IMG/VR virus record: IMGVR_UViG_3300033273_000658
Location: 64,001 to 128,000 of that record
Source of the DNA: a virus
Reading direction: 5' to 3' (one strand)
Length of the DNA stretch: 64,000 bases
Part shown: positions 1 to 64,000 of the stretch, piece by piece
Position numbering within the stretch: position 1 is the stretch's first letter
Layout: each line of letters starts with the position of its first letter
Notes under the pieces: generated by a model
What the model was told of the DNA's origin: nothing
The model's input: the letters and a program-made list of their open reading frames with translations, nothing else
The model's database searches: none
Program-made: the position numbers and the translations under genes

Positions 1-37
1 AAATTTCTTAAGCACCTGTTCAACTACGAGGAATAAA

Positions 38-1036
38 ATGTTCAACCCCAATCATAAATTAATACAAAAAATAAAAGAGAAAGGAGGGTTTATTAACTCT
101 CATGCCCATTTTGATCGGGCTTATACCGTGACTGAAGATAATATGGAAAAGGTGGTTAATTACCACCTTTTTGATAAATGGCAGTTCGTTGATAAGTTCA
201 AGAAGAATGCCGAAGTCTCAATTTATATTCACAACATGATGGCAGCAATAAATCAACAAATCAAGTATGGAGTTGTTGGTGCTTTGACATTTGTTGACAT
301 TGATAGTGTATGTGGTTTTAAAGCAGTAGAAGCAGCTCAGATAGTAAAAAAAGAAGCGAAAGCCAAAGGTTTTGAGCTTAAAATTTGTTCCCAAGCGTTG
401 AAAGGTGTCTTGGCACCTAAAGAAAATAAATTACTTAAAAAAGCCTTAGATTTGGGGTATTTGGATGCTATTGGTGGTCTTCCAAGAGCAGATGAAGGAA
501 AAGCACAAGCACACTTAGATCAAATTCTTTTTTTAGGCAAAGAATATGGAAAGAGAGTTCATGTACACGTTGATCAACTTAATGATTCTCTAGAAAAAGA
601 AACCGAAATGCTTGCTTTGAGAACAATGCATTGGGGCATGGAAGGTAGAGTGACCGCTGTTCACGGTATTTCTATTGCAGCACATCCAAAAGAATACAGA
701 GAGCGTGTTTATGGTTTGGCTCGTGATGCGGCCCTTTCTTTTGTCTCATGCCCAACAGCTTGGATTGACTCTCGCAGAAAAGAGTGGTTAACTCCAACAC
801 ATAACTCCATCACACCTGTTGAAGAAATGATAAAACATGGCCTGACAGTTGCTATTGGCTCAGATAACATCCAAGATGTTTATAAACCATTCTCAGATGG
901 AAACATGTACACAGAGCTTAAATTTTTGCTTGAATGTTTGCATTTGTACGACATTGATACCCTTGTTGACATCGCAACCAAAAACGGGAGACTAGTTATT
1001 GGTATGGAGGATAATAATGAAGGAGCCAAAATTTAA
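38..1036 (+). CDS. Metal-dependent amidohydrolase, cytosine-deaminase (CodA)-like
   Basis: GGFINSHAHFD (HxH metal motif), HVHVDQ, VTAVHG and GSDNI..P match the amidohydrolase TIM-barrel pattern; RBS GAGG upstream. Confidence 0.8.
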   Translation: MFNPNHKLIQKIKEKGGFINSHAHFDRAYTVTEDNMEKVVNYHLFDKWQFVDKFKKNAEVSIYIHNMMAAINQQIKYGVVGALTFVDIDSVCGFKAVEAAQIVKKEAKAKGFELKICSQALKGVLAPKENKLLKKALDLGYLDAIGGLPRADEGKAQAHLDQILFLGKEYGKRVHVHVDQLNDSLEKETEMLALRTMHWGMEGRVTAVHGISIAAHPKEYRERVYGLARDAALSFVSCPTAWIDSRRKEWLTPTHNSITPVEEMIKHGLTVAIGSDNIQDVYKPFSDGNMYTELKFLLECLHLYDIDTLVDIATKNGRLVIGMEDNNEGAKI

Positions 1037-1280
1037 AGTTGGAGACCTTGTATTCTATCAAGCATCTGAAATAAATAAGTATGCTAATGGCGAGAGACAG
1101 ATGGGAATAGTACTTAAAGTTACCCCGGAAGTTTCACCACTGTTTGAGGATCTACCTGATGCCCATATGTGGGCGTATGAGTTTAAAGTTAAATGGATTG
1201 AAACAGGATACACTTCAACGCTTCACGGATTTAATTTAAAAAAAATTGAAATTCCACTTGACAAAGAAGAAGAAACATGA
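1017..1280 (+). CDS. Small KOW/SH3-like hypothetical protein (FKVGDLV family)
   Basis: Start moved to ATG 1017 after GGAGG; KVGDLV...GIV...VKW pattern. Confidence 0.6.
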   Translation: MKEPKFKVGDLVFYQASEINKYANGERQMGIVLKVTPEVSPLFEDLPDAHMWAYEFKVKWIETGYTSTLHGFNLKKIEIPLDKEEET

Positions 1281-1286
1281 TATACT
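1258..1286 (+). promoter_or_regulatory. sigma70-type promoter upstream of small ORF and tmRNA
   Basis: TTGACA-17nt-TATACT with TG extended -10. Confidence 0.8.
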
Positions 1287-1303
1287 ATAATAGAGGAGGA
1301 AAC

Positions 1304-1498
1304 ATGGTAGGAAGATTAGTAAAATGGATTCACGATGAGATGCCAACAAATCTTTGTGTAATAATTGATGATTTAGGGTACAAAGAAGATCATATAGTTT
1401 TATCCGAAGAAGAAGAAAATGAAATGCTTTTTCTTTGTTATGACTTTGTAACAAACGAACAATTTTATGCTTTGGAGAATGAACTCCAGTTTATTTAG
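1304..1498 (+). CDS. Hypothetical protein; the last base of its stop codon is the first G of tmRNA
   Basis: ATG after GAGGAGG; TAG at 1496-1498. Confidence 0.6.
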   Translation: MVGRLVKWIHDEMPTNLCVIIDDLGYKEDHIVLSEEEENEMLFLCYDFVTNEQFYALENELQFI

Positions 1499-1883
1499 GG
1501 GGCGCAATGGTTTCGACAGGGTAGACATGAAGGACAAGTGCAAGTAGGTAAGAACGACCTTAACAGTTTAAAAAAATTATAATTGCCAATAATAACAATT
1601 ATTTCGAAGTAGCTCAAGCAGCTTAATCGGGTGGTTTCTTTATACCATCAGTCCAAATAAAGATAGTCAGATGGGTGAGACGATAAAGTTATAAGGGAGT
1701 CTAGCGGACTTTGCCGTACCTAAAATGGTTACCCTGTTGGTAGCAGGTGGAACTCTAAGGCTACACAAGAGTTGGTTGGAAAAAAGGTAGCTACTTTGTT
1801 TGTTTAGAGAAACAAAATAAACTTGTGAACGACTTTAATTTATGATGCGCTGGACAGCAGTTCAATTCTGCTCGCCTCCACCA
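1498..1883 (+). ncRNA. ssrA: tmRNA, tag peptide ANNNNYFEVAQAA* (1585-1626)
   Basis: 5' GGGGGCG..GGTTTCGAC; 3' T-arm GCAGTTCAATTCTGC then CGCCTCC-A-CCA; acceptor stem has the G3.U alanine identity pair; resume codon GCC after ATAATT; tag ends in AA. Confidence 0.95.
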
Positions 1884-1933
1884 CTTTTTATTTTAAAATA
1901 ACTATTTATTGTAAATTTTATGGAGATTTAAAA

Positions 1934-2308
1934 ATGAAACTAACAACCCAAAAACTTAAGCAACTCATTAAAGAAGAGCTGAGCAACATAAAAGAATCAG
2001 AGGTTTATGAATTCCCAGATGTTAGTGGCTCAGCGCTGAACCCTGATAACATTGCAAAATACAGAGACTCGATTAAGCACCGCAAACCTCTTAGTGAAGA
2101 ACACATAGCTGACTTTCAACAATTTAAACAAATGTTGAAAACCCTTATAAAAGATAAATACGGTAGAAATCAAAATGAAATACACCACTATACACAAATC
2201 CAGAAATTTATTGCAGGCGTAGAGATGCAACTTGACTATCTTTTCTATGACCTTAAAAAGATAATGGAAAATCCATTGGATTATGAACATCTTGATGATG
2301 AAGGTTAA
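1934..2308 (+). CDS. Hypothetical protein with MKLTTQKLKQLIKEEL leader (putative virion-internal protein)
   Basis: Leader shared with several late-zone ORFs; ACTATTTA motif at 1901. Confidence 0.6.
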   Translation: MKLTTQKLKQLIKEELSNIKESEVYEFPDVSGSALNPDNIAKYRDSIKHRKPLSEEHIADFQQFKQMLKTLIKDKYGRNQNEIHHYTQIQKFIAGVEMQLDYLFYDLKKIMENPLDYEHLDDEG

Positions 2309-2318
2309 CTAAAAATAT

Positions 2319-2347
2319 TTGACAAACTCCTGAGAACATGTTATACT
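2319..2347 (+). promoter_or_regulatory. sigma70-type promoter
   Basis: TTGACA-17-TATACT with TG extended -10. Confidence 0.8.
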
Positions 2348-2369
2348 ATAATATAACTTAGGAGAAAAT

Positions 2370-2831
2370 ATGAATAGATTAGTACCTCCATCAATATGGA
2401 GTAATAAAACAGTTTTAGTGTCCGGTGGGTTTGATCCCATTCATGCCGGACATGTTGCTATGATAAGAGATGCAGCAAAGCACGGAGATGTGATTGTTGT
2501 TGCGAACTCTGACGAATGGCTTATGCGAAAGAAAGGGTTTGTGTTTATGCCCTTTGAAGAACGCCGAGACATTCTTAAGGAGATTAAAGGTGTCATCATT
2601 GTAGCAGCTGTCGATGACTCAGACGGAACGGTTTGTGATGCCCTTCGAAAAATTCGCCCAGACTATTTTGCTAATGGCGGAGACAGAGGAAAGAACAACA
2701 CACCGGAACAAGATGTCTGTGAAGAACTTGGCATCGAAATGCTTTGGGGAGTCGGTGGAGATTACAAACGAAACTCTTCATCTGACCTTGCAAAGAACTT
2801 GGTAGAAAATTATCCAAAGGAGGAAAAGTGA
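2370..2831 (+). CDS. HxGH cytidylyl/adenylyltransferase (TagD/RfaE-II/RibL-like)
   Basis: SGGFDPIHAGH, VVANSD, ERRDIL, FANGGDR, SSS motifs. Confidence 0.85.
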   Translation: MNRLVPPSIWSNKTVLVSGGFDPIHAGHVAMIRDAAKHGDVIVVANSDEWLMRKKGFVFMPFEERRDILKEIKGVIIVAAVDDSDGTVCDALRKIRPDYFANGGDRGKNNTPEQDVCEELGIEMLWGVGGDYKRNSSSDLAKNLVENYPKEEK

Positions 2832-2925
2832 ACGAACAATGGATTTTTTATTTAGATGCTCTCATCCCAATGGTAGGGTTAGTGTGTTTTTATTATTGCT
2901 TACATAATATAGAATAGGAGAACAA

Positions 2926-3174
2926 ATGAAAGAATATTTGATTTGGTATCGACTTCCCGGAGATACCATTGATAGAGTCCGTGGAACCGCTCGCAACTGG
3001 CAAAGAGCCGAAAGAATGGCTGAGAATCTTCATCTTCGTTTAACAAGCAATGATATTGATGTTGAAGCTGTTGGTGTCAAAAGTGGCTTCCATGGAGAGC
3101 TATATGAAGATGAAACACTACATATGAGATGGAATGTTATACCACCAGAACCAGAGCAACAGGAGGAACAATGA
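2926..3174 (+). CDS. Hypothetical protein
   Basis: ORF with AGGAG RBS. Confidence 0.55.
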   Translation: MKEYLIWYRLPGDTIDRVRGTARNWQRAERMAENLHLRLTSNDIDVEAVGVKSGFHGELYEDETLHMRWNVIPPEPEQQEEQ

Positions 3175-4088
3175 GATTTGCTTTATTAACAACACTTTTA
3201 TCATGCGGCGGAGACATTCTTATCTCCGCAAACTATGATGAAAAAACAAACGATACAAATAATGCTATCGTTGTTGAGGACACTGTATCCCCAAGTCCAA
3301 CAACGGACACCCCAAGCGAGCCATCAAGTAGCCCCACAAGTGAACCAGAGACTCAAATGACCGAACTATCCGTTGGTCTTGCAACAATTCATTTCCGACA
3401 GATTTCATGTCCAGCATGTGTTGGGGCTTATGGAGAGTTTGATATTTCAGCAGAACTAAAGATGCATCAACCAACATCCGGAGACTACTTTCAATACATG
3501 ACTCCCGTTGGTACATGTACAACTAATTTAATTGAGACCTATGTGAGCTCACAACCAGTTCAAGCGACACAACCCGCTATGTTTAACAACATTAGTCTCA
3601 ATCCATCAGGACAAGGACAGTGGACAAATAACTACCTCTACGAGTATCAAATAGAGAGACAAACACCTCACACAATTGTTACTGAAAACGGCACGATAAT
3701 CGATGCGTTTACGACCGTAGAGGGCTTTGATGACATTCAGCCCTACACCTTATTGTGGGTTGATCCTTCCTACGCTTTTGACGCTGTAATCTCCAAGAAT
3801 GGCACAACTTTTACATGGTATCCTGTGTTACCTCTTGATTACTTTGAGGTTCTTATTGCGGTCTATTCACCCGATGGTTCTCAACTTCTTGGAGCAGTTA
3901 GTTGCATGGAGACAGACACAGGTTACATGTGGGTTCCCGGAAACTATTTCCAAACATTTCCAACTTGGTCTCTTGCTGCCGTTCATCTTATCCGACACAG
4001 GATTGGAAGACAGATAGCACCAGAGTTTAATGGCTACATTGATTCTCACATGATTTGGGAAGTTGTTGGAACTGGACACATAGAATAG
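3171..4088 (+). CDS. Putative lipoprotein with Ser/Pro/Thr linker
   Basis: Start moved to ATG 3171 after AGGAGG; MRFALLTTLLSC lipobox-like; PSEPSSSPTSEP linker. Confidence 0.65.
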   Translation: MRFALLTTLLSCGGDILISANYDEKTNDTNNAIVVEDTVSPSPTTDTPSEPSSSPTSEPETQMTELSVGLATIHFRQISCPACVGAYGEFDISAELKMHQPTSGDYFQYMTPVGTCTTNLIETYVSSQPVQATQPAMFNNISLNPSGQGQWTNNYLYEYQIERQTPHTIVTENGTIIDAFTTVEGFDDIQPYTLLWVDPSYAFDAVISKNGTTFTWYPVLPLDYFEVLIAVYSPDGSQLLGAVSCMETDTGYMWVPGNYFQTFPTWSLAAVHLIRHRIGRQIAPEFNGYIDSHMIWEVVGTGHIE

Positions 4089-4092
4089 GTCT

Positions 4093-4152
4093 AAAGGCAT
4101 CCTACTGAAGAATCAGTGATAAGGGCTCCTCTCGCTAGGGTGCCTTTTTTTT
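4093..4152 (+). terminator. Long-loop hairpin followed by a U-tract
   Basis: AAAGGCATCCTA...TAGGGTGCCTTT then a T run. Confidence 0.55.
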
Positions 4153-4163
4153 ATATAAAACAT

Positions 4164-4192
4164 TTGACAAAGTACCAATACCATGGTATAAT
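4164..4192 (+). promoter_or_regulatory. sigma70-type promoter of dnaE
   Basis: TTGACA-17-TATAAT, perfect consensus. Confidence 0.85.
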
Positions 4193-4215
4193 ATAAACAT
4201 AATTGAGGAGGAATT

Positions 4216-7200
4216 ATGAAAAACATAAAATTTGTTGGGCTTCACGCTCATTCGGGTGTTGGTTCACCCTTTGATGGATTTGGATATCCACAAGAACACA
4301 TGGACTTTTGCTATGAGAATGGAGGTCGTGCTCTCGCATTGACTGATCATGGTAACATGAACGGTTTTGCTTATCAAATCCTTCATGCTAACAAGATGGC
4401 AAAAGAAGGCAAAGACTTCAAGCCAATCTTTGGTGTTGAAGCTTATTTCATTAATGATGTAGAACAATGGAGAAAAGAATATGAAGAACACAAAGCAGAT
4501 AAGAAAAAAGCAAAAGAACTCTCCGATAAACAATCAGGAGTTAATGTTGAAGAAGAAGGAGCTACTAAGTCAAAAGGTCGCTCAATTAATCGCTCTCGTC
4601 ATTTAGTTCTTCTTGCAATGAACCAAACTGGACTTAACAACATATTTAAATTAGTATCGGAAAGTTACAGTGGGAAATATTTTTATAGAAAGCCTCGCAT
4701 GGATTATAATCTCCTTAGTAAATACAGCGATGGTGTTATTGCTATGTCTGCTTGTCTTGGCGGTGTTTACGCTGGGTGCTATTGGGAGAATGTTGAGGAT
4801 GGCGAAGAGGCAGTTCTTAACTGCATGCGCGAAACCACACGAACGATGGTTGGCATTTTTGGTGATCGTTGGTATGGTGAGTTACAGTGGAATGCTGTAC
4901 CTGAGCAGCATGCTCTAAACAAATACATTATTCAGATGCACAAAGAGTTTGGTATCAAGTTGGTTTCAACAGCTGACTCGCACTATCCTACACCGACCGC
5001 TTGGAAAGACCGTGAGTTGTACAAACGTCTCGGTTGGTTAGGTCGTGGTGCACCTGAATGGTTGGACATGACTCTTCCCGGCTCTGTTCAAGACATGGAC
5101 TATGAACTGTATCCAAAGAATGGAGAGCAGATGTGGGAAGATTTTAAGAAATACTCGGAGGCATACGATTATGATGAACAACTCATCCTTAATAGCATTG
5201 AGGAAAGCCATCGTATCGCTTTCGAACGCATTGAACAGTTTATTCCAGACACTACTGTTCGTCTTCCTGATTTTGTTGTACCTGCTGGTCGTGATGAGGA
5301 TGACTATCTACGTGATTTATCACTTGGTGGGTTAAGTCATTTGCGTAAAGACAAGGGAGATTACATCTCTAGAATAAACCATGAGCTTAAAGTTATTGCT
5401 GATCGTGGTTTCTCAAAGTATTTCTTAACTATGAAAGCTATCTCTGATAAAACAAATGAAGTCCAGTTGGCTGGCCCTGGTCGTGGTTCAGCTGCTGGCT
5501 CATTGGTGGCCTACGCCCTAGGCATCACACAGGTTGATCCTATTGAGTATGGACTTCTGTTCTCTCGTTTCTTGCGCTCCGATGCAACAGACTATCCAGA
5601 CATCGACTATGATGTATCTGATCCTATGGTTCTGAAAGACATGCTTATCGAAGAGTGGGGCGATGATGTTGTTGTTCCTATCTCAAACTGGAATACACTT
5701 CAGCTTCGTTCTCTTCTCAAAGACATCTCCAAGTTCTACGAGATCCCATTCAATGAAGTGAACGCTGTTACAAACGTTATGATGAAAGAAGCCACACCTG
5801 CGGCCAAGCGAAAGCATGGTATCAAGGCTGGTGTATACACTCCTACGTTTGAAGAAACAATTGAGTTTTCTGACACTCTTCGTGCGTTCCTCAATAAGTA
5901 TCCACATGTTGCAGATCATGTTATGGCACTCTATGGATCTTATCGTTCGTGCTCTCGTCATGCTGGTGGTGTGGTTGTCGGAGAACAATTGAATAAGTAC
6001 ATGCCTTTGATTTCATCTAAAGGTGTGCGTCAAACCCCATGGTCTGAAGGTCAGAACGTTCGTCAGCTTGAACCGCTTGGTTTTATTAAGTTTGACATTC
6101 TTGGCCTATCAACGTTGAGAATGATTGAAGATTGTATTCGTCGTGTTCTAATTAACAATGGCACTAAGAATCCAACATTCGCTCAAATTAAATCTTTCTA
6201 CGATCAAAATCTACATCCAGATGTTATTGATCTCAACGACGAGGACGTTTATGAAAACATTTTCCATCAAGGCAAGTGGGCTGGTATTTTCCAGTTTACT
6301 GAGAAAGGTGCTCAATCTTTCGCTGTTCGCGCCCAACCAAAGTCTATCATTGATATTGCGGCTATCACGTCAATCTATCGCCCTGGGCCTTTATCGGCTG
6401 GTGTTGATAAGCAGTATGTCGCTGCTATCAATGATACTCTATCGATTAGTTATCTACATGAACTTGTAGAAGAAGTTACCAAAGAAACTTATGGCTTCTT
6501 GATTTTCCAAGAACAGATTGCTCTTCTTGCTTATAAACTCGGAGAAAATATCTCTATGGATGAAGCTAACCTCCTCCGCAAAGTACTTACTAAGAAGGGT
6601 ACGGGGAAAGGACATGAGATTAAAGAAGCGATCAAAGAAAAGTTTATCACGGGCTGTGAGAAGAAAGACATTAAGAAAGAAGATGCGGAGCAACTCTGGG
6701 CTACTTTTGAATATTTCTCTGGCTATGGTTTTAATAAGTCTCATGCTGTTTCTTATTCCATCATCTCTTTTCAATGCGCTTGGCTATACAATTATTTTCC
6801 TACTGAGTGGATGTGTTCTTTTCTTGATCGTGAACCCGACACTCGCAAAGAGAAAGCAATTAATATTGCAAAGTCTCACGGTTTCTCTATCAGCGACATT
6901 GATATTAATGTTTCTGGTGAAAGCTGGGAAGCTACTGATGCCACTAATCTAGTCGCACCTCTTACAACAATCAAAGGTCTTGGTGACAAAGCTATCGAAG
7001 AGATAGTTGCGAACCGCCCGTTTGAGACTGTTGAAGATTTACTATTCAATGAGAATGTTGTCTATCGTAAACTCAACAAAAAGTCTCTAGATGCTCTTTG
7101 TCGTGGTGGTGCTTTGGATTCACTTATTGATGACAGGTTCACAGGCGCTCAACACTTTTGGGCTGCATGTTGCCAGGATCGCCCGAAAAACCTTAAAAAA

Positions 7201-7641
7201 CTCGCTGAAAACATTGAGGCGTATAAGGAGGCCGGCGACTTCTCAAAAGACGATAGAGTTGAATTTCTTACGGAATTAACGGGTATTTTCCCTATGAATC
7301 TTGTTGCTCCGGAAGAAGTACAACAGTCTCTTGCTAAGTTCTGTGTTCCGCCTATCTCTGAGTTTGATCCTGCACTTGGTGCATGTTGGGGCATACCTCG
7401 CAATGTAAATCTTCGTAAGTCAAAGAATGGTAAGTGGTTTGCGGTTATCGATCTGATTGATTCAAATAGTAAACTTACAAAACTTCGGTATTGGGGTGTA
7501 AATAAAGATACTATTCGTGATGAGATTCTCTTGAACGAAGTTTACATCATCAAGCCACAATACTCTGATGGTTGGGGATTCTCAACAAGAGGTCATGTTG
7601 ATAAAACATGGAAACGTATGACAACAAATAAGGAGGAATAA
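4216..7641 (+). CDS. dnaE: DNA polymerase III alpha subunit (family C)
   Basis: PHP domain (HAHS..DG, ALTDHG, ADSHY), GRGSAAGSLVAY, catalytic PDIDYD, KFDILGL, FQEQ, GYGFNKSHA. Confidence 0.95.
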   Translation: MKNIKFVGLHAHSGVGSPFDGFGYPQEHMDFCYENGGRALALTDHGNMNGFAYQILHANKMAKEGKDFKPIFGVEAYFINDVEQWRKEYEEHKADKKKAKELSDKQSGVNVEEEGATKSKGRSINRSRHLVLLAMNQTGLNNIFKLVSESYSGKYFYRKPRMDYNLLSKYSDGVIAMSACLGGVYAGCYWENVEDGEEAVLNCMRETTRTMVGIFGDRWYGELQWNAVPEQHALNKYIIQMHKEFGIKLVSTADSHYPTPTAWKDRELYKRLGWLGRGAPEWLDMTLPGSVQDMDYELYPKNGEQMWEDFKKYSEAYDYDEQLILNSIEESHRIAFERIEQFIPDTTVRLPDFVVPAGRDEDDYLRDLSLGGLSHLRKDKGDYISRINHELKVIADRGFSKYFLTMKAISDKTNEVQLAGPGRGSAAGSLVAYALGITQVDPIEYGLLFSRFLRSDATDYPDIDYDVSDPMVLKDMLIEEWGDDVVVPISNWNTLQLRSLLKDISKFYEIPFNEVNAVTNVMMKEATPAAKRKHGIKAGVYTPTFEETIEFSDTLRAFLNKYPHVADHVMALYGSYRSCSRHAGGVVVGEQLNKYMPLISSKGVRQTPWSEGQNVRQLEPLGFIKFDILGLSTLRMIEDCIRRVLINNGTKNPTFAQIKSFYDQNLHPDVIDLNDEDVYENIFHQGKWAGIFQFTEKGAQSFAVRAQPKSIIDIAAITSIYRPGPLSAGVDKQYVAAINDTLSISYLHELVEEVTKETYGFLIFQEQIALLAYKLGENISMDEANLLRKVLTKKGTGKGHEIKEAIKEKFITGCEKKDIKKEDAEQLWATFEYFSGYGFNKSHAVSYSIISFQCAWLYNYFPTEWMCSFLDREPDTRKEKAINIAKSHGFSISDIDINVSGESWEATDATNLVAPLTTIKGLGDKAIEEIVANRPFETVEDLLFNENVVYRKLNKKSLDALCRGGALDSLIDDRFTGAQHFWAACCQDRPKNLKKLAENIEAYKEAGDFSKDDRVEFLTELTGIFPMNLVAPEEVQQSLAKFCVPPISEFDPALGACWGIPRNVNLRKSKNGKWFAVIDLIDSNSKLTKLRYWGVNKDTIRDEILLNEVYIIKPQYSDGWGFSTRGHVDKTWKRMTTNKEE

Positions 7642-7913
7642 TGAATGAATTAACAAAAGTCATAGACAAAGGCTACCCAACAATGTTGGTCTTTGCCAAA
7701 GTAATAAGAAACATTGGCTACGATCACAACACAGGAGACGAGATAATAGAATATGATCCGAAACTCAAAGCCGGATTTATATTGGAAGAGAGCAAACAGT
7801 TCGAACAATACTATCTTGTCAAGTATTTTGATGGTTCTACATGTTTTCATTGGGGTGTAGATCTTTTTTATAGAAAAGATGAAGAAAAAAACTTGACATA
7901 CTTGAGAAAATAG
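7641..7913 (+). CDS. Hypothetical protein
   Basis: Coupled to the dnaE stop; AGGAGG RBS. Confidence 0.55.
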   Translation: MNELTKVIDKGYPTMLVFAKVIRNIGYDHNTGDEIIEYDPKLKAGFILEESKQFEQYYLVKYFDGSTCFHWGVDLFYRKDEEKNLTYLRK

Positions 7914-7921
7914 TGTATAAT
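7893..7921 (+). promoter_or_regulatory. sigma70-type promoter
   Basis: TTGACA-17-TATAAT. Confidence 0.8.
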
Positions 7922-7943
7922 ATAAAAGTAATGAGGAGGAAAC

Positions 7944-8519
7944 ATGACAACTTTACAAACAATTTTAAACAAATGGTATACCGTCAAGGAACTGGCTGAA
8001 TTATTTGGCACGGCTCAACAGCTGAATGGAAAGAAATCTCAATACCATAGCTTACAAAAAATAGGCTTAGGTGAATTGTGGCACAATGGCAGACACAATC
8101 ACATCTGGATACAAGACATGCTGAGTTGTGTGACGAATGGTGCACTATCCATCGGAGGACAAGGTAAGAAAAATCCTGACATGTTTGGCACAATTAACAA
8201 TCAAGAAGTTAGAGTTGAACACAAAGGCTTTGTTAACGAGAACAACATAAGAGTTAGCGCTTCTAAATTTTTTGCTAGCAACGGAGGTATGACAGAGTTG
8301 AAAAAATGCAAATCAGAAAAAGAAAAAATTGATTTGATACTTGGACACTATACAGATGATTACTATGTTCTCACAAAAACAAATGGAGAATCAATGAAAG
8401 CAATCACAAGTATAGACGACATCAAAGTTTTCTTAATTAAAACTTCTGACATGGTGCCAATGCTAAAAGATAGTGATAAAGTTCCTTTGTCTATTTTGGA
8501 TCTGTCGGAGGTAAAATGA
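7944..8519 (+). CDS. Putative PD-(D/E)xK endonuclease
   Basis: NPDMFG...VEHK spacing; overlaps a methyltransferase gene. Confidence 0.45.
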   Translation: MTTLQTILNKWYTVKELAELFGTAQQLNGKKSQYHSLQKIGLGELWHNGRHNHIWIQDMLSCVTNGALSIGGQGKKNPDMFGTINNQEVRVEHKGFVNENNIRVSASKFFASNGGMTELKKCKSEKEKIDLILGHYTDDYYVLTKTNGESMKAITSIDDIKVFLIKTSDMVPMLKDSDKVPLSILDLSEVK

Positions 8520-9451
8520 GTAACAACGTTAAAGACGGACATAAAAACAAACAATCGTATGCAAACACCAGAACAACAGGTAAAGAGCAGTATTATACTA
8601 ATCCGGATGTAGTTGACATGTGTATGGAAGAAGTTGCCAAACACATTGATCTTTCTGGTCGATTTATTCTAGAACCTTGTGGTGGAACTGGAGAGTTTAT
8701 TGAAGGCTTCAAAAGAGCTGGGATAACTGATGATAGGATAGTATCATACGACATTGAACCTAAACATCCAAAAGTTGTTTTGGGTAATTATCTGGAAACA
8801 GACATCGGTTTTAAAAATTATGTTTCAATTACAAACCCTCCATTCGGTAGAATGTCTACATTAGCCAAAAAATTTTTTAATCATGCGGCTGATCATAGTG
8901 ATTACATTTGTTATCTTATACCAAAATCTTGGAGAAAGTGGTCCACTAAAAACTCTTTAGATAGTCGATTTCATTTAATCTCAGACATTGAATTACCAAG
9001 AAATTGCTTTTACCTTCCGGAAGGCAAAGACACAAAGAAAGATGTACTTAACACAGTATTTCAGATTTGGGAAAAAAGAGACACTATTAGAAAAAAGATC
9101 ACCATACCAGACAATGGGTTAGTAAAAAAAATAAAACCAACAACAAAAACCGTCAAAGACAAAAACAACAAAGATGTTCAAAGGCCTGACCATGTTACTG
9201 GCGCAAATTTTGAAATGATTGTATTTGGGCATTCCTGTGGCAAGTTCAAAGATTTAGATCCTGCAAAAAAATACGATGCCAAAACAACAACAATGTATTT
9301 TAAAATAGATCGACAAGATGTCATTGACGCAATAAAACAGATTGACTTTTCAAAACATTATAATAATGTATCATACGTTCAAGCTTTATCTCTTCAAGAA
9401 ATAAACTATGAGCTGAATGAGTATTTTAAATTAAACAATTTCAAATTTTAG
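8516..9451 (+). CDS. SAM-dependent DNA amino-methyltransferase (N6-adenine, gamma-like motif order)
   Basis: QYYT, LEPCGGTGEF (motif I), YDIEP, NPPFG (motif IV). Confidence 0.85.
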   Translation: MSNNVKDGHKNKQSYANTRTTGKEQYYTNPDVVDMCMEEVAKHIDLSGRFILEPCGGTGEFIEGFKRAGITDDRIVSYDIEPKHPKVVLGNYLETDIGFKNYVSITNPPFGRMSTLAKKFFNHAADHSDYICYLIPKSWRKWSTKNSLDSRFHLISDIELPRNCFYLPEGKDTKKDVLNTVFQIWEKRDTIRKKITIPDNGLVKKIKPTTKTVKDKNNKDVQRPDHVTGANFEMIVFGHSCGKFKDLDPAKKYDAKTTTMYFKIDRQDVIDAIKQIDFSKHYNNVSYVQALSLQEINYELNEYFKLNNFKF

Positions 9452-9459
9452 GAGAAACT

Positions 9460-9735
9460 ATGCTAGATAAAAAATTACAACAAGAAATTATAAAAAAATT
9501 CAAAGGAAAAGGAGGACCACCAGACACTGAATGCTCTATTATAGATAGTAAGGACATAAAAGAGTTTGTTGACCTTTTTGCCATGGCTTCTCTCGCAGCC
9601 AAGATTGCTGAACGTTGTTGGCCAGCAGTTAAAGAAGCGAGAATCACAAGCACTGGGGACGGTGTTATGTACAAGATTGACCGCAAGTATTTTCGTGGTC
9701 TTGAATATTGTTTCAAAATTTTCAAGGAGGAATAA
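9460..9735 (+). CDS. Hypothetical protein
   Basis: ORF with AGGAG RBS. Confidence 0.5.
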   Translation: MLDKKLQQEIIKKFKGKGGPPDTECSIIDSKDIKEFVDLFAMASLAAKIAERCWPAVKEARITSTGDGVMYKIDRKYFRGLEYCFKIFKEE

Positions 9736-9840
9736 TGAATCATTTAATGAACTGTCACGGCGAATGGAACATGTTGTTCGCTTGTGCATCAACAATGCCC
9801 ATACTTGGAGTATGGATTCGTTACAAACTTGGAGGTAAAC

Positions 9841-10146
9841 ATGACGAATGATATTAAAATTGTGGTAAACAAAGATTACCGAGACACAAAGTCAAAAGAG
9901 GAGCACATCGCTGATTATATCGAAAGTCTTGTTGCTATCGAAGAAGCAATGGAGCCCTACAAAGAGCAGAAGCGAGATCTTAAAAAAGAATACATTGAAA
10001 AACAATGGCTTTCCAAAGAAGACATTTCTCTTTCTGTTCGCGCTCTCCGTCTTCTCAAAGAGGACATTGACATTCCACAATTAATGGACATGTACATCAC
10101 CCTCAGACGCAAGCACGGAGTTCAGAAGGAGGAAGATGATGAATAG
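9841..10146 (+). CDS. Putative GapR/T4-DsbA-like dsDNA-binding protein
   Basis: Helical YIESLVAIEE..KEQKRDLKKE..VRALRLLK resembles the DUF2312 pattern; start after GGAGG. Confidence 0.4.
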   Translation: MTNDIKIVVNKDYRDTKSKEEHIADYIESLVAIEEAMEPYKEQKRDLKKEYIEKQWLSKEDISLSVRALRLLKEDIDIPQLMDMYITLRRKHGVQKEEDDE

Positions 10147-10441
10147 AGCCCAACGTAGAAAATTGGGTATAAAAGGGAAGAAGCCTGATCTTGAAAAAAA
10201 GATTGGGCTTTTTGATAAATTACCCAAACAGTGTACTAATTGTGATGCACCCTATGATAAGAAAGATAAAAAGATGGCTATGACTTGGTCGGTTGTTGTT
10301 CGCGAACAAGAGAACAAGGTGAATCTTTATTGTCCAACTTGCTGGGATAATGCACACAAAATGCTAGATCAAATGAAAAGAGATTTAGCCGATAGACAAC
10401 AAATTAAAGCTTTAGGAGAAACAAATGAGAATAAGAATTAA
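10136..10441 (+). CDS. Zn-finger protein
   Basis: CTNC...CPTC; NRAQRR N-terminus. Confidence 0.55.
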   Translation: MMNRAQRRKLGIKGKKPDLEKKIGLFDKLPKQCTNCDAPYDKKDKKMAMTWSVVVREQENKVNLYCPTCWDNAHKMLDQMKRDLADRQQIKALGETNENKN

Positions 10442-10841
10442 AAAAGTACACCCAGATGCTGTGATACCAAAATACGCTCACTTCGGTGATGCAGCAGTTG
10501 ATTTAGTCGCAACAAGAAAATGGGAAGATGACCATGGCAATGTTTGCTATGGAACAGGACTGGCTATGGAAATACCCCATCACCATGTCGGCTTGTTATT
10601 TGCTAGATCTTCTGTTTCAAAAACAGATCTTCGTCTTTGTAATGCTGTGGGTGTTATTGATGCTGGATACCGTGGCGAGATTATGTTGAAGTTTGATAAG
10701 AATGGCGAGAAACAATACGAACCAGGAGATAGAGTTGGGCAGCTTATGCTTGTCCCTATTCCATCTATCCAGTTTGTACAAGTAGCGAACCTTCCACAAT
10801 CTGATCGTGGTCTTGGTGGCTTTGGCTCTACCGGCAACTAA
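10425..10841 (+). CDS. dut: Trimeric dUTPase
   Basis: AAVDL, RSS, GVIDAGYRGEI, Q, RGLGGFGSTG motifs. Confidence 0.95.
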   Translation: MRIRIKKVHPDAVIPKYAHFGDAAVDLVATRKWEDDHGNVCYGTGLAMEIPHHHVGLLFARSSVSKTDLRLCNAVGVIDAGYRGEIMLKFDKNGEKQYEPGDRVGQLMLVPIPSIQFVQVANLPQSDRGLGGFGSTGN

Positions 10842-10848
10842 TTAAGTT

Positions 10849-11175
10849 ATGGATAAGAAAGATAAATCAAAACGAATTGTGTTTGAGAGTACAACAAACA
10901 AGCATGCACAACTTAAGGTTCGGCTGCAATACGATAGTATGACGCAAGCCGAATTCTTTCGTTGCTTGATTGATGGCTATTTAGCCAAAGATGAAAGGCT
11001 TCTAGAATTTCTAGAAGGCTACAGAATAACTAATGGTAAAGATTCAAAGCGAAATGCTAACTATAGAAAAAAAGATAACAAGAAAGCAGAAGACCTATTA
11101 AACAAGTTTGGAATCAAAGATGACGAATTGGAAAACATCTTTGATTTAATCGAAGAAGAATTTCCTGATTTATAG
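10849..11175 (+). CDS. Hypothetical protein, possibly ribbon-helix-helix
   Basis: KRIVF..LKVRL..MTQAEFFRCLI; no SD, ACTAATTA 4 nt before the ATG. Confidence 0.45.
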   Translation: MDKKDKSKRIVFESTTNKHAQLKVRLQYDSMTQAEFFRCLIDGYLAKDERLLEFLEGYRITNGKDSKRNANYRKKDNKKAEDLLNKFGIKDDELENIFDLIEEEFPDL

Positions 11176-11235
11176 TGTTTTTTGGTTTTATTGTTCTATT
11201 TATTAAGAATTTATGTTTTAAGGAGATTATAAACA

Positions 11236-11820
11236 ATGAAAAAGAAAATTTTGTCTGAAGCCCAAGTTAAACGCTTCATGGGTCTCGCAGGAATCCAACC
11301 TCTTAATGAAATGTCTACGTACACGGAAGAGGAACATAAGGAAGAAGGAAAATCACGCAATCCAAATCCTACTAGTAGAAATGAAGGTCTTTATGAAGAA
11401 GAAGACGCAATGGAACCCCCAATGCCAGAAGATGAAGAAGGCATGGAAGATGTTGATGCGCAAATTGACGAAGATGTTCTAATGGACGCAGTTAAAAGCT
11501 CACTTGAAGTCCATGATGCACTTAAAAGTATAGCATCTTCTGCTGGACTCCCTGTGGATGGAGAGCCTGAAATGAGCGAAGAGCCCCCAATGCCAGAGCC
11601 CGATGATAAAGAAGATGAAGAGGATCCTGAAATGGGTGACATGGAAGACGAAGACATGGATGATGTTCTTAAAGAAGTTGAGATGGAACTCACAGAAAAA
11701 GAAGAACAAGAAATGCAAGAAGAAATCGTTAACGAAGTCGCTCGTCGTGTTGCAAAGCGCATTGTTGAAGCAAAACGTGCTCATAAGCGTATGAACGAGG
11801 CTCTCGGTCGTAAAAAGTAA
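11236..11820 (+). CDS. Acidic protein, prohead-core/scaffold-like
   Basis: Very E/D-rich, repeated LxE sites, RFMGLAGI and IVNEVARRV helices. Confidence 0.45.
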   Translation: MKKKILSEAQVKRFMGLAGIQPLNEMSTYTEEEHKEEGKSRNPNPTSRNEGLYEEEDAMEPPMPEDEEGMEDVDAQIDEDVLMDAVKSSLEVHDALKSIASSAGLPVDGEPEMSEEPPMPEPDDKEDEEDPEMGDMEDEDMDDVLKEVEMELTEKEEQEMQEEIVNEVARRVAKRIVEAKRAHKRMNEALGRKK

Positions 11821-11827
11821 TTATTTC

Positions 11828-11856
11828 TTGACAGTTACATAAAATTGTGTTATACT
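11828..11856 (+). promoter_or_regulatory. sigma70-type promoter of the clpP-like gene
   Basis: TTGACA-17-TATACT; AGTTACATAAAATT at 11833-11846 lies in the spacer. Confidence 0.8.
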
Positions 11857-11906
11857 ATAAAGACTGGGGGCGGAAATCCTCGGTCTTTTTTTACTTAGGA
11901 GGTTAC

Positions 11907-12620
11907 ATGAAACACATTATTGAAAGAATCGTAAGGTTCGCAAAAGAAAAGAAAGGAAAAAAGAAATCAAAGGCTGAGGAACCAGCAAAGGAAGTTACAG
12001 AAGAAACCTCCGATAAACAAGAGGAAAAACCAGCTATTGATGTGCAAGCATTATTAAGCGGTATGGCGGATGAAATGGAGAGTAGAACAATGCTTCTCCA
12101 AGGTGAAGTCAATGAAGAGAAAGCAGGAGAAATTATCTCAGGTTTTTTAGCACTAGCAGACCTTAAACCACCCAAAGGAGAACTCAAAGAAGGTGAGATG
12201 CCTTATGACCCAATCACAATGTATGTGTCGACTTATGGTGGTTCAGCAGATGAAATGTTTGCTATCTTTGATATTATGAATCATTGCAAAAAATCATGCC
12301 ATATTGAAACAATTGGGATCGGGAAGGTCATGTCAGCAGGTACCCTTATACTTGCTGCCGGTACGAAAGGAAAGCGAAAAATTTCTAAAAACTGTCGTGT
12401 TATGTTACATCAAGTATCAGCCGGAGCATTCGGTCCCCTATTCAATATGACAACAGAGATTGATGCCATTCAAAAGCTTCAAGATCAATACATTGACGCT
12501 ATGGCTTCTTGTACAAACCTATCAAAAAGGAAGTTGAAATCACTACTTAATGAGAGGGTTAATGTTTATTTGACAGCCGAAGAAGCAGTTGAATATGGAT
12601 TAGCTGACATTATTATTTAG
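11907..12620 (+). CDS. clpP: ClpP-family protease
   Basis: YVSTYGG, GKVMSAG (Ser), RVMLHQ (His), YLTAEEAVEYGLAD; start after AGGAGG. Confidence 0.85.
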   Translation: MKHIIERIVRFAKEKKGKKKSKAEEPAKEVTEETSDKQEEKPAIDVQALLSGMADEMESRTMLLQGEVNEEKAGEIISGFLALADLKPPKGELKEGEMPYDPITMYVSTYGGSADEMFAIFDIMNHCKKSCHIETIGIGKVMSAGTLILAAGTKGKRKISKNCRVMLHQVSAGAFGPLFNMTTEIDAIQKLQDQYIDAMASCTNLSKRKLKSLLNERVNVYLTAEEAVEYGLADIII

Positions 12621-12630
12621 AGGTTATAAA

Positions 12631-13518
12631 ATGCAAGACAAGATATTTTACAATGAATCATCCGCACAATCTTTGGGCTGGGAACCTTCCTGGCTCGGAG
12701 CAAAAGGATTTGATGATGCTTTGATTAGAAAGATTCGTACTTTCCAACGAGAGAATGGACTCAAACCCGATGGTCTTCTTGGGCCTGGAACATATCGTAG
12801 ACTTTTGGCTCATCGTGAGGCCCAAGAAGAATATAATAATCATGTTGAGATCCAACCTGGGGAGAAAGCAATTCTCTACAAGGGCAAGAAGTTTCCAATC
12901 AAATGGGATAAGGTTGTCCTCCCATCAGATCCAGGCGGCATGGAACACGATAACGGTTATCAGCACATGAAACGCAAGCGCCAAGTATCCATGTTTGTGG
13001 CTCATTGGGATGTCTGTCTTAATTCAAAAACATGTTTTAAGGTTCTGAACAAGACAAGCCGTCAAGCTTCAATACACTTTGCTATTGATAATGACGGAAC
13101 TATCTATCAGTTCCTTGACATGAATCATATTGCTTGGCATGCTTCCAAGCGTATGGTAAACAAGAAGTCTGTTGGTGTGGAGATCTCCAATGCTTATTAT
13201 CCCAAGTATCAAAACTGGTATAAGAAGAATGGTTTTGGAGAGAGACCAATGATAACAGACGCAACTGTTCATGGAAAGAAGATGGAACCATTTATGGATT
13301 TCTATCCTGTGCAGAAAGAAGCATTGAAAGCACTCATGGAAGCTGTGCACAATGCCCTTGGTATTCCTTTGGAAGCACCCGAAGGAGACACCGTTGTTAA
13401 AGATGTTGCATCAGCAAAGTATAAAGGTTTTGTACACCACTACAATGTGGTTAAGAACAAGATTGATTGTGCTGGTCTAAACTTAAATAAATTAATAAAA
13501 GAAATAAAAAACACTTGA
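12631..13518 (+). CDS. Endolysin: peptidoglycan-binding domain plus Amidase_2
   Basis: FQRENGLKPDGLLGPGT; VAHW, SIHFAID..G.IYQ, AWHA, SVGVEI, H..KIDC. Confidence 0.85.
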   Translation: MQDKIFYNESSAQSLGWEPSWLGAKGFDDALIRKIRTFQRENGLKPDGLLGPGTYRRLLAHREAQEEYNNHVEIQPGEKAILYKGKKFPIKWDKVVLPSDPGGMEHDNGYQHMKRKRQVSMFVAHWDVCLNSKTCFKVLNKTSRQASIHFAIDNDGTIYQFLDMNHIAWHASKRMVNKKSVGVEISNAYYPKYQNWYKKNGFGERPMITDATVHGKKMEPFMDFYPVQKEALKALMEAVHNALGIPLEAPEGDTVVKDVASAKYKGFVHHYNVVKNKIDCAGLNLNKLIKEIKNT

Positions 13519-13564
13519 CAACTACCAAAACCGTGTTATATTATTGTATAAGCTTGGAGGCTAA

Positions 13565-15139
13565 ATGTCAAAACAATATAGTAACGGGTCTTCTCTTAAC
13601 GAGAAGATCCTTAAAGGTATGAACGTTCTTGCAGACAATGTGGGAACAACCCTTGGTCCAAAAGGACGCAATGTTATTCTTTATGATAAGAAACAAAACA
13701 TCCCTGTGATCACAAAAGATGGTGTAACCATCGCAAAGTTTGTGGAACTTGAAGACCCATTTGAAAACGTCGGTGTTCAAATCCTAAAACAAGCAGCAGA
13801 ACAATCTGCAAACAAAGCTGGTGATGGAACCACAACCACCACCGTCTTGACTAGAGGAATCATCAACAAGGCTCAGAAGTATCTGACCTCTGGTGTTTCT
13901 CCTATTGAACTCAAACGTGGTATGGACAAAGCATGTGAAGTTATCTGTGAGAAACTTGCAGAACATGCGAGACCTATCCAAACAGAAGAAGACATCTTTC
14001 ACATCGCAACTATTTCTGCTAACAACGACAAGTCTATTGGAACATTAATCTCCAAGGCTATCGATGCAGCAGGTAAAGATGGGACAGTTCTTGTTGAAGA
14101 AGCTCGCTCTGTTAATACATCACTTGATCTCATCGAAGGATTTCGTTTCGATAGTGGCTACATTTCGCCCACATTTATCACGAACGAACGCGCTGGTACG
14201 GTAGACTACGATAGTCCTCTTCTGCTCGTTACAGATGAAAAAGTTGAGACAATAGAACAAATTTTACCTACTCTAGAACTGGCTGCGAGAGAGTCTCGTC
14301 CTCTCATTATTGTTGCTGGTGAAATGGAAGGTCAAGCGTTGGCTGCTGTGATTGCAAATGCTGTCCGTGGCACAATGAAAGTTGCTGCTGTCAAGGCTCC
14401 GAGATACGGAGAAGAAAGACGTAACATCCTCAAAGACCTTTGTGCCTCTGTTGGTGCGACTTTCGTTACAAGAGAAAACGGATTGACCCTGAAAGAAGTT
14501 AAACTAACACACTTCGGTCAATCAAAAAGAATTACAGTATCAAAAGCTTGGACAACAATCGTAGGAGGTAAAGGTGATGAAGAAGAAATTGAAAAGCGTA
14601 TTGAGGCTGTTAAGGCCCTCATTGCTGAAGAAGAGGATCTCCGAGTCTGTGAGCGTCATCAAGAGCGAATCACTAGATTGGCATCCGGAGTGGCCGTTAT
14701 AAAGGTTGGTGCTGCAACTGAGGTTGAAATGATTGAGAAGAAGCATCGTATTGATGATGCTTTGGAAGCTGTTCGTTCGGCACAAGAAGAAGGTATCGTT
14801 CCTGGTGGCGGTGTTTCATTGCTTAAGTCTGTATCTGATATCCAGATTCAAGCAGATAATGATGAGCAAGCCTTGGGTGCCAAGATTGTTGTTGAAGCAG
14901 TTGAAGAACCTATCCGTCAAATGGCAAAGAATGCTGGTCTGTCACCTGACCTTGTTGTTCAGCAAGTTCGTGAGACAACTAGTTTCAATCATGGTATGAA
15001 TTTCTTGACCGGAGACATAGTTAACCTACTAGATTCAGGTGTTATTGACCCAGTTAAAGTTACAAAGTGCGCGTTGCAAAATGCAGTCTCTGTATCATCA
15101 ACTATTATCACAACTAGCCACGCGATTGTGAACTCCTGA
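13565..15139 (+). CDS. groEL: Chaperonin GroEL
   Basis: TLGPKGRNV, ITKDGVTIAK, AGDGTTT, KAPRYG, GIVPGGG, GVIDPVKV; no GGM tail; no groES in this window. Confidence 0.95.
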   Translation: MSKQYSNGSSLNEKILKGMNVLADNVGTTLGPKGRNVILYDKKQNIPVITKDGVTIAKFVELEDPFENVGVQILKQAAEQSANKAGDGTTTTTVLTRGIINKAQKYLTSGVSPIELKRGMDKACEVICEKLAEHARPIQTEEDIFHIATISANNDKSIGTLISKAIDAAGKDGTVLVEEARSVNTSLDLIEGFRFDSGYISPTFITNERAGTVDYDSPLLLVTDEKVETIEQILPTLELAARESRPLIIVAGEMEGQALAAVIANAVRGTMKVAAVKAPRYGEERRNILKDLCASVGATFVTRENGLTLKEVKLTHFGQSKRITVSKAWTTIVGGKGDEEEIEKRIEAVKALIAEEEDLRVCERHQERITRLASGVAVIKVGAATEVEMIEKKHRIDDALEAVRSAQEEGIVPGGGVSLLKSVSDIQIQADNDEQALGAKIVVEAVEEPIRQMAKNAGLSPDLVVQQVRETTSFNHGMNFLTGDIVNLLDSGVIDPVKVTKCALQNAVSVSSTIITTSHAIVNS

Positions 15140-15166
15140 AACTAGTTACTAGTGGAGGAATTTACT

Positions 15167-15433
15167 ATGACAAACAGTGACATAACACACTTGACCCAAG
15201 CTATTATGGAGCTGAAAGGTCAGATCGAAAGAATGTCTGAGCGCCAAGAAGAAATGGTTGAAGACGTTAAGAAAATTAAAGAGGCGGTATACAACCCAGA
15301 TGAAGGTTTGTATGCTCGCCTTAGAGCATTAGAACAGTGGCAAGAGAATCAATCAAAGATACAATGGTTTGTGTTGACGAGTATTTTTGGTCTTATCATG
15401 ACAACTGTATATAAAATGATAATTGTTACTTGA
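15167..15433 (+). CDS. Coiled-coil protein with C-terminal TM helix (XhlA/holin-like)
   Basis: GLYARLRALE then one hydrophobic helix; ACTAGTTA motif at 15141. Confidence 0.45.
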   Translation: MTNSDITHLTQAIMELKGQIERMSERQEEMVEDVKKIKEAVYNPDEGLYARLRALEQWQENQSKIQWFVLTSIFGLIMTTVYKMIIVT

Positions 15434-15458
15434 CAAATGCTCTGAAACATGTTATAAT
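15430..15458 (+). promoter_or_regulatory. sigma70-type promoter
   Basis: TTGACA-17-TATAAT. Confidence 0.85.
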
Positions 15459-15478
15459 TAAATATACTTGGAGGTATT

Positions 15479-15766
15479 ATGAGAGTAAGAATAAGTTATT
15501 CGGTAGAACTAGAAGATGTACCGGGTGAATGTGCACGTATGCTTCATGATTCTTTGGAGCACGTTGAAGAAGTACGCGAAGAAATTGTTGAGCTGGTCAA
15601 ACAACTTGATGATGATAAAGGGCAGGCATGGCTTGTCAAAGATAAAATTGATAGAACTAGACAAAAACTAGCAAAGCTTGATGCTGTCCTATCAGATAAT
15701 GACATGATCTTGGAAGGTTATTTCAAAGCCAAAGAGCCGGAGGTTGAAGATGCTAGCGAAGGGTGA
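15479..15766 (+). CDS. Hypothetical coiled-coil protein
   Basis: GGAGG RBS after promoter. Confidence 0.6.
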   Translation: MRVRISYSVELEDVPGECARMLHDSLEHVEEVREEIVELVKQLDDDKGQAWLVKDKIDRTRQKLAKLDAVLSDNDMILEGYFKAKEPEVEDASEG

Positions 15767-15962
15767 TCTCGTACGGGTTCCGGCTAACAGTTGTTTGACA
15801 CAAACTCAGTCGGAGCTTCACTTGATTGATAGATACACGTATCTTGAAAAACCAACACTTGGTATTTTTATTAAGTATGTTGGTAGACAGGCACTGTTGT
15901 TTATTAATGAGAACTACTGGAGAGTAGATACAAAAGATGTTAGATATGTAGGAGCAGCATAA
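15750..15962 (+). CDS. Small KOW/SH3-like protein
   Basis: KGDLVRV pattern; GGAGG RBS. Confidence 0.55.
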   Translation: MLAKGDLVRVPANSCLTQTQSELHLIDRYTYLEKPTLGIFIKYVGRQALLFINENYWRVDTKDVRYVGAA

Positions 15963-16255
15963 TGAGCACATTAGTAGAATTAATTGAGATTAAAAAAGAT
16001 ACAAAAGGAAATTACATGTTGAACACCATCTATGTAAATCCGAATCAAATTGTATTCATGCAAGAGAATCGACAAATCAAACAACAACTACAAGAAGGAA
16101 AGATAAGTCTTGGACTAAATCAGAACTTCACACAGTTTACAGACATTAGAATGAACTTCTCTTCTTATGTTTCTAATGTCACAGTGGTTGGAGATCCCGG
16201 TTTGATTGAGACAAAGATACACAAACAAAGTTTTAAACAGTTGCTGAGAGACTAG
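15962..16255 (+). CDS. Hypothetical protein (weakly FlbD-like)
   Basis: IYVNPNQIVFMQE. Confidence 0.45.
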   Translation: MSTLVELIEIKKDTKGNYMLNTIYVNPNQIVFMQENRQIKQQLQEGKISLGLNQNFTQFTDIRMNFSSYVSNVTVVGDPGLIETKIHKQSFKQLLRD

Positions 16256-16308
16256 TTCTGTCTAAAACAATTATTTTTCAACTAAAATAATTATAAAACG
16301 GAGGTAAA

Positions 16309-16572
16309 ATGAAAAAATACATAGTTTATGGAAGATCAAGCTGTCCTTATTGTATTAAGGTAGTGAACAAGTTATTGAGAGGTGGTAAGACATTTTATGT
16401 TGAACTGCACGATAGCACACCAGAAAAATTAGAAGAGGTTAAGAAAAGATTTAACCACCCAACAATTCCTGTTGTTACTTTTATAGACGACACAGAGATT
16501 CTTATCGGTGGTTGCGACGATACGATTGACCATCTTAAAAAAGAGAAGTCGAATGACGCTAGTGAGACATAA
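16309..16572 (+). CDS. Glutaredoxin
   Basis: CPYC, TIP, IGGCDD. Confidence 0.9.
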   Translation: MKKYIVYGRSSCPYCIKVVNKLLRGGKTFYVELHDSTPEKLEEVKKRFNHPTIPVVTFIDDTEILIGGCDDTIDHLKKEKSNDASET

Positions 16573-16765
16573 GCAACAAAAGTTCTTTGAGATTCTAGGT
16601 TTTGGAATTGTATTAGAAGACCACGGATACAAAGTCTTAGTAAGGTGGATTAATCCAAAGTCTCATAAACATACTCAACACATAATGACAAAGAACGCAC
16701 TACTCTTTCTTGACCCAAACGAGAAAGATTGTATTAAAGAACCGGAGATAATATGGAAAAATTAG
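16553..16765 (+). CDS. Hypothetical protein, paralog of 22263..22451
   Basis: Shared RH..F..GFGIV.ED...V.W...LD pattern. Confidence 0.5.
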   Translation: MTLVRHKQQKFFEILGFGIVLEDHGYKVLVRWINPKSHKHTQHIMTKNALLFLDPNEKDCIKEPEIIWKN

Positions 16766-17118
16766 ATGATTTTACAACAATGAAGCCGTGGGGACACGAG
16801 ATTCGTTTTGCACAGAATGATAAATACCTTGGAAAGATCCTTTATATCAAAAAAGGCCACAGGCTTTCAAGACAGTATCATGAGCTAAAAGACGAGACAA
16901 TTTTCGTTCAACATGGCACCCTTATACTAGAGCTAGGTTCACCTGACGTAGGCAGTTTTGAGCGCAAAATTCTTGGATACGGGGAAAGATTTCGTATACT
17001 TCCGGGAGTGATCCATCGTTTTTGTGCCCCTGATGATGCGCCGGTTACACTTATTGAAGTTTCAACACCTGAGATTAATGATGTTGTAAGGCTTGAAGAC
17101 GATTATAAAAGAGCATAG
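16753..17118 (+). CDS. Cupin, mannose-6-phosphate-isomerase-like
   Basis: KPWG, LSRQYH..KDET, HRF, EVST, RLEDDY. Confidence 0.8.
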   Translation: MEKLDDFTTMKPWGHEIRFAQNDKYLGKILYIKKGHRLSRQYHELKDETIFVQHGTLILELGSPDVGSFERKILGYGERFRILPGVIHRFCAPDDAPVTLIEVSTPEINDVVRLEDDYKRA

Positions 17119-17174
17119 TTAGTCTCCGTTTGCTCACCCTTCTCTCTATTTACTGTAGGGGGGAGGGTTTTTTT

Positions 17175-17882
17175 ATGTTATTGAGTTTAATTTTGGCTTG
17201 TACTTTAGGGTACAATTATGACAATGAAGGGGTGTCGTTATCGTTTGAACAGACAGCAGCAACTCATTATTTTTATTATGATAAGGCAGTAGAATCTTCC
17301 GTTAGAATTTTATCTTATTCCGGAGAAGAAGAGACTGGACATGCATCTGGCAACTACTTTAAATTGGGACAACACAGATTTATTATTACAGCAGCTCATG
17401 TTGTCACGGATGGAGACGATCTTTATGTTGAAGACTACAAAGATAAAGTGGAACTTGAGATTGTTGGTATTGATGTAGGAAACGATATTGCATTTGCTAT
17501 ACCAAAAAAGAATTTAAAAAGCGCAAAGCCCGTAAACTATAGAACAAATAAAAAACTAAACATTATAGGAGATACGATGGTATACGCAGGGTACCCTGCT
17601 GACTTAAATAAATCTGTATTTCATGGAACAGTTTCTACAGAAGCTAGATATTCTTTTATAATGCAATCTTTTGCTTTACCAGGAGCTTCTGGTTCTGTTG
17701 TTTTTGATAACAAAGGTTTGGCTGTTGGAGTGCTAAGTGCAATCAAGGTGGGGTACTCCGGAATCAGCCCATGGCCTCAGCTACATGGTTCCCTTGTTTA
17801 TGTTAATCGATTGAATTTTTATGACAAATACATGCTAGAGGAGTTGTTGGTGAAGTGGAAAAAATTAAAGTCGGAACTCTGA
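17175..17882 (+). CDS. Secreted/lipoprotein trypsin-like serine protease
   Basis: MLLSLILAC signal; TAAHV, NDIA, PGASGS triad motifs. Confidence 0.85.
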   Translation: MLLSLILACTLGYNYDNEGVSLSFEQTAATHYFYYDKAVESSVRILSYSGEEETGHASGNYFKLGQHRFIITAAHVVTDGDDLYVEDYKDKVELEIVGIDVGNDIAFAIPKKNLKSAKPVNYRTNKKLNIIGDTMVYAGYPADLNKSVFHGTVSTEARYSFIMQSFALPGASGSVVFDNKGLAVGVLSAIKVGYSGISPWPQLHGSLVYVNRLNFYDKYMLEELLVKWKKLKSEL

Positions 17883-18067
17883 TAGAAGACATGGGAAAGA
17901 TGGGAATCATTACTAAAGTCATTACTAGTGGAACACTTAAAACAGATAACGAATTGATTAAGTGGAGAAACAATTATGAAATCTTTTATTCTGATGGAAC
18001 GATAGCAATACTTGGTGAAGCTACACTTCACAGACTTATAGAAAAGGGAGATGTTAAGATCTTATGA
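17855..18067 (+). CDS. Small KOW/SH3-like protein
   Basis: IKVGTLI..MGII pattern. Confidence 0.5.
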   Translation: MEKIKVGTLIEDMGKMGIITKVITSGTLKTDNELIKWRNNYEIFYSDGTIAILGEATLHRLIEKGDVKIL

Positions 18068-18107
18068 CCTACTACTACCCTACTACCCCCCTACCCCCCT
18101 CCCCTAC
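18068..18107. repeat. C-rich CTACCC tract (G-quadruplex-like on the minus strand)
   Basis: C3, C6, C6 and C4 runs separated by TA/TACTA/T. Confidence 0.7.
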
Positions 18108-18141
18108 GGGGATGGTACGGGTGTATCCGGGGGTATCATGA

Positions 18142-18405
18142 ATGGATTCAATGGATGTAAAATTGCCAACTGAAAAACAAGACTTAATTAGATTATACAT
18201 TTATGTTAACCAAAGAATAAATGAGATCTGGAAAGAGTATGTTGTACACACCAATCTTAAATACGTTTCTGCAACAACAAAGATCTTTGCAATTATTTTT
18301 TGTGAAATGGATTTCTATGAATCTGTTCTAGCTAGAATAAGAGTTCATCTTTCCGAAGATGACATGCAAGAAATGAGAAAGCACGATGCAATTTGGGACT
18401 GGTGA
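18142..18405 (+). CDS. Hypothetical protein
   Basis: ORF track; overlaps next gene. Confidence 0.5.
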   Translation: MDSMDVKLPTEKQDLIRLYIYVNQRINEIWKEYVVHTNLKYVSATTKIFAIIFCEMDFYESVLARIRVHLSEDDMQEMRKHDAIWDW

Positions 18406-18580
18406 GCTTGTGTATTTTGAAGACCTTGATGGTCAAATTTACCTGTCTGTTATTCTTGCTGATGGGGTTTCTGGATACGGTGGAGATACGAGAATAATTT
18501 ATGTTATCTACTCAATCGCAAATCGATCCACTTGGTTGGCTTATGAGTCTGAGCTGACTCTAGCCAAAAACTTTACATAA
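18386..18580 (+). CDS. Small KOW/SH3-like protein
   Basis: FGTGELV..ESEL pattern. Confidence 0.5.
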   Translation: MQFGTGELVYFEDLDGQIYLSVILADGVSGYGGDTRIIYVIYSIANRSTWLAYESELTLAKNFT

Positions 18581-18592
18581 CTTTTTTTATCT

Positions 18593-18962
18593 AAGTTACA
18601 TAAAATTTTAACAAACTTCATAAAACATGTCAAACTTTTTATGTAACTTTCTTAAAATTGTCTCTTGCAAGAATCATGCCAAAAATGTTTTACATAACTC
18701 AGACACTGAAATCGTGGCTGCAACTACCTTTAAGGTTGTTTTTGGATCATTGCAAGAACCATGCCAAACTTTTTTTACATAACTTTGAACCATTTTAAGC
18801 AAGTTACATAAAATTTTAACAAACTTCATAAAATGACTTGCAAGAATCGTGCCAATTTTTATTTACATAACTCAGGCATCGAAAACAGCTCTACGAGCTT
18901 CCAAAGGCCAGATCGCTTAACTTTACTATGAAGTTACATAAAATTTTAACAAACTTCATAAA
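18593..18962. repeat. Three exact 32-bp direct repeats AAGTTACATAAAATTTTAACAAACTTCATAAA
   Basis: Copies at 18593, 18801 and 18931; partial inverted and tandem copies nearby. Confidence 0.9.
18665..18872 (-). promoter_or_regulatory. Island A: three sigma54 -24/-12 consensus sites with linked AGTTATGTAA motif
   Basis: Reverse complement of TGGCAY-N5-TTGCAA at 18665, 18750 and 18838. Confidence 0.8.
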
Positions 18963-19057
18963 CTTTAACAAACTTCATAAAAAAAGTGAAGAAAAAGTTT
19001 GACAAGGTTATTTTGCTGGGTTAATGAATATTCTGCAACACAAAACATGGAGACAAC

Positions 19058-19216
19058 ATGAAAGTTGGTGACTTGGTAAAGAATAAATACAACAACAAAG
19101 TTGGGATAATAATCTCACATAGTGGACGGCCACACCGTATACTTGGTGTAATGTACAGTGTGTGGATAGATGGACTTGATGTGCTATTACACGAATCAGA
19201 CTTGGAGGTATTATGA
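19058..19216 (+). CDS. MKxGDLV micro-protein (not in ORF track)
   Basis: MKVGDLVKN...DLEVL*; GGAG RBS after promoter TTGACA at 18999. Confidence 0.7.
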   Translation: MKVGDLVKNKYNNKVGIIISHSGRPHRILGVMYSVWIDGLDVLLHESDLEVL

Positions 19217-19368
19217 TAGGTAGACTTGTGCGTTGCAAATATACAAATGAAATAGGAATAGTGTTGCGTAGGGAAATAACACGCAGAGGAAACTTTCGCT
19301 ACCATGTGTTTATTGGTGGCCATACAGAAAGTTTTCTTCCACATTTCTTGGAGGTGATAGATGAATAA
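19213..19368 (+). CDS. MKxGDLV-family micro-protein
   Basis: MIGRLVRC...FLEVIDE*; ATGA overlap. Confidence 0.7.
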   Translation: MIGRLVRCKYTNEIGIVLRREITRRGNFRYHVFIGGHTESFLPHFLEVIDE

Positions 19369-19531
19369 AGGTGACTTGGTACGGATAAGACATAACGAAC
19401 ATCAAGGGCTATTCATCCTCATGGAAAAATGTTCGGCTGGTAGCCAGTTCGTGAGACTATATTCTTTGAAATACAACCGCGTATGTTTTGATATGATACG
19501 CTCATTAGAGGTGATAAATGCAGAAAGGTGA
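19361..19531 (+). CDS. MKxGDLV-family micro-protein
   Basis: MNKGDLVRI...SLEVINAER*. Confidence 0.7.
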   Translation: MNKGDLVRIRHNEHQGLFILMEKCSAGSQFVRLYSLKYNRVCFDMIRSLEVINAER

Positions 19532-19667
19532 TTTAGTTAGATGTATATACACTGATGAACTATTGGTCATAACTTCGGAAGAAGTTGACGGCTATTTTGA
19601 TGTGTATGCAGTTGGAAATGGAAACATGTGGCTTATGCCCAAAGAACATTTAGAGGTGATAAAATGA
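19518..19667 (+). CDS. MKxGDLV-family micro-protein
   Basis: MQKGDLVRC...HLEVIK*. Confidence 0.7.
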   Translation: MQKGDLVRCIYTDELLVITSEEVDGYFDVYAVGNGNMWLMPKEHLEVIK

Positions 19668-19849
19668 AAGTAGGTGATTTAAGAGTATTTAAGCCTTGTA
19701 GTTTCTATGCAAACAACATGTTTGTTGTCACACAAGTAGACGATATGGACTGCTCAATAACAATAAGAATAATAAAGACAGGAGAAGTGGAATGTTGGGA
19801 TCGAATAATACTTCTTCACGACAGTAAATCCGTATCGGTCAAAAAATAA
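19664..19849 (+). CDS. MKxGDLV-family micro-protein
   Basis: MKVGDLRVF; start after GAGGTGAT. Confidence 0.7.
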   Translation: MKVGDLRVFKPCSFYANNMFVVTQVDDMDCSITIRIIKTGEVECWDRIILLHDSKSVSVKK

Positions 19850-19858
19850 ACTTTTTTC

Positions 19859-19887
19859 TTGACAAAATAATTGCAACACATTAAGCT
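19859..19887 (+). promoter_or_regulatory. Early promoter cassette (representative; relatives at 21166, 23598, 25071, 26320, 27771, 28465, 28841)
   Basis: T-tract-C-TTGACA-17-TAAG(G/C)T (TATTAT at 28841), A/C-rich leader, GGAG RBS. Confidence 0.8.
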
Positions 19888-19916
19888 ATAATTGCCAATC
19901 AAAACATGGAGACAAA

Positions 19917-20660
19917 ATGAACATAGAAAAAACAAAAGAGATTCTGCTAGGAAGAATAAACAAACTGACAGAAGAAGAAAGAGAGTGGATGTACGAAAAC
20001 AATAGAGCATGGTATAACAAATACCTTTTTGATAGTCCGTACCAAAAAGAAGAATACTCCAACTTACAATGGGAAGCTATGTGGCTATGGTCATCCTTTG
20101 GCCAAGACTACCTTCGCAATAAGTCTTTGGCAAAGAAATTTCTATCTTCGGAGAAGAAGATGAATCAAGTCATGGATATGATGCAAGACCGCAAGAAGTG
20201 GTATAATACTCGTGTCGATGAAATAAAGCAGCTACATGCGACTGGTAAGCTCACACAAGAGATTATGGCTTTCTTCATAAGCATGTTTCGCAAAGAAAAC
20301 TTCAATGTCTTTGAGAGCTATGTTAAAGACCCAATCTTTGACACTGGTGCAATTGTGCAGTTTCGCTCCAACATTGGTGTAGACGCAGTTCTTCAAGAAC
20401 ATAAGTATAGTGGTGGCACACAGTATTACGGAGCGAATCATAGTACAATGCGAGAACTTAAGCAAAAGACCATGATGGTGCTGGGTGAAAGTCCACCGTT
20501 GGGCGGCAAGATTTATGCTAGTGCCTATTCTCATAAAGAGAAACAAGGTGGTTCACGCTTGTATCGTGTTCTTCCTATCGGAGACACAAAAGTGTATATT
20601 GTTGTGGAGAAGTTCCTTAAGAAGTGTAGAACAAAGGCAGTGAAAGATGCAAAGAAGTGA
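19917..20660 (+). CDS. Hypothetical protein with C-terminal SH3-like segment
   Basis: First gene after cassette; FDTGAIVQF..YRVL..EKFLK. Confidence 0.65.
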   Translation: MNIEKTKEILLGRINKLTEEEREWMYENNRAWYNKYLFDSPYQKEEYSNLQWEAMWLWSSFGQDYLRNKSLAKKFLSSEKKMNQVMDMMQDRKKWYNTRVDEIKQLHATGKLTQEIMAFFISMFRKENFNVFESYVKDPIFDTGAIVQFRSNIGVDAVLQEHKYSGGTQYYGANHSTMRELKQKTMMVLGESPPLGGKIYASAYSHKEKQGGSRLYRVLPIGDTKVYIVVEKFLKKCRTKAVKDAKK

Positions 20661-20841
20661 TTTCAAGAAAGGCGATCTGTTCAGATACAATAAAGGTATG
20701 TCTATCCATGATGACGTTCATGGGCTTATAGGCATTGTGCTTGCTCCAATCAATCAGTTTGGACAATACAAAGTGCAAGTAGCGCACAAAACATTGTGGG
20801 TTCCTTTTTGTTCCTTGGAGGTGTTAGATGAAGAAAGGTGA
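20647..20841 (+). CDS. MKxGDLV-family micro-protein
   Basis: FKKGDLFRY..GIV..SLEVL. Confidence 0.7.
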   Translation: MQRSDFKKGDLFRYNKGMSIHDDVHGLIGIVLAPINQFGQYKVQVAHKTLWVPFCSLEVLDEER

Positions 20842-20992
20842 TGTGGTAATACCAGTCAGTAAAGATTTAGATAAGACACCTATGATCTACATGGGAATAG
20901 GTTTGTGGACTGGGTGGATACGCGTGTATTGTCCAGCAGATGGACAGATAATACAGGTTAGAAAAACATTCGTACAAAAGGTGGAAGTATGA
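20828..20992 (+). CDS. MKxGDLV-family micro-protein
   Basis: MKKGDVVI...QKVEV*. Confidence 0.65.
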   Translation: MKKGDVVIPVSKDLDKTPMIYMGIGLWTGWIRVYCPADGQIIQVRKTFVQKVEV

Positions 20993-21156
20993 AAGTAGGT
21001 GATCTGGTACAGATGAAAGACACACGCTACCACAAAGAGATAGGTGTGGTCATAAAAACTTTTTTCCATGGCGATTGGCGAATAGAGGTTCATTGGGCTG
21101 ATGGTCGTGTGTTGTGGGAATCAAAGCTGGACTTAATACCTGTTGAAAAAACTTAG
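20989..21156 (+). CDS. MKxGDLV-family micro-protein
   Basis: MKVGDLVQM..IGVV..VHWADG. Confidence 0.7.
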   Translation: MKVGDLVQMKDTRYHKEIGVVIKTFFHGDWRIEVHWADGRVLWESKLDLIPVEKT

Positions 21157-21224
21157 AATTTTTTCTTGACAAGATTTGCTCAATCAGATAAGGTATAAAT
21201 ATAACATCAAAACATGGAGGCAAC

Positions 21225-21578
21225 ATGGCTTACATCAAACCAAAAATGAATGTGTTCTTCGCCAATGGTGGCAAGGCAATAACGGCAGTCATAGACAAGA
21301 TTGCATTTCGCAAGTACATGACAAAACCATACAAAGATCCAAAGACAGGTGAAACCAAACGTAGACAGAAGTCTATGCCGTTCGCAGTGTGTCGTGTGAT
21401 TCTATCTCTTGATCCATCGGTGAATGTGAATGAGACATTCCTTATCGCTGGTTATCAGCTTGAAAATGTAGTTATCAAGAATGAGAAGATGCTCACATTC
21501 AAAAGCGACTACGTTGCAGAGTATGCAAAAGACTATGGTAACGAATGGGTTAGGAGAATAATCAATGAAGATAGGTGA
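21225..21578 (+). CDS. Hypothetical protein
   Basis: First gene after cassette 21166. Confidence 0.65.
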   Translation: MAYIKPKMNVFFANGGKAITAVIDKIAFRKYMTKPYKDPKTGETKRRQKSMPFAVCRVILSLDPSVNVNETFLIAGYQLENVVIKNEKMLTFKSDYVAEYAKDYGNEWVRRIINEDR

Positions 21579-21741
21579 TTTAGTAAAATGTATAGAAACA
21601 GACTACGGAATAGGTATAATCACAATGAAAAGACCTTTTGGTGGTTTTATAGTGTGTTTTCCAAACTCAAAGTTAAAACATAGCGACAAGTGTATTGGTT
21701 TATCAAGAGGAAACTTGGAGGTGATCAATGAAAAAAGGTAG
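21565..21741 (+). CDS. MKxGDLV-family micro-protein
   Basis: MKIGDLVKC..GIGII..NLEVINEKR*. Confidence 0.7.
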   Translation: MKIGDLVKCIETDYGIGIITMKRPFGGFIVCFPNSKLKHSDKCIGLSRGNLEVINEKR

Positions 21742-21895
21742 TTTAGTGAGAATAAAACATTCAGCAGATATGAAACTCATAGGCACATTCGGTATTGTTT
21801 TGGGAGATTTGCAACATGGTCATATCATGATAAAGCGTTTTGTGGATGGTCGTAGAGATACCTATCATCAATCTAGATTGGAGCTGATAGCATGA
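21728..21895 (+). CDS. MKxGDLV-family micro-protein
   Basis: MKKGSLVRI..FGIV..RLELIA*. Confidence 0.7.
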   Translation: MKKGSLVRIKHSADMKLIGTFGIVLGDLQHGHIMIKRFVDGRRDTYHQSRLELIA

Positions 21896-22077
21896 AGATA
21901 GGTGATTTAGTTAGGGTAAACAGTGTTTTCTCTTGGGAACATCAAAAATACTTAGGCAAGATAGGTGTATTGAGGCGCAAAGCAGTAGGTACGGATAGTG
22001 TTTGGCTTGTGTACATAGATGGAAAAACATTATTATTAAGAGATGATAGATTAGAGGTGATAAATGAAAGTAGGTGA
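21892..22077 (+). CDS. MKxGDLV-family micro-protein
   Basis: MKIGDLVRV..RLEVINESR. Confidence 0.7.
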   Translation: MKIGDLVRVNSVFSWEHQKYLGKIGVLRRKAVGTDSVWLVYIDGKTLLLRDDRLEVINESR

Positions 22078-22288
22078 TTTAGTAAAGGTGTCCAACAAAG
22101 GGTTCACAGCGATAGGGTTCATCAAAAATATTATGAAAAGCCAGATGGGTGAATTTTTCATGGTACATTACCTTACCACCAATGGAGTCCCAAACTTTCG
22201 TGGATACACCAATGGTGGGCTGTGGTCAAAGAAGTATCTGCAATTATTAAAGGAGGTGGAAGATGAAAAAGATATTAGCAAGACATAG
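22064..22288 (+). CDS. MKxGDLV-family micro-protein
   Basis: MKVGDLVKV..IGFI. Confidence 0.7.
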   Translation: MKVGDLVKVSNKGFTAIGFIKNIMKSQMGEFFMVHYLTTNGVPNFRGYTNGGLWSKKYLQLLKEVEDEKDISKT

Positions 22289-22451
22289 AGACAAGGAAGT
22301 TTTCAATAAGATCGGCTTTGGAATAGTCACTGAGGATCTTGACGAGACAAAGTGCAAAGTGAAATGGCTGAAAAGCCAGTATGAAACTCTACAACTGAAA
22401 AATTACATCTTTTTGCTTGACGAACAGGCAGAGAACGGCTATATTGAATAG
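22263..22451 (+). CDS. Hypothetical protein, paralog of 16553..16765
   Basis: GFGIV.ED..VKW. Confidence 0.6.
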   Translation: MKKILARHRDKEVFNKIGFGIVTEDLDETKCKVKWLKSQYETLQLKNYIFLLDEQAENGYIE

Positions 22452-22620
22452 ACACAACAGGAGACAACATGTTAGATACAATAGAGAAATGTTATTATGT
22501 GAGCAGTGATAGACTGCATGAGAGTAAACCAATGACTATGTTTCAAGCTTTACGGTTTGCAGATAGTTTAGAGAGACAAGGACACAAGAACGTGTTCTTT
22601 TACAAGGGGCAGTTAGCGAT

Positions 22621-22800
22621 ATGAAGATAGGTGACTTGGTAAAACTGGAATACAAAGGCGTAGATCTTGATGAGAAAGATAGATTGAAGATTGGTATTGT
22701 GGTCAACAATACCATCACAACTTTACAACTGGCCAAGGTTCTTTGGAGTAATGGCGATCAAACATGGTGTTTATGCGAGCAGTTAGAGGTGATAGCATGA
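22621..22800 (+). CDS. MKxGDLV-family micro-protein
   Basis: MKIGDLVKL..IGIVV..QLEVIA*. Confidence 0.7.
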   Translation: MKIGDLVKLEYKGVDLDEKDRLKIGIVVNNTITTLQLAKVLWSNGDQTWCLCEQLEVIA

Positions 22801-22976
22801 AAATAAAAGTAGGAAGTTTAGTACAGATACAAAACTTTGCAAAGTACAGTGGAATGATTGGGATTGTCATATACGTTTGTAGACGAGCAGGTTTTGTCGA
22901 TAGTTACGCAGTAAAGATCCCGAACACCACATACGAGTTAGGTGTGGCGAGAGAACAACTCAAGGCGTTAGCATGA
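22797..22976 (+). CDS. MKxGDLV-family micro-protein
   Basis: MKIKVGSLVQI..IGIV. Confidence 0.7.
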   Translation: MKIKVGSLVQIQNFAKYSGMIGIVIYVCRRAGFVDSYAVKIPNTTYELGVAREQLKALA

Positions 22977-23128
22977 AAGTAGGTGATTTGGTTAAACACA
23001 TGGGGCATGGTCGCATTGGTGTTATTCTTAGAGATCTAGTTCCCAATGCTAGGGTTAAAAGGTATCTTGTTCATTGGGGTGACTATCAGTCATCACAAGT
23101 AGTATGGGCTTTGGAGGTGATAGCATGA
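22973..23128 (+). CDS. MKxGDLV-family micro-protein
   Basis: MKVGDLVKH..IGVI..ALEVIA*. Confidence 0.7.
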   Translation: MKVGDLVKHMGHGRIGVILRDLVPNARVKRYLVHWGDYQSSQVVWALEVIA

Positions 23129-23304
23129 AGAAAGGTGATTTAGTAACGGAGAAGTGGCGCATGTGGCGAAACATAGGTATCGTCAAGAGAGTAGGCAAAG
23201 ACGGATATACAAAGGTTAAATGGATCTTGAAAGCAGATCCAGTAGCTGACGATCAGTTTACCAGTGTGTTCGTTGTAATAGGAGAGATCAATGAAAGTAG
23301 GTGA
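23125..23304 (+). CDS. MKxGDLV-family micro-protein
   Basis: MKKGDLVT..IGIV..VKW. Confidence 0.7.
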   Translation: MKKGDLVTEKWRMWRNIGIVKRVGKDGYTKVKWILKADPVADDQFTSVFVVIGEINESR

Positions 23305-23446
23305 TTTGGCAGAATATTATTTACGTCCAAAAAGCTGGGGCATTATTGTAGGGATAGATACCTTTGAGTATGAGATGTTTTGGATGGATGGAAGCCGTGG
23401 ATGGATCTCAAAACGATCAATGGTCAAGAAAAGAGGTGATCAATGA
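23291..23446 (+). CDS. MKxGDLV-family micro-protein (tandem duplicate 1)
   Basis: MKVGDLAE..WGIIV..DTFEYEMFWMDG. Confidence 0.7.
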   Translation: MKVGDLAEYYLRPKSWGIIVGIDTFEYEMFWMDGSRGWISKRSMVKKRGDQ

Positions 23447-23589
23447 AAGTAGGTGATTTAGCAGAACACCACATCAACTCTTGGTGTTGGGGTATTATTG
23501 TGGCGATGGATACCTTTGAGTATGAGGTGTTTTGGATGGACGGAGAACGCTCTTGGGTAAGAAAAGAAATCATGGTCAAAAAATTATAG
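23443..23589 (+). CDS. MKxGDLV-family micro-protein (tandem duplicate 2)
   Basis: MKVGDLAE..WGIIV..DTFEYEVFWMDG. Confidence 0.7.
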   Translation: MKVGDLAEHHINSWCWGIIVAMDTFEYEVFWMDGERSWVRKEIMVKKL

Positions 23590-23655
23590 CTTTTTTCTTG
23601 ACAAAATAATTCCAATCCTATAAGGTATAAACATAACATCAAAACAGGAGACGAC

Positions 23656-24576
23656 ATGAAACTAGGTTACGCATGTATCAACAAAGGACTATCTGAACAG
23701 TCCATCAAAAACCGTATCACAACCAACCGTACATTTCGCAAGGCTACCTTTGAAGAGAAAGGTTTACCTCATGCGTCTGCTATCTTCTTACAGAACAGTA
23801 AAGACTTGCTTAAGATCCTCCAATGGAACGAGCAACACAACATCAAGTTCTTTCGCTTGTCCTCGCAGATTGTATCGTGGGCTACGGAGTATCAGCTCAC
23901 TGACTTGCCAGACTACGATCAGATTGAAGAAGTTCTTTTTGAGTGTGGTCTATTCATCGAAGAGCATGGTATGCGTGTCACATCACATCCCGATCACTTT
24001 GTCAAACTTGCGTCACCCAATGAGGATGTTGTTCGCAATTCTATTCGTGACTTGGAGATTCATGGTGAGATCTTTGATCTATTGTGCCTACCTCGTACCC
24101 ACTATGCCAAACTGAACATTCATGTTGGCGCGTCCTATGGTGACAAACCCAAGGCTATTGACAACTTTTGTCGTAACGTAGATAGACTATCCGATGCAGT
24201 ACGCTCTCGTTTGACCGTAGAGAATGATGATCGTGCCTCCTTGTACTCTACCCTAGACCTCATGGAAGTTTACAAGCGTGTCGGTACTCCCATCGTACAT
24301 GACCTACACCACCATGGGTTCTGCACTGGTGGTCTATCCAACCCCGATGCTCTTACACTTGCAGTGTCTACATGGGGCGATACTACCCCCGTGGTACACT
24401 ACTCCCAATCCCGTGCCATAGAACACAATGACACGTCCATCAAGGCACATGCACACTCAGACTCATACTGGACACCAGTGGATACATACGGACATGATGT
24501 GGATGTGATGCTTGAATGCAAGCACAAAGAGCTAGGTTTATTCAAGATGCGAGAACTATTAGGAAAAACTATTTAA
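23656..24576 (+). CDS. uvsE: UV DNA damage endonuclease
   Basis: LGYACIN, FFRLSS, HPDHFV.L, NIHVG, LTVENDD, DLHHH, HYSQS, HSD, DVMLECKHKE. Confidence 0.92.
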   Translation: MKLGYACINKGLSEQSIKNRITTNRTFRKATFEEKGLPHASAIFLQNSKDLLKILQWNEQHNIKFFRLSSQIVSWATEYQLTDLPDYDQIEEVLFECGLFIEEHGMRVTSHPDHFVKLASPNEDVVRNSIRDLEIHGEIFDLLCLPRTHYAKLNIHVGASYGDKPKAIDNFCRNVDRLSDAVRSRLTVENDDRASLYSTLDLMEVYKRVGTPIVHDLHHHGFCTGGLSNPDALTLAVSTWGDTTPVVHYSQSRAIEHNDTSIKAHAHSDSYWTPVDTYGHDVDVMLECKHKELGLFKMRELLGKTI

Positions 24577-24590
24577 CAAAGGAGACAACC

Positions 24591-24839
24591 ATGAAAACAG
24601 AAAGAGAACAAGCAATACAAAACCTTATGAAAATAATGCCTGACCATACTGACAGTGCGTTTATAGTTAAACAAGAGGGTGATGATAGTGGCTCGTACCT
24701 ATGTGTGTATGTAGAGCGCACAGAGACAGGTGCAGAGGTATGCAAGACCATCCCAACACCGTTTGAGGGATGGAGAGTGGTGCATGTGTGGTGTCCAGAT
24801 GGGTTCATCAAGCACATACTGGAGAGAACGAGAGAATGA
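24591..24839 (+). CDS. Hypothetical protein
   Basis: ATG after AGGAG. Confidence 0.55.
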   Translation: MKTEREQAIQNLMKIMPDHTDSAFIVKQEGDDSGSYLCVYVERTETGAEVCKTIPTPFEGWRVVHVWCPDGFIKHILERTRE

Positions 24840-25045
24840 AAATAGGCGATCTTGTTGTGTTATCGGCCAAAGGTGCGAAGTTAAAGCACAACCACAATTA
24901 TTATCGTGGCTTTGGAATTATTTTAGAGGTTTACCCAGCGAAAGGATACTATGACTTCGGTATACAGTGGTTTTGCGAGGGTAGATCCACACACAACAAG
25001 AGAGTTTGGTTTAAGAGATACGAGATAAAGAAATTAAAACCTTGA
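24836..25045 (+). CDS. MKxGDLV-family micro-protein
   Basis: MKIGDLVVL..FGII..IQW. Confidence 0.7.
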   Translation: MKIGDLVVLSAKGAKLKHNHNYYRGFGIILEVYPAKGYYDFGIQWFCEGRSTHNKRVWFKRYEIKKLKP

Positions 25046-25129
25046 TTATGAAAAAACTTCAATTTTTTTCTTGACAAAATAATTGTAACCCTATAAGCTA
25101 TAAACACCACACCGAACAACGGAGAAAAA

Positions 25130-25327
25130 ATGATTGGAAAACTAGTAAAACGAAAAGAAAAAAAACACCACAAGTTTTGGGGAGTAGGTATAGTTTTAGA
25201 TTACAGATCCACAGGAAGATTTTACCCCAGTACAGAACTGAAAGTGCATTGGGTTTCCTGTGAAATCGGTTCACAGATTTCTAGCATTGACATTGGGCTT
25301 GTGGAGTTTTTAGATGAAAGCAGGTAG
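25130..25327 (+). CDS. MKxGDLV-family micro-protein
   Basis: MIGKLVK..GVGIV..VHW..VEFLDESR. Confidence 0.7.
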   Translation: MIGKLVKRKEKKHHKFWGVGIVLDYRSTGRFYPSTELKVHWVSCEIGSQISSIDIGLVEFLDESR

Positions 25328-25460
25328 TGTAGTAGAAAATACTTTTGGAGACATTGGTATCGTCATTCGACAGATAGGTGTCGCAGATAGGTGGCTCATT
25401 CAATGGGCTAGTGGAGAAGTTTACGGTATCAATGGATACCAACTAGAGGTGATAGCATGA
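25314..25460 (+). CDS. MKxGDLV-family micro-protein
   Basis: MKAGSVV..IGIV..QLEVIA*. Confidence 0.7.
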   Translation: MKAGSVVENTFGDIGIVIRQIGVADRWLIQWASGEVYGINGYQLEVIA

Positions 25461-25651
25461 AGATAGGTGATTTAGTAAAAGTGACACACAAAGGTAATCG
25501 TACGATTGGATACATCAAAAAGTTTGGACGTTATGGGAAGAGTTATGTTATGGTCGTGTACTTGACTGGCTCTCATGTAGGCAAAGAGCGGTTCTTCTCA
25601 GAAAAAGAAGTCCTACCAATCAATCAACTCATTGGAGAGGAAAGAGCATGA
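25457..25651 (+). CDS. MKxGDLV-family micro-protein
   Basis: MKIGDLVKV..IGYI. Confidence 0.7.
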   Translation: MKIGDLVKVTHKGNRTIGYIKKFGRYGKSYVMVVYLTGSHVGKERFFSEKEVLPINQLIGEERA

Positions 25652-25827
25652 AGATAGGTGATTTAGTTATAGTAAAAGATGTTTTGGGCTACAACACGTA
25701 CATGCAGAACCTTGCCGGTCACATTGGTGTAATTGTCAAGGAAAGGTACAATGAGCATTGGGTGAAAGTCCACATACTAGGAAAAACAAAAAGGATCAGC
25801 ATATATGATTTGAAGGTGATAAAGTGA
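25648..25827 (+). CDS. MKxGDLV-family micro-protein
   Basis: MKIGDLVIV..IGVI..DLKVIK*. Confidence 0.7.
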   Translation: MKIGDLVIVKDVLGYNTYMQNLAGHIGVIVKERYNEHWVKVHILGKTKRISIYDLKVIK

Positions 25828-26000
25828 AGATAGGAACACTATGCGAAGTGGTTGCAATAGCAAGTCATTTTCCATCACAGTTTGGTGATTTAGTGGTCAT
25901 AACAGGATACACACATGGTGTATACATCACTGGAACAAACTTGAAAACAGGCAAAACACATCATTACAACCCAACAGAACTCAAAGAGGTGAAACAATGA
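25824..26000 (+). CDS. MKxGDLV-family micro-protein (GTG start)
   Basis: MKIGTLCEV..ELKEVKQ*. Confidence 0.6.
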   Translation: MKIGTLCEVVAIASHFPSQFGDLVVITGYTHGVYITGTNLKTGKTHHYNPTELKEVKQ

Positions 26001-26296
26001 ACGTATACGAAGTTACAAAAACAAGACCATGGGATGGTAGAGAAACAATAAGTATTCACATGACACGAAAAGGTGCTTTGCAAGTGGCTTGCATAGAGGG
26101 TTTGGATGCACTTTTGGGCTGTTTTCATGAAGATGATGAGGATTTAGCATGGGCAGAAAAGAGTCTTGAAACACTTGAAAACCCAGATCATACGCTCAAA
26201 ATAAAAGAACTGGAAACTATGTTCGATAAATGCGAAGAACTTCTTTGGAGCATAGAAATGGAGGTAGAGGTGCATGAATACGCACTCAAACCATAA
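25997..26296 (+). CDS. Hypothetical acidic protein
   Basis: ATGA-coupled ORF. Confidence 0.6.
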   Translation: MNVYEVTKTRPWDGRETISIHMTRKGALQVACIEGLDALLGCFHEDDEDLAWAEKSLETLENPDHTLKIKELETMFDKCEELLWSIEMEVEVHEYALKP

Positions 26297-26379
26297 AAAA
26301 ATTATTTTCAACTTTTTTCTTGACAAAACAATTCCAACCCTATAAGGTATAAAGACCAACCCAAACAAACGGAGACAAC

Positions 26380-27309
26380 ATGAACATTCATGAAAACAAG
26401 AACAGCTCAAACAGAAGTAAAGCAACATGTGGCTACTGCCGAGAAGAGGGGCACAACCAATACCAATGTCCACACGTCAAAGGTGATTGGGAGAACTTCC
26501 TATCAAGACTGGAAATTCCCAAAGACAAAGATGGTAACATCATCAGACGTGGCTATAATTACGCTGTATGGAGTTATAGTGGCAACTTCGATCCTCTCAC
26601 TATGGACATAGCCAATAATGCTCTTGCCTCATGGTTTCGTAACTGCAAGAAAGCATACCTCGTCCAGAAAGAACGTGGGTTCAATCTTGAACACAAAACC
26701 AAGCGCAAAGCAGTAAATAGAACATGTGGCTTTTGTGGTGGCAAAGATCATACAAGGCGCAACTGTACCAAGATGGAACAGTTTCTCAAAGACTGCTACA
26801 AAGCCAATGAGAACTGGCGAATGGCTGCCTACAAAGATCTTGTGTTGGATGGTGGCTTATCTGTTGGGGCTTGTATCAAGGTCTCTTATGAAACAGGCAA
26901 CTGGAGTAATAGAGAGACTAAAATGAGCACCGGTATCATCACCAAGATAAATTGGAACACTGTAAATGTGTTCTCCGGTATGAACAAACGTCACAACGAT
27001 GCTCATTCTCCGATAGAGGTTTCTGTACTGGTAGATGGTGAAACAAGACGACTTGATAATCTTGCTGACAAGTTCAACACTGTCGGAGAGAATGGTAGAA
27101 TACATTCCTTTTGGAATGGTGCCCCAGCATGTTCACTGCATACAGTTATCACCAACTCCCCTACTCCCCTACCCCAAGAGTGGATTACTTCCTACAAGGA
27201 ATCCTTTGGAACTCTTGTCAAGAAGAGAACTTATGAGCAACTACAAAACGGCTTGAAGTCCGATTGGCGACCTGCTAACCTTGTAGCTCACATTGACGCA
27301 TGGAAATAA
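26380..27309 (+). CDS. Protein with two CCHC zinc knuckles
   Basis: CGYCREEGHNQYQC and CGFCGGKDHTRRNC (CX2CX4HX4C). Confidence 0.75.
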   Translation: MNIHENKNSSNRSKATCGYCREEGHNQYQCPHVKGDWENFLSRLEIPKDKDGNIIRRGYNYAVWSYSGNFDPLTMDIANNALASWFRNCKKAYLVQKERGFNLEHKTKRKAVNRTCGFCGGKDHTRRNCTKMEQFLKDCYKANENWRMAAYKDLVLDGGLSVGACIKVSYETGNWSNRETKMSTGIITKINWNTVNVFSGMNKRHNDAHSPIEVSVLVDGETRRLDNLADKFNTVGENGRIHSFWNGAPACSLHTVITNSPTPLPQEWITSYKESFGTLVKKRTYEQLQNGLKSDWRPANLVAHIDAWK

Positions 27310-27310
27310 C

Positions 27311-27493
27311 ATGCGTTATTCTCCCCTACATACAGGTGATCTCATACACATGTATGGATTGGAGAGCATGATAGGTGTGGTTGTGCGTGAAAGGCGCGAG
27401 GGTGTGTATGATATACACATCTTCCAAGACAATCGCACATTCACATTCCCTAGGGGTATGCTAGAAAAACTTAAAACAACGGAGATAACATGA
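27311..27493 (+). CDS. Small KOW/SH3-like protein
   Basis: TGDLI..IGVVV..MLEKL. Confidence 0.55.
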   Translation: MRYSPLHTGDLIHMYGLESMIGVVVRERREGVYDIHIFQDNRTFTFPRGMLEKLKTTEIT

Positions 27494-27744
27494 AATATTA
27501 TTTACTAACCATAACAATCTATGATGGAGATCATGAGTATTGGGATAAAGCCATCGTCTTTATGAAAGATACATCAGATGAACACAAAGTGTTAAAAGCT
27601 TGGTCTGGTCATGATGATCTTGTTTATGATGAAGATCTCAGGGTGTACATGTCACCATATACCTATCGTGGCTATCGACTATATCATGCACAAGAGATAG
27701 AAGAAAACGACCTCCCAATACTACGCAAGTACCATATTGGGTAA
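27490..27744 (+). CDS. Hypothetical protein
   Basis: GGAG RBS; ATGA overlap. Confidence 0.6.
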   Translation: MKYYLLTITIYDGDHEYWDKAIVFMKDTSDEHKVLKAWSGHDDLVYDEDLRVYMSPYTYRGYRLYHAQEIEENDLPILRKYHIG

Positions 27745-27830
27745 ACGGACAAAAAATTTCAACTTTTTTCTTGACAAAATAATTCCAATCCTATAAGCTA
27801 TAAACACTAACCCAAACAAACGGAGTGACC

Positions 27831-28334
27831 ATGAACGCACTAACCAAAAGACAAAACGAAGTCTACAACGACATAATAGATTTTATCATTCACAATCATA
27901 GATCCCCTAGTTATCGTGAGCTAGGTGATAGACTTGGAATTAAAAGCACAAATGGTGTCTTTGACCATGTAAAGGTTCTTAAACAGAAAGGCCTTTTAAG
28001 AAATGAAACAAAGATAACACCTGTTTCTATGCCTAAAAAACAAACAACTAGTGTTTCTCCGTCATGTATTGGGTTAAACAAGACTCAAAAACTACTATTA
28101 TTCACAAGATTATTGACAAAGATAGGTTCAATGCCAAAAGATGAAATCTTATCTAAGTATGGAATCTGCGAAAGAACTTGGAGACGTTGGAAAAAAGATA
28201 TGCATGGAGCCGGTATTGCTGTTTATACATGGCGATGTAAAAAAACAAAGACCTCCTTGGTGGGTACACCCCATGCCTATGTCCAAGCTATGATTGATGA
28301 AATGAATGAAAAATTAAACAAAAGGAGTAAATAA
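27831..28334 (+). CDS. LexA-like winged-HTH protein lacking the S24 peptidase domain; second HTH at C-terminus
   Basis: LTKRQ.EV...PSYRELG..LGIKSTNGV.DHVKVL..KG; no LexA-type V.AG cleavage site or Ser-Lys domain; EILSKYGICERTWRRW. Confidence 0.75.
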   Translation: MNALTKRQNEVYNDIIDFIIHNHRSPSYRELGDRLGIKSTNGVFDHVKVLKQKGLLRNETKITPVSMPKKQTTSVSPSCIGLNKTQKLLLFTRLLTKIGSMPKDEILSKYGICERTWRRWKKDMHGAGIAVYTWRCKKTKTSLVGTPHAYVQAMIDEMNEKLNKRSK

Positions 28335-28539
28335 TGATTCACCACAACGCATTTTATATGTTCCTCATAAATACAGGAATAGTGCTATTGTCAGCTTATT
28401 TCTTGGATAGATGGGCAACCTACACCCAAAGAAAGCCAATTTCCAAAAAAAATAAAAAAAATACTTGACAAAATAATTTCAACCCTATAAGGTATAAACA
28501 TCTTCACAACGAAGAACTTTCAACAACAACGGAGACAAC

Positions 28540-28821
28540 ATGTCATTTACCGACCAACAACTAAAACAACTAGGCACGTATGAGATACAAAATCTATCAG
28601 ATGAAGAACTCAAAGAACTTACTGTTTCACAATTGGAAATCATCAAAGATACTTTACAAGATGAACGAGACGAACTTGCAAACGAATACAATACTGGCGA
28701 CCCTCTTTGCTATCCCCCTGACTGGTATGATTACCACGTATATCCTCTTGATAGTGCAATCTCAAAGATCGAAGATCTCATGAAAGACGATGAAAATTCC
28801 GATGAAGATTCATGGTATTAA
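28540..28821 (+). CDS. Small acidic protein
   Basis: Sole gene between two promoter cassettes. Confidence 0.6.
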   Translation: MSFTDQQLKQLGTYEIQNLSDEELKELTVSQLEIIKDTLQDERDELANEYNTGDPLCYPPDWYDYHVYPLDSAISKIEDLMKDDENSDEDSWY

Positions 28822-28926
28822 AAAAACTTTAACTTTTTTCTTGACAAAGCTTTTCAACCTAATTATTATATAAACATCTTCACAGCGAAGAACTTTCAAC
28901 AACAACAAAACTAACGGAGGCCTCCC

Positions 28927-29988
28927 ATGGCTATTGACTTCAAAACATTCTCTAACGTAATCAACCCTATCCTTAACGCAAAGTTCCCTGTCCTCGTTCG
29001 TGGTCGGCACGGTATCGGTAAATCTACCATCGTTTACCAAAAAGCCAAAGAACTCGGTCTGCCTGTCGTAGAGCGTAGAGCATCCCAAATGACTGAGGGG
29101 GACTTGCTTGGCTTGCCAAAGCAATCAGACAATGATGTAACTGAGTGGTGTCCACCAAAGTGGTTCAAGACTGCTTGTGATACCCCTGTTGTCCTCTTCC
29201 TTGATGAAGTAGACCGTGCAACACTTGAAGTCCGTCAAGGTATCTTTGAACTATGCGATAGCCGTAAGATTGCCGGTCGCAGTCTTCATCCCGACACCCT
29301 TATCTTTGCTTGTGTCAATGGCGGAGAACATGGTTCTCAATACCAAGTAGGTGAGATGGATCCCGCAGAACTTGACCGCTACACTGTCTTTGACGTAGAA
29401 CCTACGGTAGAAGATTGGCTTAACTGGGCAAAGGGTAATGTTGCCCAAGAAATCTGGGATTTCATCAATCAGAACCACAATCATCTTGAACACAATGATG
29501 ACTACGAGCCTAACAAGGTTTACCCATCAAGACGTTCTTGGGAACGACTATCCACGACTTTGTCTGGAATGGGCGATCAGATTGAGGGTTCATCTGTAAC
29601 CTACCATATCGCTTGCTCTTTCATTGGCTTTGAGGGTGCAGTGGCATTCAAAGACTTCCTTGACAAATACGATCGTCAAGTCACCATCGAAGATCTTCTA
29701 GATGATGGTAAGTTTGACAAGATCAAAGGTTGGAAAATCAACGATCACAATGCCATGGTCGAAAAGATGAAAGCAAAGAACATCTTTGCAGACCGTCTAT
29801 CCGACACACGTCTTGATAACCTTGCAAAGTACTTCTTGCAACTTCCATCCGAGATTGTCATGGTTCTATGGCAGTCCATGGCTCAGACCGATGAGTCTAC
29901 CTACAACATCGCTAAACTTTGGGCAATCGAAGTGGATGGTACATCTATTCAAGACTATGTTGTCGGTATCCTCAACGCAGGAAACTAA
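28927..29988 (+). CDS. MoxR-like AAA+ ATPase
   Basis: Walker A GRHGIGKS, Walker B LFLDE, MDPAELDR, SRRSWE. Confidence 0.88.
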   Translation: MAIDFKTFSNVINPILNAKFPVLVRGRHGIGKSTIVYQKAKELGLPVVERRASQMTEGDLLGLPKQSDNDVTEWCPPKWFKTACDTPVVLFLDEVDRATLEVRQGIFELCDSRKIAGRSLHPDTLIFACVNGGEHGSQYQVGEMDPAELDRYTVFDVEPTVEDWLNWAKGNVAQEIWDFINQNHNHLEHNDDYEPNKVYPSRRSWERLSTTLSGMGDQIEGSSVTYHIACSFIGFEGAVAFKDFLDKYDRQVTIEDLLDDGKFDKIKGWKINDHNAMVEKMKAKNIFADRLSDTRLDNLAKYFLQLPSEIVMVLWQSMAQTDESTYNIAKLWAIEVDGTSIQDYVVGILNAGN

Positions 29989-30056
29989 GCCACAAAGGCT
30001 TTGGCTCCTTGTGCCTTGAAACAAGGAGACTATAATCCCTTTCTATGGAGATACCC

Positions 30057-30395
30057 ATGAGAATACACAAAGGTACATTCAAGATACGAGAACATGATGA
30101 TGGTGAACGAAAGTGGTCTTATTACGATGGATCGTATGGCAACGACTTCCCTTTCTATGTTCATCGTAAAGAGAACGAAAAGTGGTGGACTTTATCTCAC
30201 ATGTCTACTGGCTACATGATAAAGAAGAACCTATCACTGAAAGAGGCAAGGCGATTGTGCAAGGCTCTCAAAGAGTGGCCTTTGTTCCTAATGCCTACTG
30301 CTGAGACTTTGAACCATCAAAAGTCTTTACTACCAACCTACAAACAACAACTACTTAACAACATTGTACACAATGCAGGAGAAACCAATGAGTAA
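30057..30395 (+). CDS. Hypothetical protein
   Basis: WTLSHMSTG motif; GGAG RBS. Confidence 0.55.
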   Translation: MRIHKGTFKIREHDDGERKWSYYDGSYGNDFPFYVHRKENEKWWTLSHMSTGYMIKKNLSLKEARRLCKALKEWPLFLMPTAETLNHQKSLLPTYKQQLLNNIVHNAGETNE

Positions 30396-30594
30396 TAACG
30401 AGATCAACATTACACTGAACATATCAGACGAACTACTATCCAAGCTAATCATGGCTATGCAACCACAAAGCAACTCCATGGGAATACCCTTGCAAGCTCT
30501 CATGGGTATGGCTATGCCACCACAAGCACTTCCCAAGGCAGAAAAGCCCAAGAAGAAAGCACCTATGGGTTTCAAAACAGGGAGCGCAGAATGA
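30388..30594 (+). CDS. Hypothetical protein
   Basis: AGGAG RBS; C-terminal PMGF. Confidence 0.5.
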   Translation: MSNNEINITLNISDELLSKLIMAMQPQSNSMGIPLQALMGMAMPPQALPKAEKPKKKAPMGFKTGSAE

Positions 30595-30833
30595 GCAGAC
30601 CAAAATTGCAGTATAGCAACATAACGTACTACGCAATACAAAGGCAAAAGCTGGAGTTTCCACCAGAACTTGAAGAGTTATCTGAACCTTTGGAAGTCAA
30701 GTCATTGGCTCAAAAGATAGAGGAAGCGCACACAAACCTAGATAGAATAGAATTTTCAAAAAAAAACTTGACAATTCCTATCGAACAGAATAATAGTAAA
30801 TTATCACCCCAACAAGGAGATTCCAATGAGTGA
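30591..30833 (+). CDS. Hypothetical protein
   Basis: ATGA-coupled ORF. Confidence 0.45.
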   Translation: MSRPKLQYSNITYYAIQRQKLEFPPELEELSEPLEVKSLAQKIEEAHTNLDRIEFSKKNLTIPIEQNNSKLSPQQGDSNE

Positions 30834-32064
30834 TAACGAAACAACAGAAAAGTTTGACTTGAACATGCACACTTTCCGTTTGCTACAACAAGAACCGTTC
30901 TTCGCAAGTCTTTCAAGACGTATTCACAAAGCACCATCCAAGCACATTCCAACTGCTGGTGTCCGTATCAATCCACAGTCAGCACAGTTTGAGATGCTTT
31001 ACAATCCAGAGTTCATGGCAAGTCTTACAGACAAGCAAAAGCTTGGTGTTCTAATGCACGAGTTTTACCACATCATCTTTGAGCACGTCACCACACGACT
31101 TCCAGCAGAGGGTATGTCTATGAAGTGGAACGTTGCAACAGACCTTGCAATCAACAGTCACATCATGGACATGTTGCCGGAGGGTGGATGTATCCCATCA
31201 AAGGTTGGCACTCCGTTTGAGAACTATCCTGTCGGTCTATCTGCTGAGGCTTATCTAAAGATAATCGAAGAAGATGAGCAGTTCAAGAAAGACGATGGTC
31301 AAGGCCAAGGTGACGGTCAAGGTGGTCAAGGTGACGGAGATCCATCACAAGGGCAAGGCCAAGGTTCATCGCTGGGCGATCATGTTCTTGACGATCATAG
31401 TGGCTGGGGCGATGTAGATGAAGAGACAAAGGCTATGGCCAAAGAGCGTTTGAAAGACGCTATGGAGAAAGCCGCAAAGGATGCGTCAAGCGGTCAAGGC
31501 TGGGGTTCTGTATCGGCAGACGTTCGTAAGCAGATCATGGACGCTATCACACCGAAGATTGACTGGCGCAAGGTTCTTCGATACTTCATCAAGACCTCAC
31601 AGCGTAGCAACAAGCGATCAACCGTTCGCAGATTGAACCGTAGGTTCCCTTACATTCATGCTGGCCGAAAGGTTACACGTCAAGCCAAGATTGCTATCAG
31701 CATTGACCAATCGGGTTCTGTTTCAGACACCATGCTTGCCTCATTCTTCGCAGAACTCAATAGCCTATCAAGCCTTGCCGAGTTTACCGTTGTGCCTTTC
31801 GATACCGAAGTAGATGAGAGCCTTGTCTACACATGGAAGAAAGGTGAGCGCAAGACATGGGAGCGTGTCAAGTGTGGTGGCACATGCTTTGACGCTCCGA
31901 CACGATACGTCAATGAGAACGGTTTCGATGGTCACATCATCTTGACTGACATGGAGGCTCCAAAGCCGATAGCCAGCAAGTGCCAACGCATGTGGATGAC
32001 TGACCAACGAGGCAAGGAGAACCCTTACTTCACAACCAATGAACGTGTCATAGCGATAGACTAG
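30826..32064 (+). CDS. DUF2201-like zincin plus vWA protein (MoxR partner)
   Basis: HEFYH, WNVATDLAIN, Gly/Gln linker, DDHSGW, MIDAS IDQSGS, GGT, ILTD. Confidence 0.85.
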   Translation: MSDNETTEKFDLNMHTFRLLQQEPFFASLSRRIHKAPSKHIPTAGVRINPQSAQFEMLYNPEFMASLTDKQKLGVLMHEFYHIIFEHVTTRLPAEGMSMKWNVATDLAINSHIMDMLPEGGCIPSKVGTPFENYPVGLSAEAYLKIIEEDEQFKKDDGQGQGDGQGGQGDGDPSQGQGQGSSLGDHVLDDHSGWGDVDEETKAMAKERLKDAMEKAAKDASSGQGWGSVSADVRKQIMDAITPKIDWRKVLRYFIKTSQRSNKRSTVRRLNRRFPYIHAGRKVTRQAKIAISIDQSGSVSDTMLASFFAELNSLSSLAEFTVVPFDTEVDESLVYTWKKGERKTWERVKCGGTCFDAPTRYVNENGFDGHIILTDMEAPKPIASKCQRMWMTDQRGKENPYFTTNERVIAID

Positions 32065-32072
32065 GTGATAAC

Positions 32073-32819
32073 ATGATAGGGATGTTGTATAGAACGAAAC
32101 ACAGCAAACACATATATGCTTGCATAAGCATAGACTATGCACACATCCCCTACTTCACCATGGTCTGTATAACAGACGGAGACACATGGGTAGTCAAGGG
32201 ATTGAGAGAGCTAGATAGATACTTTGAACCCCTAACAACACCGGAGGAAGAATGATTGGTACACTATGGAGATTCAACGAAACCGGCAAGGTATACATTC
32301 TCAAAGAGAAGTATACCACAAGACAAGGGAATGAATACTGCGTATTCATACAGCCATGTGGCAACCATGTAACACTTCGTGACTACTTTATCAAGAAAAC
32401 TATGACTAAGATAACCTACTCTACCCCTACCAAGGAGAAACCATGATCGGTACACTATGGAAATGTCGAAAAGGCAAGGTTTACATTCTCAAAGACAAAT
32501 ACTATACAACAGGTGGGGCACTATACTATGTGTTCACGACACCCAGCCTAGGCCATGTGAGACTTCGTGATTTCTTTGTAGAGAGATCTATGACCAAGAT
32601 AGCCTAACCTACTACCCTACTACCCCACCCCCAACCAAAGGAGAAACTATGGTCGGAACACTATGGAAGAGCGAGAGTGGTATAGCAGTATGCACTGCAT
32701 GCAAAGATGGGTTCTACACACTGAGATACCTTGACGCTCCCGATTGCTTTGCTCACATAAGCGAGAGCAGTCTACACTTCTACTACACACAACTCACACA
32801 ACCACAGGAGGAAACATGA
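32073..32819 (+). CDS. Four tandem paralogous micro-genes M(I/V)GxL(W/Y): 32073-32255, 32252-32446, 32443-32607, 32649-32819
   Basis: MIGMLYR, MIGTLWR, MIGTLWK, MVGTLWK; copies 2 and 3 share GKVYILK.KY..LRD.F...MTKI. Confidence 0.65.
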
Positions 32820-32951
32820 GTAAACCTAAGCACACGATGGACAAAGTAACCATCACAACACGTACCAACACAGGAACACAAGTGCGTGTCCTGTCTCCAA
32901 AGGAGATCAAGCGCACAACCAAGTACAACACCTTTCACTACGGAGGCAAGG

Positions 32952-33200
32952 ATGGAGGATAAAACTGCAATCACTATCAAAGCAGTCAAAGAGGCTCTAG
33001 ACTTCATAGAGAATCTATGGGGCAATTGGGATGGAGATCTTCATGACTTCGTTGCGAACGTCATAAGTGAAGATACTGTTACACAGTATGACGTGCAACA
33101 CCTTTTGGATGCTCTCTCCAAAGGAGAGCATGTGGATGGGATTGAGACTCTCTATGTCAATAAACGAGGTTCAAAGTACCAAATCAAAATCAAACGGTGA
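32952..33200 (+). CDS. Hypothetical protein
   Basis: ATG after GGAGG. Confidence 0.5.
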   Translation: MEDKTAITIKAVKEALDFIENLWGNWDGDLHDFVANVISEDTVTQYDVQHLLDALSKGEHVDGIETLYVNKRGSKYQIKIKR

Positions 33201-33241
33201 ATGAGGTAATGTAAGGGGCAGTTTCAGAGTAGAGGCACCTC

Positions 33242-33277
33242 TTGCAATTTCCATGCCAAAAAAATTTTACGTAACTC
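33242..33277 (-). promoter_or_regulatory. Island B: one sigma54 composite site
   Basis: Reverse complement GAGTTACGTAA-N8-TGGCATGGAAATTGCAA. Confidence 0.75.
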
Positions 33278-33390
33278 AGACCAGCTCACAACCATCCCCT
33301 AAGGGGATGAAAAAAACTTTCACTTTTTTCTTGACAACCTTTTCTGAACCCTATAAGAGTATTGTACCAACCCAAACCGATGGAAACAAA

Positions 33391-33615
33391 ATGAACAAGA
33401 TCATTTACTTCTACACAATCTACTGGAAATCATTTCCAACTCAGTACAGACCATCCGAGATAGAATCACTGAGTATAGCTTATTCCGAGAACAACGTACC
33501 AAAGGATAGATTCGATCATCATGATGCTGTTTTGGATTATCTTATAGATACCAATCCAAACCCCTTTGAGTCAGTGCCAGAATTTATCATCATCAAGACC
33601 ACAACAGAACAATAG
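33391..33615 (+). CDS. Hypothetical protein
   Basis: ATG at end of cassette. Confidence 0.6.
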   Translation: MNKIIYFYTIYWKSFPTQYRPSEIESLSIAYSENNVPKDRFDHHDAVLDYLIDTNPNPFESVPEFIIIKTTTEQ

Positions 33616-33623
33616 GAGACACC

Positions 33624-33848
33624 ATGAAGTTCCAACCAACAATCCTTATAGACAACGACCTCTACATCAAGATCGAAAAAGGGGAAGTAAAACTTCAATG
33701 TGGCCAATGGATACAACTTGAATGGTGTGATAAACCATCACGATGGGTTGGACTTACCAAAGCCAGAACTTTATGGGCAGTTCACTATCCAGTCAAGATG
33801 AACCAGTTCAAAACATTGTGCAAGAACATAAACCGATTCCAATCATAA
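33624..33848 (+). CDS. Hypothetical protein
   Basis: AGGAG RBS; LQCGQWI..SRWVG. Confidence 0.6.
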   Translation: MKFQPTILIDNDLYIKIEKGEVKLQCGQWIQLEWCDKPSRWVGLTKARTLWAVHYPVKMNQFKTLCKNINRFQS

Positions 33849-34016
33849 TAGGAGACAACCATGAACAAAACTGAAATGTATAGACAACAACTTCGTCAAC
33901 TTCGTAGCAACTTCTATGCTAAAGACAAGCCCACTTTTCAAGAAATGATGGAGTTTGCACAAGAAGAAATCTACCTTGTAAAGAAGATGAACGGAAAGTT
34001 TTAATAGGAGACAACC

Positions 34017-34199
34017 ATGAACAACAAAATGCCTTTATCCTCCATCTTTGATGGGAAAGACCACGAAACCTTTGTATCCATCAATCTTGCCTTGCAAGCT
34101 CTAAACATGGACGGAGTACCATCTGAATTACGAGAGATTACCGAACAAGCTCTTGTGGAATTGCTAAAAGCCAGTTTTGACATGAACAATTGCAACTGA
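34017..34199 (+). CDS. Hypothetical protein
   Basis: AGGAGACAACCATG start. Confidence 0.55.
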   Translation: MNNKMPLSSIFDGKDHETFVSINLALQALNMDGVPSELREITEQALVELLKASFDMNNCN

Positions 34200-34282
34200 G
34201 AAATTTATTTTCAACTTTTTTCTTGACAACCTTTTCTGAACCCTATAAGAGTATTATACCAACCCAAACCGATGGAGACATC

Positions 34283-34537
34283 ATGTCAAAAATGATACAA
34301 CTTGAACCACCCTTTGATAAAGAAATGCCTACCTTTGATGCAATCATGATTGCCGAGGGTGTTGTGCAAGCCGAGAGCAGAGAACAATACATCCAAGCAT
34401 GGCAAGTACTCATCGACACTGGCATGGCCTATCAGCTACAAGGATGGTTCCATAGAACGGCAGATGCTCTTATAGAGAACGGTCACTGCACACCACGAAA
34501 GACACAACAAGCCAACAACCAAACATACTCATGCTAA
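34283..34537 (+). CDS. Hypothetical phage early-type protein
   Basis: WQVLIDTGMAYQLQGWFHRTA motif; cassette start. Confidence 0.6.
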   Translation: MSKMIQLEPPFDKEMPTFDAIMIAEGVVQAESREQYIQAWQVLIDTGMAYQLQGWFHRTADALIENGHCTPRKTQQANNQTYSC

Positions 34538-34901
34538 TAATGGAGAACATCATGATTTATTTCGTAGACTACACATACAACACAACAGGCGCAAACTTTG
34601 GAGCGCAGTACGGTTTCATGCGAATCAAAGCAACATCCAAAGCAGACGCAATCACCAAAGCTAAAAAGCAAGCCCCACGCAACGCAAAAGGCTTCAAGGC
34701 TACACCTGTATAACGGAGACACACATGAATGAAACAGAAGTATTCCTTGCACTCCTTTTCTTATGGGCAACCTTTCTTCTCTTCTCATTGGGCATTGTAC
34801 CTACATAATCAAAGCCTTATAAAAAAATTCAACTTTTTTTCTTGACAACCTTTTCTGAACCCCTTATATAATAAACACCAACCCAAACTGATGGAGACAA
34901 C

Positions 34902-35285
34902 ATGTCACTCATTCTACAACAAAACAAACAAGAAATCAAAGACTTCTGCCTTGACCGACTTCGTGAGCTATCAATCTACATGGGCAATCAAGACTTCCGA
35001 GATGCTTATGTTTCTGACCTGCATGACGACATCTTTAACCGAGACTATTACATCATTGGTCACTACCAAGCTAAACAATGGATGGGGGATTCTGCTTTCG
35101 ATATGATCGGAGACGTTGTAGAGTATGAGCGAGACAACTTCGGAGAAGTCCATACAGACCTTTCTTCTCCCGAAAGCGTTGTGAACATGTGGGTTTATGT
35201 GGAGGGATGGAACATCATTCATAAGTGTTATGAAGCTGTTGTGATGGAGTTGGGTGATGAGCAATGCCAATTGGATGTGACATAA
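34902..35285 (+). CDS. Acidic protein, possible Ocr-like DNA mimic
   Basis: D/E-rich and helical; DLHDDIFN.DYYIIG. Confidence 0.4.
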   Translation: MSLILQQNKQEIKDFCLDRLRELSIYMGNQDFRDAYVSDLHDDIFNRDYYIIGHYQAKQWMGDSAFDMIGDVVEYERDNFGEVHTDLSSPESVVNMWVYVEGWNIIHKCYEAVVMELGDEQCQLDVT

Positions 35286-35361
35286 AATCTCATCTTTTTT
35301 CTTGACAAAGTAAACCGAACCCTATAAGAGTATTATACCAACCCAAACCGATGGAGACATC

Positions 35362-35649
35362 ATGAACAACTATCTTGACCTTGCACTACAAGCCTACCGT
35401 AACGGAACCATGGACACCCGATACGAATACTTCGCAGAAGTAGCTACCCTTGCGAAATTGTATAAAGACTTGCATACGCTTTACTTTGAGATTGATGAAC
35501 TGCAAGAAGAGAAGAATCCCGATGGTTCCTATGTGGACAACACCGAAGAGCTGGAGCGCATGAGACAAGCGTATCGCAACACCCAAGAAATGCTCCATGC
35601 CTATGAAGAATACGCAATCCCCCTCATCTGCAAGCAGGTGTTGAAATGA
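35362..35649 (+). CDS. Hypothetical protein
   Basis: Cassette start. Confidence 0.6.
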   Translation: MNNYLDLALQAYRNGTMDTRYEYFAEVATLAKLYKDLHTLYFEIDELQEEKNPDGSYVDNTEELERMRQAYRNTQEMLHAYEEYAIPLICKQVLK

Positions 35650-35792
35650 GCGACAAAGACTTGAACGCCCTTGCAATAATGATCCTTGTCCTTGCCCTAC
35701 CTTTTATCCTATGCTAACATTCATCATCATCCAACTAACCGTATCAATCACCTACTCATACTTGACCATCTACCTGAACAATCGGAGACCAC

Positions 35793-35981
35793 ATGAAAAA
35801 TAAATCTTTTAATACTCTTGAATCTGCCTATAAGTACTACGATGTTGTATCTCAGAACTATGTAGCTTTCCTTATACTCAATAGAGAAGAAGACAAGTAC
35901 GAAGTAATCAATCAAGACTTGTATGACCACTACGCTTTTGAGTTTGATCTTGACATGGTTATCATGGACTTTGTCTGCTAG
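35793..35981 (+). CDS. Hypothetical acidic protein
   Basis: GGAG RBS. Confidence 0.55.
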   Translation: MKNKSFNTLESAYKYYDVVSQNYVAFLILNREEDKYEVINQDLYDHYAFEFDLDMVIMDFVC

Positions 35982-36045
35982 GCTACTCCCCTCTACCGTA
36001 CTACCCCCCTACCCTACCCCCCTACCTAACCGACCGGAGATTTAC

Positions 36046-36288
36046 ATGAACACTCAATCCACCCTCACACAAATTATCGATAGAACCCTTGCACTCATTG
36101 ACAACGGACTTGAACGCTCCGTAGGAGACATGCGCCTTATGGACGCTCTTGAGCTTGTGGGTGTCCTCATGGACATACGTGAACGTCAGCTCGTATACGA
36201 TAATGAGCGCAGTGTTTCCGAGCCTATTCCATCATGCAGAAAGGCATGTATGAAAAAGCCCAAATGCAAAGGTACAGATGGGCTATAA
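36046..36288 (+). CDS. Hypothetical protein
   Basis: ATG after GGAG, downstream of a C-rich tract. Confidence 0.5.
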   Translation: MNTQSTLTQIIDRTLALIDNGLERSVGDMRLMDALELVGVLMDIRERQLVYDNERSVSEPIPSCRKACMKKPKCKGTDGL

Positions 36289-36492
36289 AACGGAGGAAAT
36301 AAACTTTATGAAAGTATTGTTTTGTGGCGTGTTATGGATGTATTGAAATTTTCCTTTATTGTCGGGAGTATCTGAGCTAAAACAGCTCCTAAGCACACCA
36401 CCCACTACTAAGTAGTACCCCCAAAACTAAAACGCCTTTTTTCCCCGAAACTTTTGAAATAGGGGAATCTTTTTTTTGCCCAAAATCTAATT

Positions 36493-36665
36493 GAAAATGA
36501 GAATCATTATCAAAATGCGCCTTGCAATTTCCGTGCCAAAACTTCTTTACATAACTCCGAGCCGATTGTCCTTGCAATTTCCGTGCCAAAACTTCTTTAC
36601 ATAACTCCGAGATCACCCGAAAATACCCCTTGCAAAAAGCGTGCCAAAAAAATTTCACATAACTC
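36493..36665 (-). promoter_or_regulatory. Island C: Fur box plus three sigma54 composite sites (42-bp exact direct repeat, period 50)
   Basis: GAAAATGAGAATCATTATC at 36493; sigma54 sites at 36522, 36572, 36630. Confidence 0.8.
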
Positions 36666-36816
36666 AAAACAGCTTTCCAGATAGCTGGGATTAAGGTGGC
36701 TCCCGTAGGGAGATAAAAAAAATGAAAAAAAAGTTTGACACCAGAAACACCATCGGATAGAAGTAAGTATCGGCTTTTTTCGATGGTCGAATTTTCACAT
36801 CCCTTTCGGAGCTATC

Positions 36817-37116
36817 ATGCCCTACTACGCTTTCTTCCACTGTTCCCACTGCAATTGCCTCCTCCCAGAACATGATCAATCCTTTGGATTCTACCGAGAC
36901 GATAACGACAAAGCAGTTTGTTTACGTTGCTTCAGCTCTCTTGATGGAGAACTACCTGTCGATGTACAACAAGCATTTGAGGCTATCATAGAGCGTATGG
37001 ATGAGTATCACGAGACCTTTCGTGGAGCTATGGTTCATGTGTCCTATGAGTATGGTACAAATGAGACGCACCACCAACAGCTTTGGGCTATGTACCGAGA
37101 TCTATACAAGTCCTAA
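36817..37116 (+). CDS. Zn-finger hypothetical protein
   Basis: CSHC...CLRC; promoter TTGACA at 36735. Confidence 0.55.
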   Translation: MPYYAFFHCSHCNCLLPEHDQSFGFYRDDNDKAVCLRCFSSLDGELPVDVQQAFEAIIERMDEYHETFRGAMVHVSYEYGTNETHHQQLWAMYRDLYKS

Positions 37117-37463
37117 AAACCGGCCTTTGAAGGCCCTTCCTTTAACATCCAACCCCTAGCGAGATAAACTCATGATGTACAATAATCACTTCAATCCGTT
37201 CCCCTATCTAATCATTGCAATCTATACCTCCCTAATCTTCATTGGCCTTGCAGGGTTCTATCAGAACATAGCACACCCAAAACCCTTGCCAAAGGTAGAG
37301 ATTCCCCACAATGAAGTCGAAATCACATTTATTTCAAAATAATTCTTGACACCACCAAAATAACCCAGTATACTGTATAGAGACGATAACGATTGAGATA
37401 ATGAGTTTCAAGACTGCTGAATCGATCCGAAGTCTCTCCAACCCCTCCCAAATAGGAAACCCC

Positions 37464-37808
37464 ATGCCACGTTACTTTTCTTGCTCTTGCCACCTCAACA
37501 CCGAAACCACTTGCCGACACGATAGAGATCCTTTCAATGCTCTCCGTATGAGAACCGACTGGACTGTAGCTGACTTCGATGGTCTCAGCTCAAAAGAAGT
37601 CCAAGCTATCAATGAGTCCAATGCACGATACAACCAGCTTGCAGAAGAGATTGAGGAGATGAACATCTCCATAGCTATGCGCCAGATGGACGATGGAACC
37701 TACAACAAAAAACCACGTAGAACCAAGCGTATCAAACGCGTCTCTCTCTCAGAAGAACAACAAGCCGAGATTATCGCAGATCTCAAAGAGGACGGCTACG
37801 AAGTGTAG
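37464..37808 (+). CDS. Hypothetical protein
   Basis: Promoter TTGACA-17-TATACT at 37346; AGGA RBS. Confidence 0.55.
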   Translation: MPRYFSCSCHLNTETTCRHDRDPFNALRMRTDWTVADFDGLSSKEVQAINESNARYNQLAEEIEEMNISIAMRQMDDGTYNKKPRRTKRIKRVSLSEEQQAEIIADLKEDGYEV

Positions 37809-37873
37809 CCAACTCTTCTACCCTACTACATACCACCCTACTACCCTACTACCCCACCCCCAAGGACATACCC

Positions 37874-38263
37874 ATGAGCACATCTAACGCTAACAACGAG
37901 ACCACTATTAACCCCTCTTCTCTTCCAACTGCTGAATACCTCTATGCTCGCAACCCTGCTCTCCGAGACTCCAAAAACACCATCTCATACACGCAGTTCG
38001 ATAAAATCGTGCGCTCAATAGAGCCAAGCGCATACCAGCAATTACGCCTCATAGAGCTATGTGAGATGTACAACGCTCTCACACGTGAGCAACAGGTAGC
38101 ACAGGATGAGCCACACTTAAGCGCAGAAGATGACTTTGCAATCTTTACAGATCAAAACGGGTTTACTATCATTCAGCATGAACCAACCTTTATCAAGTTT
38201 AAGCTTATGGGCTATGAGAGTGTCGAAATGAAACGGCCGAGAAGACTCTCAATCATACTCTAA
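37874..38263 (+). CDS. Hypothetical protein
   Basis: AAGGA RBS after a C-rich tract. Confidence 0.55.
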   Translation: MSTSNANNETTINPSSLPTAEYLYARNPALRDSKNTISYTQFDKIVRSIEPSAYQQLRLIELCEMYNALTREQQVAQDEPHLSAEDDFAIFTDQNGFTIIQHEPTFIKFKLMGYESVEMKRPRRLSIIL

Positions 38264-38297
38264 GTTTTTGGAGTTTGCCAGAAGAACCATTTCATTT

Positions 38298-38498
38298 TGA
38301 GAATGGTTCTCATTTTTTTAGCTCGGTCATTTTGAGAATCATTCTCAATTTCAGTTTTTGGCATGAGCTTTGCAATATTGCAAGAAGTGTGCCAAACTTT
38401 TTTGACATAACTCAGACCGTTTTTCTCTTGCAAAAACCGTGCCAAAAAAAATTGTCATAACTCAAATGGCCTAGCTGGCCATTTGAGAATCATTCTCA
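38298..38498. promoter_or_regulatory. Island D: three Fur-type 7-1-7 boxes plus three sigma54 sites (two convergent)
   Basis: TGAGAATGGTTCTCA at 38298, TGAGAATCATTCTCA at 38333 and 38484; sigma54 + at 38359, - at 38378, - at 38428; 11-bp inverted repeat 38461-38487. Confidence 0.8.
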
Positions 38499-38668
38499 TT
38501 TAGAAAAAAATGAAAAAAAGTGAAAAAAAAGTTTGACATAGCAAAATGAGTCGGGTATTATAGAGTATGCCTTTTTTGAGGCTGTCGCTCTTTTACATCC
38601 CCAATAACAAATCTTCCTCTCCGTGGCTGTTCATGGAGAGAGACAAACTTCTTTATATGGAGCCAACC

Positions 38669-39094
38669 ATGGCAACAATCATTCTCAATTCTCTTAATCT
38701 CCTCACAAAAATCATCAATCAAGGTGCTTTTGCAACTGACGCTATCGCAGAAGTCCAGAACACCTATGGTCTTGATCAAGAGCAGGTCGATACCGTACTC
38801 ATGGAGTACAACATCAATCAGATGCGTTCCCAGCGTTCTCAGCTCACACTGACTGTCTGCTTAAAGAACGCATCCAGCGTAGAGATTCCTCTTACTCAGG
38901 CCCAGTTCGATCTGCTCATGGCGCAGTTCAATACTGGGGATGCAAAGGATCCCTATGGGAATCTCATTGTGAGAAGTGTAGAGATCACTGACAACAAGCG
39001 TATCCGTCAGCATGGTTATGCACCCGATGGAAACACAGGTTACAACTGGGGTTATGCATCCACAGGACGCTTGTCACATCCCAGTGATGAATAA
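38669..39094 (+). CDS. Hypothetical protein
   Basis: ATG after GGAG; promoter TTGACA-17-TATTAT at 38533. Confidence 0.55.
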   Translation: MATIILNSLNLLTKIINQGAFATDAIAEVQNTYGLDQEQVDTVLMEYNINQMRSQRSQLTLTVCLKNASSVEIPLTQAQFDLLMAQFNTGDAKDPYGNLIVRSVEITDNKRIRQHGYAPDGNTGYNWGYASTGRLSHPSDE

Positions 39095-39330
39095 ACATCC
39101 ACCCAATCACCCAAAACAGGGGGCGCAAGCCCCCAAGGAGCTTGTATGAGCCGTTTAATGAATCTTGCACACCTTGGAAATCCACTTGTAAAATGCACAA
39201 AATGTGGATTCCAATACCCCAAACTTGGAAAGTGGTCAATTGCCACCCATCAATGTACAGGAAAGAAAAAATGAGACTAGATCACTTCGTCATCAAACCA
39301 CCCACAACCAACCTTTATAGAGGAGCCACC

Positions 39331-39708
39331 ATGGCCATTTCAAACACACCCAAAACCAACACCCAAACCATCACAACAGGAGCCACCATGGCACACTATC
39401 CACAAAACACCCCATCTGTAACCCAGTCACGAGGCTTTGAGTCGTCACACATGACTTGGGTTCGCACACAACAAACTGGATCGGATCTTGTATACGGTCG
39501 TATTCGTGACACCGGAGCCAACTACATTGTAGAGGGTTATCGATCTGGTGTATGGGTTGCGATCCCTTGCAAGAATCTCCCAAGTGCACAGCTTCTTCTT
39601 GGTGGTGTCATGCCAAAGGCAACACACAAACGAGAAAAGGCGCACTATGACTTTCAGAAAGCCCATGTAGAGCTATACGCATGGTGGAAAGACCACAGCA
39701 TTGTATAA
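39331..39708 (+). CDS. Hypothetical protein with two in-frame AGGAGCCACCATG starts (39331, 39388)
   Basis: Duplicated initiation region. Confidence 0.5.
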   Translation: MAISNTPKTNTQTITTGATMAHYPQNTPSVTQSRGFESSHMTWVRTQQTGSDLVYGRIRDTGANYIVEGYRSGVWVAIPCKNLPSAQLLLGGVMPKATHKREKAHYDFQKAHVELYAWWKDHSIV

Positions 39709-39783
39709 CTCTTCCAGTGCTCTAGCCGTGGCATAAAACGGCCTACTACCCCACCCCCGTACCCCCACAAACAGGAGACATCC

Positions 39784-40143
39784 ATGTCACACGAGACACC
39801 CGAAACCAACCCCACAACCCCACAAAACACTACCACCAAGAAAGTTCTTTACATTGCTCATTTATGCCCATACGACATGGCTCAGTATGGATATGGAACC
39901 ACACATCGCTTTTCAGATCGGGAGGAGTTTGAGGCTTTCCGAGCCTCCAAAGGCTCTCGTTGTGATGACTACAGTCGTTGGATCTACCATGTGCGCACCA
40001 TCTTTAATCGAATCGAAGAAGGATACGATGTAGACTCGTGGTATTTCGACTATGGTGTCAATAATGACGGTTCAGTTTCAAAAACCCCATACGGACATTG
40101 GAACCAGTACCATGCAGATTTCAAGAGCTTTCCCGAAATCTAG
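39784..40143 (+). CDS. Hypothetical protein
   Basis: AGGAG RBS after a C-rich tract. Confidence 0.55.
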   Translation: MSHETPETNPTTPQNTTTKKVLYIAHLCPYDMAQYGYGTTHRFSDREEFEAFRASKGSRCDDYSRWIYHVRTIFNRIEEGYDVDSWYFDYGVNNDGSVSKTPYGHWNQYHADFKSFPEI

Positions 40144-40170
40144 TCACGTCAAGTCTTGACGTAACAACAT

Positions 40171-40197
40171 GAGCCGAAATTTTCGGCTCTTTTTTTT
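40171..40197 (+). terminator. Rho-independent terminator
   Basis: GAGCCGAAA/TTTCGGCTC hairpin then T8. Confidence 0.75.
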
Positions 40198-40211
40198 GAG
40201 CTTGATCATTT

Positions 40212-40459
40212 TGAGAATCATTCTCAATTTCTGTTTTAACAAATTTCATAAAATTTTATGCAAGTTAGATAAAAATCCTCTTGCAATAACCGTGCCAAAC
40301 TTTCTTTACGTAACTCCAAAAATCTTGCATGCAAGAAGTGTGCCAAAAAAACTTTACGTAACTCAAACCGGATAGCTGAAAATCCTCTTGCAAGAAGTGT
40401 GCCAAACTTTCTTTACGTAACTCAAAACACATAGCTGAGCATTTTTGAAAATCTTCTCA
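40212..40459 (-). promoter_or_regulatory. Island E: Fur box plus three sigma54 composite sites
   Basis: TGAGAATCATTCTCA at 40212; sigma54 sites at 40281, 40329, 40388, each with TTACGTAACT. Confidence 0.8.
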
Positions 40460-40652
40460 TTTAGAGCCGGTCAAAAAATGTCCTCAAAAAAAAGAAAAAA
40501 AATGTTTGCACATCGAAAAAACATGTTATATTAATTTTGTGGCGAGGTCATAACCTCAAAACTTTTTTCGCTCTTTGTCAGTTCCAATAATAATCCTGTT
40601 CTTTTCGTGGGTGCTAGTGCCACGAATCAAACCATCACAACAGGAGCCACCC

Positions 40653-41078
40653 ATGGCCTTATTAATCTTTCTACTCGTATTCGGTTATGTCGTTTGCGAC
40701 ATTGCCAAGAACATCAAAAACAATCGCAAATAGGAGATAAACCATGCTTATTATCGCATCTGCATACATTTCACTGATCGGGGGCTTTGGCCTCTACCAC
40801 TTCCTCAAACTCATTTTCAATCAATAGGAGACACCATGTCAGAAACTCACGTCCTTTTCAGTTTATTCCTCACCATCTCAGTTATGCTTTCCGGCTTTGT
40901 CTGGATTGTATGCGAAGAGTCTACACCATCTGAAACAGACGATTGGGAACTTATTCCAATCGCTCAAAAGATGGTCACAATCGGCCAGAAGCTTTCCGGC
41001 TTATACCTTTCTCTATCGATCCCCATCATGTTTTTTAACATGGTGTACATCATTACATTCTGCACCCACCAACCTTAG
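40653..41078 (+). CDS. Three small membrane proteins: 40653-40733, 40744-40827, 40836-41078
   Basis: Each has an AGGAG RBS and 1-2 hydrophobic helices. Confidence 0.55.
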
Positions 41079-41087
41079 GAGACAACC

Positions 41088-41447
41088 ATGAACACATTCA
41101 CAACCAACCAGCCCACAACAGGAAACAACACCATGAACCAAGACAACACAACCCACGTAGAACACAGCGCCACCAACACTATCCCATCCGTATATGATGA
41201 TACAAACCACAAGTATGACACACTTGAAACCACGCACCTCCCAAACCCCTCGGAATACCGTTCTGAGGTGGCAGTGATGTACGACTTCTTATGTGCTATC
41301 TCGGATTCGTGGGTACACTGCGCGAATACTCAGTACATCATTGACCATGCTCGTAACGAGCTTGTGCGTGGTGGTCGTACTCCATTCTACCATGAGTGCA
41401 TTAAGGAGCTTGTGAAGCTCTACAATGCACCACAAGGGGGTGAGTAA
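41088..41447 (+). CDS. Hypothetical protein
   Basis: AGGAGACAACCATG start. Confidence 0.55.
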   Translation: MNTFTTNQPTTGNNTMNQDNTTHVEHSATNTIPSVYDDTNHKYDTLETTHLPNPSEYRSEVAVMYDFLCAISDSWVHCANTQYIIDHARNELVRGGRTPFYHECIKELVKLYNAPQGGE

Positions 41448-41610
41448 TGACGAGTATCATCACCACCACAGGGCTTGCATTGCTTGCCCTTGTGGGCTTT
41501 GTGGGTGAGGTATTCGCCCCATGGAATGACATCCCCCGAAGCCTATCGGCTCGGCTCCTCTTGACGGCTGGCCTGTTTGGGCTGGCCTTGCGCCTGATGG
41601 GGTGGTTCTG

Positions 41611-41898
41611 ATGTTTCTGAGAGTCACCCAAACCCACACCAATCGCCCAAGCACGTGCAACGCACGTGCATGCGATTGCAAGCCCATCCCCTCCGGTACC
41701 CCGGTGGTGTGGACGGTGTCTACCTATCGGGGGCGTACCCTCAGCCGTGTGTGGCACCCTGAGTGCTTTGAGAGAGCCACGGCATACGCTCCCTACTATC
41801 ATAGACTCAAAGCGATTAGGGAGGGTAAAGACATCCTCCCGTTACCATTGTCGGCCTATTGTCCTGAGACGGGAAAGGTAATAGGCTACGAGCGATAG
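41611..41898 (+). CDS. Putative Zn-finger protein
   Basis: C....C.C.PI..G...WHPEC. Confidence 0.45.
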   Translation: MFLRVTQTHTNRPSTCNARACDCKPIPSGTPVVWTVSTYRGRTLSRVWHPECFERATAYAPYYHRLKAIREGKDILPLPLSAYCPETGKVIGYER

Positions 41899-41947
41899 AC
41901 CACCAGCCGATCGAATGATCGGCATTCTCTTTCCCCCACACCATAAT

Positions 41948-41966
41948 GATAATGAGAATCATTATC
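41948..41966. promoter_or_regulatory. Fur box (18/19 match to GATAATGATAATCATTATC)
   Basis: GATAATGAGAATCATTATC, with an extra CATAAT hexamer on the 5' side. Confidence 0.8.
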
Positions 41967-41998
41967 AATACCAGCCCGATTGGATGGGGCAAGACTTT

Positions 41999-42079
41999 CA
42001 AGTAATTGATTTCAATTATGGTATAGCGCAAACCGAAATCAATTATGGTTTTGAAATCGAAATCAATTATGGTTTGCGC
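41999..42079. repeat. TCAATTATGGT direct repeats x3, an IHF-consensus site and an inverted repeat
   Basis: Copies at 42012, 42039, 42063; reverse complement AATCAATTACTTG at 41999-42011; GCGCAAACC/GGTTTGCGC. Confidence 0.7.
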
Positions 42080-42274
42080 AACCCCCTCCTCCTACTTCCC
42101 CTTGGTTGGAGCGTTGCGAAATAAGTACTTGAAAGTCTTGACACGTCAAATCGGCGCAGATACATCCTCGCTACACACAGAAATTTCCCAGATTTGAAAA
42201 AAATTAAAAAACATAAAACTATTTAAGGTGTAAAAAAATATAGAAAAAAAATTTCTAGATTTAAGGAGCATAAA

Positions 42275-42598
42275 ATGAAATTAACAACAACACAAATAAG
42301 AAAGCTTATAAAAGAAGAGCTGCGTAAAATTCTAAAAGAAATGGATTATTCAGAAAGCATGAGTCTTGATTTGGGGTATTTGCAAAACTTAGCCAATCAA
42401 GTTAGAGAAAAAACTATTTCAAACAATGACATGCAAGAATTAATCAAAGCTGTTCAATTGATTGGAAATGAGCTTTTCGCTCAAAAATTAAATCCCAATG
42501 GGGAACACGCGATGTTTTATTATAAAACAGTTGGATTGGTAGATCCTGATGTTGACATGTATGAATTTAGCCCGGAAGAAGAGCCAGAATTTTATTAA
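42275..42598 (+). CDS. Protein with MKLTTTQIRKLIKEEL leader
   Basis: Leader motif; ACTATTTA at 42218. Confidence 0.65.
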   Translation: MKLTTTQIRKLIKEELRKILKEMDYSESMSLDLGYLQNLANQVREKTISNNDMQELIKAVQLIGNELFAQKLNPNGEHAMFYYKTVGLVDPDVDMYEFSPEEEPEFY

Positions 42599-42609
42599 AG
42601 AAACATAAA

Positions 42610-42948
42610 ATGAAATTTTATATCATAGAAAATAGTCGCATACCCCAAGCGCTTTCGCTTTTTATAAACATCTGGGCGATTACCCTATACCCGTTTATTA
42701 TTTGCAAAGGAGAACTTGACCAACGCACAAAAACTCATGAGATAATCCACCTTCATCAACAACGAGAGCTTTGGCTCATCGGCTTCTATTTATTGTATGT
42801 TTGGTATTGGCTTGTGGGTGTCTATAAACTTAGGTCATTTCATGGCGCATATCTCAATATTCCGTTCGAAAAAGAGGCTTACGCTAATGATCAGGACCCA
42901 ACATACCCCGTTCGCCGCAAAGCGTTTTCTTGGAGGAAATATCGATGA
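42610..42948 (+). CDS. Small HExxH metallopeptidase-like protein
   Basis: AITLYPFI, HEIIH..QQ, Y.NIPFEKEAY. Confidence 0.7.
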   Translation: MKFYIIENSRIPQALSLFINIWAITLYPFIICKGELDQRTKTHEIIHLHQQRELWLIGFYLLYVWYWLVGVYKLRSFHGAYLNIPFEKEAYANDQDPTYPVRRKAFSWRKYR

Positions 42949-43442
42949 ATATAAGCAGAAATTTACTAAAACAAATTATAAACGAAGAGCTTCGCAAAGT
43001 CCTTAACGAAGTTGATAGAGAATCTTGCGCTATTCACTCTCTCGGTTTTATTGATTTGGATGGAAACTTTATAGATTTAGAATCTTTTGCGACCGAATAC
43101 CAAAAAAGAATAAATGTTGCTTATACGCATGGAGATTATTTAAAAAGTGTAGGTTTAGATTGGACACCTGATGGCTGGATTAAAGTATCAAATGCTTATT
43201 CAATGACTATAGAAGCTTCTGACTGGTCTGCTATAAAACCGCAACAAGTCGATGGTTTAATTGACATGTGGATGTCTTGCACCAAATATTCCCCATGGAT
43301 TAGAAAAAAAGCAAATTCAAAGCATTTAGAATTTTGGGCTGGTGGTGAAGTCTTACCTAAGATGACTTTGGAAGAATTTCTATTAACATACGGCACTAAA
43401 GAGCAATTTGAAAGATTTTTTAATTTTTTAATTAATTACTAG
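42945..43442 (+). CDS. Protein with LLKQIINEEL leader
   Basis: Leader motif; GFI..DG..H..GWIKV. Confidence 0.6.
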   Translation: MNISRNLLKQIINEELRKVLNEVDRESCAIHSLGFIDLDGNFIDLESFATEYQKRINVAYTHGDYLKSVGLDWTPDGWIKVSNAYSMTIEASDWSAIKPQQVDGLIDMWMSCTKYSPWIRKKANSKHLEFWAGGEVLPKMTLEEFLLTYGTKEQFERFFNFLINY

Positions 43443-43520
43443 ATAAAAGTGGAAAAATTTAGGGCGCGATGCTCCGCTTGGAAAAAACCCTTCCTAGTTA
43501 CAATAGGGGGGTTTTATGTT

Positions 43521-44453
43521 ATGTGGTTATTATCATTATTATGGGGGTGCGGCTCAGACCATTTCTTGAGCCATGGAAAAATTCAGAATGAAATTGAATA
43601 TGTTTATGTCCAAGACAATTACATTGAGGGCTCTGAGGATACAGGATCAAATGAACCAATATGGGTAGACTCATTCACACAACCATCTATATCAAATGGA
43701 GTTGATATAATCTGGGTTATTGATGGCTCAGGATCAATGACAGATGATCACGCACTTGTTCTCCAAGGAATTTCAGATATGATGCATAGCCTCCCGCTTA
43801 TTAGTTGGAGGCTTATTATTATTTCAATGACACCTCATGAGGCCGTTGCTGTTGAGACATTTCCATTGCTGCCGGGAGACAGCGATTTGGATGCTTTTGT
43901 GATGTTTTCGCAAAATGTTAATAATGGATATGAACAAGGGTTTGAATCTGTTTATCAGTTTATTGAAAACAATGAGTTTGCTCGTCAATGGTTGAGGGAT
44001 GATGCTGCTTTATTAACGGTATTTGTCTCGGATGAAGATGATCAATCAAGTTCTAGGTTTCCAACGGTTGAAATATTTAAAAATTGGCTTGATAGTATAA
44101 GAGATCATGTCTATGTCTCCTCAATTACCAATCTTATGCCAGATGATTCGCTTTGCAACAACTACTCTCACAACGTTGGATTTAGATATCAAGAATTAAC
44201 CAATTTATATTCTGGTCAATTGCTTGATATTTGCTCCGAAAACTGGTCGCAAGGTGTTGCTGATGCCTCTAACCAGCTGCAGCTCAGAGAATGGCTTGAT
44301 CTTTCAAAAATTCCCGCAAATGACCAAGAAATTTATGTGTTTGTTGATGGTCTAGAGTATTTTGATTGGCATTATAATCCGGATGAAAATAGAGTTTATT
44401 TTGATGTTGTTCCGGATGAAGAAACTTTAGTTGAAATTGCATACTATTACTAA
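43521..44453 (+). CDS. vWA-domain lipoprotein
   Basis: MWLLSLLWGC; DIIWVIDGSGSM (MIDAS), FVSDEDDQS, G.RY, DIC..NW. Confidence 0.75.
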   Translation: MWLLSLLWGCGSDHFLSHGKIQNEIEYVYVQDNYIEGSEDTGSNEPIWVDSFTQPSISNGVDIIWVIDGSGSMTDDHALVLQGISDMMHSLPLISWRLIIISMTPHEAVAVETFPLLPGDSDLDAFVMFSQNVNNGYEQGFESVYQFIENNEFARQWLRDDAALLTVFVSDEDDQSSSRFPTVEIFKNWLDSIRDHVYVSSITNLMPDDSLCNNYSHNVGFRYQELTNLYSGQLLDICSENWSQGVADASNQLQLREWLDLSKIPANDQEIYVFVDGLEYFDWHYNPDENRVYFDVVPDEETLVEIAYYY

Positions 44454-44461
44454 TTATTAAC

Positions 44462-45415
44462 ATGAAAATACGAATAACAAAGAAAAAAAACATTGAAGAA
44501 ATTTCATCTAGTGGATCCGGGTCAGGATTTGCTGGAAATGCATTTCAAAATAAAAACAAAACAGAAGTAAATGAAGCAACTGAGATCAAAAGTGAAGTAG
44601 ATCCTGAACAAAAACTTGAAGATGGATACATTTCTCTTATTACAGTGCACAACACCGATTTAAATTATAAAATTATTCAAAATTTAGTTATTGAAAAAGA
44701 GTCACTATATATTGAATCTAGCTCTTATCATAAGCTTGCAGATGAAGTTGAAAAATGTATTCCTAGTGCGATAGTTTGGAGCTATGGTAGCAAGATGATA
44801 GAATACAGTCAAATTTCTTTTGACATTAGTAAAATAGAAATTAATGGAAAACCAATAACAAATCTTCACGGACTAGAAGAAAATATTTTTTTAAATAAAA
44901 TGGATGCCGTTAGATTTTTTAATCAAGTTATGAAAGAAATAGGTCAATATGTTTCCAAGCATTTAGATAAAGTTTATCGTTTTATTGGAATACCATCAGA
45001 AGAAGAAGAAAAATTATTTTCTGATGATAAGGCTACCAAGCGAACCCAGATTTATAAAATGGGACTAAAAAGGCTTTTTAGAAGTTTACCAGGAAATTGG
45101 AAGACACAAGAGGTAGGAGATCCAAATGATTTGTTTTTTTGGAGATGTCCTGATGGAGAACAGAGCACTCTGGTCTTTGAAAATAAAGAAATTGAGTTCA
45201 CAAATGAAGAAATCGATTTAATTCATGAAATGTATTCAACTTCTGGTGCTATGATGGGATCTGGTAGTGGTCATATTCCTAGAGAACGCAACCCAAAAGC
45301 TCACAAACGCTATGTTCGTATACGATTTACGCGTCAAAGGCTTCAAAACTTCAAACCAAGTAGATATTTTCCCAATAGGATGCAGCAGTTAGGTGAAAAG
45401 TGGTCACGGAAATAA
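44462..45415 (+). CDS. Hypothetical late protein; reading frame continues after TAA to 45520
   Basis: IxE followed by S/G-rich motifs; in-frame downstream CSNPKGF..QFC. Confidence 0.6.
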   Translation: MKIRITKKKNIEEISSSGSGSGFAGNAFQNKNKTEVNEATEIKSEVDPEQKLEDGYISLITVHNTDLNYKIIQNLVIEKESLYIESSSYHKLADEVEKCIPSAIVWSYGSKMIEYSQISFDISKIEINGKPITNLHGLEENIFLNKMDAVRFFNQVMKEIGQYVSKHLDKVYRFIGIPSEEEEKLFSDDKATKRTQIYKMGLKRLFRSLPGNWKTQEVGDPNDLFFWRCPDGEQSTLVFENKEIEFTNEEIDLIHEMYSTSGAMMGSGSGHIPRERNPKAHKRYVRIRFTRQRLQNFKPSRYFPNRMQQLGEKWSRK

Positions 45416-45526
45416 AGAAAAAAGCGAAAAAGCAAATGTTCTAATCCAAAAGGCTTCACAATGAAGCAATTTTGTAAAAACCAGCGCACAAGATCCAAAA
45501 AAGGACAAAAAAAGAATTAATTTTCA

Positions 45527-45555
45527 TTGACAAACCCCTTATTTAATGTTATATT
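45527..45555 (+). promoter_or_regulatory. sigma70-type promoter
   Basis: TTGACA-17-TATATT with TG extended -10. Confidence 0.7.
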
Positions 45556-45636
45556 AAGTTTACACAACAAAAAAAACTATATAACATGTCTTATGTTTAT
45601 AATATAACATACAATTACAAAGGTGTCAACAAAAAA

Positions 45637-46677
45637 ATGAAAAAAATTAGCTTTGATTTCGATAATACTATCGCAATGTCCTTTATGACATACATAAATG
45701 AAGAACCAATACCGGTTTTTCAATCCTATAATGACAAAATTATAAAAAAAATTAAGAAACATATCAAAAATGATGATGATATTTACATCGTAACTGCTAG
45801 AACCGAGGAATTGGAGCAGTATTTTCCCGATCAAACAGTAGAAAAACATCTTGAGAAGCTTGGTCTTAAAGATTATTTTTGGCCAGACAGAGTAATCTTT
45901 ACTGCTGCACAGCCAAAATCAGATATTTTGCATAATTTAGGTGTTGAAAAGCACTATGATGACTCAATTGAAGAACATTTTGACGGTCTTGATGCAAAAT
46001 ACGAGGTAATTCAGCCCTTGGATGACTTCAAAGACAGTGAAACAGTCGGAAAAGTATGTATTTTTGATGATAATGAGAAGATGTTGATACTACAAAGATC
46101 AGATGAAGGGCATTTATGGGACTTACCAGGTGGTCATCTTAAGAATGTTGAGATAGCTAGGGGTGAACAGGGCTACGAAGACGGCACAGAACGCGAAGTT
46201 TTCGAAGAAACAGGTATAATGGTGCCATTTATCAAGGAATTTATGGATTATGACTTCAATCATAAGGGTCTCGTACACAAAATTCACTTATATTTAAGCA
46301 AAATTGAAGGAAATGAGCCGCCTGTACGACTTGATTTGCAAGATCATATCGAAAACATCGACTATAAATGGGTTACAATCGAAGAATTAGAAGATTATAT
46401 GGGGAAAACAACGACAAATTTACGTAAAGCTTACGATATGATCTCAATTCAGGACGAAATCTTTGAACATACAGAGCCATATCAGCTAAAAATGAAGAAA
46501 AAACACCGAAACATGAAGAGAAAACTAGTTGGGTTTGGCAAAAATAAGCATTTTGGTGGTGGAAAAGGTCATTCTAGACCAAAAATGAGTCGTTCCAAGT
46601 CTGCTCCGCCGCCTTTTGGGGCAATGGGAGAGGGAAAAGAACCTAAAAAGATACTAAAAATAAGGAAAAAACGATGA
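45637..46677 (+). CDS. HAD-like phosphatase plus Nudix hydrolase fusion
   Basis: FDFDNT, VTAR, K, HYDD; LPGG..REVFEETG; basic tail. Confidence 0.8.
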   Translation: MKKISFDFDNTIAMSFMTYINEEPIPVFQSYNDKIIKKIKKHIKNDDDIYIVTARTEELEQYFPDQTVEKHLEKLGLKDYFWPDRVIFTAAQPKSDILHNLGVEKHYDDSIEEHFDGLDAKYEVIQPLDDFKDSETVGKVCIFDDNEKMLILQRSDEGHLWDLPGGHLKNVEIARGEQGYEDGTEREVFEETGIMVPFIKEFMDYDFNHKGLVHKIHLYLSKIEGNEPPVRLDLQDHIENIDYKWVTIEELEDYMGKTTTNLRKAYDMISIQDEIFEHTEPYQLKMKKKHRNMKRKLVGFGKNKHFGGGKGHSRPKMSRSKSAPPPFGAMGEGKEPKKILKIRKKR

Positions 46678-46985
46678 ATTTTGATGATTTTGAGCGTCCT
46701 TTGGACCCCGATGCAGAGCAATTAGCCCTTAAAATGCAGGCTTTTTTAAAATCAAAAAACGGTAATTTATTGCAACCTGTACGATTAAAAGGCAAAAAAG
46801 AGACTTACTATTGGTCTTTCATGAACAAAAAACATGAATTATTACATCCAAACTCGGAAATGTACTTACTGCCGTGGAAAGAAACAGAAAAAGGTGAATA
46901 CTATGTGTATTCTCCGTATACTTTTCAAAGCGGCAATGTATTTCTAGTTCCAAAAAATGAAATTATAGATTTGGGGTTTAATTAA
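46674..46985 (+). CDS. Hypothetical protein
   Basis: ATGA-coupled. Confidence 0.55.
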   Translation: MNFDDFERPLDPDAEQLALKMQAFLKSKNGNLLQPVRLKGKKETYYWSFMNKKHELLHPNSEMYLLPWKETEKGEYYVYSPYTFQSGNVFLVPKNEIIDLGFN

Positions 46986-47120
46986 TGTATTCTTTTATCT
47001 ATTTATGTATAGCATTAATGATTTTTCTAATCATTTATGTATTAATTGGGTTTGAATTGATGGTAGCGACTTTGTTGTTCTTGATTTTCTTATCTTTGAT
47101 AACAATAATAGGAATGTTAA

Positions 47121-47480
47121 ATGAAAATAAATGAATCTAAGTTAAAACAAATTATCAATGAAGAAATGATGATGCTTGACGATAAACATCATGACCATGA
47201 AATCGATGAAGAAGGCGGAATGGCCAAGTCTCAGCTCTATAACATAGCAAAATATGCTATTATGCTTCACGATGCGTTAGAAGACGAAGATCAACTAGAA
47301 GCATGGGTTCAAAGTAAAATTACAATTGCAAAAGAATACATTGGAAAAGTTAAGCATTATCTAGAATACGAAATGGGGCTTGAGTTGGAAGATCCTGAAT
47401 TAATGACCGATGAATATTCCGAAGATGAAAGCGAATATTATGAATTTGAAGATGATGACGAAGATCCAATGTATACATGA
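47121..47480 (+). CDS. Protein with KLKQIINEE leader
   Basis: Leader; MAKSQL..LEAWVQSKIT.A..Y helical domain. Confidence 0.65.
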   Translation: MKINESKLKQIINEEMMMLDDKHHDHEIDEEGGMAKSQLYNIAKYAIMLHDALEDEDQLEAWVQSKITIAKEYIGKVKHYLEYEMGLELEDPELMTDEYSEDESEYYEFEDDDEDPMYT

Positions 47481-47507
47481 CCAGATTGGCAGGATTAGGG
47501 TAATCGC

Positions 47508-49577
47508 ATGAAAATAAAAATTATCTCCACTCGTATGACAACTATGTCTGAGGGAAAAGACGAAAAAAATTGGATTAAAAAACAACCAGAACAGTTACAG
47601 CCTATTTGGAAAATGGCTAGTCAAAATAAGTTAAAAGTTTCAGACTTTAAATGGATTTTAAACAACAAACAAGAGCATCCATTGGAAGATGTTGTTGACG
47701 ATGTCATAAAATTCAAAAATCAAAAGATACAACAGATTTTGAAAAGTAATGATTTACCTTATAATTTAAAACAATACAAAAACGCCAATGATTTAAAACT
47801 AATTCTTTCTCAAATCGAACAAGTAGAAGAGGGAGAGATAAAATATGATGAAGTCTTAAAGGACCCTTCTCAAGTTAAATTTTTAAAAAAAGTTGGCAAT
47901 AGAGAAATTTTGTTAGCCTTAACTCAAAAAGGTTCTATCTCTTGTGACATCTCCGGGAAAGACACTACATGGTGTACGACAAAAAGGAAAGGTCAAAACT
48001 TATTTTACAGTTACATCGCTAAAGACATTATCTTGTTTTACATTATGGACTATTCTAGAACTCCTCAGTTCAAAACAAAAGCAACAAAAGATCAGCCAGA
48101 AATAACTGAAGACACTGATATGGATTCTAGACTATGTGTTGGATTTGCAAAAGGTAAGCCTATTTTGGATGGAAAAGCTGGTGGTGCTTCTGTTGATGCT
48201 GCCAATAATGGTTTGACAGAAAGGTCTTTACAAAAGTATTTTGGAGATGATTACAATGAAATAATGAATTTAATGTACAAAGAAGCAGAAAAAATTGGAA
48301 CAAATCATCCAGCCAAAGAAACAATAAAACAAGCTGGTACAAACATTTTAAAATTAAAAAAAATAATTAAAAATTATGGAGAAGAAGAAAAGATAGATCT
48401 TTTTTCTGTGATTGTACCTAAAAACAGACAAAACATAATAATCCCAAGAGAAAAAATAGACCCTAGGGTATTGGATTACATTATTAAGTCTATGGAAGGA
48501 TTTGAAACTAAATCGATTGGTATTAATTTTTTCACAAAGGTTACAACTGATTCAATAAAAGAATTAATCTTGATGGACTGCCCTCAACTACATTCTTCTA
48601 CTATTGATTTCTTGGTTAAAAAAGTAATCGAAAATCCTTCAGAAAAATTGAGAGGATTAACCCATAACGATACTGAGGTGACATTGTTAGCGAGAACCAA
48701 TAACATTTCTCCCAATAATATTAAAGGTCTTATAAATGTCTTTCAGGGAAAACACCGTTGGAGCGACTATAAGAGATTTTGTAAGGCTCTCGCTGGTAAT
48801 AAAAATGTTTCCTCTGACGTTTTGGAAGATCTTTATAGTGAAGGTTGGCACACAGTTCAACTGCGTTATAACGATGCCAAAGAGATGTATTCTGCCGAAG
48901 GGATAAAATTCTTAAAAAATTTAAGAAGTTTGGTTTTAGCAAACCCCAATGTTTCAGCTGACATTGTTGGTAAATTGAATTTTAGTAATGTTCATCAGGT
49001 AATAGAATATCTAAAAAATACAAATGCCAATCCAGAAGTATTAAAACAGATTTTTAAAAAATCTCTTGACAATACCACAGGTAACCAGCAATTTCTTTTC
49101 TTTTATGGTCTCGCTAGAAATAAGAATACACCTCATGAAATAATCAATCAAATTATAGAATTACAGCCAACACTAGGCATTCAAGTTTTACAAAATCCTA
49201 GTGTGCCAAAAGAAATTGTAGACTTAGTATATTATAAGATACCAGTAGAACAAAGGTATGAAATTGCTATTGAACGTACAATAAATGTTTATGCTTTATC
49301 TCTATTTGCCAAAGAAGAAGATGTAGATGACAGGGCTCTTGCTGCGGGTCGAAAAGAATTGCCGATAGAAATTATGAAAGAGCTAGTTAATGACCCAAGC
49401 AAAGAAGTCAGAGAAGAATTGCTATATAATGAAAATGTAACAAATGAAATCTTGAAAATACTATCACAAGATGAAGATGATGATATAAAAACTGTGGCTA
49501 TGCAATACCTTAAACAAAGAGGAATCCAAGAAAGTTTTGGACGGCTAGCAAAAAAATTTAAAAGGCTTTTAAAATGA
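47508..49577 (+). CDS. Large protein with WCT motif and leucine-rich-variant/HEAT-like repeats
   Basis: TTWCT; repeated LA.N.N.....L units; ELVNDPSKEVR. Confidence 0.6.
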   Translation: MKIKIISTRMTTMSEGKDEKNWIKKQPEQLQPIWKMASQNKLKVSDFKWILNNKQEHPLEDVVDDVIKFKNQKIQQILKSNDLPYNLKQYKNANDLKLILSQIEQVEEGEIKYDEVLKDPSQVKFLKKVGNREILLALTQKGSISCDISGKDTTWCTTKRKGQNLFYSYIAKDIILFYIMDYSRTPQFKTKATKDQPEITEDTDMDSRLCVGFAKGKPILDGKAGGASVDAANNGLTERSLQKYFGDDYNEIMNLMYKEAEKIGTNHPAKETIKQAGTNILKLKKIIKNYGEEEKIDLFSVIVPKNRQNIIIPREKIDPRVLDYIIKSMEGFETKSIGINFFTKVTTDSIKELILMDCPQLHSSTIDFLVKKVIENPSEKLRGLTHNDTEVTLLARTNNISPNNIKGLINVFQGKHRWSDYKRFCKALAGNKNVSSDVLEDLYSEGWHTVQLRYNDAKEMYSAEGIKFLKNLRSLVLANPNVSADIVGKLNFSNVHQVIEYLKNTNANPEVLKQIFKKSLDNTTGNQQFLFFYGLARNKNTPHEIINQIIELQPTLGIQVLQNPSVPKEIVDLVYYKIPVEQRYEIAIERTINVYALSLFAKEEDVDDRALAAGRKELPIEIMKELVNDPSKEVREELLYNENVTNEILKILSQDEDDDIKTVAMQYLKQRGIQESFGRLAKKFKRLLK

Positions 49578-49915
49578 AGACAGTTGATCATGTAGCGTTA
49601 CTAGTAGACGACCTTGATGTTGCTCAAGCTTGGTACGAAGAAAGACTTGAAGCAACTTGCGAGTATTCCACAGATTCTTACCGTAGAATGCGTTTTAATA
49701 ATACTACCCTTGCTCTCATAAGCAAACATCGTTACCCCTATGCTCACGTTGGAATTCTTACCGAATGTAAGGAAGATTTACCCCAAGATGGAGAAAGGGT
49801 AGAACACCGAGATGGAACGATTGGAGTTTATCAATTTGATCCGGATGGAAACTGTATTGAATACATTTGGTATAACGAAGAATGCAAGAAGACCGTTAGA
49901 AATGAAAACAAATAA
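49574..49915 (+). CDS. VOC/glyoxalase-family protein
   Basis: DHVALLVDDL..A..WY, HVG, DPDGNCIE. Confidence 0.85.
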   Translation: MKTVDHVALLVDDLDVAQAWYEERLEATCEYSTDSYRRMRFNNTTLALISKHRYPYAHVGILTECKEDLPQDGERVEHRDGTIGVYQFDPDGNCIEYIWYNEECKKTVRNENK

Positions 49916-50159
49916 CAAGCCATTTATGGAATCTTATAGAGACATGTTTGAAGTTGGAGACATAGTGTGGTGGAGCGAATGGGAAACTTTAGAAAACTAT
50001 GAATACAGATCACAAGTTCAGCATGGTGCTATTATAGAAATAAGAATAAAAAAAAATTTGTACAACGAAAGATCGGTTTATGTGGCAGAGGTTCTTCCTT
50101 TTGGCCAAACAAAAACTCGTGAACTTTCTCTTCATCTTCTAAACAAAAGGACTAATTAA
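49902..50159 (+). CDS. Small KOW/SH3-like protein
   Basis: FEVGDIVWW. Confidence 0.5.
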   Translation: MKTNNKPFMESYRDMFEVGDIVWWSEWETLENYEYRSQVQHGAIIEIRIKKNLYNERSVYVAEVLPFGQTKTRELSLHLLNKRTN

Positions 50160-50162
50160 TAC

Positions 50163-51194
50163 ATGAATAAATTTTTTAATATTAATAATAAATGTGGGAT
50201 GGATTTGTCTCAAACAGAAGAATTGTTCCATGATCTCGGACACTTTGCACAAAATCGATTTGGTTTCAAAAAACCACCTTCTCTTAATTTGGTATCAGAT
50301 GTAGAGAACGGTCAAAAACCTCTTGGAAAAACAGCATATTACGATCCACATGAAAGATGTGTTACGATCTACACAGACAATAGACACATCAAGGACATTC
50401 TAAGATCTCTTGCTCATGAACTAGTTCACCATATGCAAAATGAACTTGGCATGCTTGATGATGATGGTTATCACAGCCCTGGATATGCTCAAAAGAACAA
50501 GCAAATGAGAAACAGAGAAAGTGAAGCTTATGAAAAGGGAAACCTTTGCATGCGAGATTGGGAAGATCGCCTAAAACAATCAAAACCTACTATTTATAAC
50601 GAATGGAGAATTAAAACTATGTCTACTAAAAAATGGAAAAATAATGAACTTATGGAAAATGTAACCAGAAAGTTCGGATTCAAAATGGATCTCACTCAAC
50701 TTAATGAGGCTTCTTGTGGAAGCAAGAAAAAGTATGAAGAAGAATTAAAAGAAGAGAAGGAATGCCCTGAGTGTAAAGGCAAGGGTGACGAATGTAAGTG
50801 TCCTGATAAAAAAGAATTAAAAGAAGTTGATGAAGATGGTGACGGAAAACCTGCTCCACCAAAATGGTCTAAAAAAAGCAAAGATAAACCAAAAGAACCA
50901 CCAAAGTGGGCAGATGTAGATGATAATGATCCAAATGTTCAAGAATCCAAACTTCGAAAAGTCATAAGAAAAATTGTTCTCTCAGAGATGGCAAAAAAGA
51001 AACCTTTAGACGCTACAATGATTGACAGAATAAAAGACCCCAAAAAGGCTCAAAGATTAATCGATAAATATGAAGCGATTATCAAGAAAGAAGAAGATAA
51101 AACTGAATTTAAACACGGAGCTGCTGAGGATTATAAGAGAGCAGTTGATAATTTAAGAGTAGTATTAAGAGATCTTGAAAAGAAGGAAAAATAA
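50163..51194 (+). CDS. Zincin-like protein (HELVH) with charged C-terminal half; possible nested start at 50619
   Basis: TAYYDP, DILRSLAHELVHHMQ, ESEAY. Confidence 0.7.
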   Translation: MNKFFNINNKCGMDLSQTEELFHDLGHFAQNRFGFKKPPSLNLVSDVENGQKPLGKTAYYDPHERCVTIYTDNRHIKDILRSLAHELVHHMQNELGMLDDDGYHSPGYAQKNKQMRNRESEAYEKGNLCMRDWEDRLKQSKPTIYNEWRIKTMSTKKWKNNELMENVTRKFGFKMDLTQLNEASCGSKKKYEEELKEEKECPECKGKGDECKCPDKKELKEVDEDGDGKPAPPKWSKKSKDKPKEPPKWADVDDNDPNVQESKLRKVIRKIVLSEMAKKKPLDATMIDRIKDPKKAQRLIDKYEAIIKKEEDKTEFKHGAAEDYKRAVDNLRVVLRDLEKKEK

Positions 51195-52006
51195 TGAACA
51201 AAAACATTATTGAAATAAACAGTCTCCAAGAATTCTTGGATTTGGCCAAGGAAGAACAAATGACAGAAGAAGAAAAAGTACTAAGAGAATTTATTCGTAG
51301 AGAACTTATCAAAGAAATAAAAGCCGAAGAACAACAAGAATTTGAATTAAGAAAAATAATTCGTAATCTATTGAAAGAAGGTGACATCTCTGATATTCAT
51401 CCCCACAGATCAACTGCTATTAATGCTCTTGAAGATGTTCTTAAAAAAATGATTCCAACTCTTAGAAAAGATTATAAAAATCTTACTACAGATAAAACCC
51501 AAAGAGAATCCTTTCGTGCACACATTCTTAAGGCGATGTCTGACATTGTTGCACCTGCTATGAATAATGCTAAGTATGCATCTGGTGGTGCATTACTCTC
51601 TGAGCCTTCTAATCTTGGTGACTCAGAAAAGCCAGAAAGCAATGATGACGATGACCTAGATGCTGAACTACAGGCCTTAGAAGAAGTTGAAATTGACATT
51701 ACTGATGATGAAGATCCAATTGAAAAGCCTGAAGAAGATAAGAAGCTCAATGTTGAACCAGATGATGAACCTGATGAAAAAGAAGAGTTTGGAATCCAAG
51801 GTATGGATGAAACAGGAAGAAACATGGCATACACCACATTTAGAAAAGTTTCCCAATACATTCTAGACACATTTGATATGCTAGCTAACCCAAAAGATAA
51901 AGAAGTTTTCATTGACTACCTCCTGACTAATTCAAAACTATACTTCGATAAATTTGAAGATGAACTTCAGAATACAGTTCAAGAACCAGATTCTCCTGAA
52001 GCTTAA
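51194..52006 (+). CDS. Acidic late protein
   Basis: E..LR..IR..L..E helices. Confidence 0.6.
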   Translation: MNKNIIEINSLQEFLDLAKEEQMTEEEKVLREFIRRELIKEIKAEEQQEFELRKIIRNLLKEGDISDIHPHRSTAINALEDVLKKMIPTLRKDYKNLTTDKTQRESFRAHILKAMSDIVAPAMNNAKYASGGALLSEPSNLGDSEKPESNDDDDLDAELQALEEVEIDITDDEDPIEKPEEDKKLNVEPDDEPDEKEEFGIQGMDETGRNMAYTTFRKVSQYILDTFDMLANPKDKEVFIDYLLTNSKLYFDKFEDELQNTVQEPDSPEA

Positions 52007-52021
52007 TACAACAACAAATAT

Positions 52022-52050
52022 AATATAACATATCTAATCTTTATTGTCAA
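52022..52050 (-). promoter_or_regulatory. Antisense sigma70-type promoter
   Basis: Reverse complement TTGACA-17-TATATT with TG extended -10. Confidence 0.65.
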
Positions 52051-52129
52051 ATAATTTTATTAATATAATTTTAGATATATTAATTTTTTATATATAATAA
52101 TATTATATAATATATAACAATAAAATAAT

Positions 52130-52507
52130 ATGTGGAAAAAGAAATTAAGAGAATATAAAGGTAAGTTTGAAAACTACTCTATTAGAAAAAAACTGAATTA
52201 TGAAAAGAAGATTAATTCTAATTTCGAAACAATTCTTAATTCTCTAACACTGGAAGAAATAATAGCACTTAAATTAGAACTTGCTGCATCTCATGTAAAC
52301 CATAAATTGTATGGGTTTCCTATTATCAGGTCTATAAAATTTATTGTAAGAGAAGCAGTTGTTAAATTTGCTCTCTCAGCTACTAGAACTCCAAAAGATG
52401 CTGCTGGTGTATTGGGTATAACAGAAAGACAATTAAAAGAAGAAATACAAAGATTTCAAATAAATCCGAAAGAATGTAATTATGAAGTGTCAGAAGATAC
52501 TAATTAA
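52130..52507 (+). CDS. Protein with C-terminal Fis-type HTH
   Basis: FAL.......AAGVLGIT...L...I. Confidence 0.5.
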   Translation: MWKKKLREYKGKFENYSIRKKLNYEKKINSNFETILNSLTLEEIIALKLELAASHVNHKLYGFPIIRSIKFIVREAVVKFALSATRTPKDAAGVLGITERQLKEEIQRFQINPKECNYEVSEDTN

Positions 52508-52523
52508 TTTGAGGTATTTTACT

Positions 52524-53720
52524 ATGGAAGAAACTGAAGAAATCTTAGATGAAAAACGTGGCAAAAAAAGACACCACAAAAAGAAGGCTAAGAAAAAGGG
52601 TAAAACTGATGGAAAAAGTGCAAAGTCCAAAGGATACACTTTAAGAGATTGGTTTGATGAAGGAGGATGGGTACAAGCTGGGGGCAAGTATGATGGAAAA
52701 CCGTGTGCTAAACAACCCGGTCAAAAGACAAAACCTTTTTGTAGAGATCCTGACGATAGAGCTAAAATGAGCAAAAAAGAGAGAGAATCTCGTGCTAAGA
52801 AAAAAAGAAAAGAAGATCCAAATCCAAACAGAAAAGGGAAGGCTAAAAACGTGACTGCAAAAAACAAGAAAAAATCCAAGAAGAATGAAGATGTATTCAG
52901 ACTATCTAATGAAGAAATTAGAACAATTATTTCTGAAGAGCTTGAAAAGGTATTGGATGAAAAACGTGGTAAAAAAAGACATCACAAAAAGAAAGCTAAG
53001 AAAAAAGCCAAAAGAGATGCATGTTACCATAAAGTAAAAAGAAGATATAAGATCTGGCCTTCTGCTTATGCATCTGGTGCATTAACAAGATGCAGAAAAG
53101 TAGGTGCAAAGAATTGGGGTAACAAATCGAAAAAGAAGAAAAAATCTAAAAAAAATGAATCAATTTCTGAATCATTACAGTATCATTTAGACCATGGTGT
53201 AGGTGTTGATAAAAATGTCTTCAGACCAGGAAGTTCTGAGTTTTTTAATGTTTTTAGAGAAGCAAGACAGTTGTTTCGCGAAGGAGTGTATAAAATACAT
53301 TCAGAAAATGAAAAAGAAATTATTGAATCTGATCTCGGAGAATTTGGAATGTTTGGAGAACAAATGGTACCTCTTGATTTTCCAATGCTAATAGAACAAG
53401 ATGAAGATGAATTACTTGACGAAAAGAAACGTAGAAAGAAAAAAAAGAAGAAAGATCCTCCTTTAAATAAACCAACAAAAAACACCGGCGGAGGAAAAAA
53501 GTATAAAGTATATGTTAGATCAAAGTCTGGTGGTGTAAAAAAGATTACCTATGGTGATGCCAAAGGTGGCCTCAAAGGAAACTGGAACAACGCAGAAGCA
53601 AGAACGAATTTTGCAAAAAGACATAAGTGCGCTGATAAGAAAGATAGAACTAAAGCTGGATACTGGGCGTGTAGAGCTCACAAGCATTTTGGAAAGAATG
53701 TTCCCGGAAGGTTCTGGTAA
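52524..53720 (+). CDS. Lys-rich multi-module protein (putative virion-internal polyprotein)
   Basis: Start after GAGGT; LDE-K-rich repeats; modules LRDWF..WV..C, DACY.KVK.....PSAYASG, KKY.VYV..YG...RH.C..GYWAC. Confidence 0.65.
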   Translation: MEETEEILDEKRGKKRHHKKKAKKKGKTDGKSAKSKGYTLRDWFDEGGWVQAGGKYDGKPCAKQPGQKTKPFCRDPDDRAKMSKKERESRAKKKRKEDPNPNRKGKAKNVTAKNKKKSKKNEDVFRLSNEEIRTIISEELEKVLDEKRGKKRHHKKKAKKKAKRDACYHKVKRRYKIWPSAYASGALTRCRKVGAKNWGNKSKKKKKSKKNESISESLQYHLDHGVGVDKNVFRPGSSEFFNVFREARQLFREGVYKIHSENEKEIIESDLGEFGMFGEQMVPLDFPMLIEQDEDELLDEKKRRKKKKKKDPPLNKPTKNTGGGKKYKVYVRSKSGGVKKITYGDAKGGLKGNWNNAEARTNFAKRHKCADKKDRTKAGYWACRAHKHFGKNVPGRFW

Positions 53721-54274
53721 TGAAGTTTAGAATATTAATGGAAAATTGGAAAAAATTTGTTCTAAAAGAGAACGAAGATTTAGAAATACCTGAAATGGAA
53801 GATAATTTTCTTTACCATGGTACCAGTATTAAAAATGCAAAAGATATTGAAGAGGGAGGCTTAGAGCCAAGTTTCGGTCCTGTGGTTAAAGGAACAGAGG
53901 GATATGGTTACTACATGGATGATGATTATTATGATCCGTATTATAGAGTGGAAGGAACCTTGTTTTTTTCTGACGATATTGATACATGGAAATATGGCAG
54001 CTTAAGAGATGGAAAATTGTTAGGTGGCAACAATGTTGATGAAGCAGCACTGGTTATTGTAGAAAATAATGATTCCATTTATAGAATGCTTGAAGACGGC
54101 GTAGTTATTGATTACGAAGGCAATCAAGTTGATTATGTTGGAGATTTACCGGTAGATAAACTTCCTCCATTTATAGAAAGAAACGATTTTTTTTCAATTG
54201 AATGGCAACCGGCTGAAGATGTCTTGTACGGAGAACGATTAAAAGCATTTTTAAAAAAATATGGCAACCTCTAG
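53720..54274 (+). CDS. Putative ADP-ribosyltransferase-fold protein with xENWKKF leader
   Basis: LYHGTS......I...GL.P, LFFS. Confidence 0.5.
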   Translation: MKFRILMENWKKFVLKENEDLEIPEMEDNFLYHGTSIKNAKDIEEGGLEPSFGPVVKGTEGYGYYMDDDYYDPYYRVEGTLFFSDDIDTWKYGSLRDGKLLGGNNVDEAALVIVENNDSIYRMLEDGVVIDYEGNQVDYVGDLPVDKLPPFIERNDFFSIEWQPAEDVLYGERLKAFLKKYGNL

Positions 54275-54282
54275 AGTATAAG

Positions 54283-54552
54283 ATGGACTTCCCATTCACT
54301 GAAAAAAGAATATCAAAAAAAATTTTTTTGCGAGAGTTCAAAAGAGATGTTGTCTCCGATGAACTCATTTGGCACATGGATAGAGAAGATCGTTATGTTA
54401 AGGTTGTTTCCGGTAAAGGTTGGGAACTACAACTTGATAATAAATTGCCTACATTATTAAAAGAAAACACTATTTATTTCATACCAAAGTATACTTATCA
54501 CCGTATAATTAAAGGCGATACTGATTTAGTTGTGGAGATAGAAAAACTATGA
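54283..54552 (+). CDS. Cupin-like protein
   Basis: WHMD.EDR, IPK..YHRIIKG. Confidence 0.65.
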   Translation: MDFPFTEKRISKKIFLREFKRDVVSDELIWHMDREDRYVKVVSGKGWELQLDNKLPTLLKENTIYFIPKYTYHRIIKGDTDLVVEIEKL

Positions 54553-55283
54553 AACATAAACTTATTATGGAAAACTGGAGAAAATTTGTTATAACAGAAG
54601 CATGGGCTGGAGGAAAAGGCTTTGGCTCTCTTATAAAGCCTGTAATGTTCCCTGACATCGGTCAGCCCGGAGATCCTCTCCGTCATGTTGAGTCTGGTGG
54701 CGAACTTAAAGGTTGGGATAAATACGGACAATTGGTTGCCGAAGCATATCTAGCAGCACCAGACGAAAATTCTGCAGGATTGGAATCTTTTAATGCCCTT
54801 ATTCCGCACATTGACAATAACTTTAAAAGAATTGTCGGAAGAGACACAGAAGTTAATTTTGTACCGGAAGATCCGTATTCCTCTGCTGAAGAAATGTTAG
54901 ATGATTACAAGCAGAATAAAAAACTTGACATTACAACACAATTTAATCAAGGTGGTTTTTATGGCCCAGAGCGAAATCTCAAGTTCCGCGCTGTACATGA
55001 TTACTTTGCTCACATGAAAGCTGGAAAAAAAGATAAATTTAAGTTGCCTCGTTTTTCTTGGGAAGGAGAAATTAGAGCATACAATGAGCACATGCTTTTG
55101 GTTGGAAAACAAGCCAAGCTCCTGCCTGCTCTTTTCACTGAAATTATAGGACAAGCAGCAGTGTTCGGTTATACCGGAGCATTTCCAGATCAAAAAATTA
55201 TTGCAATACCGGGATTTGACTATGTTAACATCGGTGCTGTTGATGGTTATCAAATTATCGATGGAGATTTGGTGAAGGTATAA
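54549..55283 (+). CDS. Protein with xENWRKF leader and FRAVHDYFAH motif
   Basis: N..FRAVHD..H, GE..A...H, L.TE..GQ. Confidence 0.6.
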   Translation: MKHKLIMENWRKFVITEAWAGGKGFGSLIKPVMFPDIGQPGDPLRHVESGGELKGWDKYGQLVAEAYLAAPDENSAGLESFNALIPHIDNNFKRIVGRDTEVNFVPEDPYSSAEEMLDDYKQNKKLDITTQFNQGGFYGPERNLKFRAVHDYFAHMKAGKKDKFKLPRFSWEGEIRAYNEHMLLVGKQAKLLPALFTEIIGQAAVFGYTGAFPDQKIIAIPGFDYVNIGAVDGYQIIDGDLVKV

Positions 55284-55284
55284 C

Positions 55285-55866
55285 ATGTTAACTGCTATTG
55301 GCGATGTAATGAGAGAAGCCTACAAGAGAGGCTGGATAACAACTCGTGATGGAAACTGTTCTGTTCGTATGAGAAACAGACCATTTCTCTACATCACCCC
55401 TTCGGGTGTTAGGAAGACCATTATTCATCCAGAGAGTGTTGTAAAAATAAAAATAAAGGATGATGAGCTTCATTTTAATCCATCTCTCCGCCCATCAGGT
55501 GAATTATGGATGCATTGGAATCTTTTGAAAGATGCAACAAGTACCACATCAGTCCTTCACCTTCATCCTACGTACTGTGTTGCTGCAATGTACAAAGGTT
55601 GGCAGCTTAACGACATTGTTAAAGATTTTCCAGAGGTATTTCGTTATACCAGAACAGGACCTAATGTTCCAAAACTTGAAGCAACCTCACAAGATCTCGC
55701 AGATCAAACTTACCAGAAATTTTTAGGAAAAGATGGAAAGATAGCTTATGATATTGTAGGGCAAGAGTGTCATGGTGTAACAGCTATTGCAAAAAATCCA
55801 TGGGATGCTTTTGAGCACATAGAGAGATTAGAGCACATCTGTCAAATCGTTTTGGCGGCAAGTTAA
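55285..55866 (+). CDS. Class II aldolase/adducin-family protein
   Basis: DGNCS, ITPSG, PSGEL.MH, HLHP, HGV. Confidence 0.88.
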   Translation: MLTAIGDVMREAYKRGWITTRDGNCSVRMRNRPFLYITPSGVRKTIIHPESVVKIKIKDDELHFNPSLRPSGELWMHWNLLKDATSTTSVLHLHPTYCVAAMYKGWQLNDIVKDFPEVFRYTRTGPNVPKLEATSQDLADQTYQKFLGKDGKIAYDIVGQECHGVTAIAKNPWDAFEHIERLEHICQIVLAAS

Positions 55867-55884
55867 TTTTTTTTAAAAAAATTC

Positions 55885-55913
55885 TTGACACGCACCTTGG
55901 GGTATGTTATAAT
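55885..55913 (+). promoter_or_regulatory. sigma70-type promoter
   Basis: TTGACA-17-TATAAT. Confidence 0.85.
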
Positions 55914-55944
55914 ATAAATACACAACAACAACCCCTGGAGCATA

Positions 55945-56739
55945 ATGCGTAAAATAGTTTTATTTGACATGGATGGAACACTAACTCCTCCAAGAGAACG
56001 TCTAGATCAAAGTCTTGTTGAGACACTTATCAAGCTTAGTAATCATGCTGAGATTGGTATAGTGAGCGGTAGTGACTATGAATACATTATGCAGCAATGT
56101 GGTCTCCTGACACTGAAAGATCAAATTAACCTTAAGCTACATATTCTTCCATGCAATGGAACTATGCATTATGCTCCACCTTTATACCGAGAACAGCGTC
56201 ATCAATTGGTTCATGAGAATAACATGCGTCAAGTATTAGGTGATGCTGATCTCAATAAATTGTTTAAAAAAATTATTAATTATCAAGATCACATTGTATC
56301 TCATTATGACATTCCTTTAACCGGTCACTTTGTTTCTTACCGTGGTTCAATGATAAATTGGTGTCCAATAGGCAGAAATGCAACTAAACAGGATAGAGAG
56401 ATTTTTCAAGAGTTTGATAAGAATTTTGGAATGTCTTCATTCAGAAGAACAGTTCTGGAACAAATAAAAGAAGAGTTTTCTAATACCAAACTTGATGTCA
56501 CAATCAAGCTAGGCGGTGAGACATCTTTTGACATTTTCCCTGTTGGGTGGGATAAAACTTATGCACTCAATCATTTTCCAGATTATAAAATCTGGTTCCT
56601 CGGTGATAGGTGCGGAGATAATGGAAACGATAAAGAAATCTTCGATGCTTTACAACCAGAATGCTCTTTCTGGGTTGATGGCACCAAACATACCAAAGAG
56701 ATTTTAGAAGAGCTTTTAATTCCAAAACTTGGTGAATAA
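55945..56739 (+). CDS. Eukaryote-type (HAD-IIB) phosphomannomutase
   Basis: LFDMDGTLT..R, VSGSD, NG, R..MIN.CPIGR.A, GG..SFD.FP.GWDKTY.L, GD....GND.EI. Confidence 0.85.
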   Translation: MRKIVLFDMDGTLTPPRERLDQSLVETLIKLSNHAEIGIVSGSDYEYIMQQCGLLTLKDQINLKLHILPCNGTMHYAPPLYREQRHQLVHENNMRQVLGDADLNKLFKKIINYQDHIVSHYDIPLTGHFVSYRGSMINWCPIGRNATKQDREIFQEFDKNFGMSSFRRTVLEQIKEEFSNTKLDVTIKLGGETSFDIFPVGWDKTYALNHFPDYKIWFLGDRCGDNGNDKEIFDALQPECSFWVDGTKHTKEILEELLIPKLGE

Positions 56740-57113
56740 TGAAAGAAACAAAAGACATTTTAAAGAGAGCAATGAAACACGGTTTTGATCTTAGCTTCAT
56801 TGAAAATTATAATGAAAAAAGAATACTACAAGGTCTTTATGATTATTTGGTTAGGAATCATTATTATTGTTCCATGGAAGATGGTGTTATCTATGTTGGA
56901 ATAGACATAGTTCAGGACATAGCTGAAGTTACAATTTCCAATAAAACTATGAAAGTTAAGCCGATAACAGATAAAGGATTCTTTGATATTCTTATTTCAC
57001 TATTTAAGTACATAAGGTTCGCATCTTCTATAGAACAAAAAGAAATAGAAGAAGACATATCTACTGAAACAGATGAAGATGATGATGAATCAAGTGAGGA
57101 AATGTGGTTATGA
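56739..57113 (+). CDS. Hypothetical protein
   Basis: TAATG-coupled ORF with acidic tail. Confidence 0.55.
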   Translation: MKETKDILKRAMKHGFDLSFIENYNEKRILQGLYDYLVRNHYYCSMEDGVIYVGIDIVQDIAEVTISNKTMKVKPITDKGFFDILISLFKYIRFASSIEQKEIEEDISTETDEDDDESSEEMWL

Positions 57114-57433
57114 AAATTTTTTATCTTAATAGAACAGAAGACGAGTCCGGAGTTTCTGGTACTGGTCGGATAGCACAAGGTTTTATTTTTGATAATGGAA
57201 AAGTCTGCTTAACATGGTTATCAGAACATCCAAGTGTTACAGTATATGATAACATTGGAGAAGTTCGTGCAATACATGGTCATGCCGGAAAAACAGAAGT
57301 TGTAATGGAACCAGATTATAAGAGGGCTTTTGGAGAACTAAAAGCTTTTGTCGATAGTTTTTCATTGTCAGATGTTGTTGCTGAAAAACTTCCTTTAGAA
57401 TCAGCAGCAGGAAAACTACTGAGTAAAAACTAA
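57110..57433 (+). CDS. Hypothetical phage protein
   Basis: R.ED.SGVSGTG..A.G..F..G....W, HGH.GKT. Confidence 0.65.
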   Translation: MKIFYLNRTEDESGVSGTGRIAQGFIFDNGKVCLTWLSEHPSVTVYDNIGEVRAIHGHAGKTEVVMEPDYKRAFGELKAFVDSFSLSDVVAEKLPLESAAGKLLSKN

Positions 57434-57440
57434 ATACTAT

Positions 57441-57914
57441 GTGGAACGCTATACTCTCAAACTTGATGCATCTTGGAGACCAATCGAAATTATCGATGGG
57501 TTCAAAGGATTCAACATGTGCTTTACAGGGAGAGCTAACGTGGTTTTGAATTATGACGATGGATTTTTCCCTGCTGTAATTGTTTTGAAGTCATACATTA
57601 GAAAAGAATTTATGTCTTATGCATGCAATAGAAAAAATGTTGTATGGAGAGATAAAAGCATTTGTCAATACTGTGGTGGCAGATTTTCTTTTTCTGAATT
57701 AACAATGGATCATGTTGTCCCAAAATCTCGTGGTGGTGACAAATCATGGACAAACATTGTTGCATGTTGCAAAAGATGTAATAATAAGAAAGGCAATAGA
57801 ACCCCTGAAGAAGCAAAGATGCCTTTAATCAAAAAACCTATTGTTCCAAAATGGAACATTCATGTTTTACTGCGAGATAAATTAATACCACAAGAATGGG
57901 AAGACTACATATAG
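57441..57914 (+). CDS. HNH endonuclease (McrA-like)
   Basis: RD...CQYCG, TMDHVVPKSRGG..SW.N.V.CC..CN..KG. Confidence 0.9.
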   Translation: MERYTLKLDASWRPIEIIDGFKGFNMCFTGRANVVLNYDDGFFPAVIVLKSYIRKEFMSYACNRKNVVWRDKSICQYCGGRFSFSELTMDHVVPKSRGGDKSWTNIVACCKRCNNKKGNRTPEEAKMPLIKKPIVPKWNIHVLLRDKLIPQEWEDYI

Positions 57915-57922
57915 GAGAAAAA

Positions 57923-58183
57923 ATGAGTGATACTATTTTTAATAAAGAAACAACAGACATGATTGTAAAAAAAATCAAACAAGATCCAACTGGAAAGATG
58001 GCTGAAGTTATGCATAAAATTTTAGACGTATGTGAAGAAGCAGGAAACAGAGGATTCACAATGCAAGAACTTTCTGTGATAGCAACAACAGGATGGTTTC
58101 TATCACAAAGTCCAGAGCTAAGAAGTTTGCTGGATGACATGATGGGGCTAACACCACCATCTGATGATGAAATCTGGAATTGA
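57923..58183 (+). CDS. Hypothetical protein
   Basis: AGGAG RBS. Confidence 0.55.
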   Translation: MSDTIFNKETTDMIVKKIKQDPTGKMAEVMHKILDVCEEAGNRGFTMQELSVIATTGWFLSQSPELRSLLDDMMGLTPPSDDEIWN

Positions 58184-58185
58184 TA

Positions 58186-58214
58186 AAAATGGGAGGCAAA
58201 AAGCCTCCCATTTT
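58186..58214. terminator. Bidirectional-type terminator hairpin
   Basis: AAAATGGGAGGC-AAAAA-GCCTCCCATTTT. Confidence 0.75.
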
Positions 58215-58242
58215 GCTATTTATGGTATTGGAGAATTTAAAA

Positions 58243-58530
58243 ATGAAACTATCAGAAAAAAGAATTAAGCAAATTATTCTAGAAGAAATAAATAAAATAA
58301 CAGAACAAGAGCAGCCTCCTGAAGATGAAACTAAAACACTTCAACAGTTAAAGAAATTTTTATTAGAGTTATCAAAAAACACAAATCAAATAAAAGGAGC
58401 ATCTTCAGCTGAAGTAAAGGCTGTAGCTGATTTATTTTTAATTATTTTAAGATCTTTACCACAAGGAGAAGTGTCAAAGTATATACAGTATACAACAGAC
58501 ATTTTTAATAAGAAAACAGGAAACAAATAA
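58243..58530 (+). CDS. Protein with RIKQIILEEI leader
   Basis: Start after GGAG; GCTATTTA motif at 58215. Confidence 0.65.
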   Translation: MKLSEKRIKQIILEEINKITEQEQPPEDETKTLQQLKKFLLELSKNTNQIKGASSAEVKAVADLFLIILRSLPQGEVSKYIQYTTDIFNKKTGNK

Positions 58531-61500
58531 TGAACAATAGAAATCTTGCAATTAAAATCTCCAAGCATCCCTTGTTGAGAAAACTTTCCGAAGATAAGAA
58601 AATCCCAAAAAGCATTCTTGCACGCCTCATTGTTGAAGAGATGATGTCTGAAATGGCACCACCAATAACCAATCCATCCTTAAAAAGTGCAACTAGAGCA
58701 GTTCAACAAAGTTTAAAAAATCTAGAATCAAACCCCCAAAGCGTTTTTCAAAAGTATTTTGATACGAATCAAAATAAACCGGTTTATCCATATGGTGCTT
58801 TTGATCAACTTAGCTCAAATGATCAAAGAAAATACCAAGGAAAAATACATGACACTATTTTAAGATCTTACCAAGCTTGGAAAGGAGATGAGCTGAATTC
58901 TGATGAACTTGAAGCTTTGGAAAATCATTTGAACAGTTTTCTGGTAGACCCTGAACCAGAACAAGCAGAACCTGAAAGTTCTCAGGAATATAAAAGAATT
59001 ACAGATGTGGATCACGATGATGAAAGAATACAACCATTTCTTGAATATGTTAACAGGTACTCATTGGGATTAGAAGGATACAAATTAATTGATTTTACAG
59101 TTCTATTAATGAATCTATACTACAAAGCAAAACAGCTTAAGTTAAGTGAATCTGAGTTTAGATCCATAAAAAAAGCGCTTGAACAAAATACTCAACTAGC
59201 TAATCAAAAGAGGTTTGAAGAATTAGTAGAGTTTAAGCAAGTCATTCAGTTTCTAGAAAAATACTCAACTGTTGAAGAGCAAGCCTGGAGAAATTTTATT
59301 AAAACTTTTCAAGAAGAAAATTTTCCTGCCACTTTTCCATCATCTGAAGATGTTCCACCTTCACCAGAGGAACCCACTCAAGATACCACAACTCCCGATG
59401 AACCAGAAGATACTGAAAAAGACAAAGAAGGAACTGAACCTGAAACACCAGAATCTGCAGATTCAAAAGACACTGAAAGAGATGAAGAAGAGATTGAGGG
59501 TGAAGAGAAAAAAACACCAGAAGATTCTGAAACAGAAGAAGAAGAGGCAACCATTGCTCCAGAAACAGAAGAAGGTGGAGAGGAAGAAGAAAAAACCGAC
59601 CCCTTACCTGAAGAAATTGAAGAAAAGAAAAAGCAAGCATACATTGATGCATCAACAAAATTCCAAAATGATTTTTATGATCAAGAATACAGAATCGATC
59701 AAGCGAACCTTATTGGTGCTGTAATCAATGCGATCTCAGACATTTATGATAATCCAAACAAAGTAAGAGCATTTGGCAGAGTACCATCAGAAGAACAAAA
59801 TCTTCAAGAAAATGATGAAACAATACAAGCATCAGAAGATGAGATTAGAAATCTAAGAATCGATTTTAGATCATTATTATCCAGAATCAATACAGCAAAG
59901 TCAGAATTAGATAAATTTGAAAAAGCAAAAACTACCGGTTCTGTTGTCACAGATAATTATAAAAAACAATTCTTGCTTATTTTGAGAAGAATCCAAGCAT
60001 CGATTAAAACTATACATAATTCACTTCAAGTTATAATTGGAGATAAATTTTCCATTAATGAACAGGTAACAAAAGAAGACATTATACAACAATGGAAAGA
60101 AGTTCAAGATAAGTATGACAAAGCTGTTCAATCTTCTGCTTCTTTAAGAGAGTTAATGGCTGGAACAGAATCATCAGAAAAACCAGAATTAATAATACAG
60201 GATACTTATTCATCTCTTTTGGATTTGGCTACACACTTTCCAAGTGTAAATCCTTTCGGAAGTTCCGAAGTAAAGACCAAAGAAGACATGAATAAATATA
60301 AAGAAGCTTTTGAGAATGCTGTTGGAAAAGTCAAAACAGATTTACAAAATGTTCTTTCTTTGATGAAAATTGGAAGATCTGGTAAAGCCACACTTCAATC
60401 TGCATTGAATGGTCTAGAAGATTTTTCTGGATCTGTTCAAAGTATTTTCGGTGTTCCATCTCAGTTTGTTGAAATTAAAGTAGATAATCAAACACCAGCG
60501 GCTGAAGGAAAACCGACTGAAGTAGAAGTTGAAGGTGATTTGGATTCTGAAACAAAACCTAAAGAAGTTAGTGAATTTGACAAAGCAATTGATAAACTAA
60601 CATCAGGGCAGATAGCTGAATTTATAAACCAACAAAATTATAAACTTGGACCCTTAATGTTAAACTATCTAGTGGACAAAGGAGACGTTACCAAAGCAGC
60701 AGAAACTTTGAGTCTTATAAAAGATCCGGGTTTGAAAGCAAGAATTATTATTGATAGCGGCAAAGGTAAAACTACAATTCATAAAGATTATTACGATGAT
60801 TTTAAGAAAGGGTTTATTGAATTCGCAAAAGAACAACCAGAAATGAATGTGCTGGACCCAAATGACTTTGGAAAAATGCTATCACAATTTGAAAAAGAGT
60901 CTCCGAAACAATATAAAGAATTAATGAATGTAATTGAGGATGAAGAAAATCAGCTTTATAAAGACCTTGCGCAACGTCAAAAAGATAGTGAGATAGCAGC
61001 AGAAGATTTAGAAAAAGAAATCCAAAAAGTTATGGCAACCATTGATACTAAACAAGAATGGGAGCAACTTTTAAAAAGACAAGCAATCGAAGATCAAAAT
61101 ATTATAAAAACAGCAGGAATAATAAGAGATCTCTTTGTTGAAGTCTTCAAAAGTCTTTCTGGTGAAGAGGATGAATTAGAAGAATCAGTAATCAATAAAT
61201 TTATGGGAAGACTCTCACCAGATTCTGATGTTATAAAAAGAACTTTTATTACAAGATCAACAAATTACATTTCAAATCTTGACGTCGGCGCGGAAAAAGA
61301 AGAAATAAAAAATACATTGACATCAAAATTTGAAAAGTTATCAGAAGAAGATCAAAAACTTATAATTGATAATTATCGTAAAGTTCTAAAGCCTATGTCT
61401 TTAAAAGACATGTTAACATCTGTTTACCAGAATGAAGGCTTTGGGGAACTTTTTAATACTGGTTTATCAGGCAATCAAATAAAGGGCATAATAAAACAAT

Positions 61501-62678
61501 CTTATAAAGATTCAAAACAAAAAAATTGGAATGACAGCACTGCCGCTGACCTCGACGACGACAACGACGGCATCTTGGATTCCGATGAGGGAACTGGCGA
61601 CACTGATGGCGACGGCATTCCCAACAACCAAGATTTGGATGCCGATGGCGATGGTCAAGAATCTTATGAGGAAGAAGATTCCGAAAACAACCGGGAACGT
61701 CAAGACTCAGAGCCACCACCTGAAGATGAAGAGATGTCTGAAGAAAATCCTTTTGAACTTGCTGATTGGTATGAAGATTCCGAAAACAACTGGGAACCTC
61801 AAGACTCAGAAACACCACCTGAAGATTCTGATGAAGCTACAAATGAACTACAACAAGAATACAAAAAACAAACAGGTATAGACTTTGAAAAAGGTGAAAT
61901 TGAAGAATTGGAAGCTTTGATTAATTTTAGTCCTCAAATCAATGAGAGTTTGGAAGATGATTTTAAAAGTATCATAGGAAGTGATAATTATTCTAAACAC
62001 CAAAGAAAATTTGACAATTACATTCAAAACCTTAATTACAACAGAAAACAAACACTCATTCAAGCTTTTAAGAAAGCAAAAGATTCAGAAAAATTTAAAA
62101 GATTTTTTAAACAACGTTTCATGAAAAATACTGCTAATACTCCGGACCCTATAAAAGACCTGCCACCAACCAAAGCTCTTGGAGCAGTAGTATTCTGTCC
62201 TTCTTGTAGTGCTAAATTTAGTTTTTCTCTTCCAAAAAAATACCAAAATAGACATTCTAAGACGTTACCATTCAAATGTGGGAATTGCGATGATAATTTC
62301 AAAGTAAAAGTTGAAGACCTTTACACTATAGGTGGCACCGAATTGGTTACCTCAAAGATAAGACATATGAATATAAATGGACTGCAACTATGGTCGTCTT
62401 GGAAACAATTCATTCAATACGTTAAACATTTTGGCGAGCCTCTGGAAGATAGCGACCCGGTAAGTGCCTTCGGAGGAGAATGGAAGACTGCTGTGGAGCA
62501 CCCGGAATTAGAACAGTTTTTCTCACCAGAAGAAATTGATTCTCCTCCACAGAAAGATAAAAAAGAAACAGCAGAAGATTTTTATCCTGGTGGTTTTGTC
62601 CCAGATTCTGTTAAAGAACAGATAATTGCAAACAAACTCAAACCCCTCATTCGTGAGCTGCTAAACAAAGGAAAATAA
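58530..62678 (+). CDS. Giant acidic protein with Ca-binding DxDxDG repeats and a Zn ribbon
   Basis: 1382 aa; DDDNDGILD..DTDGDGIPN..DADGDG; 33-aa tandem duplication; CPSC..CGNC. Confidence 0.7.
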   Translation: MNNRNLAIKISKHPLLRKLSEDKKIPKSILARLIVEEMMSEMAPPITNPSLKSATRAVQQSLKNLESNPQSVFQKYFDTNQNKPVYPYGAFDQLSSNDQRKYQGKIHDTILRSYQAWKGDELNSDELEALENHLNSFLVDPEPEQAEPESSQEYKRITDVDHDDERIQPFLEYVNRYSLGLEGYKLIDFTVLLMNLYYKAKQLKLSESEFRSIKKALEQNTQLANQKRFEELVEFKQVIQFLEKYSTVEEQAWRNFIKTFQEENFPATFPSSEDVPPSPEEPTQDTTTPDEPEDTEKDKEGTEPETPESADSKDTERDEEEIEGEEKKTPEDSETEEEEATIAPETEEGGEEEEKTDPLPEEIEEKKKQAYIDASTKFQNDFYDQEYRIDQANLIGAVINAISDIYDNPNKVRAFGRVPSEEQNLQENDETIQASEDEIRNLRIDFRSLLSRINTAKSELDKFEKAKTTGSVVTDNYKKQFLLILRRIQASIKTIHNSLQVIIGDKFSINEQVTKEDIIQQWKEVQDKYDKAVQSSASLRELMAGTESSEKPELIIQDTYSSLLDLATHFPSVNPFGSSEVKTKEDMNKYKEAFENAVGKVKTDLQNVLSLMKIGRSGKATLQSALNGLEDFSGSVQSIFGVPSQFVEIKVDNQTPAAEGKPTEVEVEGDLDSETKPKEVSEFDKAIDKLTSGQIAEFINQQNYKLGPLMLNYLVDKGDVTKAAETLSLIKDPGLKARIIIDSGKGKTTIHKDYYDDFKKGFIEFAKEQPEMNVLDPNDFGKMLSQFEKESPKQYKELMNVIEDEENQLYKDLAQRQKDSEIAAEDLEKEIQKVMATIDTKQEWEQLLKRQAIEDQNIIKTAGIIRDLFVEVFKSLSGEEDELEESVINKFMGRLSPDSDVIKRTFITRSTNYISNLDVGAEKEEIKNTLTSKFEKLSEEDQKLIIDNYRKVLKPMSLKDMLTSVYQNEGFGELFNTGLSGNQIKGIIKQSYKDSKQKNWNDSTAADLDDDNDGILDSDEGTGDTDGDGIPNNQDLDADGDGQESYEEEDSENNRERQDSEPPPEDEEMSEENPFELADWYEDSENNWEPQDSETPPEDSDEATNELQQEYKKQTGIDFEKGEIEELEALINFSPQINESLEDDFKSIIGSDNYSKHQRKFDNYIQNLNYNRKQTLIQAFKKAKDSEKFKRFFKQRFMKNTANTPDPIKDLPPTKALGAVVFCPSCSAKFSFSLPKKYQNRHSKTLPFKCGNCDDNFKVKVEDLYTIGGTELVTSKIRHMNINGLQLWSSWKQFIQYVKHFGEPLEDSDPVSAFGGEWKTAVEHPELEQFFSPEEIDSPPQKDKKETAEDFYPGGFVPDSVKEQIIANKLKPLIRELLNKGK

Positions 62679-63998
62679 ATGGCAAAAAAAACATATGTTA
62701 TTGATACAAGCGTCTTTCTTAGTGATGCAAATGCACTGTACCGTTTTAAGAATAACGACATTGTTATTCCAATCAAAGTATTGGAAGAAATCGACAAACA
62801 CAAGAAGCGACAAGACTCTGTTGGCTTTAATGCTCGTCTCATCATAAAGCACCTTGACGAGTTGAGAGTCAAAGGATCTCTTCATAAAGGATTACGTATT
62901 GGAAAGGGCATGGGAATTCTAAGAGTTGCAAAGGCTTCTTCCGATCTTCCCAAAGACCTTGATTTCAATGTCCCCGATCACCAGATCCTCTCTGTTGCCG
63001 TTCATGAAAGCAAAGAGAATGAAAGACGTAAAGTCATTGTTGTGTCTCGCGACATCAACATGCGAGTCATTGCCGATTCCCTTGGTCTTATCTCAGAAGA
63101 CTATGAGACCAATTCAATTGTTGAAGACAAAGACAAAGTATACGAAGGTTTTGCTGAGGTTCTCGTTGATGATGAATTCATTGAGCGTTTCTACGATGGC
63201 GAAGAGATGATACTTGAAGAATCCATGGTAAAAGAAAAGTTATACCCAAATCAATTCCTTCTTCTAATTTCATCAAGCAACCCAAAAAAGTCCGCTATTT
63301 GCCGATTTTTCGATCATAAAAAGCCTTTAAAACCAATCAACGTCAAGGACTACTCAAAGTCTTGGGGAGTCGTTCCTCGTAATAAAGAGCAGACATTTGC
63401 GTATGATTTGCTGTTTGATGATGATGTTCCACTTGTCTCTCTTATTGGTCGTGCTGGTTCTGGTAAAACCCTTATGGCAATTGCTGCTGGTCTTGAACAA
63501 ACTGTTGGATTTGCCGAGAGAAAATACAAAAAGATCGTTGTGTCTCGTCCTGTTCAACCTATGGGAAAAGACATTGGTTTCCTTCCCGGAACCATGGAGG
63601 AGAAGATGCTTCCGTGGTTGATGCCTATTCATGACAACCTTGAATTCATCCTAGGAAATAAGAATCAAATAAAGTCTTATTTTGAGAAAGGGCAAATTGA
63701 AGTTGAGGCGATAACATACATTCGTGGCCGCTCAATCTCAAACGCCTTCATTATCATTGACGAAGCCCAGAACCTCACAGCTCACGAAGTTAAGACAATT
63801 ATTACGCGTGTTGGAGAGAACACAAAGATTATCTTGACCGGAGACATTGAACAGATTGATAACATTTATACAAATGAAACTTCAAACGGCTTGACATACG
63901 CTATTGAGAAATTCAAACATGCTGAATTAGCCGGCCACATCACCTTCAGAAAAGGTGAGAGATCCAAGATTGCAACTCTGGCATCCAAAGTTCTGTAG
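62679..63998 (+). CDS. phoH: PIN-PhoH (PhoH2-type) protein
   Basis: PIN domain VIDTSV..EEID..DHQIL..DINMR; Walker A GRAGSGKT, GFLPG, RGRS, IIDEAQN, TRVGE, GDIEQID. Confidence 0.92.
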   Translation: MAKKTYVIDTSVFLSDANALYRFKNNDIVIPIKVLEEIDKHKKRQDSVGFNARLIIKHLDELRVKGSLHKGLRIGKGMGILRVAKASSDLPKDLDFNVPDHQILSVAVHESKENERRKVIVVSRDINMRVIADSLGLISEDYETNSIVEDKDKVYEGFAEVLVDDEFIERFYDGEEMILEESMVKEKLYPNQFLLLISSSNPKKSAICRFFDHKKPLKPINVKDYSKSWGVVPRNKEQTFAYDLLFDDDVPLVSLIGRAGSGKTLMAIAAGLEQTVGFAERKYKKIVVSRPVQPMGKDIGFLPGTMEEKMLPWLMPIHDNLEFILGNKNQIKSYFEKGQIEVEAITYIRGRSISNAFIIIDEAQNLTAHEVKTIITRVGENTKIILTGDIEQIDNIYTNETSNGLTYAIEKFKHAELAGHITFRKGERSKIATLASKVL

Positions 63999-64000
63999 AC

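Follow-up and report, generated by a model that had tools for sequence, protein, structure and literature searches.

The classical Fur box of E. coli is the 19-bp sequence GATAATGATAATCATTATC, and the 7-1-7 box of Bacillus is TGATAATnATTATCA. Host metalloregulators also act on phage DNA: in Shiga-toxin prophages, Fur controls the stx1 promoter, and the tox gene of corynephage is under the control of DtxR. In the Fur titration assay (FURTA), hundreds of plasmid copies of a box, with no positional requirement, leave the Fur regulon derepressed. Iron is limiting in much of the ocean. Repeated regulatory cassettes of T4-type phages, the PeSL (promoter-early stem-loop) repeats of Arbiol et al. 2010, reportedly combine an early promoter with a stem-loop. 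Sites for other host regulators have been described as LexA boxes in phage GIL01 (PMC4551915) and as CtrA boxes in alphaproteobacterial phages, for which deferral of lytic development was proposed (PMC9437464). The boxes analyzed here would likewise borrow a host factor to sense physiology, as in the Fur, DtxR, LexA and CtrA cases. However, the known Fur and DtxR cases concern one cargo toxin gene of a temperate phage, whereas here several boxes lie in early islands of a T4-like clade and are coupled to sigma54-type sites. Whether lytic marine phages respond to the nutrition of their hosts, and by what means, is largely an open question.

We analyzed a stretch of 64,000 nucleotides, referred to as the window (positions 64,001 to 128,000 of IMG/VR record IMGVR_UViG_3300033273_000658). 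Its source is an uncultured marine T4-like phage with a lytic-type genome, and it carries seven Fur-type sites in early control regions. The sites were named S1 to S7 from left to right, and the early-region control islands with sigma54-type arrays were named A, B and C:

S1, 19-mer at 36493: 17/19 match to the classical box, within a 21-bp double box at 36492-36512
Island A array, 36523-36646, minus strand: three leftward sigma54-type units, each with CATAACTC 10 nt beyond
36735-36763: equivalent of the sigma70-type early promoter, with a weak -10
S2, 38298-38312: variant box TGAGAATGGTTCTCA
S3, 38333-38347: perfect 7-1-7 box, exactly TGAGAATCATTCTCA
Island B array, 38359-38444, minus strand: two leftward units (38379-38394 and 38429-38444), opposed by a rightward one (38359-38374)
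S4, 38484-38498: perfect 7-1-7 box, exactly TGAGAATCATTCTCA
Island B sigma70-type early promoter, 38533-38561, plus strand: TTGACA at 38533, 17-nt spacer, TATTAT at 38556, preceded by an A-tract
S5, 40212-40226: perfect 7-1-7 box, exactly TGAGAATCATTCTCA, duplicate of the S3 segment
Island C array, 40282-40404, minus strand: three leftward sigma54-type units
S6, 40446-40459: variant box, TGAAAATC-TTCTCA, an S4-type copy with its right half short by one base
40505-40532: equivalent of the sigma70-type early promoter
S7, 19-mer at 41948: 18/19 match to the classical box, within a 21-bp double box at 41947-41967

Compared with the 19-bp inverted repeat and its 7-1-7 core, TGAnAATnATTnTCA, three sites are the exact 15-mer, two more are 21-bp double boxes and the other two are variants. 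The S1 21-mer (TGA-AAA-TGA-GAA-TCA-TTA-TCA) follows the pattern TGA-N3-TGA-N3-TCA-N3-TCA, and that of S7 is TGA-TAA-TGA-GAA-TCA-TTA-TCA; both are double boxes offset by 6 nt, like the classical 19-mer. S3 and S5 have common flanks, as do S4 and S6, so each pair represents a duplicated island segment and not two independent origins. S6 is probably a decayed box.

The number of boxes is far above chance. With up to three mismatches, the 15-mer gave 16 strand-hits against 5.1 expected (0 of 100 shuffles reached 16); the classical 19-mer gave 5 matches against 0.05 expected, and the 21-mer double-box pattern gave 5 against 0.4. Moreover, across the whole 141-kb record, all matches to the 19-mer with at most three mismatches are confined to positions 36490-41951 of the window. 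The preliminary description of this DNA had placed Fur-type boxes here, in intergenic positions with no iron-related gene adjacent. All seven are indeed present at the positions given there and intergenic, and no ORF neighboring them has a Pfam or PHROG match.

Their identification as Fur-type boxes, also proposed earlier, is strongly supported: it agrees with the literature consensus, bacteria use this same sequence at genes for metal uptake, and relatives retain the hexamer phasing. The palindrome is the Xanthomonas campestris Fur consensus AATGAgAATcATTctCATT (PMC1790865), of which S3, S4 and S5 are the core, and it matches the boxes upstream of the fur-derepressed iron transporters of E. 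faecalis (PMC6056675). The exact 19-mer was found at at least 120 loci in GTDB genomes of many phyla, including many SAR86 genomes, with about 4 estimated by chance. Among the matches listed, the 80 flanking ORFs included TonB Plug (8), TonB barrel (6), ZnuA (7), FUR (4), iron-type binding proteins (4) and FTR1 (3). In SAR86 and OM43, the exact 19-mer precedes TonB receptors, FTR1 and Peripla_BP_2. In length, symmetry and hexamer phasing, the phage boxes are like the Fur boxes of E. coli, Bacillus, Xanthomonas (PMC1790865) and E. faecalis (PMC6056675). Unlike those boxes, they are on a phage genome, have no nearby iron gene and mostly lie off the sigma70 core promoter.

The sigma54-type consensus TGGCAC-N5-TTGCA is matched exactly 13 times in the window, where 0.06 matches were expected, and all but one of the matches are on the minus strand. 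A gap of 9 nt separates S1 from TTGCAA in the first unit; with the -12 C at 36524 and a predicted start at about 36512, the box (36512-36492 on the leftward strand) would span about +1 to +21. In this phage, such tight promoter-start geometry occurs at S1 only, and S3 and S5 lie 30 to 55 nt from the nearest leftward unit. S3 lies about 14 nt past the U-run of a terminator and 11 nt upstream of the plus-strand sigma54-type site at 38359-38374; S5 lies 14 nt past an intrinsic terminator (40171-40189 plus T8); and S7 lies 24 nt past the terminator at 41906-41923, with no adjoining sigma54-type unit. S2 doubles as the 3' arm of a terminator-like hairpin that closes the upstream operon (38283-38310 plus U7; -11.2 kcal/mol, z -3.1). 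S4 follows the last array unit at a distance of about 20 nt; relative to the predicted start of transcription from the sigma70 early promoter, its center is at about -77, and an A-tract intervenes. The earlier statement that most boxes lie off a -35/-10 stands for sigma70 promoters, but S1 covers the predicted leftward sigma54-type start. S3, S5 and S7 overlap no recognized core promoter. We found no gene or known RNA downstream of the putative leftward promoters and no enhancer-binding activator (bEBP) in the phage, the best PF00158 match being a CobS/MoxR-like AAA protein below the cut-off. rpoN is present in four of five marine genomes carrying the exact box.

We also looked at relatives in a set of 117 marine metagenome loci. 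Of their 120 Fur-like matches, 114 adjoined sigma54-type arrays, nearly all on the left side, although many of the loci are close relatives and the counts therefore overstate independence. The usual layout in relatives is that of S1: a 21-bp double box is separated from the -12 by 9 to 11 nt and takes up about +1 to +21 in the leftmost of the leftward promoters. A 12-position phasing score was bimodal across 111 unique left flanks (12/12 in 40, 11 in 5 and at most 7 in 57), and a score of 11 was reached in 0 of 20 shuffles. In 25 flanks, TTGCAA lay 9 to 11 nt from the box. Neither G nor C occurs at the intervening positions 5, 6, 11, 16 and 17, and the hexamer phasing (TGA/TCA every 6 nt with A/T in between) survives divergence. 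Fur-type islands were found in at least three gene contexts.

On balance, it is somewhat probable that the palindromes are host Fur-family operators within early control islands, acting in cis and tying early-boundary transcription to host iron. The identity of the sequence with Fur operators, its positional coupling and its conservation in relatives are direct observations. The explanation assumes a host with sigma54 and with a Fur of fitting specificity. Iron-loaded host Fur dimers would bind the boxes, and the sigma54-type sites would act as promoters. In the core module, Fur on the double box would cover the leftward sigma54-type promoter of the leftmost unit from about +1 to +21. The direction of the effect that we infer is repression, in which Fur would, under sufficient iron, block this promoter and the passage of RNA polymerase from one operon into the next, a block that iron scarcity would lift. 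The remaining boxes would bracket the array: one comes closely behind the upstream terminator, and another follows the last unit by about 20 nt, which puts it at about -77 of the sigma70 early promoter. Jointly, the boxes would make transcription where early operons meet depend on the iron status of the host. The alternative offered in the preliminary description, that the early operons are iron gated, is closer to the evidence than its decoy proposal, with the amendment that such gating appears to act most directly on the leftward sigma54-type promoter array and not on the sigma70 early promoters. As a Fur operator that is both conserved and locked in position in early regions of a widespread clade, the box would be a concrete and testable candidate sensor.

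A wider scheme is more doubtful, and we put it forward tentatively. In this marine T4-like clade, an abundant one, host Fur might switch leftward, antisense sigma54 promoter arrays where early operons meet, so that iron starvation would lead to antisense or convergent transcription and would slow or reprogram early development, as an iron-sensing deferment of the lytic cycle; wider still, lytic phages of many bacterial phyla might read iron via clustered Fur boxes in early or terminal regions. Across IMG/VR, the 16-mer core exceeds expectation by a factor of at least 17 and is often clustered, in many unrelated viral contigs, which suggests a general link between Fur and lytic phage development; we found no prior description of such a link in the literature searched. 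Box-to-TTGAC distances across unrelated phages had no sharp preference.

The spread of the boxes among viruses also bears on whether their ligand is a phage-encoded DNA-binding protein, such as a small early protein, with the likeness to Fur boxes being coincidence or mimicry. All ten neighboring ORFs lack a family, CxxC zinc-ribbon-like motifs occur in two of them, phage repressors typically act at tandem palindromic operators, and 22% of the genome is missing from the record. However, the same 15- to 19-mer is clustered in unrelated viral contigs of 35 to 65% GC that have no protein in common: across 28 multi-box viral loci, we found no shared protein family (the largest was in 5/28) and no close protein in common with this phage. 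In addition, the six box-bearing phage records (this phage and five others) contain no FUR-family gene. The sequence also occurs at metal-uptake genes in many bacterial phyla, and box variation among relatives stays within the Fur hexamer model. We consider a phage ligand unlikely, and the operator of a phage-encoded repressor, which the preliminary description had named as the outcome that would overturn it, gained no support. The motif extends beyond related phages.

Slightly less likely still is another Fur-family paralogue (Zur, Mur or PerR) as the ligand, in which case the islands would sense zinc, manganese or peroxide. Boxes within the Fur family differ by one or two positions per half-site, as known from work on the Bacillus 7-1-7 box. 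Among the listed bacterial neighbors of the exact 19-mer, the ZnuA family accounts for 7/80 and FUR for 4/80, so that a Zur or Mur paralogue is not separable from Fur on these counts. Against it, iron-specific neighbors predominate among the matches listed (TonB receptors, FTR1, FbpA-type and Peripla_BP_2), the literature matches are Fur regulons, and PF01297 (the ZnuA family) also takes in Fur-controlled Fe/Mn transporters.

The preliminary description had preferred a Fur sponge, part of multi-regulator decoy islands, in which the boxes, multiplied by genome replication, would titrate Fur (or Zur/PerR) of the host and thereby relieve the repression of its metal uptake. Several features would suit a decoy: three boxes match the palindromic consensus perfectly and are stronger than host operators typically are; no box adjoins an iron gene; some relatives have three tandem boxes at 30-nt steps; and multicopy boxes do titrate Fur in FURTA. 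In contrast to FURTA, however, the phage boxes are few and position locked. Their placement is tightly constrained relative to the sigma54-type -12, the last array unit, terminators and promoters, for which a decoy has no need, and there are only seven, one of them probably decayed. Just two or three loci were found in G001, a relative that is about half complete, and its versions are weaker and nonpalindromic. Moreover, derepression would require host transcription to continue late in infection, and the Fur regulon would presumably be derepressed already in iron-poor seawater. Fixed spacing and few copies thus argue against a sponge, which we regard as very unlikely, and the data shift the decoy idea from titration toward iron-dependent gating in cis.

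That the palindromes have no protein ligand and serve as RNA or DNA structure (terminator hairpins, processing sites or PeSL-like recombination hot spots) is the least credible reading, for although S2 lies within a good terminator hairpin and boxes occur at duplicated-cassette boundaries, the palindromes by themselves give only weak folds (-4.4 and -5.2 kcal/mol), the nonpalindromic versions of many relatives hold the TGA/TCA phasing where a hairpin is impossible, and bacteria use the same sequence as an operator.

The islands resemble PeSL repeats as repeated regulatory cassettes bordering small early gene modules in a T4-like genome, with unit numbers that vary between relatives, but they add Fur boxes and opposed sigma54-type units. 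In close relatives, boxes are kept at positions S1 to S6 and the number of array units varies; S7 is missing from the homologous spot in locus L431. Locus L470 has S2 conserved as TGATAATGGTTCTCA and differs at S3 by one 6-nt hexamer. At S4, the box is identical and in the same position in L470, L407, L442 and L370, and S6 is intact, as TGAGAACCATTCTCA, in L470 and L407.

The viral record is 141 kb long and an estimated 78% complete, with essentially all of its genes on the plus strand. Its T4-type genes include those for portal, capsid, terminase and sheath. The closest cultured phages are only distantly related: portal identity is 40% with Flavobacterium phage immuto and 43% with Microcystis phage Mel-JY01. 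BLAST searches of the INPHARED phages with the box region and one large protein gave zero matches. The window includes a full-length phage tmRNA at 1498-1883 on the plus strand (Rfam RF00023, 101.9 bits, E value = 1.5e-40), whose tag peptide, predicted with ARAGORN, is ANNNNYFEVAQAA and which resembled none of five candidate marine host genomes at the nucleotide level. We found all of the Fur-type boxes listed in the preliminary description at their places. The seven boxes, S1 to S7, are the sole good matches in the complete 141-kb record, and their abundance far exceeds chance expectation. They fall within a run of small ORFan genes where GC content is raised and GC skew is negative; none of the ten ORFs adjoining them had a Pfam or PHROGs match above cut-off. 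Six boxes lie in three gene-free islands and the seventh in a fourth spacer that follows them:

Gene-free spacers and Fur-type boxes (window positions)
Island A, gene-free: 36290-36816
S1, 21-bp double box: 36492-36512
Island B, gene-free: 38264-38668
S2, variant box: 38298-38312
S3, exact 15-mer: 38333-38347
S4, exact 15-mer: 38484-38498
Island C, gene-free: 40144-40650
S5, exact 15-mer: 40212-40226
S6, variant box: 40446-40459
Fourth spacer, after islands A to C: 41899-42274
S7, 21-bp double box: 41947-41967

S3 and S5, like S4 and S6, are copies within duplicated island segments. S6 is short by one base, the intact version being present in close relatives, and in a terminator-like hairpin S2 also supplies the 3' arm.

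The Fur-box consensus of Xanthomonas campestris is AATGAgAATcATTctCATT (PMC1790865), and the boxes of E. faecalis iron transporters derepressed in a fur mutant are TGAGAATGATTCTCA, TGAGAACGATTCTCA and TGATAACGATTCTCA (PMC6056675). Scanning one genome per GTDB species (596 Gb in all) for the exact 19-mer, the length of the classical box, returned at least 120 loci; by estimate, a random 19-mer would occur about four times in that much sequence. The matches listed came from Beta- and Gammaproteobacteria (many SAR86, Massilia, Nitrosomonas and Methylophilaceae), Firmicutes, Actinobacteria, Bacteroidota and others. Among these listed matches, 80 ORFs start within 250 nt of an exact 19-mer; they include TonB-receptor domains (Plug in 8 of the 80, barrel in 6), FUR-family genes (4/80), iron-type solute-binding proteins (4/80) and FTR1 permeases (3/80). 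Downstream of the site in SAR86 and in a genome of the OM43 type lie TonB receptors, FTR1 and a Peripla_BP_2 protein. Because the 19-mer adjoins bacterial metal-uptake genes and matches the literature consensus, the Fur-type identity first proposed for the boxes is well supported, and the palindrome can be regarded with some assurance as a working Fur-family operator across bacteria. The ligand may nevertheless be a Zur or Mur paralogue, since ZnuA-family binding proteins are also neighbours of the 19-mer (7 of the 80 ORFs, among the matches listed).

The islands have a common order of elements, namely, a terminator, a box (S1, S3 or S5), an array of sigma54-type units, a second box in islands B and C (S4 or S6), an A-tract and a sigma70-type early promoter. 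In island A the scan called no terminator; the sole candidate there is a weak hairpin followed by U8. Each array consists of two or three units of TTGCAA-N5-GTGCCAA-N10-CATAACTC, and the minus-strand sequence of each unit matches the sigma54 -24/-12 promoter perfectly. The window contains 13 exact matches to TGGCAY-N5-TTGCA (0.06 expected), 12 of which point leftward, against the genes. At S1 the -12 C is at 36524, so a leftward start is expected near 36512, where the 21-bp box begins when read on the minus strand; Fur on S1 would cover about +1 to +21, the position of a repressor. The centre of S4 lies at about -77 relative to the start of the predicted sigma70 promoter of island B. Island B also has one rightward sigma54-type site (TGGCAT-N5-TTGCA), which points towards the first leftward site. 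The pair, at 38359-38394, has its -12 elements 4 nt apart (TTGCA-ATAT-TGCAA), an arrangement kept in the close marine metagenome loci L470 and L407.

Protein searches of IMG/VR for relatives of islands A to C gave a single contig, G001 (locus L006), in which Fur-like boxes, weaker and partly non-palindromic, occupy the matching place left of the first array unit. A DNA-pattern scan of metagenomes with the composite sigma54-type pattern was more productive, yielding 117 marine loci (485 kb in total). There, 114 of 120 matches with at most three mismatches to the 19-mer adjoin arrays, almost all on the left. These array-adjacent matches are mostly paired, 6 nt apart, with the nearer match of a pair ending 7 to 8 nt from TTGCAA, which corresponds to a gap of 9 to 11 nt for the 21-mer double box; extra copies follow at roughly 30-nt steps, and a few boxes stand 20 to 21 nt beyond the last unit, exactly as S4 does. 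The score for the phasing TGA-N3-TGA-N3-TCA-N3-TCA was bimodal across 111 unique left flanks (40 at 12/12, 5 at 11/12 and 57 at 7 or less), and no shuffled flank scored 11 or more. Of the 45 good boxes, 25 had a gap to TTGCAA of 9 to 11 nt. The triplets that separate the TGA and TCA elements range freely over TAA, TTT, ATT, AAA, GAA and TTC, and five intervening positions are never G or C. Such a pattern is predicted for Fur boxes by both the overlapping-dimer and the hexamer model. It also excludes any need for a hairpin.

Fur-type islands stand behind at least three different gene families. L470 and L407 have a box at every position from S1 to S6 with the number of array units changed, and the S3 box of close relatives differs by a single hexamer of 6 nt. 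In these phages, other islands have a different AT-rich motif beside the first unit, a slot that looks like an interchangeable operator position. The array at 18.6 kb (18560-18990; relatives L010, L012, L024, L068 and L084) is flanked by repeated AT-rich motifs, e.g., AAGTTACATAAAATTTTAACAAACTTCATAAAA and TAACAAnnTTGTTA, that are not Fur boxes and that fill this same slot, where a different factor may bind. Just upstream of the -35 of sigma70-type early promoters, where this phage has an A-tract, G001 instead has a GGACA-N5-TGTCC palindrome (L006 4010-4035, 5445-5475, 5860-5890, 7140-7200 and 7465-7505), which may serve as a second operator specific to that lineage.

On the best reading, the boxes are cis-acting operators for a host protein of the Fur family. 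Iron gating of early operons had been raised as the second of two possibilities; cis-acting iron gating is now the best current model, with the leftward sigma54-type promoter as its apparent most direct target. Most directly, Fur would block the leftmost such promoter in an iron-dependent manner, and polymerase traffic across the operon boundary would be blocked likewise. This promoter-blocking reading is weakened by three observations: no genes or Rfam RNAs were found 3' of the leftward promoters, the phage lacks an enhancer-binding activator, and the tight promoter geometry occurs in this phage at S1 only. A host having both Fur and sigma54 is plausible, since rpoN was present in four of five marine genomes with the exact box.

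An operator for a phage-encoded repressor accounts less well for the boxes. The 16-mer TTGAGAATCATTCTCA occurs at more than 118 loci in IMG/VR, against 7 for the same letters read backwards, and 28 of the loci listed (GC content, 35 to 65%) contain clusters of two to seven boxes spanning a few kilobases, mostly intergenic and ahead of small phage genes. Apart from a few distant matches, these 28 loci and this phage have no proteins in common. Nor does any protein family unite the 28 loci, the largest covering only 5 of them, and no FUR-family gene was found in six box-bearing phage records, this one included. A conserved host factor would explain the viral boxes better than many unrelated phage proteins of identical specificity. 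We dropped the idea that each lineage has its own operator, and hence its own repressor, because a single phage has islands of more than one type, and the non-Fur motifs come from another type than the Fur boxes. Nor are the multi-box loci host iron genes mis-binned as viral, since Pfam found no iron-related families in 34 ORFs beside boxes in unrelated phages. The other early suggestion, that the boxes titrate Fur as a sponge, is unlikely: their copy number is small, and their fixed spacing to the sigma54-type core element and fixed flanking positions are unneeded for titration.

Fur-type box clusters are widespread among IMG/VR viral loci. The coupling of the boxes described here to sigma54-type promoters, kept in a marine clade, is new; our literature search found consensus papers and no published account of such boxes in the early regions of lytic phages. 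No sharp box-to-TTGAC spacing was found across unrelated phages. In three unrelated box-bearing records checked whole, all boxes lie inside the contig's first 1.7 to 3.2 kb (G007, locus L142, 57-3204; G008, L208, 1148-1711; G010, L150, 45-2286), and Fur boxes may mark terminal or early blocks in many phages. Those of G007 form a paired-box cassette in three copies, 1.4 to 1.7 kb apart.

Several smaller elements accompany the boxes. A small hairpin, GCTCCC-GTA-GGGAG followed by ATAAAA, lies at 36696-36712 between the island A array and the early promoter and also occurs in islands of relatives (L006 5325-5340 and 6905-6925); Rfam gave only a sub-threshold chance match over 36000-42400. Just 5' of the island A elements, a 12-codon ORF at 36309-36347 on the plus strand, with a strong ribosome-binding site (GGAGGAAATAAACTTT-ATG) and the product MKVLFCGVLWMY, is kept in L006 (4974-5012) as MKMFVGCALWMY and could represent a leader peptide or a very small gene. 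In the spacer with S7, a sequence of about 16 nt, GAAATCAATTATGGTT, stands in three direct copies at roughly 42007-42074, between the arms of a 14-bp inverted repeat (AAGACTTTCAAGTA at 41991-42004, complement at 42126-42139). In the relative L431, S7 is not kept and the direct repeats are. The repeats at 41991-42139 look iteron-like and could form an origin or regulator-binding region at a GC-content boundary.
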